A stretch of DNA of 64,000 nt. Origin: Dimorphilus gyrociliatus (taxonomy: Eukaryota > Animalia > Annelida). Location: contig CAJFCJ010000005.1 of the NCBI GenBank assembly GCA_904063045.1, positions 3,811,689 to 3,875,688 of the forward strand. The letters run 5' to 3'. Position numbers and translations under genes: made by a program. Positions 1 to 64,000 of the stretch are shown here, piece after piece. The stretch's first letter is position 1. The number at the start of each line of letters is the position of its first letter. Under the pieces are notes generated by a model, which had not been told where the DNA came from, searched no databases, and worked only from the letters and a program-made list of their open reading frames with translations.

Positions 1-385
1 AGAAGAATATAGAATTTCATCTTGATTTTAGGTATATAGTATTTATAAACCTAATAGAAATGAAAGAGAAAAGATGGATGATAGAGAGAGAGAAAGAAAG
101 ACAGAAAAGAAAGAAAGAAAAGAGAGAGAAGGAGGGAAAAGAAAGATAGTTTGCATTATATATAAAGAAAATCTATCAAAGATATAAAGAAAGCGAAGTA
201 TTTAAATAGTTAATAAATTAGAAAATAGTTTAAAAATAAGAAACTTTGAACAAGAAAGTCGAATTGATAAAATCTTATTAATCTCTATATTACTTAATCT
301 CTTTACTTTTTCTTTGCAAAAATTTATCTGGCAGTCATTTTGAATGTTTTTTTTTCTTTTTTGTCAAATAAAATGAATTTTGTGA

Positions 386-416
<31 letters not shown>

Positions 417-499
417 TATAAATATATATATTTATATACAAAGTTGTACTGTATATGCTGTATATGAAGTATACAAGAATATACATATACACCGAGAGC

Positions 500-582
500 G
501 AGAGAGAGAGAGAGAGAGAGAGAGATAGAAATAGAGATAGAGATAGAGATATAGATAGACAGATATGGGAGAGAGAGAGAGA
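500..582. repeat. Compound (GA)n/(GATA)n-type microsatellite
   Basis: Direct reading; accounts for several spurious ORFs at 335-623. Confidence 0.9.
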
Positions 583-640
583 GACATGGTATGTATGTCA
601 TGGCAAGTAAAAGTTATTTTCATCTATTCCTTCCATTCCT

Positions 641-3342
641 CTAGACGAAAATGTAGGCTGTCCAGTAGACAATGTTAAAGGTGAGAAAGGCTAGTGGAAA
701 GGCTTTTCTTGATATTTTATCGATCTTTCTGGCCTTTTGTCGACCATCCGGATCTCGGACGTAACCGCGCTTGTCCATTGCTTCGCGGAAATTGCGTCCG
801 TTGTTGATAATGTTAATCTGTGAGGTTAAGAATAACAAACTACTTTTTCTCAATAATGGATTAATAGCTAATGGAGGTAGGTGGGTAAGAGAAAAATTGT
901 GTTTACAAGAAAAGTGTTATAAAGAGAGGAAAACTGATTAAAACCTGTTCAAGTGCAATCTCCTCCTGATGTGTAGGTTGTGCTGCCGCTGCTGCATGAC
1001 CTGCTAACAATGCTCTTTTCCGGAACGTATTACGAGCTGATTGACGAATTTCCTTTCTTGAAAATACATTAACAACGGCAAATTCTAGAAGAGAAGCAAA
1101 AACGAAGATCAAACACATCGACATCCAAACGTCTATTGCTTTTATGTAGGAAACACGAGGAAGCTGCGACCTATTCCCCGTCGATTGTGTTGTCATCGTC
1201 AATACAGTAAGCAGGCCTATTGTTACTCTTGCCGGTATGGCGTCTATACTTATCCAAAACGCAACCCAGGAAAGAATTACGATGAGAACGCTTGGTATAT
1301 ACAATTGAATCATATAATAGCCGATATCCCTCTTAAGAACGAAGTTAACCGACAAACAAGGATAGGAACCAGTCGTATAGTTTTGGGAACAATCTTTTAG
1401 GAAGAACTTGACGAACCTAAACTGAGGTAAATCCAGCTGACCAGAATCCATTTCAACTGGATTATCCAGCCAGTCGTAAACTAAGGTGTCCGTTGTGTAT
1501 CCAACTGTTGTTGTTTATAAAGAGAGGAATCGAGATGAAGATATATTGATATATTGATATATATATATAAAATATGAGCAGATTGAGACATGAGAGATAG
1601 ATAGATGGATAGATAAATAGATGTATACACGGCAGAGAGAACAGAATTCGAAGATTGAAGGTAGAGCGATGCAAAAAAAAAAAAATTTATTGTTTATATT
1701 GATTGCCATAACAATATAGTTTAATATATACTGACAACTTTCGAACATCATGGGACAAGTTTGTGTGTCTAGAGGGTATTTGTGCAATTTCATCGGGCAG
1801 GAAAGCGTTGCGGTAATTCTGCAGTTTTTTAATCTCATTAGGATTTTATAAAGAGTATTGATCGTAATTCTTTTTTTCATTCTTTTTATTTTATCACCTA
1901 CTTACTTGGAAACATACCACAACATACCACTATTCTTTAGCGTCAGTAGCCTATTTGGAGTTGTTATATCGTGGTATTTAGCTAATTTTTCATTTCGAAA
2001 AAAAACATCCGGAATCCAAATCTTGTTCCACGTTTCATCTTCTAATTTTATTTCTGTGGTATTTATTCCATTGATTTTTCGAGGTTTAAATTTTAATCTT
2101 CTGTCCGTCCAATTTTGTCTTAAATAAACGTTTAACGAATAGTCCTGTGTCGTTTTTATGAAAATAGAGTAAATTACTATAATTATATTATTCAATTTCC
2201 CCAATTTCAAATCATCCCCAACGATTTGATAAGAAAACTGCTGTTTTCTTTCAGTATCCTAATATTAAGGAAAAAACCTATTGTATTATTTCTATATTAC
2301 TTATATATTCCATATAAATAAACATAAATAGATTTGTAACTTATATATCATTACAAAATACATTTTATTGTAAAGTATATACAAAGTTTTCTCCTTTATT
2401 TATATATTAAATACCCTTGTACTATTTTTATCTATATGTTTATTTACAGTTTAGTAGTTTCCTTAGATAGTTAATATATATATATATATATTTATAGTAT
2501 ATATGTAAAACGAAAGAGAAAAAAAAGAAAAAAAAACTCGCCATGGTTTGTTCGCTTATTGCGTAAAAGCTATTTATGTAAATGCCAAGGCGCACGTTTG
2601 TTGGTCCTGCGTAACAAATAATTCTAAAATAGCAAGTAATATTTTAATTGGGTATAGAAAACATTTAGGCCTATAAAGGGTGTGACAAACATGCGTGCAA
2701 TTCAGAGAAAACAATATACAACAAACGTTTGATAGCATGCAACTAATTTATTTAATTAAAAAAGCATAAGAATCGAAGTCTTTTAACGATCATATCAAAA
2801 GCATAAAAAAGTATAAAAAAAATAAAAGAAAGGAATATTGAGTGGATAAGGGAAGAAAGAAAGAGAAAGAGAGAAAGAGGGAAAGAGGGAAAGATAGAGA
2901 TAGATAGATAGAGAGAAAGAGAGAAAGAGAGTGAGAGACAGACAGACAGAGAGAAAGAAAGAAGAAAGAAAATGATACTGAAGGGAAAAGTTTTGTTTTG
3001 TTTGGTTGGTCGTTATGATGAAATTATAAAATAAATAAAAAAGAGATTGGTATATATCGTGAAGAAAGAATAAGAAAAAAAACGAAATATGTAAATTGAA
3101 TAGAGCAAATCGAATAAATAAAAAAAAATGATTCTTCCTATCAAAAATCATCAGTTAGGATGAAGATCATGCAATGAAGCCGTTCATTCTTCAATCGTTA
3201 ATTTGCATAAATAAATCCAAGTGCTTGCTCGAGAGTATTAAATTAGACGATAGAAAGAAAGAAAGGTAGTGTAATCATAAAAGAAGAAAATTGAGAAAAA
3301 GAAGAAAAGGAAATAAAAAAAAAGCTTTGAATATATATACAG

Positions 3343-3392
<50 letters not shown>

Positions 3393-4234
3393 ATGTATGA
3401 ATTTCCCATGTTATATGAATATCGGTATGGAATATTAAGTATATAAATATGCATATTTCTAAAGATACATGTGATATTTCTATAATTTATGTATAGGACA
3501 TATTTTATAAAATAATTCGTTAATATATATATATATACTGTATACTGCACATGGTTAATTGATATTCATATAACATAGGCTTTTGAAGAGCGTTTAAGAG
3601 TATCAATTAATTATTAATTAATGATTATGAACGGTTTTTTTTTTATTAATGTTTCTTTCCGGTTGATTAGGAAATAATAAAGAATGAAAGAAATAAAGAG
3701 AGAAGGTTTGAAAGAAAAACTAAAATAGATTATTTTAGGCTTTGTTTTTTATTTTTATTTTTTTGTTGTTTTGTTTTATATTGTCTTGTTTTGAACGCCT
3801 TACCAGGATATGGCGGTGACCGACCGTACTTTCGTTGATATGATCGTAAAAGCTTGCTAGCTAGTTTACTTTTTCTGCAAATCAAAAATATACACGGTAG
3901 GAATTTAGACTTTTTTAAGGCCTATATTACATCCTTGATTCGTTTCTTTAGGCATGCCGAAACGTATTTACAGGAAAATGCCAACAACACAAGAGAAAAC
4001 AACTAAATATAGGGCTACCATTTGGAGGAGGATCCTGCCGTTCGTAGCCTTTCAAGATGTTCGTTACGAATTTGCTCGTCGTCATGCCTCTTCGTTTATT
4101 GCGCCTGAATTTTTTTCCACAATTCAAGAATTTTTAACAATTTTTGTTTTGTTTTCATTTGTTTTAGATTTCCATTTTGTTTTTTAAATAGAAGAATAAA
4201 GTTATATTTATACTAGATTTCTCCTATAAATAGT

Positions 4235-4265
<31 letters not shown>

Positions 4266-5442
4266 GATATATCGATATATATATATATACTGTATATGTC
4301 TATATCTACTGTATATCTCGTCCTCTGAGGCTGAGAAGTTTTATTTTCTTTCATTTATTTCAAACAGATTCACCCAAAAGGTTTTTTTGCAAGTATAAGA
4401 ATTCCATATAAATAAACTAACATGTACACTATATCTATATATAAAAAAGAAAGTATTTTATTTGTTTTCTCCCCTCTTTTGATAAGACTGACTATTATTA
4501 TTACAATCAATCAGTCAAAGGAATAATTTTCATTAATTATTACGTCGTTATTTTAATTTATTTCCTCTTTTTTGTTCCTAATTTCAATTTAGAAAGAAAG
4601 AAGGAGAAAAAAATGAAATTAGGTGTATCCAAGCATTTACTTAATGTTTTTTTTTTCTTCTTCTTTTCTCTCTTGTTTCATGAGGATAAAAAGGAAAACA
4701 AATCGGCTTACGTAGATCGGATACGGGCATTGTCGAATGTGTCAGAAATGTAATTCATTCGCAATTCTAAATTACATCTATGACACATCCGACACCGTCC
4801 GCAGAGAGGCGATAAATGAACAAAAAATCTGCGAACAGCTAATCTTTATATATAACGTGTCTACGTGTTCAAGACGGATGAAAACGTGTTCAAAGCAAAC
4901 AAATACAGGTGAATTTTAATGATCACTTTTTTTTGTCCAATTTAAAACTATAGGAAAGATTTATACAGCATGATATAATATACATATAATTTATATTAAT
5001 ACATATATATATATATACGGTATATACTATATATAGTTTGAGCTCGTTTTATCATGCTGTATGTATGGAATACGAAAACTGGTCTCGAATTTTCATATAA
5101 TTTATTATGTAGGCCTAGAGCAAAAAAAGAAATATTTTTCTCTCCTCACTGTATACATTAGAAAAAGTGTATACAATAAAGTATATGTAAATATTAATAT
5201 ACATATAGTGAGAATATTTAATTTCAAAACGAAAAAAGTTCAAGAAAACCGTAAACTTATATGTTTTAATTACTTTTGAATATTATGTCTTAATAAATAT
5301 TCATAAGGCAATACTTTTAATTAATGAATATTAATTTCTACCTGGATGTTTTTGTCTTATTTTTCTTAGCATCTGCCAAGTGGACGGAAGATAGTATGAC
5401 TAGAACGATTAGGATGAACATTAGAACGCCATCTGCCTGCAT
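641..5442 (-). CDS. Anion-selective Cys-loop ligand-gated ion channel, GluCl/glycine-receptor-like subunit
   Basis: Exons (minus): 5442-5342 (signal peptide MQADGVLMFILIVLVILSSVHLADA), 4828 or 4777-4712, alternative 4104-4019 or 3874-3804, 2606-2542 (GPTNVRLGIYINSFYAISEQTM), 2144-1906, 1818-1736, 1504-945, 817-641 (stop TAG). All junctions are phase-compatible. Cys-loop CPMKLHKYPLDTQTC, loop-C disulfide CSQNYTTGSYPC, anion filter PAR in M2 (IPARVTIGLLTVLTMTTQ), TM4 IDKISRKAFPLAFLTFNIVYW. Confidence 0.93.
3348..3387. repeat. (TA)n microsatellite
   Basis: Direct reading. Confidence 0.95.
3804..3874 (-). CDS. Alternative exon 3B of the GluCl/GlyR-like gene (KSKLASKLLRSYQRKYGRSPPYP)
   Basis: ttgcag|A...CCT G|gtaagg; 71 nt; phase 2 in, phase 1 out; paralogous in position and motif (LL..Y......PP) to exon 3A. 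Confidence 0.75.
4019..4104 (-). CDS. Alternative exon 3A of the GluCl/GlyR-like gene (RNKRRGMTTSKFVTNILKGYERQDPPPN)
   Basis: ttcag|G...AAT G|gtagcc; 86 nt; phase 2 in, phase 1 out; resembles the N-terminal helix plus 'L..GY....P' motif of Cys-loop receptors. Confidence 0.7.
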
Positions 5443-8400
5443 CGTTCTGTGCTCTACAAAACGAAATTAAAGAAGATTAATTATAAGAAAAATCATTGAA
5501 ATAATAAACCAACGTAATAGGCAAGTTTAGCAAGAGGAATACGATAAAATACATATAGACGCCTATTGAATTTCGAATAATTTGAAAAAGAGTCGAAAAG
5601 TTGATATGTTTCTGAGTAAACGACGATATGTGTATACGCATATGTATATCCGGCTAAGAATGTAAATATATCGACATAGAATGCCAATACAGTTTCTTTC
5701 CTTTCTGTTCTTCCATTTTTCTCCTTCTTACACACACTTAGTTACTCATTCGCTCTTGCTCGCTAGCTCACATTTTCTCTTTCTTTTTCAGTTCATTCCA
5801 TCATACTCAGCCGTAGGTCGGCCTTCTCGCCAGACTGCAATTGCGGTTGCGAAAACAGCTACTTTTCTTATTCCGTTCCATCAACGGAAGGCTTGTTACG
5901 GGCTTAAAGCATGCTAGCCTCTCATTACTTTTGCTTGGTCTCTATCGCGAGTTTATTGCTTTAAGGAGGCTTAGCGCAAAAAGTGTTTCTAGTCGGAACG
6001 GGATTTGTACTAAAGCGTCCGATGATGGATGTTTTCGCCCTCCGATAATCCCCTCTTAAGCAGTGCTACTTTATTTTTTTTTAAAGTCCTCTCGCCTCAC
6101 TGAGTTTACTTACTTTCTTATCCTATACAGGCTTCTTGGCTCACATCGATTCGTCGTAAACGTCCTTTAGCGGGTCGAAGGTGACGTTCGGTTTTCGTCT
6201 AGCATTCTAAAAATAGAGAGCGCAATTAGGAATTCTTTCACTCAAAAATTATGTACAGTTGGCAGATCAGATTACTGTTCGATCAATGATTTGTGGATCT
6301 TCAAAGGCATAATATATCCGTTACATGTATTCTAAAACCACCTTAGCTGTACGCTATTTTGTTTTTTGTTTAAGTGTTAGAATATGCACAGTTATCTAAA
6401 TTTTCGTCTCAAATTGCACGTAAAGCCAATTTAAAAGTATAAAATACTTATTCCAGAGTATATATTCAAGAAAAAAATTGCTAGTGCACATTAATCACTA
6501 GAAGCGTCGCCTTCGAATCGAACGTCTGTAGACACAGAAGCGTCTTTCGAGTGCATAGTAAACATCATAAAGTCTAAGAAAAGTGTTCTCGAACGAAGCG
6601 CTTACGATTGATATCCCGTTATAATATATAAACCATCTTTTAACTCTGTGTTTTTCTTTTCTTTCCTCTTCCTCTTTTCTCATAATCTAGCTATCTCTTG
6701 TTTTTTTTCTCCAATCCTTATTCCCTCCCCCTTATCGTCTTCGTTATAAGAGGGGAGGGAAGAAAATAACTAAAAAAATAGGCCTAATACTTATTTTTCG
6801 CCAATAAAATAAATAAAAGGGTTAAAGACATTTAGACAGATAATACGCCCAAAGAGAAAGAGTGGGAGAAAAAACACAGACAGGATAGAGAGACAGAATA
6901 AGAGATAGAGTGAATGAAAATAAGAGTGAAGGTGAAAGAGAGATAGAATAAGAGAGAGAGAGAGACGGAGATTTTCGTTGTTTTTGTTTGACTTTTAACA
7001 TCTGTTAGACGGTTATAGACAAGGATAGTTAAAGATAGTCTTCCATTCTAATTGGGCTTTATATCTAGAGGCGTTGTTACAAGGTAGCTTTGATGAATGA
7101 ATAAAATCGATTGGTAAGGTTGAAATTAAAAGTCCGCAACGATTGCTCTTTAATTATAGGAAAAACAATTAAGTTTAAAAAAAAAACCAGATCCGAATTG
7201 AATGTTACATATCAATAGTAGTTATGGAAGGGAAGTTGGGGAAGTAAGACGGAGCGGAGGGGAGAGTGTGAAAAACTATGTGATCGAAAGCGAAAGAGAA
7301 AGAGTGCGAAGAGGAAAGAGCACGTGAAAGAGAATAAATAGGAAAAGGAAGGAAATAAAAAATAAATAAGGGTTAAGAGTGGATAAAAAGGATTTCTTGC
7401 TTTCTTATTTATTTTTGGAAAATGGCGTTTAAATTAAAGTGTGATGAACAGGAAAAGAAATACGAAAAGAATCTTGATAGGCACAGAAGAGGAAAGGATG
7501 GAAAAGATGAAGCGCTGACTGCAATATTAATCATATAAATTTACGTATACGCCAAACAGGAGAGAGATATGGCTAGGGTCGGGGCCGTTGCGGATTAAAT
7601 GCCAACTGTCTTGCACAAAGATAAGATATCTGCTTAGCGTTTTCTCTTTTTTTCGGCAATAAAATGGAAGAAGAGGCAGGAAAGTGGGGGGTGAAGATTG
7701 GTTCAACGATTATTATCTCGGGCTGTGTTCTATGTATCTAGAAGCAAGAGGGTGTGGCGTTTGAAAAAGAAATTGTGAAATAAAATCGATTAATAAACTC
7801 TCGGTAGAGATTAATTATAGAGGCGTTGGCTAGTTGTATTTACACGAGGATCAGTTCGGACTTTAGCTATACCGAATGGCACTCGAAACGGCGAATAGGT
7901 TGACGTGATATGAATTTAATTCATCATCATCCATAGAAATCACTTGTGACGCCCTACGCCATTTCGGCAACGGTTGATCGAACCTCCGTTCCTATTCCTC
8001 TACTGTTAGATCGTTTAGTTTCTTTTTTTTCCTCTTGAACAACTTTTATACTTTAATATAGTTTATGGCCAACTGAAATATTTATTAGCTAACTTATGAA
8101 AAATAGATTGAAATATAATCAATTGACTACGTTCTCTTCTATTTACAAAACGCCAATAGTAGATGTTCCAGCCAGCTGACATTTACTATAAAGAGCAGAA
8201 AATGCTCATCAGCAATTTCCACAAATGTGTAAATAGCTTAAGCGACAGTTGAGTTTACGGAATGGACAGATAGACATAAAGATTGGAGAAAAAAAAAAAG
8301 TAAAAAGTTTTTTTAAAGGAGATAGAAAGAAAGAAAAAAAAGCGGAGTTTGAGGCGGCGGCGGCGGCGGTAGATGCGGCGGCAGAGTCACAAAATGAGAA

Positions 8401-11400
8401 TTATGATTTTGCCGCCTCTTTTTTTTTCACACAAATAATCGTTATAATTGCGTATCGATCTGTTGAAATATAGTAATGTATATCGTCTCCAAGTTTTGTG
8501 ACAAACTCCATCACGCTTTCATTCACCTTAATTGACCTTACAAACAACTCTAAAATTGCTCGTCGCCCTTCAAAATGTTTCCCTAATATTCACTTTAAAC
8601 TGTAATATTCCTATTTTTGACAGTTTTTTTTTCTCTTTTACCCTCTCAGGCAAAATACATAGCATATGCATTTAACAATGAATATGATAGAAAAAGCAAC
8701 TGTACAAGCTAATGGGTATGTGTAAAATCAATTCATGTATTGTTTTTAAAATCCTTCATATTTATTTCATCATGTCTATAGCCTTTTTTTAAAAAAAAAA
8801 GTAATTTACAGCCTTTGTTGCTTAAAAGTAGCCTTTTTGCCCTCTTTTAAACATCCAGCACAAAAAATGAAATCATTCATCTGGTTGTACTGGCAAAAAG
8901 AAATATATGGAAAATTATTAGTGACCGAGGCCGTTTCTTTTACTATCGAAAAATAACAAGGTAGAGGGTTTGTTGGAAAAGGAAAGAGAAAGAAAAGATA
9001 ATATATTGACGTGCTTGGCGATTAACGGTAAATTAACTCTATACGTCTTCATTACTAGGATGGAGAATACAGTGTAAAAACTGATGGGGACGTAATTAAG
9101 GGGAAAGGGGAATGAAAGCTAAGTTAGATATCGGAGAGGAGAGATAGTAGAAAAAAGTAAAAAAAAGAGAATTTTGCTTTAGAAACCAGAGTGCAGGTAT
9201 AAGAATATTATAAATGAATAAATGAGTCTTGACGCTATGTAATAGTGGTTTTTGACGCTTTTCCCTTTTGTATTAATAATTATACTTATGTATAAAACAT
9301 ATACTTACGATGGAATGCCATCTAATGAAGAATCGACAAAGCGTAACCGACACTGACAAATCCACGAAATTTATACTTGAAAAGTTTTGCAGTTGGGCTG
9401 TTATCCTTCTCTCGAAAAAAAAAAAACGACGAGCTAAAGGGGAGCTAACGCGCCCTCTACAGTCACTTAATTATGACGTCATCAATTAAGCTCTCCTACG
9501 ACGAATAGCCGCCTCAAGAATGTGACTTTTACAATCGTACACCATAGATGTGGACGGAAGTGAGTAGATGAGTTGATAAAGAGTAGGTGAGTGAGTGAGG
9601 GCATGAGGTGGAAAAGGGTGGAATAGCAGAGAAGTGAAGTAGGCGGAAAGGGGGGTAGGAAAATAAAAAAACAAATAAGCGCTTCATCGAACTCGTAAAA
9701 AGCGGAATAAAAAGCAAATCCCGTAAATCTCGATCGGTCAACGTTAAAAGAAAAATAGACGGCAATGAACTGCACCAGTCAGGCCTCCAACCGAGATAAG
9801 AGTTACAATCGCTGTTCCCGCCAGACCATTGCTTGTCGTTGCATACGTTTCCTTCTTCTCTTTCTCCATCCTTTAGCCAAAAATTTAATTTGACGGTTTC
9901 GTCTAATCTAAACTACTTTTTCATCATAAGTATTACTTTCTCTATGACTTCCTCCTAACTTTGAACTTTCTCTACTCCTCACCCTGATCTCTCTTCTTGT
10001 AATACTCCATACTTTAGTACTGTATTTATTCTCATCTCTCCATTCTTTCTGGTTGTTGTATTTACCTATTTTTTCCCAACATCTAATGCGGATCTTTTCA
10101 GTTTTTTCCTCTATCGAAACGTGAGAATGACACGACGGATGACATTAAAGAGAGTTGGCGTTTTGATTCGCCGAAATCCCAACGCGTCTTCCTGTACCAT
10201 ATCCTCTTTCAATAAAAAACCTATACGCTATTTCGACCTGAGTCGGTTGGGAGGGAATGGGGTGTCCATGGAAAAAAGCTTAGTAACACGGCAAATAGGC
10301 AATTCGTCGAGAGGAAACGCCTCGCAGCATTGTCGAACCGTCTAAAAAAAAAAAAATTTTAGCTCACCCAATCTATGTAGTGTCAATAGGGTCTAACGAT
10401 GTTTCCACCGTAATTTCGTTTTTTTTTACTTTTGCAGTTTGTATAGCTGTTGTCGAAAAGAAAGAAAACTTCCTGCCTCCTTCCTTTATACCATATACCT
10501 AAGTATATCTAGGCTTAAATTAAAGATATATACCTAATTTCGTAATGATTCCAAAATATTATATGGCAAACTATTCATTAGATGTACATTTCGGCCTTTT
10601 ACGTGACAAACGGTAATGTTGCTTCTAAAACTCTTAATATCCGACAGTATGCCCAAGTCTAAATAAATAGACAAACGCCGTTTGTATAAACTGTTAAAAA
10701 AACGATAGCAAAAGAACTCAGGGTGGAAGTTATCAGAGAGAAGAGTTTACATTAGGTGGAATAGTAGACTTCTTTACGCTTTGCGTCCGTTAACCTTGTA
10801 TTAGGAATGAGAGTGAAAAAATTGAATGCGTCAAGAGATCGGAAAAAGGCGGCTGACGCAAATTTACATCCCATTAGAATCATTCTCTCGCCATTTCCTT
10901 ATTTTATTTAAAGGCTGCTATACTCTCATACTCCCCGAGAAAACTCTGTAAGGAAAAACACTTCTCCACCATTCCCACATATCCTATTATGAACATTTCG
11001 TGATATTTGTCGAATATTTTTATTGAACGCTACTGCTAAATTGAATTGAACAGTTCTCTTATATTGAACAGGGAGAAGACCCTACTAGTTTGCTATTGTT
11101 TAAAAATTGATAGGAAATAAACCTGTAAGTAAGTAAGTAAGTAAGGATGTGTGTGTGTCTGAGTGTAGATGAGGAGAGAGACGAGAGGGGGAAAGGTGTA
11201 GACAGTTCCCTAATTTCAACACTATCTTTTAGCACCCTAGCTACACGCCCCTCTTACCTTGTTCCCCCAGCTGGCCTTCCAACGTACTTCTTTCTCCCAG
11301 GTCCGACCGCTTAATTTTCTTCCATCAATAATTTAACGCTGACCAACCGTTTTACCATATACTATTGCTTTAGTTTTCCTTTTACGGAAATCTATTGAGT

Positions 11401-14027
11401 GAGATTAAGAGATAAAATGAATCTAACCATAAAGAGACGACATATTAGGAAAAGACGATGAATTAGGAAGAGAATCAAGGAGAGAAGAACGAGAAGAGCA
11501 AGGAAGATCTCTTTTTAAGATTGAGGGAATGAATGTGAGAGGATGAATAAAGAAGAAAATAAGTGGAATAAATAAGAATATAGATGAAGGAATTGAAGTA
11601 AGAATAAGAATGTGTTTTTAAATAGGGAAATTGTATAGGAAAAAAGTTAGGAACGACTATGCTATTCTTATGGAAGAAAGTGAAAGAAAAAGGTAGAGAG
11701 GAGGGGCGAGGGGGGACATAGTAGAAAAGAGAGGAGAAAAGTTAGTTTTGCATGACTCTGTCTCATTAAGTATTTTTTACGAGCGGAATTATTTCACGGC
11801 CAATTCGTCAATTATTCAACGTAATCCGGGAACTTTGAAAGAGATTAGAAGTTGTTAATATGTTCTCTTTAGAAGAAATTAACCACTAATAGTTGTAAAG
11901 ATTGTGAGACGGGTAAATAAATCATTCTGTTAGTGGTACCTTCCATCGAAGAACGTTAGGTTTACCGAAACGAACTTTGATTAGTTAATCAAATTGACGA
12001 CGTGCCGGCAGTTGGAACGTTAGCTTTTAGGTTGGTGGCGTTTAACGGTGACAACACTCTATACTACTTATATTCTCTTTAAAAGGGCGAAAAAGGGTGG
12101 ACAAATGAAATGATAATTGATTCCGAAAGCTTCGCGTCTGGCGATCATGAATTTTGCAAATGTGTCAATCTCGAGAGGACATTTTAAGTCCACCAGAGAT
12201 GAAACAGATAGATTTTCTCGCTTCTTACTGTTTGGACAAGGCTCTACCACTTTTCCTTTTATTACAGCCAAACTACAGTCGGAGAGCGGAGAGAGCATAA
12301 AGCTCCAACTATTATTCTCCCTGATCAGTCGTAATGCATGAGGTACCTTTAATGCTTTCGAATAATAGAAAGAACCTGACGCGGTGACGACGCTCAAAAA
12401 ATGTTCTGATCAATATAAACTATTTGCATAAGCTACTTAGGCCGTTCAGAATTGATTGAGCATGATGGATTTATTATCTTTACAAACAACCGTTTTACCA
12501 GACTATACGATAGCTGTTATCTTTATATTTCGCGCTTTAGGAGCCGTCGATTTTTTTATCGACCGACGTCCCTTATCTGCCGGAGGGTGGTGAGAGTAGA
12601 GAGGGTGAGAGAAGAAGAAAAAGGGGGCGAAAGCCTTGGGCCAAACCTTACACTGCTTATTACTGTTTTGCGGTTTTCTCTCCTTTAGTTTCCGAGAGAT
12701 GGACAGGTGTTGGAAATGGGATATGATGTAGATAACTAACGTTTAGAGCAGACGAATGACGCCATCTACGTTATCACACCGTGTTTGTATACTTCTTTAC
12801 TATGTTTAGGGTAAAATAAAGAAACAACAGAGATTTTCTCTGAAGAGCACAGGCACTCTTCCTAGTCCTCTTTTTCATCCTTAACCCCGTATTTCTCTTT
12901 TAACCTGATATAAAAGGTAGAGTGTGGCGATCGATAACTACTAGAGTAATTGGTCGGCTTAAAGAAAGAAAAAGAGGAAGAGAGGGGTTAAAGAGGGAGG
13001 AAGAGAGGGTAAGAACGCATCCGAATCAGATCATTTAATATTTGCATATTCCCATCACGAACATGCCTCTCCAATTGGCCTTTTCCAAGCTCCAAGCTTG
13101 ACTTTAAATTCTAAAAGGCCTAGTCTGATTATCGAGGACCTTGGATTATTTGAAAAGAATCGAACAAGAAAAATAGTCTTTTCTTCCAGGGGCTGAAACC
13201 GAAAGGATAACATTGAAAGATTACAGCGCCATCTTTAAGCTATACTTCAAGTTAAAATATATGTAAAAAAAACTTTTAACTAATTTAATCCGGTCATGAT
13301 CTTCTATGTTCCCTTCTTCGTCTAACCTCCTACCCCTCTCTAATTTTATTAACGGTTCAGCGAATTTTCCGGTAAATTAAGAAAAGGGTTAAGGAATCAC
13401 GACGAGGTAGAAGATTTTTTGACTAGATATATAAAACGGGGCATCCCTCTTTTTCCGGTTTTTGGCCTATAAATATTTACTTTAACGCTCGTTCAACTAT
13501 CACTTATCGACTTTGTTAAAAAATATTTGGCCTAATGCAAACAGCGTAATGGAGGAATTGGAAAATTAGTAATCTATACAAGATTCGTTCAATTCTTTAT
13601 CCATTACTCACATTTTGTTTATCGGTTTATTCTTAGCCTTTGTAAATAAGACTGTGCATGTAGTATCTCATATATCAAATAAGATAACCATTAGCTAGTA
13701 GCAGAATTGAATTTGATTTATTTCTTAGGCTTATTTATTTAGAGCATCGGATAGAAAATTATTCGATTCTCTTAATTTCTATTTTTTTCCAGAGAACGTA
13801 AAAAGCGACACCTGCTGGACCTGTAACGCTCTTCTTCAGACTTTATTGCTAGCAACTTGTGGAGGATTTTTCTTTTTCCATTCCTTTTCCCCGTCCTTTC
13901 CCTTCCCTATCTCCTCTTCTATTTTCCTAAATTTACTACTAAGTTGTGAAGAAAGATCATGTTAGATCCTTTCTACAGGGTCGACGAATTGTTATTATCT
14001 CTTTGAAGAGTTTCTTTTTTCTTTCCG

Positions 14028-16366
14028 CTACATCAACGCCCCTATTCCATCGCTACTAGCTCCTAGATAGAGATTCCAATAGAATATATTGAGTATTATA
14101 AAAGCCGTGGGGAAGAGAATTCTTGACACTTTATCGATCATGCTTACGGAATTTATACCATCTGAACTTCGAACTCTCATATGGCGATAAGATGAACTTG
14201 CAGTTAGACAATTATAAAATTTATAGCAGCAATTTTCTTTTCTCTTCCTCACTTGTGATTGGTTAACACAAGAGCCATTAAATTGCGCTGAATATTGCTT
14301 TGCTTTCGGTCTAAGGAAATAGCCTCTATTGTTACTATTATCCTGTAAGGGTCAATTAAAAATTGGTAACGGAGATATATAATGAAAAAACGATGAGGAA
14401 AAAGCTAAAAATAAAGAATGCCAAACGTTTTCAAAGCAAATTAGACTAATTGAATCTGTAGGAGAACGTGTACCTTTTCTTCCATTGAAAATCTAATATC
14501 AGTTGAATCTTCATCATCATTTTCGGCTAGATAGTCATCTTCCATATCTGACTCGAAGAAAACTTCACCACTTCCATGCTTTGTAAAAAAATGGACGCTT
14601 GCGAATTGTATAATAGCCGCTAATACGAAGGCGAAGCACATATTAACGAAATAGTCTAAAGCAGTTGAATATGAAACCTGTATGAATGGAATTAAAGTTT
14701 GAAAGTTGATCTAGAAGAACTTTTATATATATACAGTATATATATAAGTAATTTAATTTGGAACCTTTGGGAGATCATCCCGGTTATCGACTCCAACAAA
14801 AACCATGGTTAAAACCGTAGTTATACCTGTAGATAACGAAAGAAGAAAGAGATGAAAAGAGATATTTAGAATAAATATTATCTTTTAGGAAAGGATAACT
14901 AAAAGCAACTCTAATTTTTTCCGATCTACTCATTTAGTATAATATCATCTTTAAATTACTATTGTAATTTTATGTATTATCTACGATATTAGGTGTATAC
15001 AAAAAAAAAATATATATATATATAGACATATGCATATATATACAGTATATAATATACTATATATTTATATATATTTAATTACCTAACGTCATCCTGTCGG
15101 CTGTTGCTTCTCTGTTTATCCAAAAGGCAACCCAGGATAATATAACAAGAAGGGAACACGGAACATAAACGTTGATTAGAAAATAGCCCATGTGTCGTTT
15201 TAGCGTAAAAGTTACGTGGAGTAATGAAAATTGGCCTATTTCAAAGAAAATAACGAAAATCACTGAATTATGGTGACGGGAGGGAGAAATCGTTTACCTC
15301 TTGCGTGTGAAATTGTTCGATTTCCTTGTGGAAAGTCGATAAGATCAAACTGGGATAAAGTCATATCGGAAGCCATCTTGATCGAACTGCCCGCACCGTA
15401 GGTCCAAACGTACAAGACATCGGAAGTATCATAACCGTGACTGGCCAACCGTAGAGGGCAATTTTGCGTATCCATGGGAAAATTCTCCAGATGCATAGGG
15501 CACGTAGCCTTGATAGTTAACCTGTTATCAGTATATTAAGACCAGTCTAAGGAAAACATCTCTAAACTAATTCCCCAAAGAGTAAACGAATATATGGGTG
15601 GAATAGAATAGTTAGGAGTTTTTTTCAATTTAAATTGGAAAAAGTAGGAATACCTCATAGAATACAGAATTCTACCATCCTTATTGACCCTTAATAATTT
15701 ATTCGGAGAGGTCACTGTGTGTAAATAGGATTGTTTTCCATTTAAAAAATGTGTATCCGGTTTCCAAATCTTCTCTAAAAATGTAATACTGACACGAAGC
15801 GTTTCTATTTCACCAGAATCGAACTGCAGTCTCTTATCAACCCAACTTTGACGAAAGTAGCAATCCATTTGATATGCCATATCTCTTTCGGAGACTGGAC
15901 CCATACTTCTTACGTTTAGATTAACATCGACTAGAGTTGGAGAACCTATAGATAGAAATTGATACCTTCTCAAAATGCACTTGAGTATTCTTAAGATTTG
16001 GGCATAAGAAAAAGGAGAGTAAAGAAATGAGGATTTTTAGTTAATCATAATGATAATTCTAGTAATTAATCAAAAAAATATGAAAAGAAAGGATAAACCA
16101 TAAGGATCAATTTTAATTTAAAGGAACTTTAGAGAAAAGATAAATATTTCTAAATGCTTCAATTTAAACTATTAAAGGTTAAATTTAATTTAAAAGGTTT
16201 GTTAATCACCTCCAAATCCAGGTCTCAATCTTTTATCATATCCCCGTAAGAGTTTGTTTAATAGTTGAGTAGTGTTCTGGACGATTTCTTCTCGGCTAGA
16301 GGTATTATTCTTAGAAAGTGCCGAACTGAAAAAATTTGTTGTGAAAAGGATAAGTAGAAGAATCAT
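14028..16366 (-). CDS. Grd: GABA-receptor subunit of the GRD/CG8916-like clade
   Basis: Exons 16366-16210 (signal peptide, LLRGYDKRLRPGFG), 15945-15654, 15521-15298 (Cys-loop CPMHLENFPMDTQNC), 15235-15083, 14826-14765, 14677-14474, 14342-14028; all GT-AG and in phase. M2 region EATADRMTLGITTVLTMVFVG carries the ADR filter typical of insect GRD. Clade call is from recalled motif similarity. Confidence 0.88.
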
Positions 16367-18575
16367 TGTTTATTAAAAAATTTCAGTAGTTGAGAAGATA
16401 ATCCGCTTTTTGTTTTGTAGTAGAAAATAAATAATTTTTTATCAAATGAAATGAAAGTACGATTTTGTTGCACAAATAAAATTAATGTATTCTTCTTATT
16501 TTCTTCTATCTCCTTTCCACTCTCTCTCGCTTTTGTGTATGTGTGTCTCGCTCGCTCATTCGTTTACTCGTTCGTCCGTTCTTCAGTTTCGCTGCCTTTC
16601 TTGTTTTCTCATTCTTCTATCTATATTTATGTCCTTCCTACTATCTTTCTCTCTCCCTCTCTCTTTCTGGAATAAGAACTGTCTTGCTTTTCACTTTTAA
16701 TGTTGAAATAAAACAGTTCTTGTGACCTCTTGTTTTTAACCTCACAGCTCAAAAGTACGTTTCATAACAAACAACTTTCGATCAACTTAATTCCAGATGG
16801 CGCCTACGTTTTAAATTGTTTGCATAATATTGCTTTCCAGTAGGAGATGAAAAATATTTTCACCAATAGAATTTGATTCGGATTTAACAATAAAACGGTT
16901 TAATATTGCGCAATCCTAAAACCTCTCGTTCTTTGATAAAGCTAAGTTAAGTTAAGTTTACAAGTTCCACGTACAATTCGAAACTGATTACGCGATTGAG
17001 TTAGCTCAAATAAAATCATTAGGATCAAATCAATTAGTAGTTTAGTCGTTTTATTTTATTAGTAAATTATTCATTAAAGCATTTTTTTACCCAAAAAAGA
17101 CTTTTCCTGAACACGGAGACGGCAGATGGCGTTTTATTATTGTAGCTTGAATGATTCTTAAACTGTTCATAAACAAATTAAAATAAGAGTTAATTAAAAC
17201 AAAGCTGGATAATCTTATTTATCATATTAATAAGCTGTATATTAAAGGAATCAAAGAAATGTTGATGTCTCTAAAAGGACGTTAACGAATGTGTTGACGT
17301 CATAAAGGGAAATAAGATATTAAATATCCATTTGTCTTTTTTACCTGTCTTCGCTCACATATTTATAATCTTTCTATCTATTCCCATAGATAATAATACT
17401 CATTCTAAACTCTTTAAGACAGACTTTCCTACTCTGCCTTCAGCCCTTCCTCATTCTCTCTCTCTCTTTTTTCTCTAGACTTTTATCTTTCTTTATCTTT
17501 ATCTCTTTCTCCTTTAAGTACTAGAGATGTTTCAAATATATCCAAAAAAAAGGGTTCGACTCTACCATTAATAATGAAAATATAGAACAAGGAAAGCGAA
17601 GAAAATAATATAATTAATTTATTCTAATTTAAATAATTGAATCTTATGAATATTCACAAACTTGAAACATAATTATATACTGTATATATCATCAATTTGT
17701 ATTTAAATATATATATATATATATATATATATTGATATATATACTTCTTTTGCTGACTTCTTTTTCTTTTAAAAAAAAAATGAAAAGTAGGTTACAAATT
17801 TTTCAACTGTGATATATTTAAAAAAAAAAGACTTTTTGACCCTATTAAGTTCTTATTTTTTACTAGATAAAGATAATTCGTAAATGTATTATAGATGATA
17901 ATCACTTATAAGTAGATTATAAGAGTTAGCCACTTTTTTGCACAGCTTTAGTACGAAATCAAACATTAAGAAAATTATTTTAATTTTTTTTTATAAAAAA
18001 AAAATAGGAAATAAATGAAATTCGTACCTTATTAAAATAATGGCAAGGCTAAAATAAACAAGTAAGCACTTTACTCTCAGGTAGCACATTACCAATTTAT
18101 GCAGACACAATGAATTCGACTGCAGACTCTTATAAACACTGGCGCGACCTGTAAAATTCTTAACACTGCAAAACTTTTTTCAGTCTCTTCCTAAGATTAA
18201 AACCAGACTGACTTAGCCTAAAGGAATCATTTTTTTCTTTCTTAAATACTTTCCGACAAACTCTTTGGCGAAAGAAAAGATTATTTGTAGTTTCTAATAA
18301 TCTAACTTTAATTATTAATACCCGGGTATTAGTAGTATTAATACAGTTTCTATAAAAGTTGTTTTTTTAAAAAAAAAATGTAAATAATTGTTTCTCTTTA
18401 ACAGAATAAAGTCTATATAATGTCCACAAAGCTCCTTTAATTTTCCCTTCTTCGATTATTTGTAATACCTTAATAATGAATAGTGTAACGCTTATATCTG
18501 AATGGAAAATTACCCTGTAGTTACTATATATAGTCTAAATATAAAGGGAGGGAGAGAAAGAAAGATAGATAGATC

Positions 18576-18611
<36 letters not shown>

Positions 18612-21600
18612 AAATCTGACGCTAACACGGTATAAACAAAGCCTATTGACCATTACACCAATCTCAGATAATGTGGAAACTGTGGCCTAAATAGCGTAAA
18701 TCTAGACAAGCTAATTTTCTTTTCTCAGCATTAACTAATGTAGAAATGAAGAGTATTACAATATCAGTAAGATAAAGTATATAGAATATGGATATACAGA
18801 AGGAACATAACAGCGTACTGCCCAGAAAAAAATGTAATCTTGTAATCCTGTTAATGTTAATGATATGAGTAGTTTTTGCACCTTCGAGCGAAGGACGATA
18901 CTTTCTTAAAATATGAAAGCCTCTGATGAATTTAGATTTTTCTTTTCTTCCATCTACTTTACGTCGAGGTTCCTATCATGTTTTCTTAAATACTTGACCA
19001 ATCTAAATTTATGTATACAGTACATATACTGTATATATATTTATTTATTCTCTTGCTATATAAAGAGCAGAAGGGAGATAGGATTGAAAATTGGATTTAG
19101 CTGATAAAATGGCTACGTTTTTAGCCTATTAAAATGTGAGAGAAATTTTTTATAATCACTGAGAATGGTTGTTGTAAAATTTTCCTCATAACACATATTC
19201 TATAATCCATTGTTCTCTTGCTAAATATTGTTTAGTGAAGCCTTTCAAAACTCTTGAAAACATTCATTTCTTCTCATTCCTTCTCAAAAAAAAGGACATT
19301 TAATTAGAGATGTAATTATACTCAAAAAATAGGATGACTTTGAAGACTATTTAGGAAGATTTGAATTAAAAAAAAATACTAAAAGAAGGAAAGAAGAAAA
19401 GAGAATAGTAAAACTAAATAAAATATAAAAAACAGAGATTTTCTTTTTTCTACAAAGGTGTACATATGCTATTATAATAATTTTGTGACAAAGTCTTTTT
19501 ACACTAATACACTTTCAGCACGAAATGTCGATTACTTTGGCAGTTATACGATAAGAAAACTCATAGTTTTAGCTTCTTAGTTCTGTAATTATAAGACTTC
19601 TAATTAGTCTAAAAATAAATTATTAATAATTTAAAGAATTTTTGATATATACAGTATATAAATTAATTATGTAGAGAATTTTGGAGATATTTCTACCGTT
19701 ATTGTCTGAAATATAATTATCAGCTCTTATTAACACCATTCTACTTTTCTTGTTATTTTTTACCAGTTTTTTAATGTCCTAAACTAATGACATAGTTACA
19801 TTTGTAATAAAAATACTCTCTGATAGATGGCATTACAAACTGGAAATTTTTTGCAGTACTTTAAATTTCACTGTTGGATGACATTTTTGAAATGATATTA
19901 AAAAGGATTATGAAAGGAAACCCTTTAACTATGACAACCGATCATTTCTTATGAAAATCCTTTTATATTTCCTTATTAAAATGGTTTTTGTCTGGCTTTC
20001 TCTCTCATTTGTCATTCGTATATCTTTTTCCTTCTTTTCCTCTCTCTCTCTCTCTAGCCTGCTGTCTTATTCTTCTGTCATTAGTATATTAATTGCTTAA
20101 CCAAGCAGAAAATTAAAAAAAAGAGTAAAGCTGATTCGATCGATTATATATTTATGTTCGAACATTTGTGTAATTGCCGTAAGGCGCTTGATAAAGGTCG
20201 TTCTTCGTTTATTTCACCTTCGACAGATTCTCAAGGGATAGGTTGGCTGATGGAAACATAAAAACACATTAGGCAACAAACTAAAATTCAATTTACCTTA
20301 CTAATAATTTATTTATGAATAACTTGATATACGTTCAAAAACCAGAGAGCAGAATAAAGTTAGCAAGCTTTGTACCTAATAGACAGTTTCTCACCTATCC
20401 TGTTAAAGAAATTAAGTGTGACGCTTGCTTGACATTTTCTTTGTAATGTGAGACAGCCAACGATTAAAGGGGGATTGTTGACATTGCTCTACATAATCCT
20501 AAAAGGATTTTACGAGGAACTTGGGAAATTTTTGGCCTTCGCAATTTATCATTTCTCTTTCTGTCGACGGGAGTGAAACAGATAGAGAAATGGATTAAGA
20601 GAAAGAATGAAAGAGAATAAGAGAAAGAGAGAGTAGAGGAAAAATACAATATAAACAAATAAACAATTAAACTTGGTGTCATTTCAAGGTTGTATTTATT
20701 CAATTGTTTATTATTAGCAGACTATATTTTTTTTTAACTCCTGCATCTTCAAATGACATTTGACTATTTGAATATAATATTATAAAGTATATATGAATAT
20801 ATCACTGAATAGCAAAAAGAGCGATATTACAGAATTAAAAAATCATGAACATTAATTGTTATTTTAGATATGATGAAGCTTATTCTCACGACTTTAATAT
20901 TCTATGTAAGTTTAGTTATCCGAAACGCTAGTCACGAACGCTTGGAGCATAATTCAATTTCGTGACGCTGTAAGAAAGATGATCTGACCACACCCCCTGT
21001 AACCAAGGGGCGTTCTTGAACGGGGGGTTTGGTTCTTTAAATATTTATTGAATTTTAGTCGAATTATTTCATTACGTAATTGAATTTTTAGTATTATTTA
21101 GTTAAGAAATTAATAATAATTTTGCATCAGTTAGCATTAAAAAATAACAGTAAACTTTCAAAAGATGCTTGAACAGTTCATCCTTTGGGGAACGCCTTTA
21201 AGGTATATTCGTCACGATTTTCATCCCATGAAAATAGTGTATAAATAGGGTGCAACTACGTCAGTGTTTAAGAGCGAGCTGAACAGACCAGCTTCAAGAA
21301 GAAGAAAAAACATAAAGAAGGAGATGAAAATTGAAAACTTTACTTTGCTTCCTTATTCAAACTTGAAAAAAGAAACGGATTGCGAAAGACAGGTTTCTCA
21401 AATCGAATGCTGAAAACCGATTCATTCGTTGTTGTAGAAACCTGCATTTCGTTCTCCAACTTTCATCAAAATAAAAAATTTTTTAGGTTTAATTTTTTTT
21501 TAAAGAAACAAAATTTTTCTTAGGAAAGATACTTTCCTCTTTTAAAATGATAAATTTTCTCTTGTTTTCCTCAATTTTTCTGTCTTCTAATTGTATATAG

Positions 21601-24600
21601 AGTATAATAGCTGTACAAATCTCCATTTACTTTTTCTTTTTGTACACTTTTTTTAATTATTTCACTATTTCTATCTCTAAATACTTTTAGGAACGAAAAG
21701 AGAATCTGATAGGAAGAAGTGTATTTTTTTATATTAATAATAAAATATATAAGTTTAGATGCTTTTCAAAAGCAAAATAACGTCTAGAGGAAGAGGAAAA
21801 AACTATAGAGTTACTTAAACAAAAAGATAGGCTGATGGAATAGTTGACTGACAGCCAGAAAGAACAGAACAGAAGAGAAATATAATAAAAAATTAACAGA
21901 CTATTATACTACATATATCTGTAATAGAAACGAGTAAGAGACGAAGAAAGGTAGAGTCCATAAAACATTGCTCGTATTACCGAAAAAATCAGATGGGTCT
22001 TAATAATTTAATGGATTTTTTCTTTCTTTCATGATCTCCGTCCTTAGTTTCCCCTTTTGCTGAAAAAGAAACGTCCGTTGATAAGGTCAATTCTTAATTT
22101 ATTATTCATTAGCATTAATTACAGTTTATGAGTATTAAATATTTTCCCTAATAAATGTATTATACTGCTAATTAATTATAAATTAAGAAGTCTGTTCTTT
22201 AAATATCCGTAGTTTATAATTTATTATTGATAAATAGCTGGAAATTTGCAGACGAGTTTGCAGATTTTTCTCGTTATTCTTTAATTTTATAAGGTTGATA
22301 TTAAAACGTTTTCTGTCTATTTTTCGCACCTATTGAATATTTCTTGTTCTCTCTCATTCCATTTTTTCATTCTCTTTCTCTCTCTCTCTCTCCTTCTAGC
22401 TTTCTCACATTCAAGGTTTGCATATGCAATATTTCTCACTTAATACAAACAAAATTATCAGTAAAATACCAGACAGCTCCTATTACTTCCAATTGGTTTT
22501 CATTCTCAGACAAATATGTTTACGACATAAGTAAGGAAAATGAATATAACTGTAATAAGCCAGTTTATAACTCTATATAAAAAAAACATACAACAACTAT
22601 TTATTAAAAATGATCATCTCTTTAAGAAAAAACACAATGAACGACAATAAATATTGAACAAGCCATTTTCTTCCCAGACTTTTTAACAATGTTGACTTTA
22701 TTATTGATATAATCCAGACCTACTGCAATAATTAGACTTTGTAAGCCAATGCAGTAGCATAAAAAAAGAGACAAGATAAACAATTATGAGATTAGAAATC
22801 GTAAAAGATAAATTTCTGTTGAAATTATATTTTTCATCATAACGACTATTAATTCATCTATAGGATTGGTCTACTATAGAAAATAGGTTTATTTTTAGCG
22901 TTTTGTTTAAATTGAACTAGAAAATAAAAAACAAAATAGAATGTTATAGGCTTAAAGAAGTTAATTATAAAATAGCAAAGAGAAAAAACATGAAAATTCA
23001 AGCTGAAGTATCACATTTCAATTATGTTCTACTTTTAGATCTTGAATGTATTGTATGTAAAACAGGATTAAAGTTAAATACAAGTATTTAGTAGATAATC
23101 ATTATAAACAAACATACGAGTGTTTTTTTTTATATATCAATACAGTATAATCTTATAATTGAGTTAGTAATTAAGAAACATATGATTGAATAAAATCTAT
23201 GTGAATTGTAAAGATTTTCTTTTATCTCTTTACATCTCTTTTTCTTTAATTAGATAATAATAGATATGCTAATCTTATTATAAATGATAATTATGATTTA
23301 CTGTTTTCTCTTTCTCTTCTTCTTCTATTGTCATAACGTAAAAGATATATGAACTAATAAGTTGATATTTTACTTCAATTAGTATTAAATTCCTTCTTTA
23401 ATTAATATTATATTTCTTTCATTGTCTATTAAATAAAAAAAAACACCAGTTTTGATCTTTGTGAAAATTAAAACCTCCTTTTCTCTTTTATCTTTGTTCT
23501 CCTTCCCATTTCATATTCATTCCGACAGATGGCGTTCTAGCGCGATGCATTAACAAACTCTTTCAGTCTGATGTTAAAATACGTTAATTATGGTTTCATA
23601 GATATAAGCGAGTACTTGTATAGTTGGTATCAAATAAACGTAACGAAATAGCAGATAAGTAAAAGATACAGTTTCAAATAGTTAAAAAAGTTAAAAAATA
23701 TAGAGATTGTTCATAATTTAAGATAATTAATATGGAAAACCGGAAGTAAAAAGAGTAAACGAAAGAAGAATTTAAAGTTTTACAGGTAAAGATGGTTATT
23801 TAAGAAGTAAAAATCAATTTTTTTGTAAGATAGCCTCGTTTTGTTCGTTTTGATTAAGTAAAGAAAGAAAGAAAGAAAGAAAGAAAAGTTTAAAACGTCT
23901 GTTTGCATAACTTGTTTAAAGATTTGTTTAAGGATATAAAGATTTTATGAGTTACTCTTCAATTCAGTAAAGTTTAATGAATTTTCAATTTTGAACATAT
24001 TATATACAGTATATATACAGTATATATATATATAATGTACATAGTATTTGAATTAATCATTATTTAAAAATTGTCTATTAGCAAGTTTTTCAATATCTAT
24101 AGATTACCGCACAAGTTATATTTATGCAGAAGATACAAAGTAATAACTTACGATTAGGATACCTACCATACTAAAACAATAACATTTCTAGATATCCAGT
24201 CTATGGTACATATATATATATATATTTAAATGTGTTAAATGAAACTATAACTCTCACTAATGCAAGATAATTTAGTTTCTACTCGCTCTTTTGTTAATTT
24301 AATTTTTACCAGTTTTCATTATTGACCAAACTAAAACCAATTAATTAATTGAAATATTTTTTTCTATATATTGCATGACATACATATATACAGTATATAT
24401 ATACTTGCATAACTAGACCTACAACTTTACTGACACTATATTATGTAATGTAAATAAATTGTGAAGACCTCATGCCAAGAGTTTAGTAAGCAAACGGAAA
24501 GAGACTCTATAACGGTCATAAAGCCGTATGTAGTTATTTATTTAATATTAATTAGGAGGGGTGGAAGTAAGGCTAGAATTCATAAGAATTCATGACAAGT

Positions 24601-24935
24601 CCTCGTCTTTGACATCATTGTCTGCAGGTCTTTACGTAAGGCCAAATTCTTTAAGTTTTTGTATACAGTCTCTTCAAAGTCACACGTAATTTGATTTAAA
24701 AAAAATATGAAATCTTTTCTGTTTATCTTATCGCTAAGGTCTCAAGAGGCCACTTCTAAGCCGATTAAGCAAGTATATATTTAAAGCGACGCTAGGCGGC
24801 ATAATTTTTCCATAACCCAACGGATGCTCACCTTGTCGATTACGTAATTGCTTAAGGGATAAATTTTTAAAGGGAGAAGAGAAAAGGATTAAAGGAAGAA
24901 GATAGATTGTCCAAAGTTTGGACGACGTTTCGATA

Positions 24936-25343
24936 ATGGGATGCTCCTCTTCGAAAACACCCGATGTTGTGTCTATCCAACGTCAGCAGACGCCTATTAG
25001 AGATGCCGGTCTTCTCACGCCTAGAAGTATAAATATTACTGGCGCCGTCGAGTGGCAGGGCAACGTGTTAGCAAATAATGAAAAAACATGTACTCATTCT
25101 ATTCAATACTCTTCCACAACTTCGTTTTCAGAGCGTCAAACTAGCGACTATGGGAGTGGAAAACCCCACTCTTCAGACAATGAATCTTCAATATGCGACG
25201 ATACAGCAAGCTTAGGAACGTCGCTAGAAGATTTCGGGTGTGACGAAGAACTAGAAGAGTTAATGAGGGCAAATCTCTTAAAAACCAGGCCAGGAGCAGC
25301 TAAGCGCCAGCGTTCATTTGAACTAACCAATAAACTTGAATAA
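24936..25343 (+). CDS. Intronless 135-aa Ser/acidic-rich protein with N-terminal MGCSSSK lipidation motif
   Basis: Open frame in a GC-richer island. The in-frame ATG at 24936 gives MGCSSSK, fitting N-myristoylation (G2, S6) plus palmitoylation (C3). No family recognised. Confidence 0.6.
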   Translation: MGCSSSKTPDVVSIQRQQTPIRDAGLLTPRSINITGAVEWQGNVLANNEKTCTHSIQYSSTTSFSERQTSDYGSGKPHSSDNESSICDDTASLGTSLEDFGCDEELEELMRANLLKTRPGAAKRQRSFELTNKLE

Positions 25344-25595
25344 AGCGATACAAAACTAATAATATATAGGACATTTTAGAAGTTTGAAGAAATGATGATT
25401 GATAATATTATTTTCTAAAAAGTTTGCTTTGTATTAAAGAGATATTAAAATGCTGACATTTTACTCGTACAGTATTGTATAATACCATAACTACAGTTAT
25501 ATACAACTATACATCGACTATCATATATTTTAATATCGAACCTCTCTCAATTAAAGTATATTTTTAATCAGTAAACAGTAAACTGTTTTATCAGA

Positions 25596-28373
25596 TTATT
25601 TCAAACAATGTTTCTTTTTCGCAATATCTTCTTTTTTACTTTCCGTTAAAGTCTCTTCGACTAAATGTCTTTTTCTACTCTCTTCATTCAAACAATTCAT
25701 AACTGTACCATATTTATTTATTGTCCAGCTTAGTGCTTCCGATTGAAATTTATCAAATGCGTTATCATTTATAAAACCAGTGAAAAATTCATCGCTTTTA
25801 TCATCACTATCTTCTTCTTCTAGTAGAGATTGTGGGAGTTTAACAACGGCAGGAGGATCTTTTAATTTGTAATCGTTGTTCAAACAGCAAATAATACGCC
25901 AAACAAGCTCACAAACTGAATGCGTATATAAAGTAATATTTCCTGTGCAATCCGACAGACCAGTTTCCTTAACAAACTTATAATTGACTCTTTCGTGGTA
26001 TAAAGATCTCGGAAAAGTTAAAAGTTGATTGTATAAGCCGCTGTAAAGATGGTTAATTAAAAAGAGAAGTAATGTTATTAATAATAATTCTTTAATTTCT
26101 ATGTATTATTTAAATAATATTCTTACTTACGATATAATCAAATTAACTGCTTCTTTTTTTAGACGAGACCGAACATGCTCTGATTAATTTTGTAACAAAA
26201 ATATAAATTGAATCAAGTACAGATTCTTTTTTTTTTTTGTATTGTAAGCCTATACAAACCCCATTTGACTAATTCCTCAAATTCAGTATCACTTTTGTAG
26301 ATTGGTTCATCAAAGAATAGCTTGAAGAGAGAGAGACAGAAAAGAGAATTATATATTAATACTTATGTACACTATATATTTGTATAATAATAGAATGCTA
26401 TCACTGTTTTCTTTTTTTAATAAGTAAATAAATATAACAATATATAACAATTGTATTAATAAAAGATTAGTATTAAGTTAACGGTTTAAGAAAGATTTAT
26501 GACTATTGAATAAATTAGTAAAACCTTACTTGAATAAACTTAACCAGATTGGGACAACATCCGTTAAAGGAAATTGTAAATTCAAAAAACTTATCACATT
26601 GTCTCTATTCAATGAAAAAGAGTGTGAATTTTAAGATCTTTATTACTACTAATAATAATAAAAGTATGTATATACTAATAGTAAGTTCCAATTTCTCTCC
26701 GTAAGTTGTAAATTAAGATCAAAAGCGCCTTCAATAAAATTTCTAAACCCAATACTTATCTGAAAATTTAGATTATATAAGTACTTTCTGAAATGTCAAA
26801 CCTTGAAAAAAGTGTTCAAGTTTTTTTTTTAAAAAAAAAAGAAGATAACTCCAATTTTTTTTTATAAATAGAACTACATACGGCGTAGGCGTCGGTTGAC
26901 CTTACTTCTAAGTAATCTAGTGCGAATCCGTACATTTCTAATGTTTGGCTGATGTCCAGACGACCAAAAGTGTTATATATTTGTTCATCCTACACAAAAG
27001 AAAGGTTGTTGAGCGTGAAAATTTTAAAGCTAAAGACAGTAAACAATTGAAGTACCTTTTTGACGTGCTTCACTGCTACTAATAAAACGCAATCGGTATG
27101 CTTAGAAGCGTATTTTAAGCATGCATTATTTTCTGGATGATGATTTAAAGCATCGGCAACAGGAATCATTGCAGTCGTATTATTTTCCAACGTAAAACTA
27201 AGTGTAAACAAGGGAGAATAGATTAACTACATTTAAAGAACTGTTTGAGTAGAAGAAAACAAATCTTTGCAACATAACGCACACCTGTAAGACATTATGA
27301 AGGCGATGGTTTCCAAGAATGTTTTTTTAGCTGCCAATAAACTATCTGAGCTTCTGTTAAAAGTTCGCCGGCTTGATATAATTGCACTGCTGTTACGTTA
27401 AAAATAACTCGTACTGACATATAGTTTTCATTTTCGTTTAGATAAGGTAGAGCAGCCTTTTGCCAATCTTCCCGTACATTTTTTCTATCCCTGTCTATTC
27501 TTCCGTAAACTGGACTACCGCGAAGGGCGCTCTCAAAATATTTTCTGGTACGAATTATCCCAATACATTATTTGTTTTGGTATCTATTTATATTCAATTA
27601 CCTGGAAAAGAGAATAGGGTGCAGGGGGCAGTGTACCGAGGGGAATACTTGTAAATATTTTGACCATTTTGATTCGTTATTGACTTTCTCTTTCATTATT
27701 GTTAGTGCTAGACCAGCCCATTTGCGATACTGGAATTCTGACAATTTATCTTTATCGGATTCTAGAATTCTAGATTTTGGTATCTTTGCTAAAATTTCAT
27801 TTCGTTTTATATCTTCAGAACAAACCATTCCGATTTGCTGAGACTTTCCCAGCCATTTTAGTTTGACCTATATTAAGTAAAGAATGTTTGAAAACATCAA
27901 CTTTTATAGAAAATGACTTTGTAACGTTTGGGAAGCAAATAGAAGAGAAATATTTATTATGTAATATAAACATTACACAGATGTTTGAGGCTTTATGAAA
28001 TCACACTTTTTAGTATCAATAATCACAATACAGTTGAGAAAAGCCTGTTGCCTTACAGATGGGAAGCGTATATTCGATTATGCATAGAGAGTAAACTTGT
28101 AAATTCTGGAATAGTTTTCCATTTTTTTTTGACGTTTAAATTATTTAAGTGCAAAAGAAGAAAAATAATATTTCTTTTCTGCACATGGATTTGAGCGATA
28201 TTATGCGAATGTATAAATGATTAATAATCGTTCAAAAAGAAAACAAAGTATTTAACAAATTTGTAACAAACTTTTGGATTAAATTTTATTTCTTTAAAAT
28301 TGTTTTTTGATTTGCACCATGAAATGAATTCATTGATTGATCTTTCTCCTCTTTCGAATAAATCGCTATCCAT
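25596..28373 (-). CDS. SETD6: SET-domain lysine methyltransferase, SETD6-like
   Basis: Exons 28373-28272 (EFISWC), 27867-27602, 27544-27419, 27353-27285 (FLETIAFIMSYS), 27197-27056 (MIPVADALNHH), 26989-26882 (IYNTFG...MYGF), 26759-26676, 26604-26530, 26320-26260, 26179-26131, 26040-25596; all GT-AG and phase-consistent. Motifs align with SETD6 (MVPAADILNH, EIFNTYG, YGF). Confidence 0.85.
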
Positions 28374-28940
28374 TTCTAATTTTTATAATTTTCCAATAAA
28401 GCGGTAAAATAATCAGCAATCTCAAATGTAAACTGGTAGTAAATAGCCGCAATATTTATATATTCTTTGTTCTTTAAGGAGAAGATAAAGTTCACAAAAT
28501 AAGCTATCTTATATAATATAAAACATTATGACTAAATAAGCATTAATTTAGAACAATATAGTAATATTAATAATTCATAATCTAGAAAGATATATAGTCT
28601 TTTTCCATTTATATAAAAATGGCACGTAAGGTGGTATTAATCATCTTTTCTTAGCATATATATATATAAAGATTTATCTATTACATTTGTACTTTTAATT
28701 GGAAGTTTAAAAAATCTTTAAGTGGTAGGGGTCGCAATATTTTTTTTCACATTTTTTTTAATAATCAGCAGCATGCACAACGGTTTTCTGTCTGAACTAT
28801 GAAAAAAAAACAACTACGAACACTTCACATTTATAAAAAAACACTTCTTTGCTGGTGTTGTTTCTCTTTTTTTTTTCTTTTTACATGAAAAAATGTGTTC
28901 CCCCGTCAGCACCAAAAAAAAAGGAATATGAACTGTTTCT

Positions 28941-31400
28941 TTAACGGCTTAAACTGTGAGATCGTTCCCTTTCCGTGAAAGTTTTCTCCTCAGGAGATAG
29001 CTTGTCGAAGAAAGGATGTTTTAATGCTTCTGATAATTCTAGCCTATGCCTTGGATCGAATTCTAACATTTTTTCAACCATATCGAATAGTTGCCTGTGT
29101 TCGTCACTCTCGTCTAAGATATATCTCTGGAAGAGGGCAGAAAAGAAAACAAATATATTAAACGATTATATAAATTGATAATATAATTAATTATAAGATA
29201 GATTGTAATTATATGATTATTTAAATAAACAGAAAAAAATAATCTATAAAAAGACTTAGTGAGTAACAGAAACAAACGAGGATGAGTTTAGGTAAAAACC
29301 AGTAGTCCTATTTACATACCCTAAGAGGTTTACACGTACTTCTTACAAACATTTCGGACGAATTACTTCCTTCCCAGATTAATTTTTCATTGTTAAAATA
29401 TCGCCCTTTCCTGTAAATTGAGTGGGTTAGAAGGTTTAAACGGGTTAGAAAAAAGTTTAGTCAACAGCAAAGTCAGAAAAAAATATAGAGTCAAAGTATG
29501 GAGAATTAAATAAAAAACATTATAAAACACAATAAAAGAGTCAGTAATAAGGATTTTAAAACGGAAATAGTATAAAAAGAAATATCGCCGTAAACACAGC
29601 AAAATAATTCCAGATTTTTTTTTTTATTAAAAAAAAAATTCCTCGTTTTTCTCTCTGACTTACATGTATAGGTTTACACATTTCCCTAACGTAGCGACCC
29701 GCCGAAGTTTGAGGGTCCCATTCTAGTCGACCGTGCCAGAAGTAGCCGGTTCTATAGTAATAACTCTGGATAATATCTCTTCATCTTTGTATATATATAT
29801 ATTTTTTTTGGTCTTTTAACCCCCCCACCCCTTCTCCCTTTTTCTGTAAATCCTTCCCTCCCATAACTATGTTTTTTTCCCATTACCCTTTTGGGAGAGT
29901 TTTATCCCTTTATACTTGATGAGGGAGGACAATTGTTGTTGAGATTGATTGAATATAATTGATATATTGTTTTTTTTTGTATAAATGACTCACATAATTA
30001 TAAATAGATTTGTTTGTAACAAACTTACTTTGTCTTTCTAGCCATTCTATACGGAATAGTACCCAGAATTCTCTCCATCATAGCCAAATGTTCCCTGTTA
30101 TCGTGAGTTTGAAAGAGTGTGTAACCAGTATAGAATTCAAACATAATGCAACCAATACTCCAAACGTCGCAGGGTTGAGACCAACCAAGCTCCAGAATTA
30201 CTTCTGGTGCTCTATAGTGTCTTGTAGATACAATCGTACTGTGATGCTCATCATCGAAAGTCGCTGAGCCGAAGTCAATTAGTCTTATATTAGTTTTCTT
30301 TACCCGCTTATAAGCTTTTTTCTTTTTCTCATTAAAAATTACGTCAAAATCGGATGAAACGAATAAAATATTTTCGGGTTTTAAATCAGTATGGGTCAGG
30401 TTATTTTCGTGCAGAAAAGCAACGGCCGAACATAGTTGATAAGCCATATGTCGAACTTGATAAAGAGGGTACGGGGCGTAGTTATTATTCTTTAAGAAAT
30501 CGAACACGCTTAGGCCTAGCACCTCAAAAGCTATGCACGTGTGACCGTGATAGTCGAAGAAATCATCCATTCCTACACAAAGACTGTGATGGAAAGAAAA
30601 AAAAAAACAAATCTTTATATGATTAAGTGATGACCTTGGTGTGCAATTTTTTCTCTCTCATTTTTAATTAAAAGCATACATTTAAGAAAAGCTACAGAAG
30701 AGGATATACAGTATAGATAAATAAATATATATATATACTTAGCGACGCTCTACTGCCCTACTAGGGTTTAAGGTCTAATTGAATAAGTATAAATTATATA
30801 AATTGTGCATTATTTCTCTATTTGCTCTCCCTCTCTCTCTTTCTGCACTTTCTCCCTTCCTATAGCCTTTATATGAGAAAGAGAATAACTTGATGCATGC
30901 TAATAAAAAAAGAGGTGAGACTATGCAGTAAAAAAGAAGGGTATATTCTTCCTGTACCGGCCACTAACCCTTGTAACCTCTAGCTGAAAGATGCGTCACG
31001 TGACAGTTACAAAAATAGCAAAAGGGGTTATCGAGAAACAAAAAAGAAGATTTGTTTTTTACTTACTTTTTTCCTCCTCCTTTCCATGTATTAATTGATT
31101 TAAGAACGTTAATTTCCAATTTGGCGGCTTCTCTATATTTATCAACATTCTTAATTATTTTTAAGGCTATAACTTCATTATTATTTCTAGTATCCCGGCA
31201 TTCCGCAACTTTACCAAATGTTCCTTCTCCCAGGGTTCGTAAAATTTCATCTAAGAGAAAGATTAATAGGAAAATATTATATATTGAATATTTTGAAAGT
31301 GGACTTATAAATAATTATTACATCTTGATCTTATTTTATCTCCTATAGAGTATTTTAAATGTCCATCTTCATCGTCGACAATAGATGGAGCTCTTGAATT
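28941..31400 (-). CDS. CLK: CLK/Doa (LAMMER) dual-specificity kinase, catalytic exons
   Basis: Exons 31400-31322 ([10 protein letters not shown]), 31250-31067 ([15 protein letters not shown]), 30583-30029 ([24 protein letters not shown]), alternative 29751-29664 or 29410-29320, 29126-28941 (ends ERSHSLSR*). The first exon is uncertain. Confidence 0.95.
29320..29410 (-). CDS. CLK: CLK alternative exon B ([30 protein letters not shown]), diverged duplicate
   Basis: ttacag|G...AGG|gtatgt; 91 nt; same phases as exon A; keeps YF, L.W, (Y/F)VR and CKP. Confidence 0.8.
29664..29751 (-). CDS. CLK: CLK alternative exon A ([29 protein letters not shown]), canonical type
   Basis: tatag|A...CAT|gtaagt; 88 nt; phase 2 in, phase 0 out; closely matches vertebrate CLK2 [26 protein letters not shown]. 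Confidence 0.9.
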
Positions 31401-32187
31401 CTGTTTTGAATATATAATTGATATACTGAACATGTGTGTATAAAACACAAAATTATCTATATATATATATATATATATAACACTTTAATAAATAACATAT
31501 ATTTAAATGCTTTTTTCAAAATTTTCTCTCTTATTTACCTTTATACTTTCGAATAAACAGTCGAAAAGTAAGATTTTTTTAACGAACATTTTAGAAAAAA
31601 GAACAGAACATGACGTTACGCTACGTTCGATTATTTCAGAATGGTGTTAACTAGTTTTCCGGTGTTTTCCCAATACGTTCTTATTAACAATCGTTGCAAG
31701 GAATTCCCCAGTATGGTGCAAGGTTCAAACATACTGATAATATGGTATTCTGTTCACATTTTCAAAAACTTTTTGACGATTTCAAACGTGAGATTTTTAT
31801 TGAATAAGGGTAAAAGTATAAGACAGGTAGGAGAAGAAAGTGGAGGAATAAATGCAATCAATTCAAGAGATCTGCGGGATGCTTAAGAAGATTGGGTTAG
31901 CAAGGAATGAATCAAAAGTTCCGCCTATAATTAGGTTTTTTTTGCTTTTTTTTGCTTTTTCTAGCTAGGCCTATATTACTAAGTTAGATATAAATTTACT
32001 GACTCCCTCTCTCATTTACTAACCCATTCTCTATTTATTCCTCTCTCTCTCTCTCTCTCTTTTAAAAAGCTGTATGCATACATATATAAACATACAGACG
32101 CCGACACATACACACATATGCATAAGCATATATACAGTATATACAGTATATAGTTATATTCTATTTCTATCTATCTATCTATCTATT

Positions 32188-32228
<41 letters not shown>

Positions 32229-32606
32229 CATTCTGTTTCATGTTGCCCTCATCTTTTAATCTCCTCACTCTATAAAAATCAAGTAAACATTAAAAGTGAT
32301 ATTTAACATGGTGGAAATCTGAATATTTGACATCTCGGATTCAAGCGTTTCCACGCGGGGGCGCTCTTGGTAAAAAATAGAATCAGAAATTCGGGAATAG
32401 ATTGAAAAATCGATAACGCTCTATCTATGGTAGCGCTGTCTGTTGCTGCGTCGATCCTGATGTCAAATTATTGATAATTTTTTAAATACATGATTAATGT
32501 TTGTAGGACTACAGTTATTAGTTATATTATTGATCATACGTTTAGAGTAAAATCTATATTGGGGATTTTTAACTAAGAGGAAGCGTGATTATATAAAAAT
32601 GGAAAC

Positions 32607-32711
32607 CTGATTCGTAGATTCGTTTGAGCTAGGCATATCTTGTACTCTCCATAATTGATTTGTATCATCGACCCTTTTCCTAGTTTGCTGATTCGTTTCA
32701 TCCACTCTCAT
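32607..32711 (-). CDS. Candidate first coding exon of CLK (MRVDETNQQTRKRVDDTNQLWRVQDMPSSNESTNQ)
   Basis: 35 open codons from ATG to a phase-0 donor CAG|gtttcc, compatible with the phase-0 acceptor at 31400; internal repeat RVD(E/D)TNQ. No homology recognised. Confidence 0.4.
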
Positions 32712-32841
32712 TCTTTACCAAGTTCCGGATAGAGTAAGCAGGCACGCAGAGGTTTGCGGCGGACAAAAATAACTACATTACCATTTCGCCAGCTACCGCA
32801 AAGTACACTGCATTATGCAGCCTGGTACCCTTCTAGTTTTC

Positions 32842-32855
32842 GTTGTCATGGCAAC
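32842..32855. promoter_or_regulatory. RFX X-box (GTTGTCATGGCAAC)
   Basis: Exact match to the GTHNYY-AT-RRNAAC X-box consensus, about 130 bp upstream of the candidate CLK first exon. Confidence 0.6.
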
Positions 32856-33062
32856 TACCCCTCTTTGTACGAGCAACCCGTACTTTCATTCAGCTGATAG
32901 CCTTGGTTAAATAAAAGATATAGTAATGGTAAACTAATAATTTCTCTAACTTTATAATAAATCAAGAGATTTGAACGAAGCAATATCAAAAAACTTTTAT
33001 TTCAGTGTAATAAAAAATTGAATAAACGATAAGAAGAGTGAGTGATTGAATGAATGAGTAAT

Positions 33063-33095
<33 letters not shown>

Positions 33096-33561
33096 AGAAA
33101 GAAAAGAAAGAAATAAATAAAAGAATAAAGGAACAAAGAAAAAAAAGCACCAAATAAGAAAATGATATAAAACGTTATATACTAATATGTATATATATAT
33201 ACCGTATTAGTATATTTATACACATATATACTTATGCATAGATGCATTTTTATGAGTAGATGAAAGTATACTATAAATGATATACTTCAATCATTGTTTG
33301 CTTACTAATAAATAGAAAATATGATATAAATATACTACGTACTACATATGTATAATTTCAATAAAAAGTATTAATAGGTATAATTAAGATAGTTAATTTT
33401 ACAATTTATTATAATAGACTGTGTAAAATAGAGAATTTTTTCATTGTTTTGACTAAATAGCACACTTTTTTAGTTTTATTTTTTTAATCATGTTAATATT
33501 ATTAATTCTTCTTCTCTTTCTTTTATTTTCTTGTAGTTTCTTGTATAACAAACTCTTTGAT

Positions 33562-36500
33562 TTATAGTCCAACGTTTTGTAGAAATATTGGATCTACAAA
33601 GGCTAGCTTTGCAGCTAAAAATGAGTGTAAGCAGAATATAATTGCAAACATTTTTGTACTCTCAATCTTTCTGGTTTCGATCATCCCATTTTCATTTGTA
33701 AAATTCATCATTAGTGCACTCTTTCCGTCATCTCGGGAACTTTTCAATTGAGAGAACTGATAGGCCCATTCGTTGTTCTAGTAAGAAAAACAAAAATAGA
33801 AATAGAGAGAGAGAGAGAGAGAGAGAATAAGATGATAAGATCAGAGAGAAAGAAAAACGTAATTTTCTCTACCTTTGTATCATTATCATAGAGTGCTATA
33901 CCACCATCCAAATCCAGGGTTAAACCGCAAAGTCTATCATTCCACGAGCACCCGTAAGTAATATTCTGTACGACAACATTAATAATCTTAATAAAACGAT
34001 ATAAGACCTTTGCCATCCTTATTTTATTATAGGATACGAGTTTTTACTTTATTAACCTGTATTGTTGTCACCGCTGTAGCATTGGCGCAATGCCAGGCTT
34101 TTTCCAGTTTTAGCAGTTGTTGTCGAGAATCGACGCTCATGTAACATTTCTGAACCGTTTGAGTTACTTTATTACATTTAGCGTTTTCTATTATACAACA
34201 ATATTTTCTGTCGTCCGCACACTCGGATTGCTGAAATGTATGTACATAAAAATATACTATAGATGGCGCCACAAGTCAATTATTTAAATTAAGCATCATT
34301 AACGATGGGAGGAAGAAGGGGGAAGGGGGGGGGGTTGAGAAGAAGTAAATTAGTAATTTTTTCAACTAGAAATTACCTTTAGAATTCTAAAAACGGATTC
34401 GTATATTTTGAATGTTTTTTCTGGAACTTCCCAATCATCCCGACTTGCCTAGATTTAGGGAAAAATAGAACAAGAAAATTAAATGAATTAGTTTGGTTTT
34501 GATTGGACCAAAAGCTTAATTCTCTTTTACCGGAGGCTGTTCGAAAAGATAAACATCCATTCCGCATAAACAGAGGAAAGTCGGTGCCCAAGCAACATTA
34601 GTTATCTTCTCCTTAACCCAACTCATAAACATGACCTTTTAAAAAATTTATAAGGTTGATGTAGGAGTAGCTCATTTTCAATCAATAAATAATATATCAT
34701 AAAATTTTATAAAGTATATATATATATATATATATTAGTATATCTATATATGAAGAATGAAAAATAAACCTGCTTGGAGGGATATATTGAGTTATTAAAC
34801 TCTTTCATCCGTTTATAATTCAAGGCACTAATATTATTAAATATATCGTTAAACCATTCCGAACACGAGAAGGCGTTTTCGCACATAATTAGACCGCTGT
34901 GTATTGAATCGTTTGCACTTTGAATTTGGAAGCTTGTAGAACCTTTTTCTCCTTCTGATAAACTTATATGAGCGAATAATAATGGTATGGTTGTAGACAA
35001 TTTCCATTCCTTCTTTATTGGGGCCAACGGTACGTGCTGGTCGTCTATCTGTACAGAAGAAAATTGATCGACGCCCCCGTAAAAAGCGAATCTTTTGCAT
35101 TTGTAGAATGGGAAAAAAAGTGCAAGGGAAAATTGGGTATAAAAAAAACTGGGTACCAACTTCTATATTGTCATTTTCGATCTCCAATTGCTTCCCCATG
35201 CCAGCTATTTGAGTAAAAACAGAAAAAGAAGGAAATTATTAAGGAACTGTATTACACATAAAATATAGATATTCGAAAGAATGTATTATTAAGAATATTT
35301 ATTAAATTCAAGATGCTTTAGAGGGGAAACGGGCTATGAGAAAAAGCTCTAGTCTTAAAACGAAAAGACTAGATAAAGGATCATTACCATTATCGTTCTC
35401 TCGATCTTGTTGGCCTAGGAATAGTGAGGCTGGACGAAAGTATTTAACGACTAGAGTAACATCGTTGCCGGCGTGCTTTAGGCACTGTACGGCTTCGTCA
35501 TGACGCAATTTTGTAACATTCGCCCCGTTTACAGATAGAATAGCGTCTCCAACGTATAAAGATCTTGTCCTATCCGCTGCTTGGCCCTTAAATATCCGAG
35601 AGATGAGTATCGGTAGGTTATGTTCGTGTCCGCCTATTTTGATAATAAATTAAGCCTAATTAAACGTATGAGACTAATTTTTTTTCGTTAAACAAATAAA
35701 TTACCCTTAACGCTAATGCCCAAACCACCACCTCCTCTGTGAACGATAACTGTACGTTCCTGTTGTAAACAATTCTGTATTATATTTAATTATTCAAAAC
35801 GAGAAATGTCTTTGGCAGATAGATACAGACAGCTAAGAGTGAGACAGAGAAATCTAAGCGACGCTCGTATAAATAAGGCGAACGGGCCGTCTAATCGAAC
35901 CAAATCGGGTTTCATCGAATTCGGGCGATAGATATTGGATTTGCAAACAAAACTCGGCAAAGAGGTGCTCGAATTAGTTGCGATTCGACTAGGAAAGTTT
36001 GTCGGAAAACGCCCCCCTTCTCGATATCTTTTTCGCTTAGATTTTTCCTATCTTCATTCCTTTGGCCTATTTTTTTTTTTGACTTCTCTCCTTTTAAATT
36101 ATCCCAACCAAATTGAAATTTGAGTAGGATAAAAGGTAATTGGAGATAGTAACGATAGGGACCGCCAGTAGGGGCGGAAATATCTATTTATCTATGAACA
36201 TAAGAAATAGTAGAGACAAAAAAGGAGAAAAACACTTGGGAAATCCGATATAGACTCGCCTACTCCCAAGCAATCACAGTTCTATTGATATTCAATTCAA
36301 CTACAACTCGTTCATTTTAGCTCATCCTGAATAGACAAATCAATCAATATCGATTCGGACCGCCACTCACTTTCGATAATAGAGATGAGTCGATATCGTT
36401 TGGCTCCACGCAAACTAATTCTTCCCTGTGCAATTCCACTATGTCCCTACCCAGTCGTAACTTCATAGGCATTGCATTCGAATCCGTCTCTCCTCGAACC

Positions 36501-37368
36501 AGAACTAAGCCTTCTCTTTCCTAAAATATAAAATTTAAAAGAAAAAAGATTGGATATTATTAGATTTTTGAGAGAAAGAGAGGGAGAGATAAGGGGACAG
36601 AGACAGACACATAGAGAGAGAGAGAGAGAGGGAGAGAAAGAGAGAGAATTAAAAAGAAGATAAAGATGGGAAAGGGAAAAAAATCATCTTTTTTCTCTCT
36701 TTACGTTTAACGTATCAATTCTTTTCTATTCTTTGTACCAAAAGTTATTATGTATAAATTAGCTACTATTGTATATACTTTGCCCCCAGGCATTCGTGCC
36801 TTTGTATAAATATACGATCGCTTAGCCTGTTTCACTAGGCCTACGTATATCCATAACTTGGTCGACCAACAGTTAAGGAGAATGTTGTTTTGTTTTTTTT
36901 CTTCCATTTTTTATATAAGGTGCAAAGTATATTTTAATCCACTACAGAGAGATTAGCAAAGGATTGAAATGATTGGAAAGGATAATAGTTAAAATTCAAA
37001 GGAGGAGATAATACAGGAGCATGCTCTTGGATTCAAATACAGTCGCACACACTCATTTAAATATATATATACATACTCGCATACTCATATACTCATATTT
37101 GTATAGATAGATATACAGTATATATATATATATATTGGCAAACACTCAAAGGGTTTAAGAAAGAAGCAAAGAGAGCAAAATGAATGAGAAAAGGGTAGGG
37201 AAGGGGAAGGTTGGATGGTTGAGGGGTGGGGTGACAAAATGACATTTTATTAAAAGCTGTATTAACGGAGACGCGGAATATGAAAAAGAATAAGCTTAGA
37301 AATAAACTGATAACCTGCACGACGTGAACGTCCTCGACGAAAGGCCATTTAGTTCTATCCGCATTCAT
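33562..37368 (-). CDS. SNTG1: Gamma-syntrophin (split PH, PDZ, PH, SU domains)
   Basis: Exons 37368-37315 (start uncertain), 36520-36371, 35774-35705, 35633-35388 (PDZ: [22 protein letters not shown]...GDAILSVNG...HDEAVQCLK), 35204-35161, 35048-34770, 34635-34531, 34448-34377, 34230-34057, 33965-33873, 33777-33562 (SU: [12 protein letters not shown]...[14 protein letters not shown]). Confidence 0.92.
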
Positions 37369-38645
37369 ATCACAATCATCCAATTCGTACCGATTAATCT
37401 CTATCCGGTCGTTGTTTGTAAACGTTTTGGCAAACAAAGCAAAAAAATAGGGTAGTAGTAATAGTGGGAGGAGGGGGGAGGCGGGAAGGAAACCTAAGCG
37501 AATTTTCTAAAGCGCCGCATACAAAACACAGTCGGAATGGATGCTAATCTGTTCTAACCTAAGTTTGGCCGGCCTCAAGATTGGTTAGGCCTAGTTTGTA
37601 AACTCGCGTTTTTCTACGCGGTTTTCCGTTGCAAACGCTCGAGTATTCGTTAATTGATAGCAGATGCGATTTATAGGCGTTTTAGATGTAGTAACCAGTT
37701 TCCTCGAATATTTCTCTTTTATGGTTTACGTTAGAAGCTATTCGTTAAATAGGTGAAGAATGAGAGAAAAGATCGAGATGAAGAACTAAGGGTCGGAGAG
37801 AATGGGGGCCAAGGGGTTCATAATGAGAGAAGGGTGAATAGGGGTGGGAAAAAGTATGGATCATCTTTAATTAACGTTTTCATCAAGACATAATTTAATG
37901 ATTTTAATTCCCGATAAATCCGTAAATCAACTCAGTCCTTTTCTTCTCTCTTGACGCCTATTTCTTTTCTATTTCATAGTATGCACAGATAAGGGGAAAA
38001 AATATCTCCCTTCTCGATATAAAAACCAGACCAAGTGACTTGGTATTGACAAACTGACAAAGACGCACGTAAAGAAAGAAAATTGTCTGCTACACGCTTG
38101 CAAAACAAGTTTTGTGCATTTATAGCCCACATGCTGTATAATACGCAGTGAACATAATTCGTACTATAATTAGACGAAGAGGGGGAGAGAGAGAGATAGA
38201 GAGAGAGAGAGGGGGGGGGGGGTGAAAAAAGGAGCGTAAAAAGAAAATACAATCTTTTTAACTCTAATAGGCTGAAAGAGAAAGAAAATTGGTTGAACCA
38301 TTTTTTCTGTCTCTTTTCATTTCTAACCTGCAACATCTGTTCCAATAAATTTATTTTATTTAAAAAAGTAAAAGCGTCGCTTATCGGACGTCGTCTGCAT
38401 AATAATAGTGACACCGGCTGTTGAGAGATGGCGTTGCTGTAGCATAACTAGGTCCATCTTACCAAAATGTAAGAATTATGTAATATTGGGAATTGGTAAT
38501 ATAATGCGATATTTTGAATAAAGAACAGATCTGTTTACTAAATGTAATAGGCTTAGAATTAGCAGAAAAATTTGAGTCACGACTTTGGTGCCTTGGCCGT
38601 ATTGCTTTCTCCATGCATTCAATGAAATACAGTGATCGAGAAAAA

Positions 38646-41600
38646 ATGTTTATTTCAACAGGACTCTTCCTTTTAATTATCTTCTTTTCCGGCGTCACAT
38701 CCCGCCCTACAATAGATAACGTAATTGAGCAAATATTATTAAATTACTCTAGCTTTCTTTCTACATATTTAATTAAAGTTTATTCAAATAAATTCATCTA
38801 ACTATTCATATTTTTGGTGAAATAGAAATATTATTTTCATTAAAATTACCGATAATCTTTTATAAGAGAAAATTGAATTTTATTGAATAGAATGGCAACA
38901 TTATGAGATTGGATGATGAACTTTTTTCGGGCAGTATGAGGCACGAATTTGAAAATTCACTTATCTATAGACGGAAGAGAGCCGCAATTACTAATTTTGG
39001 CAATCAACCTCTTTCTAAATGGACTTTTCCAATCCGCTACTTTCTTGATCCCAAGTACAGTAAGTTTGATTTGATCTTCTTATCCATAGCAAATATAGGA
39101 GAAGGAAGGTAGAGAGATAAATTTATCTCTTGTATAAATACAATATATATACTGTATACTGTATATATTAGTATATACAGTATATTTGTAAATAGAAAAA
39201 CGTTATTCTAACGATGCTTATTATTTAGAGTTAATTTTGGGGAAGGAAATAATGAATTATTTACAGAAAATAGCCTCTTTTCTAATTCTTTCGTTATGCA
39301 GGCGATGGGGAAAAAGACATTATTAGAAGGGCTTTTAATATTTGGCAAGCTGAAACTTGTGTTGAGTTTGTTGAAGAAACTTTTAAAAGTTCTGCCCATG
39401 TTGACGTTAGAAAGTCTGCTACGACAACGGAATGTTTATCATTTATTGGTAAAGACAAAATTGAGACGTCGCCTCAGATTCTATTTTTAGGAAGTTCGTG
39501 CTTAAATCCCGTTAGTATTGTCAATAAAAAAAAGGAATACTTCATTGTAATACCACGACCTCTTTCTTTACATTCTCTCTCTCACTCCTTAAGCCATTCT
39601 TTAAGTTCTTTTCATTTTATTATTTTCTCATCTAAACAAAACAGATGGCAGTAGTTTTTTATATTTTTTATATAGTCTACTAAATCTACTTTCTATTTTT
39701 ACAAATCTCCTGGACATGCTTAGATTGGTTTGACTTTGCATGAAATTGGGCATCTTCTAGGCCTATGGCATGAACATCAAAGATCTGATAGACACAATTA
39801 TTTAAACGTTCTACTGAAAAATGCTGTTGAGAAGGAACAATCCAACTTTATAGCTGTTTCCGAAGAGTTGGTCCAAGTTAAATTCACACCGTATGATTTT
39901 TCGTCGATAATGCATTACAAAGAAAATGTTAGTCGATATTTCTATTTAAATTTAGGCCTAATTTTTAATGAGCCTAAAATTTGTCGTGTCTCCATCAGGC
40001 CTTTTCCAGAAAACCAACAAGTCTAAACACGATCGAAACGAAAAATGCCCTTTTTCAAAGGTCTCTTGGACAAAGGGAACAATTATCATTTTTCGATACT
40101 AAAATGATCAATTTAGCTTACTGTAGTGGTGAGAATCTTATTTATTACCCATCTAATACTTAAAAGGAATTGTATGAAATGGAAATTGTTAACTCTTTTC
40201 TTAGAAACCTGCATCACTCAACCAAAATTACAATGTAGTCACGAAGGTTATCAAAACCCGAAAGACTGCTCTACTTGTTCATGTCCTGAGGGTCTAAGTG
40301 GAAAACTTTGCGAAAAGTCATCATTTCAAGAGGGTTGGCTCCCTTATATTCAATTTATGACTTAACGAATGTTTTTGTTATTCCTTAGATGGTTGCGGCT
40401 CTAATATTCACTTAACTGACGATTCAGTTCAGACGATTGAATCGCCTGGTTTTTTTAGTCCGAAATTTTATCCAGAAAATTCTAAATGCACGTGGAATAT
40501 TACAACTGAACCCGGTTACAACGTTAAATTAACATTTTCTGATCAATTTGGTATCGTTTGCACGAAAAACCACTGTCAAGATTACTTAGAAATGGTATTG
40601 ATCCTTCATTTATCAACACTAATAACTCTCTAATATACTCCTTTTTTCTTCTAGAGACTCAATGGCGATTATGGAAAGCCAGGACCAAGGTAATCAATAA
40701 CTTATCTTTCTTTTTATATTTACGAATACTAAGTTAATTTATTCCAGATTTTGTTGTCAAAGTCCGCAAATGAAAGAGGTTAAGAGTGATCTTGATAGTG
40801 CATTATTGGTATTTAGATCTATTAAACAAGGAACTCAAACATCGGAGCGAAGAGGATTTCAGATAAGCATTCAAAGGGTTTTAGATGAAACCTGCGCTGG
40901 TCGTTGTCAAAATGGAGGAGCTTGTACTGGTGAAATTGACGTTCCTTGTAACTGTAAATCGGGTTTTGGAGGAAAATTTTGCGAAGAAAGTAATAATATA
41001 TTAAATATATTAGAATATTTCATGAAAAATATTCAAATATATTCAAATTCTTTCTTTATAAAGATATAGACGATTGCGTACCGAATCCTTGCAAGAATAA
41101 AGGAATATGTGAAGATAAGATTAACGCTTATAAATGTTCATGCGTTAATGGATATACAGGAACAACATGTGAAATTGAACCAATTGCACCTGACGCTTGT
41201 AATCCGAATCCTTGTAAAAATGAAGGATCTTGTTTACCTTTTAACCAAAATCAAAATTTTTTCTGCTCTTGTAAGCAAGGTTATACAGGAACTACCTGTG
41301 AAAAAGGTTTGTTTGGATTTTGCCTTTTCTCTCTCTCTCTCTCTCTCTCTCTTTTATCGAATTGTCAATAATTAAGTAAAATATTTACTCGATTAGAGCC
41401 GGCTTGTTTATCTAGCCCTTGCAAGAATAATGGTACCTGCCTCGATATTGTTGGCGGACAATTTATCTGTGTCTGTACAACAAGTTACGAAGGAAGTAGA
41501 TGTGAAAAAAGTAACTTATTACATATATTTTGTAAAGACTTTATCTGATAAAAGATATCATTATCTCTCATTTAGAAAATCCATGTTCATCTGGTATTTG

Positions 41601-43589
41601 CAATAAGGGAATTTGTATTAAAGATACTAGGGAACAAAGAGGTTATAGATGTGCCTGCGAACAAGGATATAGGGGAATTGATTGTACAATTCCAGATCCT
41701 TGCGTTTCTAGACCTTGCGGTTCCCGAGGCGCTTGCATTTTGACTGAAGGAAATAATTTTAGATGTGATTGTTATAATGGTTATAGCGGTGAATTTTGCG
41801 AAAATACAAGAGGGCCTTGCGATAATTCCCCCTGCGGCCAAAATGGACAATGTAGACCTATGGGTTCAAACTATGAATGCGTTTGCATAAATGGTTATAC
41901 AGGAACTAATTGCCAAAATTCCCCTTGTATGTCAAATCCGTGTTCTTCAACTGCAAGGTGCGAACTCGATTCGTCAAATAGCTCAGGTTTCAAATGCGTT
42001 TGTAGTCCTGGATATTCCGGTGATCGGTGTACAATTTTTGAGTCATGTCCTGCTGGCTTTTGTAAAAATGGAGGTACGTGCTTTAGATTAGCGGATGGAA
42101 GTTTCTCGTGTCGATGTCCAATAGGATATTACGAAAATGATTGTTCTACCCCTTCAATGTGTGTTACTTCTCCTTGTCAAAATGGTGGAACGTGTTCAGG
42201 AGGAGTAAATTACAGAGTTTGCTACTGTACATCAGGTTTTTCAGGAAATTCTTGCGAAAAAGTTGCTTCTCCTTGTAATCCGAATCCATGCCAAGGAAAT
42301 GGAACTTGCATAAGTCAGAATCCTCATTCGTACCAATGTAAATGTCCTCCCAATCGCTCAGGAGAACATTGTGAGAATCGGAAGAATTACTGTGACAGTT
42401 CTCCTTGTTTCAAAGGCAACTGTAATAATATGGGAAGTGGCTATACATGCACCTGTTGGGATGGTTACACTGGAAAAAACTGTGATACTCCACCAACTGC
42501 ATGCATAATTAATCCTTGTAAAAACGGTGGCACTTGTAGAACTAGTGATATATTAAGAGCTGATGGTCAAGCTTTATATGAATGCGACTGTTCCAGCGGT
42601 TACAGTGGAAGAACTTGTGAAATTGAAGGTTAATAGTCTATTTTATATCAATTTTTTTAAAGTTTAATTCCATTACAGAGAACGAGGGCCCATCTTGTGA
42701 ATCAATCAAATGTCTCAATAGTGGTGTTTGCGTATTAATGAATGAAGAGCCTACTTGTATCTGTAAAGTAGGATATGGAGGAGAGTACTGCGAAGAGCGA
42801 GGTATATATCTTCAAGTGTTTTAATGTCAAGTTTAATCAAAAATTGAACATTTGCTTACGACAGTCGAGGAAAGTGAGTGTAAGAGTAATCCGTGTCAGA
42901 ATAATGGAATATGCTACGTGGAAGGTGGTGTATCGAAATGTGATTGTCCCCTTGGATGGGGAGGAGATCATTGTAACATTCGTAAGTTTTCTCTAATATT
43001 GAGTAAATATTTTCAACGTAAGGATTAACTTTCTCTGATAGCTTGCGGTGCCTGCCCTGTAAGTGGAAAAGTTATTATTCCGGGATCATTATACAAGCCG
43101 TGTAAAGCAAAGAAGTTGGAAAACGAAGAAATGGCTTCTTATAGCGGGCATTATGGTTATGGAGGATTCCATAAATGTTGGTGGAACTGGTGGAATAAGC
43201 CAAAACCCAAGGAAGATCCTAAAGACTTTACCTGTTGCGAAGGATCAAAATTAATAAAAACGAGTAACGGTAGATTTAAATGCGCTGTAGAAGGCTGGGG
43301 TACATGGGAAAAGTGTCCAAGTTGCGGGAATTGCCAGAAAGTATCAAGAAGCAAATACGCAGTTCGTAAATGCGACAGAAATTACCTGAGGAAATACTGC
43401 AATTACAGAAGAAACGATTCAGTAGCTTATCTAGCCGTGACATCGTGTCAATCAAAATCTTGCAGCAACAAACCATGCAATTGCGCCTACTATAACTATT
43501 ACTGTTCGAAATGTAAATATGGATGTAGATTGAACAGCTCCAAAACCCAGTGTATGCCAGGAAACATAGCTGATAGATGGTATAAATGA
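38646..43589 (+). CDS. Secreted astacin (M12A) metalloprotease with EGF, CUB, 15 tandem EGF repeats and a C-terminal TSP1-like Cys-rich domain
   Basis: Exons 38646-38720 (signal peptide), 38891-39059 (furin site RRKR|AA), 39302-39510, 39724-39927 ([23 protein letters not shown] Met-turn), 39999-40128, 40205-40333, 40389-40594 (CUB), 40655-40689, 40748-40989, 41064-41306, 41397-41510, 41576-42628, 42679-42801, 42865-42981, 43042-43589; all GT-AG and in phase. Confidence 0.93.
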
Positions 43590-45140
43590 AAATCATATCA
43601 GCGACCAAAATTTTGATACTTAATCAACAGAAAAAAAAACTTTATCTTTGTTATTATCTTAATTATTCAATATTTTCTTTCTAACAAACACACTGTATTA
43701 ATACTGTATTATCCATTATTTAGAGACAACGTTTGTCTCTGTTTTACACAAAGACAAAAAGATGTTTAATATTAGTTAGCCTAATAAACGTAGATAATCA
43801 ACACCTGCATTAGATAACGATTTTGTTCATATTTTGTAAATATCACATTTTACATATACTATATAAATTTACGCCTGATATGTCACTTCAAGGAGAAGAT
43901 AACAATTCTCACTCTAAAAGAGATTGCTCTGCTAAAAAGATAGTATTAATAGAGGAAAATGAAAGAAAAAAGTATCCTCAGCTCATATCATATATAGCAA
44001 AGATGATATTTTGGTTAAGGATGGAGAACCAATTCGTTGAACTTCTACTACATACGTTTTGGACTTACTAATCAGTAAACACACCAGATTTTAATATTCA
44101 TTGAAAAGGTCTGGAGAGTTCTGGCCAGACTTGTTTATCGCAATAATTAACAATTTAATCTTCTAGGAAGCTAAAAACTGCTTTCTCTGAAGACTGGATT
44201 GAAATTGGCTAAACATTTTTTTATTATCAGAACCAAACAGACTACTTGGGTTTTTTATCAATTAAGAAAAGTAATAATTAAACCACACATGGTATTTCTA
44301 GGAAAGAGTAAGACGGTGTGCAAGGAAATCGTATAAGCTAGATTGTATTAAAAAGTATATAAGAATTATAAGTACGTCTCCTTCCTTTAATAGATTTACT
44401 ATTCATAATAGATGAGTGTCACGTCATCACCTTTTCTATCAAACACTTGAAAGTAAAGTAATAGACGAAAATTTAGAGTTTACATAACCTTTTCCCTACT
44501 TGTATATACTGCATATATACTGTTTATATACTGTATATACGAATTATATCTTTTATAAAGCTACACGTTGATACGACATTCGGCGAAAATAATAAAAAGT
44601 AGGCCTTACATCATGAGAAATAAAAACTTGCGGTAACACGCTTTGTAATCATTAAAAACGAAAGAGCAAAGTTTTCTCTTTATTCATTTATTGGGAAGTC
44701 ATTAAAATTAAGATATAAATATAATGAATTGAATGAAAAATAGTAAAAATGTATACATATTCATATATTCATACATATATATATATATATCTACTGTATA
44801 TATAAAGTATATAGCTTTGGACAGATTAGTTAGTTTCGTATAATTTAAATAAAATCACATATATAATTAATATATACATAAATTATATGTATACAGTCTA
44901 TTTATATATATGTATATATATACTGTATATATATATATTCATAGATTTATAATAAATAGGAAAGCAGCAGGATAAGAATGGAATTTTTTATTATTATTAG
45001 ATTCTTTGCTATAATCAAAATGAGACTAATCTTATCAGGAAGTAAGATAATACTAAATGCAGGCAATGTGTAATTTCTATACCTATGCTATAGTCTTGTA
45101 GAAGATAATACCCTTTCTCTTCACTGTATTACCTAGTTTG

Positions 45141-46604
45141 ATGGGTAATTCTTTCCCTAAGAATAAAGAGAAGAATCTCTCTTCGAAGGAATCAGAAGAA
45201 ATTCGGAAACAAATTCGAAATTTTTTACTTAAGAATGCTATTAAGCAAGACGATGTTCTTCAGCTTAGGCAATTATTGAGATATTTTAATCCGAATTTAG
45301 TTCTACCTAATGGAAGAACACCTTTAACGTTGGCTATTGATGAACAAAAGCATCACTCGGTAAGTACCCTACTAGTTGCCGGAGCTGATAGCGAATTACA
45401 AGACGGAAATGGGCGACACCCAGTCATTGAAGCTGTACGAAGTAGGAACGAGGCTGTTTTAAACATTGTATTGTCTCTGGTACCTCAGGTAAACGTTTAC
45501 GAATCGAGCGGAACCTCTCCTATTCACGCCGCTGCTGAGATTGGTAACCTGGCCGCTCTTAAGCGTTTGATAAATTTCGGAGCAGACGTGAATACGACAA
45601 CGAAAAATGAATCCAAAACTACTCCACTAATTATAGCTGCTACGTTCGGTCACGACAGAATAGTAGAAGAGCTTATACATAGGGGGGCCGACGTAAATCA
45701 TAAAGATTTATGGGGTTACTCACCAATAATTAAAGCTGCTTCAAACGGTCACATCAGTACCGTAAAACTTCTTTTAAGAAACAATGCCAACGTTAACGAC
45801 TGTAATCGATCAGGGGCTTCAGCTCTACAGTATTCATTAATGCATGATAGATGCCAAACTGCTCAATATTTAATTGAGCAAAATAGCAAGTTAGAGATTT
45901 TCAATCGTCAATGTCCACTACTGTTGGCGGCAACTTTGAATGGATGTATAGAATGTTTAAAGCTTCTTTTGAACAAATCATTAACATTTCATCAAACTGA
46001 TCAGTATAATAGACCAATGTTATATTACGCCTTAACTGATTTTCCAAATATTAGTCATTATTATAAAAGTTTCTCTCTGTGTAAGTGTAAAGGACGGTTA
46101 AAGATTGCTGAATTTCTCCTAAACGAAGGAGCCGATATTCGTCAAGTTTTCAAATTGAAATTTTGGAATACAAGATATAAGAGTTCAGAACAATTTGCTC
46201 TTTATAGATTAGCTTTAAGGGCTTTAAATGGTCCTGTCAACTTTGATCTCTCTCAAATGTTTCTCAAATTTTACAATATTGGTTGTCTAGATAGTCTTTT
46301 ACTACTGGTTAGTATTGGCTATACTCCAGACTTTTGCCTAATTTTATCACCCACCTCGAAAGATAAAAACTTGAAACACTTGGAAATGGAAAGAAATTCT
46401 CAACCAAATAATATGACTTTTAATGAATTTAGAGGCATAATTGGAAAGCGTCTATCTCATCCTCTCAAACTGAAATATTTATGCAGAAATCACGTAAGAG
46501 GATTATTAAGTTATAACGTAATTTTCGCAGTATCTCAATTAAATATTTCATCAAATTTAAAGAACTCGTTATTATTAAATTCATCGGAATTTTACGATAA
46601 TTAA
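45141..46604 (+). CDS. Ankyrin-repeat and SOCS-box protein (ASB-like), intronless, 487 aa
   Basis: Multiple ankyrin repeats (GRTPLTLA, GTSPIHAA, TTPLIIAA, GYSPIIKA) and a C-terminal SOCS box PLKLKYLCRNHVRGLL...VSQLNISSNLKNSLL. Confidence 0.92.
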   Translation: MGNSFPKNKEKNLSSKESEEIRKQIRNFLLKNAIKQDDVLQLRQLLRYFNPNLVLPNGRTPLTLAIDEQKHHSVSTLLVAGADSELQDGNGRHPVIEAVRSRNEAVLNIVLSLVPQVNVYESSGTSPIHAAAEIGNLAALKRLINFGADVNTTTKNESKTTPLIIAATFGHDRIVEELIHRGADVNHKDLWGYSPIIKAASNGHISTVKLLLRNNANVNDCNRSGASALQYSLMHDRCQTAQYLIEQNSKLEIFNRQCPLLLAATLNGCIECLKLLLNKSLTFHQTDQYNRPMLYYALTDFPNISHYYKSFSLCKCKGRLKIAEFLLNEGADIRQVFKLKFWNTRYKSSEQFALYRLALRALNGPVNFDLSQMFLKFYNIGCLDSLLLLVSIGYTPDFCLILSPTSKDKNLKHLEMERNSQPNNMTFNEFRGIIGKRLSHPLKLKYLCRNHVRGLLSYNVIFAVSQLNISSNLKNSLLLNSSEFYDN

Positions 46605-46905
46605 ATCAAGAGAAAGGCGAGGCGTCTCTTCTTGTTTGCTTGTTTATTTTTCATTGTCTTTTGGCTATACTGTATATAGTGGTAATATAGAATAAGGTAA
46701 TGTCTCTACTAATAGTGTTTATGCTCTATTCTTCGTCTTATTTTCATGTTTCAATAAGGAATTTTTTTAACAAAGACTAATAAATTAATCAAACAAAAAA
46801 TTAAAGAAAATATAACAAAGTAGAAGTACTCGGACATATAAATAACATATATAGAGATTTAATTCTATATACACTATATAATCTATCACTAATTCTCTTT
46901 CATGA

Positions 46906-47659
46906 CTAAACTTTATCAATAAGATCGCATTGAAGAGTTGAACGCTTTTCGTTTTCCCGAGTTTGTTTTCTCAATACTTTCGCTCTTTCTTCCATTATAG
47001 AATTATAACTGGGAGGAGGCTTCATTAATTTTTCAATTTTTTTCTCGTCTGATCTTTTAGGGGACGGAGCAACTATTTTATCTTCTTTTAATGTTTTAAT
47101 CATCTCTGTAATTGAATTGAGTTCTTTTGAGAGAATTTTATCGTATTCTTGCATCTTATTCTGGATAGGGGAAGAAAAATACGAAAAACTAGCTTGAATA
47201 TTGGTATTCGTGGAATTTAGGTTTAAAAAAAACGGTACTTACCAGCTGCTCTTGTAACCAGGACATTGCGCTGTCGATCTGCATTTTTCTTTCCTTAGAG
47301 TATAAATGATGATGTATTTCATTTTCTTTACCAATGCAATCTTTAATTATATGTTCATCACGAGTTTTGGCTAATACTGCAGCATTTATTTGTGATTTAC
47401 TTGTACTTTCTTTCAATGTCTTTTCTCTGAACGTCAGATTCGGAAAGGAATCATCTCTCTTCAGTTTATAATGTCCGTAACACTCACTATGAATCGAATG
47501 ACTACTCTTTGAAGAGTTATTCAAGTTTAGAACACCTTTTCGATGAGATTTGAGTAGAATTTTCAGCGGATTTTCTAAATATTTTTGCTTCAATCTTCCT
47601 CTAGATGTTTCCATCATTTTAATATTCGTTACATCATTTAGCGACTTATTTCTCGACAT
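46906..47659 (-). CDS. Coiled-coil protein with a FAM167/AARD-like motif
   Basis: Exons 47659-47243 (CTG|gtaagt) and 47160-46906 (ccag|AAT) join in phase 0 to give IDSAMSWLQEQL|NKMQEYDKILSKEL, resembling the FAM167 '[26 protein letters not shown]' motif. Family assignment is from memory; the 5' end is uncertain. Confidence 0.65.
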
Positions 47660-48235
47660 CTATCTTTATTGCATCCTTCGTGGGCTATCCAAAATATGAG
47701 TGGAAGGAGAATGAGGCTATTTAAAAATTCAAACGCTGCTCAACGGACAGAGGCGTCGCAAAATTTCAGGTACTATCCGTTGCACCTGTTCAACCCAGCT
47801 TTGAACTTCTTTGAAGTGTGACGGTTGCAATACTACACGCGTACTATGACTATAAAAAAACCGTATCAACTCTAGTAGGCCTAAAATTATGCACCTGTCC
47901 TTGAATATAAACTTTCTCTCACGTTGTAACGGCAGCTCATGTAAACGTGAAGAGGGAAAATCGGTTGAGAGCATGTATTCTTCTTTTCCACATAAAAGCT
48001 ATTAATGCCTTAAGCATTTTAAACATGCCAAAATTATTTTATTTATACAGTGCATCAAAACCGAAGTTTCATATAATATATATATATATATAAAAAACAG
48101 AAGAGATATAAAAGGAAATTTTCTACACATTCATCATAGAAAAAGCCGTAACGAAAAGACAGGTCTTGACAAAAAAATGATAAATTTTTCAAATATACAA
48201 ATTGTTACAACTGATGGTGACGGGGTTGATTTAAG

Positions 48236-50159
48236 TTAATAAGGCCTGTCTCTGCGATCGTTTCTTCCTGCTGGCCTCCTATCTGGTCCTCCGGGGCCGC
48301 CGCGACCACCTTTTCCACCGCCACCGCCTCCTCCTCCTCGGCCACCACCTCCGCCGAAGCTACGACCACCACCGCCGCGTCCACCTCCTCCGCCGCCGCC
48401 GCCGCCGCCACGGAATCCTCCGCCGCCTCCTCGACCTGGTTAGAAAAAAAATTTCTTTGTGAAATTGTAACGAGGCATGGCTTGAAGACTAAGTCTTTGT
48501 TTTTGCACGACTTCCCAACAGGAGATAATTGAATTGAGTTGATGATTATGCATGATAGACTAATTAGTACATGGCGTTAAGCCACCGCGGACATTTGCTA
48601 AAAAGTCACGTTTCTCATCTATTTCTTTTGATTCACCGATTTCCGATTTTTCAGTTAATGTAAGGTTAGTATCTTTTATAGTTTGTTTACCAGGCGCTAA
48701 AACGTTAATATATACCTCCGCCTCGACCGCCACCGCCTCTTCCACCTGGTCCGCCTCGACCACCGCCTCCTCTTCCACCAGCTCCACCTCCTCGACCGAA
48801 GTGTCCCCCATCGTTGACCATGCCCATTCCACCTGGTTTCGGGGCTTGACACCTATTACACGATGTCCTCCAAGAGAAGTTATTGTTTTGACAACTCGGG
48901 TTTGGACAAGTCCAATCTCCCTCACGAGGCATATCTGAACGTCCACCACCACTACCTCCTCCTCGTGGTCCTCCACGTCCGCCACCTCCTCTTCCTCCAC
49001 CTCGTCTATCATTGCCACCCCACTTATTATCTGTTTTATTAATAGTTTTTTAGAAGTTTAGATGGATTTGCTGTTTCATGCAATACGTACCTGGTCCGAA
49101 ATTGGGCCTCGTTGCCTGAACAACTTTAAGAACACTACCACGAAACTCTTTGTTATTGAAGCATTCGATGGCGTAAGGAATGGTTTGATCTTCATCGTAA
49201 AATACGGTTGCTTCACCTTTTGGAGCTCCTGTGACTTTGTCAGTGTACATTTGTATTCTTGGACCGTTCGTTTTTTTATCATTCTGTGGTAAAGCACAAC
49301 GTTACTAAAATGAACTTTTTGCTGAAGAAGAAACTGACCTTCAACATTCCAATTTGACCAAAATGATCTGCTACGTCTTTTATGGTTGCATCCAGTGGTA
49401 GGTTTGATATGAATACAGCATTGGGAATTGGAACCATTTCTTTTGGTCCGTTTCCTCCCCCTCCGTCTTCATCTGTTGAAAAAAAAAGTTTTTAAATATT
49501 AGCAGTGATTAAATTTTTTTCATTCATTGCACTCATAAGATCATACTCTCATAACTGAGTGAAACATAAAGAGTCTGTCTGAACAGTGAACCCAAGAAAA
49601 CAAAAATTAACCAGGAATAATATTTTTGTCTATTTCAATAGTGGAAAGACCACACAATACCGAATAATACAGCTTTGTCAAATAGACTGTTTAAACGGAT
49701 TATCAACCATCAATATCCATTTTCAATATCCGGATATTTGAAATTTTTGGTGGTGATTTTAACACATATCACAAAACATTCTTGTCTCCTAGGTTAAGTG
49801 TTTTACAAATAAAAATCTATTAAAATCATTTTTTTTTATAAAAAATATTGCCCGTTCAAAAAGCTTTTAGAAATAAAATGACAAAAAACAGATATTAAGT
49901 TATCATTAGATAATTCGATGTAACCATATAAATGTATGTTATTTACTTAAGAAACGTTATTAGCCTTGACTCTTTAAAAAAGAAATGTTCAGTTCAGACT
50001 CTTTATGATACCCTTTACTTTTTTTCAGAGACTTTTTATCGGTGTTAACGATAATATTGCATATGGTTAATATAGAACCATTTTTTTAAATTTGTTCTTA
50101 CAATTTTTATCGACACTCTCACATTAACAATTGGTACAGTGGTGGGTGTTGTATAAAAC

Positions 50160-50191
<32 letters not shown>

Positions 50192-52915
50192 GATAAATAT
50201 TTTTCTTTCTAATTGAAAGGATAGCAGTTTGAAGTACTTAAATGAATAGGACACGACTTTAAAAGATCGCACACCTGTTTTTTTTTAGTAATCATTTATA
50301 TTATTTACACCAGACGGTATCTTCAAGCAATACCTTGCTTAAATGAAATTATGAACAATTCGCATGTCAAGTTAATATTTTAAAAAAATTTATTGAAACT
50401 ACCGTTTTAAGTGTTAAGATATTACTTTCTGTTATAACTTGCAACCCTCCATTTCAGTTTGCTCAAGGACAAATTTATGAAAGTTATAAATTAACTTAAA
50501 ACAGCCGTTGATTTTTAATGGTATTATGGAATGAAAACAACTTGTTATAATTAATTATAATGCAAATTCTGAGCTTTTAACAAAATTATATTTTGATATT
50601 TGTTAGACTTTTGAATTACAATTTACTGAAAGAAGGTTGATTTTTTCGAATTGTTCATTTTTTTTAAATAGTTATAATTCACACCACCAAGTTACCTAGC
50701 AGCAATAGAGAGCAAAAATACTTTTGTTGTAAAATTTGCTGCTTTCAACAGTTTATTGAACTTACCACCAAATTTGTGGAAGCCACCCCTTCCACCACCG
50801 CCTCCTCGTCTGTTAGGATATTAAATATTCATTATATCTGTCTGTCACTTCTCAAGCGATCCATTTCGTGCTTTGAATACGCTCAATTATACATTTATCA
50901 TACAATAATATACGCAATCATTTTTAATTATAACAAACCAAGAGTTCGTTAATAAAACGAAATAATTTGCGCGATAAACACGCAAAAACAACTACCATTC
51001 TCGAGGCGGTTGTTAAAAAAAACTAAGCAATGAAAAAAATGAAGAATCCTTGAAAGCTGTAAGTAATAGTAATATTAACTTTTTGTAGAAGCACACCATA
51101 ACACTGATGAAACTAAAATCACATCTAAACAAATTTCTTGTTTCAATTGAGTTTCTCGTAAGAAATACTGCAAGGTACTCTAAATCTGTAAAATGACTTC
51201 TTAATAATTTAGCATCGAGCTTAATACTGAAGAAATTTAATTACAGTTTAAAGTTTTTCAGACACACCAAAATGGTTGTTTTACAAACAAGTAAATATCC
51301 AATATCCTGTTTTATTTTTTCTTTGCTTACAAGACTTTTAAATACACCTCGATAGAAATTTTTGGGAAAAAATTATATACACCGCTATCCCGTTGTTTTC
51401 ATTTATTCACTACTTTTTTTAGCAATCATATAACCCAGGTAATTTATACGTTTATACTCCACATGACTAATAATTGAAAATTTGTTACTCTTTGAAAGTT
51501 TCCAAGTTACCCGAGAGGCGCGTGTTTCTCGCGAACCAATAAGAAACAGCTTTCTTTTTATAAGAAATTCTTATTTAAATTATTCAATAATAGTTTACCT
51601 GTTCATTTTTTCGGATACTGGCTATTTAAAAGTTTAAGAAAAAATAATAGACTTAAAAAAAGTTTCTTGATTTAATTATTCTTAGATTTTGTTAATCAAC
51701 GCTGCGAGCGATAGCCGAACATGCACACCTAACATTCTATAAGTAAAGTTGACTTACCCTCCGCCAAAACTACTTCCTCTTCCACCGCCGCCACCGGATG
51801 AATAATCTTTTCAAACATTTTTTTGTTGGTTATTATTCTTAAATAAATTTTGATATTGACTTACCTCTTCCGTTTCCGAATCCTCCGCCTCCACGGCCTC
51901 CGCCACCGCCACCTCTGTAACCGCCATTCCCTCCACGGCCACCTCCACGACCTCCGCTAAAGCCACCATCTGATGTGAGAAAAAAGATATGATTAGCAAT
52001 CGACGAAGAACTCTATACTTTACCTCTTCCACCTCCTCCAAAGCCTCCGCCTCCTCCACCGTTTCCGCCTCTTCCACCTCCTCGGCCACCGCCTCTATTT
52101 CCACCAAAGCTACCAGCACCTGAGCTGTACTGGAAACCGCCTGGAGGTTCACCATAACTACTACTACTACTCATTGCACCACCGCCGCCGCCACCTCCTC
52201 CTCCTCCGCCTCCTCCACCGTAACTACTGGCAGTTTGCCCGTAACTGCCTCCTCCGCCATAACCAGTTGGAGCAGGAGCAGCAGGAGCTTGGCCTCCATA
52301 GGGGCTGCCTCCATAACCTGCTGGGCCTGGTCCAGGACCTGGCGACTGACCAGTTGCTTGACCTTGAGCAACACTTCCATAGGCTGAGCCATAGGAATTT
52401 GGGTCTGCTGAACCGGAATACCCGCTGTATGCACTGAAAAGACAAATCATTCAATTCACAAGCTATTATGAGCAAAACCAAAAAGTACTATTAAAGTACT
52501 TTTGAGATTTTCAATTTTTTTTATATAGAATCACAGAGAACAATAGATACCTTTGCATGGGAGCTGGAGGGGCAGGTTGACCGGCTGTTGGTGGTAGGGA
52601 GTAGTCTCCGTAAGCCGCAGCTATCGAATATAAAATATATTTTGAAAATTATATATAATCAAATATTAATTATCAAAAAAGATTTCCTTTACATTTACTA
52701 AATTAGAATTGTAAAAGCTGATTTATGCATTTGAGATAGTTATTAACGGATAAAAAGATAAATGAATCGAATTTCTGAGAGAAAATCAAAATGAAGGGTC
52801 AGGTTCGACGCACACGTGAAAATTATAGGAGAAAAGGCGATTTATTAGAAGGAGGACGATTTAATTGAATACAACTTATTCTACAATTATTTAACAAACC
52901 TTGTTCAGATTGCAT
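48236..52915 (-). CDS. FUS: FET-family RNA-binding protein (FUS/EWSR1/TAF15; cabeza-like)
   Basis: Exons 52915-52900, 52620-52551, 52433-52024 (SYGQ-rich prion-like), 51969-51865, 51806-51758, 50809-50766, 49472-49339 and 49283-49091 (RRM: AVFISNLP...[10 protein letters not shown]), 49030-48716 (RanBP2 zinc finger [24 protein letters not shown]), 48435-48236 (RGG, PY-NLS RRDRPY*). The symbol denotes the family, not strict orthology. Confidence 0.95.
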
Positions 52916-52994
52916 CAATATTATTGTATGATTCCTTCTTTAATAGAGAAAAAGATTCTCGTATGCAACAAAGCCGACAAAATGGAGCTGAGTA

Positions 52995-53027
52995 CACTTC
53001 CGTTAAAATAATGCGCATGCGTGCGCA
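52995..53027. promoter_or_regulatory. Housekeeping-type promoter of the FET gene: ETS site plus tandem NRF1 sites
   Basis: CACTTCCG at 52995-53002 and TGCGCATGCGTGCGCA at 53012-53027, 80-110 bp upstream of the ATG. Confidence 0.55.
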
Positions 53028-55959
53028 TAACATTTAATGTTAAAATATTAAGTCCGCAGTTATTTAATTTGATATGACTTTTTGTATTTGCGAATAATCG
53101 GTATTTTAATAAATAAAAAGTTAGGGTAGCAGGTGTTACATTTAAAAAAAGTACAACTATTCTTTCGTATATATGTATGAATTTTTTTTGAATAAAAGTG
53201 ATGTTTTTAACCAGAGAAAAAATAATAATTTACAATTTAAAAATAGTGAAGGAAAAACTTGAGAACTATCTAGAACATTTAATGTATAAATAATAATTCT
53301 ATATAATTAAAGTATATGTATAAATATGATTCCATTATCAGTTTTAGAAGAAAATGATGATTCAGCTGTATTCTGTGAACATTTTGTATATGAAAATAAA
53401 AATGAAAGCTATGCAAAATGAATTTATAGTTCACTTTTTCTATCTCTTATTGTATTCCTTTGCAATTTTTGGTTAACATTTGAAAAGTAACTTTACATGT
53501 CGTACAATTCTATTGAAAATTAATTTTTAAACGTATTTTATACTCTCTAAACGATATAAATTCAATTGACATCATTGTTTTTCTGACAAAAACTTTACCG
53601 CCAAGGTTACGAATGAGTCATTAGTATGACAAATTTCTGGGAATTACAGAAAGGGAAAAGAGAACTTTTACCATAAAAAGTGAACTTTAAAATCTTAATT
53701 CTATTAAAAATGATAAAGTCTCCATGATAATTTCTTATAGGATTAAGAGAGAATTCGTTGACCTATTTATTTTTTTGGTGAATATTATAATGCCAGTTAA
53801 TCAAAAATGTTGGTGAAATATAAATTTTTTTGCTGATTTGAACAAATTAAACAAATATGACATTGTAGAAAGAATGAAATTATACATATCCGTAAGTTGT
53901 TATGTCTTATCTTAAAATGATTGAATTCTAGCGATAATAACCGCATTTATATCTTATAGTATATTGTTTAAAATGTATATAGTGCCTTTATTTCGCAGGT
54001 GTTCAGAACACAGAGGATGTGCTGGTGAATTATGAACAACAGTTCCTCATAAATATTTTGTCAATAGATACTTTTATTAGAACTTGGTAGTTGTATAATA
54101 CAGTACAGAAATACAGTATATAAGAGATACTAAATTAAAATGTCCAATATACGAAACAGTAGTTGTATGGCTTGTTGCAATTTTTCCATATATTTTGTAA
54201 TTTCAGAGAAATATTGATATTCTGTTTGATTTAATAATAATAAGTCTGTGGAAAAATCGTTACAGAATACATCATAAATTCCTTTTTAAGTTTATTGAAA
54301 AAAAAGAAGTAAACACTACTCGTATTAAAGATTTTGAAAGATGATAATTCTATCTCTTAACAAAAACATTTATCAAGAAAAAAAACAATTTTTAACCTGT
54401 GTATTCTTACTTTTAATGCTCTCATTATAAATTCTAATCATAAGAAAATATACTTATAATCTTCTTTGTCTTTTATTAAAAAGCCTATACTTGGCGTATG
54501 TCATCTTCTAGATACTTGCGTTGATTTTGATCCTTAAAGTAATCAATTGAGAATCTTGGAATTGAAAAAAAGAAAAACAACTTAAGGAAATACTTTACAT
54601 AAGCATACTTTTGTGTATGTGCGTGTTTATATGTCTATTTATCTTATTTCTATTCATATAACGATGTAAGCCTATTGTGGAAAGAATAATGATTTTTCAA
54701 CGAAAATATGTTTAAAAATTGTTTATAACTATGTGGTACATTTTTGAATTTACATTCATTTGACTATATCATTAAGGTAAAAAACTGTAGATCTAGAGAG
54801 CTAGTGAAAGGTGGAGACGTCTGCTTTACGTTTAGTTTGTGATGTTTTAAAAGCAGTACAAAAGAAGAGAATTGACGTATTAAGGAATAGAGTAATTGAG
54901 GCAATTCTACTTATTAATGATTTTTGTTTGACAGTCTATCAATCGAAAAAGGGTTAAAAAGTGCAAATTGACCCTTTCTATAGATGTTACGAGTCGAGTA
55001 ATCGATAGAAGAAAAAATCATTCACTCTACTTGAAATATAAAGAAAAAAAATAGCCTCCAATACAACAATTGACAAAATACTTTACTATAGGTCTTTTCC
55101 ATGATGAGAATGCTTTAAGGAGAAAGAATATCTTAACACGTAAATCGGTCATAGCTATATATAGATCGATTCCTTATGTAATACTTGGACAGGAAAAATA
55201 GGCATTTTACTTATATATATATATATATAGGATTATAATAAAGCCTATATATAGAAAGTCTTAGGAAAATCAAATTTACAAGAGTAAAGAAATTAGTACG
55301 GAAAAGTCAAATAAGTTAATCTATGAAAAATTTAATATACTATATATAATATAATATATTCAAATTTAAATAAAGAGAAGTATCGTTAACTGCCAATAGA
55401 CGGTCTGGAAGCTTATTCCAGGTTAGATATAAACAAGTGTAAACAAAAATCACTAGAAAACATTACGATATATAAATGCATATATATTTTATAGTAATTT
55501 CTTTGAATACAGTGAATTTTCCGGTTTTTAAAATAGATCCCTTCTAATTATAGATATTGCACAAACCTATATTTGTTTTTAATATATTGTATATTATCAT
55601 AGATTGGTACAAAGGTTGGAAAGAAAATTGATAATATTCTATGGAAAATCTTACTTTTGGCGTTTTTTTAAACACGATAGGCCTAGCCTCTGGAATGTTG
55701 TCAAGTATTTAATGTAATAAGTTAATTTCTCTAAAATATATATATATACATATAAATATATATGTATCGTAATGAATATTAATTGATAATATCTAACGTT
55801 GTTATATATAGTATATGAGCTTTAAAATATCTCCTACTATACTGTTGTTCTGTTGCTATAGTGTCTCCAAAACAACATGTCTAAACACTGAGTGGCGCTA
55901 TATAATATAGCTGCTAGTACGTTCATTCACTTAATATCTAGCGTGGTTGCTGCCTCAAA

Positions 55960-57214
55960 ATGTATTCAACATTGAACGGTAACAGCGATTTTTACCCCGA
56001 ATCTTATTTAGCTGAACATAAACTTAATAGTGATGGGGTTTATGATACTGATAGATACGTCTTAAGCTTTGACGAGGTAAATATAATTGCTATTATTATA
56101 TAGCCGTTTTCGTCGATTTTAATGTTGTTTTTGCTGTTTTAATAATTTTCATTCCTTTTTCCCCCTCTTTACCTTTTCTTCTCTCTCTTCTTCTTATATG
56201 ACTATTGCTACCAGCAATATTTATCTGGACACTTCTCCGTCTCTCTCTTTCTTATTCACAGTGCGGATTATTATTTATGCTTTATCGTTTTGTTCTAGAA
56301 GATATGATAACTAACGTTTTGATATTTTCTCCGCTTTGTTTTTGTCTTAGCAAAAAGATATTCCTATGTAGAAAGATTTTGCTTATGTCTTTCTTTCACT
56401 TTTATAGTCAAAGTTTAAAGAGGAAATGGAAAAATACCTGCCAAAGGACGAGCCAGTTGACCCCTTATCGATATCTCAAATCTTTGAACAAACAGAATGT
56501 TTGCAAACGCCTTCGCTCGATGGGAAAGCGAAGGTAATTTCAAAACAAGAATGGTCTTATCAAGATAATAACTGTCAATCAAACTGGCCAACTGTCAAGC
56601 AAGAACCTGCCGACGCTTGGACTCCTCCTAATATGCCATTAACGCCTCCAAATAGCCAACCGTCTTCTCCAACTCCCCTACATAAACATGTTCCCGTAAA
56701 GCAACCCCTTACTCCAGTTACAAATAGGCCTAGAAAGACTCACGCCGGCTGCACGACAATTAAATATAATAGAAAAACCAACTCTGATCTGGAAAAGAGA
56801 AGAATACATAGGTGCCATTATCCAGGTAAGAATCGTTTATTACGAAATGTTTGTTTCTCTATGTCTCTATGGCCTGTGTCGCCAAGGGAGCTGTAGTAAA
56901 CAATGACGTAAAATACAATTTTGCTATCAGCCTTTACTAAAGGATATCTCATAACTTTTTTAGGTTGCGGTAAAGCTTATACGAAAAGCTCACACTTGAA
57001 AGCTCATCAAAGACTTCATACAGGGGAAAAACCTTACAGATGTCATTTCACGGGTTGCAATTGTCGATTTGCCAGATCTGACGAATTGACCCGACATCAT
57101 CGAAAACATACCGGCTATAAACCTTTTAAGTGTTCTGCTTGTGGAAGGTCATTTGCACGATCAGACCATCTAGCCCTTCATCAAAAGAGGCATAGGCCGA
57201 AAAATACAGATTGA
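55960..57214 (+). CDS. KLF5: Kruppel-like factor, KLF5-like (three C2H2 fingers)
   Basis: Exons 55960-56076, 56408-56825, 56964-57214. [20 protein letters not shown] and [14 protein letters not shown]...RSDELTRH...RSDHLALH motifs match KLF5. TATA-like TATATAA near 55899. Confidence 0.92.
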
Positions 57215-57259
57215 CATTTTTAAATCTATATAGAAATATAAATTTCAAATACTACCTTT

Positions 57260-57261
57260 TA

Positions 57262-57319
<58 letters not shown>

Positions 57320-57344
57320 TATATATATATATATATATATATAT
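57260..57344. repeat. Long (TA)n microsatellite interrupted by CAG (TACAGTA at 57315-57321)
   Basis: Direct reading; lies just 3' of the KLF stop codon. Confidence 0.95.
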
Positions 57345-57457
57345 TCTATTTATATATTTATATGATATCTGTATACGATATATTTGATATTCATATATAA
57401 AATTCACTTTTGTGAATTTATATATGTCTTTTTTGTGTATATATGTACAGTATATTG

Positions 57458-57497
<40 letters not shown>

Positions 57498-58601
57498 GTA
57501 TAAATTTATATATATATATTATTTAAAAGAAGAGAAGGAGCAAATCGTCTGCCATTAGATATATAAAACTATACAAATATATATATATATATATACTGTT
57601 TACGTATATGTATATCAATGTTATTATGCGTTATCTTTTTCTACAGAATAAAACTTAAAATATTAGTACAATTTATAAACAGTATAGAATAAGGTTAGGA
57701 TGTTAATGTGGTTTATTATTTGATACTCGATTTTTATATAAGCAAATACGAATTGTATGGGAATATATATTTAGTACTTAAAAAAAAATATAAAGTCTGC
57801 TTCAAGACCAAAAAAATTTTTTTGGTTTAAAGATCTCTAGAAAAAAATCATTAATTTTAAACATCTGCTGGAACACAAACATGCTGTACAAAAACCATGT
57901 GCCATATTTATACCGGAAATACCGTCATCTGTATACTGCATATTTTTACTTGATTATAATGAATAGTTTATTCAATTATAATTATTGGGCGAGAGCGATT
58001 ATTGGTAACCTCAAACAGTTTAGATTCTTTTCACATGTCAAACGGTCTCTTTTAAGTCAAATCGTTTTATGTCGGGCGGATAGCTTTGTTTCTTTAACAG
58101 ATCAAAGAGACCGACATAACAAAGTTAAGAAAGGAATTTTTTTTTTTTTGCGGTGGGGTCTCCTACTGATGTGAAAGGCAATAATGCACATTTGAAAATA
58201 TATATTATATATATACTAATATATTAGTATATATAAGTATTTTTAAAATATTATCCAAATCTCGTGTTTATTCAAAAACTGTTATTTTAATTAAAAATTT
58301 AGATTGCCAGTATATATTTTCAAGTGTAGGTGTAATTGACTAATTATATAGAGGTACCTTCACTCTTTTAACCTTAAATAGAGTTTATTTTAAAAAACGT
58401 TTAAATTATAGAATTTCTATTTTTGACTATGTAGTGTATATGTGTAAATATTACTTTACATGTTTGTGTGCCTATAAGACTATATTTATATAATTTATAA
58501 ATACGAGAATATATATATAAATATTGATAAAGACAGTTACAGTATATCTAACAGAGCATTTTGATTAATGTTTTTTTCCATAAACAGTATTTTTTTTAGC
58601 T

Positions 58602-58602
<1 letters not shown>

Positions 58603-58644
<42 letters not shown>
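58603..58644. repeat. (CT)n microsatellite
   Basis: Direct reading. Confidence 0.95.
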
Positions 58645-58647
<3 letters not shown>

Positions 58648-59985
58648 TTTCTTTGCTTAAATGGTTTTTTCAAACTTGCTGAGGCCTGCTATAAAATTTA
58701 TTTCTTGAACTTTATCTATATATATATATATATATATGCAATCTCTTCCGGTTTTATTTACTGTTTATTCAAAAAAGAGAGTATAACTTCTCCATTCTAT
58801 GCGATATACTATATTAAAATATAGCGATTTTCTTTTATTTTGCATGTATTTTCGAGTACATTCTATATGGGTTTGAACAGTACATTCATTGAATTTTAAC
58901 GTCATTTTTTCAACATATCTAATTCTTGCCAAGGAAGAACATTATTATGTTTCGTGTAAGTTGATTTACCTCGAATTACTTAACGAAAGAGCCTCAAGCG
59001 TACCTTGAGCTATTATGCCTGAGTGAATACTAGTCTTGTAGGCGTTTTATATAGTTTTTTCTTTGAACCGTTTATTTTCTTGATACTTTGTAAAATACCC
59101 GATCTCTTCGTCATTTTAATCTTTGTTCTGAAACTTCCGTTTTCCAATACAGAACGAGGCGGGGATTTTCAAAGAAGACGAAATGAATGAATTTAATTGT
59201 AGTTAACCACAATTTCTTTTGCATTTAGTATATTTTCTGAACATCAAACGGATTTATTAATGGGGAATTATTGAAAATATTTTCAAATTTTCAAAACAAG
59301 ATAAACATGACGGCCTATATAACAGTTTCCTTCTTTCGAGCGCTAAGTATTTCAATACCCTCAAATATTTCGTTTATTTAATGAGTCTTATTTGACATAT
59401 TTTCAATAAAAGACGCATGTCGTTGAAGATGACAACTAACAGAATAATAATATTTTAACCTTTAATTGTGCTTTAGATCATTTTCTGACCTGTTTAGCCC
59501 CCACAAATATTTTAATAACTTGCAGGTGTAAAAATCACTTTATTCCATTCACTAGATGGAAATTGGGTGACCGAGCGCTCTTTTGAAACGCCACCTGCAG
59601 GGCGGATAAAGGGAAAAAATATGTATTATTATTTTTGGCGCAATATTTTTTATGTGAGAAGTAGGCTGAATGAGATGTCAAAATACAAGTTTAATCACCT
59701 TCATGTATAAATAATAAGGACAGGTTTTCGCGCTGGTTTCACATATTAAAAGGCCTAAGATCACCGTGAAAAGCACTTTGTTTAACAAAGAAGTCCGAGT
59801 ATGGATTACCATTGGGGCTGTTATAGATTTTTTTCACTGTCCTGACTGCATAGCTTTATTATTTATCGGGCTGTTAGCAACCGTTAAGAGCAGATAACTG
59901 GACGGATAAATTCGATATATGTAAATTTTCATAGGATAATTTATCGGAATTTTGGAATAAAATCTTTCAATTCAACAAAAAAAAC

Positions 59986-60751
59986 ATGCCGGTAGAAAAA
60001 AATCCTCTTCCAAATCCGTCTAAGAGGAAAGTCCGGCCGTCAACTGCACCATCCAATATACAAACTCATCCATCCTATCAGACTGGTTTGTATCATAATA
60101 CGGCTAGACCAGTAACAGCTGGCTTTGGTGATACTTCAAGACCTAGTTTGGCTGGTGGTTTGCGACCAAAGACGCAGGCTTCAGGACCAAGGCAGAATTG
60201 GAGATTGACGAAAAAAACTAATGAACAGGTTCTTGAAAAGTTTTCAATTTTTTTTTCAGGTGTTTTAACAAACAGAAAGACCTTAATTCAATTTTTCAAC
60301 TTAATTTTCATTTATAAAACAATTTTTAATAATTTTTAAGCCTAAATTATATTTAAAAATTAATTTGTTTTCATTTTTTCCTTTGCTTCCCTACCCCGTG
60401 AAACCACAACAGACGCAGACAGGCCAAAAAGCTCGTCGATTGACTGTAGGTGGCGTTGATGGTTAGTTTTTCTTGTTTTTTTATAAGCTAATAAGAGAAA
60501 CATTGTAAATCCTCACTGATTATTGAATAATTAAATATTTAAAACCAATAATATTAGTATTTATGGTAGTTTGATCTTGAATTCAACAGGTATTGCAAAT
60601 ACAAGTGCAGCTAACCGTCCACCTCACATTTTCGTCCAGACTGCAGACTTGCTTAGGGGCAGGGTTTGTATGATTTTATATATAAGGGAATAAAGTGAAA
60701 GATAGATGGTTAGATAGAGACAGACAGACAGACAGACAGATAGACAGATAG

Positions 60752-60787
<36 letters not shown>

Positions 60788-63700
60788 AGAAAGAAAGTAA
60801 GGGGAGAAGCAGCGGGATAAGGAAATGGAGAGATGGAAGAAAAAGGAAAAGGAAAAAATAGCGACAACCAAGTATAGTCCCTCTTATATAATTAAAGTGT
60901 CGCTGCAAACGAAAGCCGAAACCGTTAATCTTTAATTAATTTATAGGAAGACACGTATAGCTTTTTCATCACGCATTTCGTTTTCATTTATCTACTATGT
61001 CATGTGATCGCTCGTAACGTTGTTTTATAGGTTCATAAAAGTAATTAAATAGAAAGAAAAGGAAGATAAAGAGCGAGAAAAGAGAGAAATAAGAGCACAA
61101 AATTTAATATTTAGGAAAATGTTCAATTAATACCTTTATTGCTCATTCTTTTTCTTTCTTTATTACACTGTCTGTCGCTTGATTATTAATTAGGTTTTTC
61201 TGATGGCTGAATTGAGAATATAGCGCAATCTCGAGACCAGTTTTGAATTATAAGACGAAAGGCGGCCTGTAGAATTGTATTTGAAATCATATCGACTTAC
61301 CAAATTACTGTATTTAATTATTGGCGAATCGCACGTAATACAAGCTTTTTCCGCCCCTTGGTATTCGACGCACTTACTGCAAACACTCCGTATTCATTCA
61401 AAGGCAAAGAGTAGACCATTTGTTTACTTTACTTGATAAAGAGGCTACAAAATTGTTCTCAAGACTGCAAAAGAAAGTTTCAATCTCTTTGTGTCAATTT
61501 ATAGAAAGGAGTGAGAAAAATGCATGAATAAAATACAATGTTTCCGTTGCTATTTAGAAAGTGGATGGATACGATGCTATTAACATTTTTTCATTTTAAA
61601 TGAAGAACAAGAAAAGAGGAAACTTCTTTTCTGAATATTTATTGAAAACGATAGATTTTTTCTTGCCTTTTGAACGATATACAGTGCATATACGTTCAAG
61701 TAGTACGCTAGTACTTTGAATAAATGGATTAGCTCTTCGAACTAATCGTAGCTGTCATTCAAGCTGTCGCTATAAAATTCGATTTGGAATATGAACGAAG
61801 CCGACACATCAGCTCTGTACTTACTTGGGGATGTTGAATCGGAGAGTAATTATAGTAGCGACCAATCGGCTAGGGAATTAAGCATGTTCAACAACCAGGT
61901 AACACAGAAAGGCGATTTTTTTTAAATTGCAATTAAATAGTCTATTTTAAATATTCATTAAACCTCTTGAAAAAGTAAACACTGAGAGCAGGCCGAGTTT
62001 ATTCAGTCTTATCTCGGGCACTCGATTAGAATTTTAACGACTGTAGGCCTTTTGTTTTATGTTACTAATAACAAAATCTGAGATACGGTTACTAAGCGGC
62101 AGTGGTACAAAGAATTTATTAACTGCCCAAATAAGAGGAAAACTATGATGAATAAAACGAAATTTGACGGTCGTTTCTCGGCTCCGCCGTCTACGGATAA
62201 AAGAAGATCAAGATTGAACACATGGTCTAGTGGTTTCAATTCGGCAGATATCATTAATGCTAAATATTCGGAGGGGAGTCTCTTCGAATCTTCAGCAAGC
62301 TTTCGGTCATCTATTTTTGATGAAGACGAGGAGGATTGTACTGGCAGAAAGAGCAAATCCTCTTTCGTTCAGGGTGACACATCAGAGGTGAGAATATAAA
62401 AAGGGAAAACAATTGCAAAAGAAATAAATATAAACACGCCATCTGGTGAAAAATTTGATCTTTAATTATAACTCGATTCGTCAAGTTGAACAAAAGCGGA
62501 AGACGAATCTCTCTCTATTCCTTTTACATAGTTGGCTACTTTGCCCTTGATTATTGTATACATAAAATGGATAAGGCGAAGGAAAAAGAGAGGAAAGAGA
62601 AAGAGACAAGCAAAAAAAAAAAAGAATTAGAAATATAATCGAAGGGAAAAGGACTTGGAAGGCTGCAAAAACTATCGATCAAAAAGCAATAAGATTCTAA
62701 ATTGAACACGGGATGAAGGAGCGTATCAAAAATGGTTCCATATCAACTATAGATTTGATAGTGCTAATGGACGACTTAGCATCGTAATTAGTAAAAGAAT
62801 AATGTAAAAATTAATTGTCTTTAGCGTCAAGTGCATCGAATTGTTTATGGTTGACTTAAGATTTAATTAAGCGCGTAGACGTTAAACGTTACCCTCGAGA
62901 AACGCTCTCGAGGTCAAGAAAATCTATTCACTTTATTCTTTACTGCAGTTCAGAATGAACGAAATCAGAAAAAATTTATATAATTGGTTTTACAGAGACG
63001 GGGTTCTTCTTATTTTTTTTATATATATCTCAAGTTACACAACTCTTAAGGATTTTATTTATCCGCTCTTTTCGTATTTACAGATCGAAGAATTGATAAA
63101 CATTGAGACGCTTGAAAAACTCTCACAAACATTCCGAAGAGCTGATGAGGATGGATCTGGAGGCTTAGAACTCGATGAATTCAAAAAATTACTTAGAACT
63201 CAATTACATATCCCAACGAATAAAGAAGGTCAAATAGACGCTCTATTTCAAAAGATCGATTGGTCTTCAGAAGGAACAATATCATGGGATGAATTCTGCA
63301 CGTACATGCAATTGGAATATGCGGAGAAAGAAGATTCATACGTCAGAGGTAAGGAGGTATGCCTCCATTTACCAGCCAAAATAGTCAACAGTCCCCATAG
63401 AGAAGCAGTTGTCAGAGTTAGTGATACAACTGATGGAACGTTTATCGTATGCAGTCAGGATGGAAGCGTTAGTTTCTGGACATCTACATTAGAATTAAAA
63501 AGATCTCGCTCAGTAGTAGTAAGTGCCCCTTCTATTTATCTCCTTCTCTCTTTTTTTTTTGGGTAAAATAAGTTATTCGTTTCCCCAATAGCAATCAGAA
63601 AATCCCAGATCGAAACCGAAATGGATTACAGATTTTGTGATTATGAATCAATTTAACAAATTCCTTGTTGGAACCGGCGATAGGGAAATACAATTTTTCG

Positions 63701-64000
63701 AATTATCATCCTTTGAACCTTACTGTCAGATTAGCGGTTTAGAAACAATTCCTTTGAAAATTGATTACTGGTATAGGCCTTATCTCTTTTCTAATATTGA
63801 TTCCCTTCAAATTGGTTACAAATTTTTTTTGTTCAATTAAATAGTGCTACCGGCCAGGATGAATGCTTAATTATATGGGGAGATTCGCAAGGTTGCATAA
63901 ATATAATTGTAATAAGCGCAGCTGGTGAATGTTTGAGAACGTGGAAGAAGATGCCGAAAAGAGATGGAATAGCATCCGTTTCTATTGAAGCAGTCGCAAA
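59986..64000 (+). CDS. EF-hand plus WD40-repeat protein (WDR49/WDR64/EFCAB8/WDY-like), 3'-partial
   Basis: Exons 59986-60228, 60413-60461, 60590-60663, 63084-63518 (EF-hands ADEDGSGGLELDEF, IDWSSEGTISWDEF), 63592-63770, 63845 to window end; phases are consistent. The subfamily is not resolved. Confidence 0.8.
62145..62387 (+). CDS. Candidate alternative first exon of the EF-hand/WD40 gene (81 aa)
   Basis: ATG-initiated open frame ending at a strong phase-0 donor GAG|gtgaga that fits the phase-0 acceptor at 63084; no good upstream acceptor. Confidence 0.55.

What the first reader, a model, noticed from the sequence alone, without database searches (positions are those of the whole stretch)
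3804..4104. Mutually exclusive duplicated exons encode the N-terminal helix of a GluCl/GlyR-like receptor
Seen: between exon 2 (ends phase 2, AC|gtaag at 4712) and the GPTNV exon (starts phase 1 at 2606) lie two exons, 4104-4019 (RNKRRGMTTSKFVTNILKGYERQDPPPN) and 3874-3804 (KSKLASKLLRSYQRKYGRSPPYP). Each restores the frame on its own. Joining both gives GAA AAA GTA AAC TAG, a premature stop, so they are mutually exclusive by frame. Known: this segment (helix alpha1 and loop L1) contributes to subunit interfaces in Cys-loop receptors, and insect GluCl has mutually exclusive exon-3 variants at a comparable position. Inference: these two variants are far more divergent from each other than I would expect for a recent duplication, so they may change assembly partners or trafficking, and could be ancient or convergent with the arthropod case.
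Basis: partly seen in the sequence, partly recalled or inferred. Interest (0 to 1): 0.75.

Follow-up and report, generated by a model that had tools for sequence, protein, structure and literature searches.

The report
Twin top-helix exons, worm chloride channel
A glycine-receptor-like chloride channel gene of the tiny marine worm Dimorphilus gyrociliatus holds a second, unannotated but splice-ready copy of the small exon that builds the receptor's top helix. A brachiopod relative is annotated as using such a pair one at a time, but I could not show that the worm uses its second copy.

Summary
The window is Dimorphilus gyrociliatus. The gene is DgyrCDS3998/3999, an anion-selective Cys-loop receptor closest to glycine receptor alpha subunits. 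My exon model with exon 3a reproduces the 436-aa NCBI protein exactly.

The coordinates, phases and frame arithmetic of the two exons hold. Exon 3a (4104-4019, 86 nt) or 3b (3874-3804, 71 nt) alone keeps the frame. Both together, or neither, give early stops.

Exon 1 splices straight to 3a, and "exon 2" is half of a 33-bp hairpin. Exon 1 ends in the same phase, so the logic survives.

Exon 3b is not chance:
- It has exon-like GC and strong splice sites.
- It keeps the helix's hydrophobic face and the invariant Tyr and Pro-Pro.
- It is the third-best alpha1-helix match among 2,791 open stretches in the window.

A Lingula homologue has the same layout (59- and 65-nt alpha1 exons), and RefSeq isoforms X1 and X2 each use one.

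Use of 3b is not shown.

Insect GluCl exon 3 is the neighbouring 68-bp exon, not this one.

Verdict: probably a real frame-enforced exclusive pair (about 0.6). The scan noted many other such pairs in this genome, but not this one elsewhere.

The parts
5342..5442 (-). Exon 1: start codon, signal peptide, NKT sequon. Ends in phase 2 (AG|gtagaa).
   Evidence: Identical to residues 1-33 of DgyrCDS3998.
4728..4797 (-). 33-bp hairpin in intron 1.
   Evidence: -41.6 kcal/mol, z -5.6. (the arms are unique in the window). (only sub-threshold miRNA-like Rfam hits)..
4019..4104 (-). Exon 3a, 86 nt. Encodes a basic N-terminal extension (RNKRRGMTT), the alpha1 helix (SKFVTNIL) and the L1 loop (KGYERQDPPPN). 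It is the copy used in both annotated mRNAs.
   Evidence: (profile E 9e-8).
3875..4018 (-). 144-nt intron between 3a and 3b. It is long enough that steric hindrance cannot enforce exclusivity.
   Evidence: GC 0.35.
3804..3874 (-). Exon 3b, 71 nt, unannotated. Encodes KSKLASKLLRSYQRKYGRSPPYP, an alpha1 helix with the same hydrophobic spacing, the invariant Tyr and Pro-Pro, three extra loop residues and no N-terminal extension.
   Evidence: rank 3 of 2,791; GC 0.42 against 0.25 in the introns.
2542..2606 (-). Exon 4 (GPTNVRLGIYINSFYAISEQTM), 65 nt, with a GC donor (ATG|gcgagt). It is the counterpart of the 68-bp exon that is alternatively spliced in insect GluCl.
   Evidence: junction fixed by P0290. 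PMC10380907.
641..2144 (-). Exons 5-8: 2144-1906, 1818-1736, 1504-945 and 817-641. They hold the rest of the ligand-binding domain, the Cys-loop, M1-M4 and the stop codon.

Best explanation
DgyrCDS3998 is a glycine-receptor-like, anion-selective pentameric channel subunit. The exon for the N-terminal alpha1 helix and the following L1 loop exists in two tandem copies, 3a and 3b.

Each copy can be spliced between exon 1 and exon 4 without changing the frame. Including both, or neither, gives an early stop, so only single-copy messages can make protein. The frame and, presumably, nonsense-mediated decay enforce the exclusivity. Steric hindrance does not, because the intron between the copies is 144 nt.

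The two products would differ only at the apex of the extracellular domain:
- 3a carries a disordered polybasic extension (RRNKRR) and a mildly charged helix.
- 3b lacks the extension, has a strongly basic helix surface (core net charge +5 against +2) and a loop three residues longer.
- The buried helix face and the invariant Tyr and Pro-Pro are kept in both.

By analogy with other pLGICs, this region governs folding, subunit assembly and surface delivery rather than ligand binding.

Shown: gene identity, exon anatomy, frame logic, homology of 3b to alpha1 exons, and the Lingula precedent. Inferred: that 3b is actually spliced in, and what the swap does.
For: - Gene model: it equals NCBI protein CAD5114968.1 exactly.
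- Family: Pfam Neur_chan_LBD and Neur_chan_memb; GlyR alpha2 E 3e-105.
- Frame arithmetic.
- Composition: 3b has GC 0.42 against 0.25 in the flanking introns.
- Splice sites: 3b has the best acceptor tract and a GTAAG donor, stronger than those of 3a.
- Rarity: only 10 stretches of that quality occur in 128 kb of both strands.
- Profile match: an alpha1 profile from 16 orthogroup proteins of other species ranks 3a first, the neighbouring paralogue's alpha1 second and 3b third of 2,791 open stretches.
- Pairwise similarity: p about 2e-4 by shuffling.
- Conserved anchors: 3b keeps the spacing h-h-x-x-h-L-x-x-Y-x-R and Y54 and P60, invariant in 24 homologues.
- Precedent: Lingula anatina has exon 1 in phase 2, alpha1 exons of 59 and 65 nt (both 2 mod 3) and a 68-nt exon 4. 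RefSeq X1 and X2 each use one alpha1 exon, and joining both gives a stop.
- Habit of the clade: annotated isoforms of relatives in Lineus, Tubulanus and Owenia differ in ways that look like exon swaps elsewhere in the protein.
- Function of the region: the alpha1 helix and N-terminal extension affect assembly and surface expression in nAChR and GABA-A/C receptors (PMC4786271).
Against: - Both annotated Dimorphilus transcripts use 3a and none uses 3b.
- No RNA evidence could be obtained.
- 3b scores weakly against the profile in absolute terms (E 0.18 for the whole window). It carries a three-residue insertion in a conserved loop.
- No orthologue sequence of the 3b region was recovered, so selection on 3b is untested. 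The close relative's contigs start at exon 5.
- Two other related loci (L001, L009) showed no alpha1 exon at all within the available flank.
Confidence: 0.6

Rival explanations
1. 3b is a relic of an old exon duplication. It is no longer used, or is spliced in only as noise, and the gene makes only 3a-type protein.
For: Only 3a appears in the two annotated mRNAs. 3b is much more diverged from the orthogroup consensus than 3a (8 against 29 bits) and has a three-residue insertion. Lingula also carries a third alpha1-like copy that looks truncated and non-splicing, so dead copies do occur.
Against: The frame is intact and both splice sites are near consensus. GC is exon-like. Every anchor residue of the helix is kept, while the changes fall on exposed positions. 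A dead 71-nt exon with sites this strong would be spliced in and would poison the message. The genome has been described as compacted (own knowledge, not tested here).
Confidence: 0.2
2. 3b is a poison exon. It is included together with 3a to create a premature stop and lower the receptor level, and it never replaces 3a.
For: Joint inclusion gives a stop five codons into 3b. The splice sites of 3b are stronger than those of 3a. The 144-nt intron allows 3a-3b splicing.
Against: A poison exon has no need to keep an open, alpha1-like reading frame with the family's invariant residues in exactly the phase that replaces 3a. In Lingula the equivalent exons are annotated as alternatives.
Confidence: 0.15
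3. 3b is a chance open stretch in an AT-rich intron.
For: The intron holds 8 open AG..GT stretches of the right length class. BLAST at E 50 did not link 3a and 3b.
Against: The stretch combines the right intron, strand and phase with strong splice sites (10 such stretches in 128 kb), rank 3 of 2,791 against an independent alpha1 profile and a shuffle p of 2e-4. Together the odds are of the order of 1e-5.
Confidence: 0.03

Closest known systems
Lingula anatina 'glycine receptor subunit alpha-3' gene: RefSeq isoforms X1 (XP_013386520.1) and X2 (XP_013392719.1)
   Same: Same receptor clade (LGIYINSFYSISEQTM exon 4). Exon 1 ends in phase 2. Two tandem alpha1-helix exons, both 2 mod 3 (59 and 65 nt), lie before the 68-nt exon. 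Each isoform uses one, and both together give a stop.
   Different: The Lingula copies are more alike (score 48 against 37) and about 1 kb apart. Neither pairs specifically with 3a or 3b. Both Lingula copies are annotated. I did not check the Lingula isoforms against reads, and my paper searches found no description of them.
Insect GluCl exon 3a/3b/3c (Tribolium, Spodoptera, Bombyx and others)
   Same: [quoted passage not shown] The variants differ in expression site and in current size or surface density rather than in agonist affinity (PMC10380907, PMC13512814).
   Different: It is a different exon: the 68-bp, 23-aa exon just upstream of Loop D (PMC10380907), which is the counterpart of exon 4 (2606-2542) here. 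The insect copies are of equal length and 47-66% identical in DNA. There are three copies, not two.
Vertebrate GLRA2 exons 3A/3B and insect RDL exons 3 and 6 (own knowledge, not checked here)
   Same: Mutually exclusive exon pairs in GlyR and GABA-type subunits that alter the extracellular domain.
   Different: From memory, they involve the 68-bp exon or later exons, not the alpha1 helix exon. The copies differ by only a few residues.

Membership tests
Anion-selective Cys-loop (pentameric) ligand-gated channel, GlyR/GABA-A/GluCl branch | Neur_chan_LBD plus Neur_chan_memb domains | tested here: met
   PF02931 1e-16 on exon 5 and 2e-7 on exon 6; PF02932 7e-34 on exon 7. GlyR alpha2 3e-105.
Anion-selective Cys-loop (pentameric) ligand-gated channel, GlyR/GABA-A/GluCl branch | Cys-loop C-x13-C and a P-A-R motif before M2 | tested here: met
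   CPMKLHKYPLDTQTC (C171...C185) and IPARV (P282 A283 R284). C171, C185, A283 and R284 are invariant and P282 nearly invariant in 24 homologues.
Anion-selective Cys-loop (pentameric) ligand-gated channel, GlyR/GABA-A/GluCl branch | Agonist identity (glycine, glutamate, GABA or other) | not testable with these tools
   The closest solved chains are GlyR alpha. Ligand specificity in lophotrochozoan members of this clade cannot be read from similarity alone.
Mutually exclusive exon pair | Tandem homologous exons of the same phase class between the same constitutive exons | tested here: met
Mutually exclusive exon pair | Single inclusion keeps the frame; double inclusion or double skipping does not | tested here: met
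   436 aa and 431 aa open frames; stops at codon 67 (both) and codon 46 (neither).
Mutually exclusive exon pair | Transcripts carry one copy or the other | not testable with these tools
The annotation shows only 3a.
Mutually exclusive exon pair | Both copies kept by selection in relatives | tested here: inconclusive
   Lingula has the same layout. The sibling worm's contigs L005 and L006 begin at exon 5. Exact-sequence look-ups of nearby ORFs found nothing.
Homologue of the insect GluCl exon-3 switch | The alternative exon is the 68-bp exon directly upstream of Loop D | tested here: not met
   PMC10380907 places insect exon 3 at nt 168-231, 68 bp, upstream of Loop D. Here that exon is E4 (2606-2542), which is single. 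The duplicated exon is the one before it.

The most novel reading that the evidence does not exclude
The alpha1-helix exon pair is an old lophotrochozoan module, present before annelids and brachiopods split. It lets one chloride-channel gene present two different apex surfaces and N-terminal extensions: with or without a polybasic, furin-like RRNKRR stretch, and with a mildly or a strongly basic helix. The swap would choose assembly partners, surface delivery or extracellular binding partners without touching the ligand site or the pore.
Probability: 0.25. Interest if true: 0.6.

Novelty: new variant of a known kind. Interest (0 to 1): 0.4.

Why it matters
Exclusive exon pairs are well known in Cys-loop receptors, but the described cases alter the 68-bp exon near Loop D or later exons. 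Three full-text searches on this theme returned no paper describing a swap of the alpha1 helix and N-terminal extension.

That region is linked to assembly and surface expression in other pLGICs, so a natural two-state version would be a ready-made experiment on what the receptor apex does.

If the pair is shared with brachiopods, it would also date this kind of receptor diversification to early lophotrochozoans.

On the practical side, the current Dimorphilus annotation lacks exon 3b.

Tried and rejected
Read evidence
So there is no read evidence.
- After, no letters of 2846-2902 were sent to any search tool. That stretch was only ever part of the local window file in my scripts. Rfam and repeat scans started at 2910.

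Joined models
- Joined frames were only translated locally to check stops.

Searches for related DNA
- Exon-by-exon protein searches found only genomic ORF fragments of other lophotrochozoans.
- Locus L001 (68% in exon 5) has 6 kb upstream of exon 4 with no detectable alpha1 exon.
- The metagenome scan gave two distant loci, also without one.
- Contigs for P0153, P0156 and P0045 had no DNA on offer.
- L002 and L003 lack the 5' part of the gene.
- Exact look-ups of the exon-1 ORF and of ten ORFs around 3a and 3b found nothing on record.

Ideas dropped
- A generic alpha1 profile did not rank 3b. Only the orthogroup-specific profile did.
- Coral origin, suggested by coral metatranscriptome runs, was rejected once the exact Dimorphilus match appeared. 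The worm is presumably a tank or reef associate.
- A search for selector or docking pairings found only (TA)n tracts, which are uninformative.

Full report
**What is there**

Reading the minus strand of 600-5500 shows a complete gene:
- exon 1, 5442-5342
- exon 3a, 4104-4019
- exon 3b, 3874-3804
- exon 4, 2606-2542
- exon 5, 2144-1906
- exon 6, 1818-1736
- exon 7, 1504-945
- exon 8, 817-641

Single exons hit Pfam Neur_chan_LBD and Neur_chan_memb. The closest solved chains are glycine receptor alpha subunits. The Cys-loop (C171-x13-C185) and the P-A-R motif before M2 are present and conserved across 24 homologues.

**Identity**

A search seeded with an orthologous fragment returned DgyrCDS3999 of Dimorphilus gyrociliatus. 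Its 90% cluster also holds DgyrCDS3998, CAD5114968.1, 436 aa. Exons 1+3a+4-8, translated locally, equal that protein residue for residue. So the window is D. gyrociliatus, as earlier notes of the scan said. DgyrCDS3999 is the same message with the last intron retained.

**The observation**

One detail is wrong: the "exon 2" at 4777-4712 is in neither annotated mRNA, because exon 1 is joined directly to 4104. That stretch is half of a 33-bp hairpin (-41.6 kcal/mol, z -5.6). The hairpin's arms are unique in the window, and it gives only sub-threshold miRNA-like Rfam hits. Exon 1 also ends in phase 2, so the frame argument is unchanged:
- 3a alone gives 436 aa.
- 3b alone gives 431 aa.
- Both give a stop at codon 67.
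- Neither gives a stop at codon 46.

**Is 3b more than an open stretch in an intron?**

- Composition: GC is 0.42, like the other exons (0.31-0.49), against 0.25 in the long flanking introns.
- Splice sites: the acceptor has the best pyrimidine tract of the gene and the donor is GTAAG.
- Rarity: across both strands of the 64-kb window, only 10 stretches combine such sites with the right length class and an open phase-matched frame. Most of those are probably real exons of other genes.
- Profile: I built an alpha1 profile from 16 orthogroup proteins of other species, with no Dimorphilus sequence, and scanned all 2,791 six-frame open stretches. It ranks 3a first (E 9e-8), the alpha1 of the neighbouring paralogue second (E 4e-4) and 3b third (E 0.18).
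- Pairwise alignment: 3a against 3b gives SKFVTNILKGYER---QDPP over SKLASKLLRSYQRKYGRSPP. The score is 37 against 16.3 +/- 3.6 for shuffles, reached by 0.02% of 5,000.
- Conserved positions: 3b keeps the hydrophobic spacing of the helix and the invariant Tyr and Pro-Pro. The changed positions are mostly turned into Lys or Arg.

Together these make chance negligible and indicate a true duplicate of the alpha1 exon. BLAST alone did not link the copies, and a generic family profile did not rank 3b.

**What the exon encodes**

HMMER aligns 3a to SPSDFLDKLMG..SGYDARIRPNFKG of human GlyR alpha2. An AlphaFold model of DgyrCDS3998 has low confidence (pLDDT <50) at residues 31-37 (the RRNKRR stretch) and a confident helix at 43-50 (block pLDDT 87), followed by the loop into strand beta1. 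The swap therefore changes the N-terminal extension, the exposed face of alpha1 and the length of L1. In nicotinic, GABA-A and GABA-C subunits, deletions or insertions here reduce assembly or surface expression in a subunit-specific way (PMC4786271 and the work it reviews). That is the basis, by analogy only, for the proposed function.

**Relatives**

- Close relative: two Logan contigs (L005, L006) come from a close relative whose DNA is 88-96% identical. Exon 7 differs at 66 bases, 57 of them third positions, with 5 amino-acid changes. This is a good distance for a selection test, but both contigs begin at exon 5.
- Failed routes: exact-sequence look-ups meant to reach that worm's exon 3 region failed. 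Other orthologous loci lacked the 5' part or showed no alpha1 exon within reach.
- Lingula anatina: isoforms X1 and X2 of "glycine receptor subunit alpha-3" differ only in the alpha1 segment. In the genome, exon 1 ends in phase 2. Two alpha1 exons of 59 and 65 nt (both 2 mod 3) lie about 1 kb apart before the 68-nt exon 4. Joining both gives a stop. A third, apparently truncated copy sits just upstream.
- Annotated isoforms in Lineus, Tubulanus and Owenia relatives differ in the Cys-loop segment and in the segment after it, in ways that look like further exon swaps; I did not read those genes. A Dimorphilus paralogue has two exon-5-like exons in tandem.

So exon swapping is common in this clade, and the alpha1 pair has a precedent with the same frame logic. 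The short sequences give no one-to-one pairing between the worm and Lingula copies, so common origin and repeated duplication cannot be told apart.

**Comparison with insects**

Insect GluCl exon 3 is 68 bp and 23 aa, and lies directly upstream of Loop D (PMC10380907; PMC13512814 gives 61.76% identity between 3A and 3B, which equals 42 of 68). That is the counterpart of exon 4 here. The insect switch is a neighbour of this one, not its equivalent.

**What is missing**

There is no transcript evidence for 3b. 

**Verdict**

- Real, frame-enforced exclusive pair with a productive 3b isoform: about 0.6.
- Unused relic: about 0.2.
- Poison exon: about 0.15.
- Chance: about 0.03.

This is a new variant of a known kind and of moderate interest. 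Junction reads or one RT-PCR would settle it.

Noticed in passing
window 4728-4797 (-): A unique 33-bp hairpin in intron 1 of DgyrCDS3998 (-41.6 kcal/mol, z -5.6). Only sub-threshold matches to miRNA precursor families. It could be an intronic miRNA precursor or a small foldback element.
   Followed up: partly
window 2536-2541 (-): Exon 4 uses a GC donor (ATG|gcgagt), giving a GC-AG intron. The exact match to the annotated protein fixes the junction.
   Followed up: yes
window 3331-3402 and 4226-4297: Two (TA)n tracts bracket the 3a/3b pair and are complementary over about 60 nt. They are low-complexity, so pairing in the pre-mRNA is only a thought.
   Followed up: no
window about 14060-16365 (-): A second pLGIC gene, GABA-A-like. 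Signal peptide and a single alpha1 helix share one exon, and the exon 4 and exon 5 equivalents are fused. It has no alpha1 duplication.
   Followed up: partly
L004:8095-8331 and L004:8538-8774: The close relative's copy of paralogue DgyrCDS3992 has two tandem exon-5-like exons (39% and 52% identical to exon 5 here). The annotated protein starts inside the second. This is a candidate exclusive pair in the loop D/A region.
   Followed up: no
L007:5889-5987: Lingula carries a third alpha1-like copy (CSWFLRKLLRKYDKITSKS*) with the same acceptor context as exon A. It lacks the Pro-Pro, a usable donor and a compatible length, so it is probably a dead partial duplicate.
   Followed up: partly
proteins P0253/P0254, P0250/P0251, P0260/P0310, P0261/P0299/P0301, P0259/P0295: Annotated isoforms of Owenia, Lineus and Tubulanus relatives differ in the Cys-loop segment and in the segment after it (the exon 6 and early exon 7 equivalents here), which looks like exon swapping; I did not read those genes. 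One Owenia model (P0255) seems to include both copies in tandem.
   Followed up: no
window 4076-4104 (-), protein residues 34-39: Exon 3a opens with RRNKRR, a furin-like polybasic motif in a low-confidence (presumably disordered) stretch just before the helix. 3b has no such stretch.
   Followed up: no
L005 against window 600-2157: Divergence from the close relative is uneven: about 4% over exons 5-6 and their intron, but about 12% over exons 7-8. The cause is unexplained.
   Followed up: no
one search runs X3-X8: Coral metatranscriptomes hold near-identical pieces of this worm gene. This suggests Dimorphilus, or a very close relative, lives among the sampled corals or in their tanks.
   Followed up: no

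Follow-up and report, generated by a model that had tools for sequence, protein, structure and literature searches.

A tandem exon pair, very probably mutually exclusive and of early lophotrochozoan origin, in a CLK/LAMMER kinase gene

Exon swaps in CLKs and other kinases

CLK/LAMMER kinases determine how far SR splicing factors are phosphorylated, and how they pick their substrates without a docking groove of the SRPK1 type is debated. For the JNK kinases, Gupta et al. are said to have reported in 1996 that isoforms differ in substrate binding. The genes of JNK1-3 (MAPK8/9/10) carry the exons 6a and 6b and are among the closest parallels: JNKs are likewise CMGC kinases in which a duplicated internal C-lobe exon is swapped to give catalytically intact isoforms, the exclusivity of the two exons depending on U2/U12 intron incompatibility (PMC1874599). 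The JNK pair belongs, however, to another kinase family and affects another segment than the CLK pair considered here. The exons 7A/7B of FYN (FynB/FynT) likewise go back to an ancient tandem duplication and are mutually exclusive, giving isoforms that bind differently (PMC9741552), although in FYN the swap affects the N-lobe and the SH2-kinase linker, unlike in the CLK pair. In the text of the same paper, which deals with tandem-duplicated exon substitution in human genes, CLK has 0 occurrences (PMC9741552).

The alternative splicing known for the CLK/Doa kinases themselves comprises the skipping of CLK1 exon 4 and the alternative N-termini of Doa and in C. elegans (PMC12795684). In these events splicing of the kinase's own message leads to functionally distinct products (PMC12795684), as it may in the case presented here, but the known events truncate the kinase or alter its N-terminus or localisation, and none swaps a part of the kinase domain. 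A phylogenetic and structural survey of CLKs from 2025 names the MAPK-like insert, in which a conserved splice site lies, as a hotspot of divergence (PMC12795684); the term 'mutually exclusive' occurs 0 times in it. Literature searches, CLK reviews included, found no paper describing a mutually exclusive CLK exon.

The first-pass annotation of the window (the whole 64-kb stretch of Dimorphilus gyrociliatus DNA that was analysed) had presented a duplicated CLK exon as a possibly undescribed switch. The exon pair is not peculiar to this gene: loci of annelids, a brachiopod, molluscs and a trematode have it in the same order. The switch may be undescribed in the literature but not in databases, since isoforms that differ only in the segment concerned are annotated in Pomacea canaliculata (A-type, X1, XP_025090454; B-type, X3, XP_025090457), in Octopus vulgaris CLK2 (X5 for A and X4 for B) and in Schistosoma haematobium (CAH8634685 for A and CAH8634699 for B). 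These pairs are orthologues of the pair in the window, with the same exon swapped between the same flanks and with sequences of the A and B types, and in the Pomacea and S. haematobium loci A precedes B in the genome as it does in the window. They are known from automatic annotation, and no publication on them was found. Prior annotation in orthologues is one of the outcomes that the first-pass annotation had itself named as refuting its proposal. With isoforms already in the public annotation of several orthologues, the locus is an undescribed case of a well-known kind of event and not a new kind.

We consider it very likely that the locus holds a mutually exclusive tandem exon pair in a single CLK/LAMMER gene, which stems from one early-lophotrochozoan duplication and yields two full-length kinases. 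In the mechanism proposed, each mRNA would have one of the two exons, A or B, between the exon that encodes the LAMMER motif and the last exon. The products would be two full-length kinases with identical catalytic cores that differ in about 30 residues, equivalent to residues 408-437 of human CLK1. The pair would have arisen once in an early lophotrochozoan, and the B copy would have evolved very fast in the lineage of this worm.

Gene structure and transcripts

The CLK/LAMMER kinase is coded on the minus strand at 28.9-31.4 kb of the window, and the exon duplication reported in it is confirmed as real, the coordinates, phases and peptides of both copies having proved correct on re-reading of the sequence. 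The assignment of the gene to the CLK/LAMMER family was likewise borne out. A constitutive exon at 31067..31250 (minus strand) starts the kinase domain, has a Pkinase match, and is joined to the next exon (31067|30583) in RNA contigs of runs X1 and X4. This next exon, at 30029..30583 (minus strand), is also constitutive and carries the kinase core (Pkinase E 3e-33), including an HTD catalytic loop, a DFG motif and an exact 11-residue LAMMER signature corresponding to helix alphaG; an X4 contig spans 30029-30583 exactly. HTD in place of HRD is characteristic of the catalytic loop of CLKs (Bullock 2009, PMC2667211). The exon ends at 30029 with ...IPYRMARKT followed by 'aa', two bases of a split Lys codon, and with the donor GTAAGT.

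A 277-nt intron (29752..30028, minus strand), in which reading of the sequence shows a stretch rich in purines and, before the A acceptor, only a weak pyrimidine tract, leads to exon A (29664..29751, minus strand). This A-type copy, of a lophotrochozoan-specific kind, is 88 nt long, has the acceptor ..ctatAG and the donor GTAAGT, completes the Lys codon and codes for 29 aa. It is separated by an intron of 253 nt (29411..29663, minus strand), with a pyrimidine tract and two CTAAC motifs resembling branch points directly upstream of B, from exon B (29320..29410, minus strand), a strongly diverged copy of the canonical type that is 91 nt long, has the acceptor ..ttacAG and the donor GTATGT, and also completes the Lys codon, coding for 30 aa. 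A GT..AG intron of 193 nt (29127..29319, minus strand) then precedes the last coding exon (28941..29126, minus strand), which starts in phase 0 and reads from RYILDE... to RERSHSLSR before the stop TAA at 28943-28941.

Both exons have AG/GT ends, are entered in phase 2 and are left in phase 0 onto the last exon. Neither length is a multiple of three, nor is their sum (88 + 91 = 179 nt), and the inclusion of both exons or of neither therefore shifts the frame into an early stop. On translation, the order A+B reads ...CKPIH ERAIF* and the order B+A likewise hits a stop, while the sequence with both exons skipped reads K D I S stop; exon B alone between the flanks gives a full-length ORF. The earlier statement that the form with both exons stops, and that each single-exon isoform keeps the frame and the catalytic exons, thus stands. 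Exclusivity is enforced at least at the level of the reading frame, which is the sole enforcement demonstrable here.

No further copy of the A/B exon was detected by tblastn in the 64-kb window, and no second alternative terminal exon of the mollusc kind in its 18-31 kb section. Neither reading nor tblastn with P0314 and P0214 revealed an Arg/Ser-rich N-terminal exon at 31.4-33.5 kb, a region where low-complexity exons are easily missed and where the 5' end of the gene has no RNA contig. An exon at 31400-31322 (minus strand) could follow a putative first exon of 17 codons with its ATG at 31589 and its donor after 31539, a stretch to which no RNA contig corresponds; such a first exon (31539-31589) would leave the CLK almost without an N-terminal domain.

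RNA contigs from the runs X1, X2 and X4 were compared with the window over 28850-31350. X1 is a cDNA metatranscriptome labelled as a coral metagenome, and contains a contig of 296 nt that is almost identical to the window. In this contig, 29320 is joined to 29126 with the 193 nt between them skipped at GT..AG ends, as the first-pass annotation had predicted, and there are zero mismatches over 44 nt of exon B. The RNA is evidently from the same species as the window, and in it exon B is thus spliced onto the last exon; this is the sole junction of the pair that is seen directly in this species.

X4 comes from a relative, of another strain, whose large exon differs from that of the window at 24/555 nt (coding sequence about 96% identical), and the presence of a contig from which the 30583|31067 intron has been removed identifies it as RNA. 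Its record 9 holds exon A (29664-29751) at a k-mer depth of 51.8 and its record 8 holds exon B (29320-29410) at 30.1, and both records have the same 30-nt overhangs on both sides, which translate as the IPYRMARKT end and the start of the last exon. The constitutive exon has a depth of 70.8, roughly the sum of A and B, contig depths being rough measures. A pair of mutually exclusive exons gives rise to a bubble of this form in a de Bruijn assembly. No contig with both exons or with neither was seen in the RNA runs, although contigs cannot prove absence. Between the window and X4, exon A differs at 2/88 nt and exon B at 2/91, and the differences listed, at 29694 in A and at 29403 in B, are synonymous. 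The records of X4 and the X1 joint, together with reciprocal tblastn, uphold the view that A and B are paralogous exons used singly. The 51 nt upstream of B (29411-29461) also occur on a 142-nt contig of a relative in X2, with 5 differences, one of those listed being intronic, and another intron stretch, 29887-30034, has 15 differences.

Position in the kinase fold and distribution among animals

Peptides A and B are each other's only significant tblastn match in the 64-kb window (E 2.5e-4 and 6e-4, the next match having an E of at least 0.26). Against the PDB, exon A matched CLK1-4 at E 7e-9 (19 CLK sequences), in addition to two chance matches to ribosomal protein S2 at E 1.6; exon B reached E 0.04, and all 19 of its matches were CLKs, aligned over the same residues as exon A. 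Residues 3-28 of A correspond to CLK1 411-436 and residues 1-30 of B to CLK1 408-437. In CLK1, the LAMMER motif (386-396) lies within helix alphaG and is followed by the MAPK-like insertion (400-432), in which a two-strand beta-sheet (409-418) replaces the second helix (Bullock et al. 2009, PMC2667211). The strictly conserved Trp419 packs on an Ala in the LAMMER helix. Helix alphaH (424-432), which is specific to CLKs, buries alphaG and lies over the groove in which SR proteins dock on SRPK1; alphaH and the MAPK-like insert together bury this groove and the LAMMER helix (PMC2667211). Aligned onto this numbering, the swapped exon comprises the beta-sheet of the MAPK insert, Trp419 and alphaH, and the equivalent of Trp419 is kept in both exon A and exon B. 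The location in the MAPK-like insertion that had been given before is therefore right, and can be narrowed to the second half of the insertion with alphaH (PDB mapping; PMC2667211).

Orthologues were sought by a profile-free protein search with the 184-aa core exon against 1.84 billion representative proteins and by a word search for which a scallop CLK was the query; among the best 120 matches of the latter, the annotated protein of the window itself was absent. The CLKs retrieved have two kinds of sequence after '...RM.KK[ST]K'. A-type exons are 29 aa long, start with x-[GND]-x-F-[WY]-HGRL-[DE]-WD and end in Tyr in 12/15 cases. B-type exons are 30-31 aa long, start with [KR]x[KR]YF, end in Lys or Arg and resemble the CLKs of vertebrates, arthropods and rotifers. 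Both types were located in the loci of S. haematobium (L001, A at 32220-32309 and B at 32745-32838), Pomacea (L003, 21018-21107 and 21929-22018), Mizuhopecten (L004, 64357-64443 and 65367-65456), the annelid Owenia fusiformis (L005, about 43318-43404 and 43751-43840) and the brachiopod Lingula (L006, about 41706-41792 and 42371-42460). In these and in the window, six loci altogether, A lies upstream of B, and entry in a split codon and exit in phase 0 are identical. An A-type isoform of the nemertean Lineus is also in the database. Only one exon, of the canonical type, is present in the rotifer Brachionus (L007) and in the spider Nephila (L008), with no second copy in the flanking introns.

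The bivalves Mizuhopecten and Ruditapes add a second alternative pair, of terminal exons, which the window lacks. In Mizuhopecten, two alternative terminal exons follow the A/B pair (L004:70372-70551 and 76889-77074); one type in bivalves reads 'HYLRDKG...' and the other is the canonical 'RYLRDPEN...RERSHSLSR' type, the only one in the window. The Ruditapes isoforms X4 (A-type) and X1 (B-type) differ both in the segment discussed here and in the terminal exon, and in the Ruditapes isoforms P0213/P0220, the canonical terminal exon goes with A and the HYL type with B. The CLK exon TGYFGRNGKLMWDKRTHPAKYVAKHCKPLH of P0085/P0181, from Logan assemblies, has an A-like start and the B-like features L-M-W and AKYV, which are also found in trematode B exons.

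Origin, divergence and control of the exon pair

In a maximum-likelihood tree of 42 exon peptides, all 15 A-type exons fell into one clade with 97/97 support, and no A-type exon grouped with the B of its own species; the rest of the tree is poorly resolved because the alignment has only 30 columns. Taken together with the common order and phases, the A clade argues for one duplication that preceded the split of annelids, brachiopods, nemerteans, molluscs and flatworms. As the pair is absent from the rotifer and the spider, either the event belongs to the lophotrochozoan stem or both of these lineages have lost the pair. On the sequences compared, the duplication probably occurred in the stem, and the simplest reading would take exon A as the derived, highly conserved copy and exon B as the retained canonical one. 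These phyla diverged in the Cambrian or earlier, and by their accepted divergence times the age of the pair would exceed 500 million years. It has to be weighed whether the pairs of different phyla could instead be independent duplications of the same exon, an explanation by convergence that we consider highly improbable. Animal genes have often undergone tandem exon duplication independently (PMC9741552), and the identity of A and B within a species varies, from 22/29 in Pomacea through 19/29 in Owenia and Octopus and 12/29 in Schistosoma to 10/29 in the window, where the diverged B stands apart from the better matched copies of Pomacea and Octopus. Convergence would, however, have to account for the clustering of 15/15 A-type exons away from the B exons of their own species, for the length of 29 aa and the HGRL start common to A exons, for the length of 30-31 aa and the [KR]x[KR]YF start common to B exons, and for an A-before-B order and intron phases that are identical in six loci.

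The divergence of exon B in this worm bears on a further explanation, in which B is a decaying duplicate whose inclusion is noise or an NMD-type event, so that A alone would make a working kinase here. The branch of B is by far the longest in the exon tree (1.28 vs a median of 0.075), its match to the CLKs in the PDB is weak (E 0.04), and it alters six near-invariant positions (G415E, D418I, D420E, G426E, R427M and Y428F in CLK1 numbering). Its alphaH reads SSEMFVRST vs SAGRYVREM. The SAGRY stretch had been called near-invariant, which agrees with the 41 other exon copies (G426 in 40/41, R427 in 37/41 and Y428 in 41/41); the basic-to-acidic swap described for it does concern residues that are changed, but really consists of two neighbouring changes, G426E and R427M. 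On the other hand, B retains the invariant core residues L417, W419 and C433, plus F412, V429 and P435, which are invariant or nearly so. It is open in the sole workable frame, gives a full-length ORF when used alone, and has intact AG/GT sites and good branch-point motifs. In X4 it is present at a depth of 30 vs 52 for A, joined to the same flanks, and it has changed as little as A relative to this relative (2/91 vs 2/88 nt, with the listed change synonymous); the pair as such is retained in five phyla. An exon that is open, spliced, substantial in the RNA of a relative and conserved towards it like A argues against decay, which we regard as unlikely, if somewhat less so than convergence. Relaxed constraint on exon B could nevertheless contribute to its divergence. 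A mutually exclusive pair of single origin accordingly remains the preferred explanation.

Since the catalytic core is the same in both, the isoforms of such a pair should differ in the surface that the hairpin and alphaH form over the LAMMER helix, and A and B would expose different surfaces around alphaH and the beta-hairpin. We infer from this placement a difference in their stability or regulation or in the way they handle partners or substrates. That the difference matters is argued by the conservation of the pairs across at least five phyla. A more far-reaching and tentative proposal, which we hold to be possible but rather less than probable, is that A and B form an ancient (>500 million years) regulated toggle of alphaH and the hairpin, with B remodelled here for lineage-specific partners or substrates. 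One master splicing kinase would then have two docking or partner surfaces across Lophotrochozoa, and the GRY-to-EMF change in alphaH would represent the remodelling of the B surface in this worm. As CLKs control splice-site choice, the A/B switch could also be part of a loop that feeds back on its own splicing. Natural isoform pairs that are identical save for the alphaH/hairpin element would allow the role of alphaH and the hairpin to be tested cleanly. The species whose A and B forms could be expressed include Schistosoma, in which CLK is a candidate drug target.

Several mechanisms known to make exons exclusive were considered beyond the reading frame. The donors GTAAGT, GTAAGT and GTATGT belong to ordinary GT-AG introns, and U2/U12 incompatibility of the JNK type is ruled out, there being no U12-type donor among the three introns. 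Steric hindrance is also ruled out, the A-B intron of 253 nt not being too short. Competing RNA pairing between introns, of the Dscam / 14-3-3 type, was not indicated, as shuffling matched the duplex energies of all intron pairs (in the comparisons between the three introns, mononucleotide shuffles were as low as the best energies in 41, 14 and 45 of 60). A scan for inverted repeats returned an unremarkable pair of 24 nt and 79% (I3), between 29663-29640, after the A donor, and 29282-29259, after B. Candidate splicing-control elements are a purine-rich tract (..gggagaaggggtggggggg..) at about 29830-29900 (minus strand), upstream of exon A in the intron, and the CTAAC motifs before exon B within 29411-29461 (minus strand). 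A weak tract for A behind a purine-rich intron, as opposed to the CTAAC motifs and better tract of B, would allow a regulated choice.

The upstream neighbour of the CLK gene, at about 33565-35650 (minus strand), has a PDZ-like ORF, looks syntrophin-like and stops about 2 kb short of the CLK gene. Between the two genes lie (GA)n/(CT)n microsatellites, at 32195-32250 and 33070-33100.
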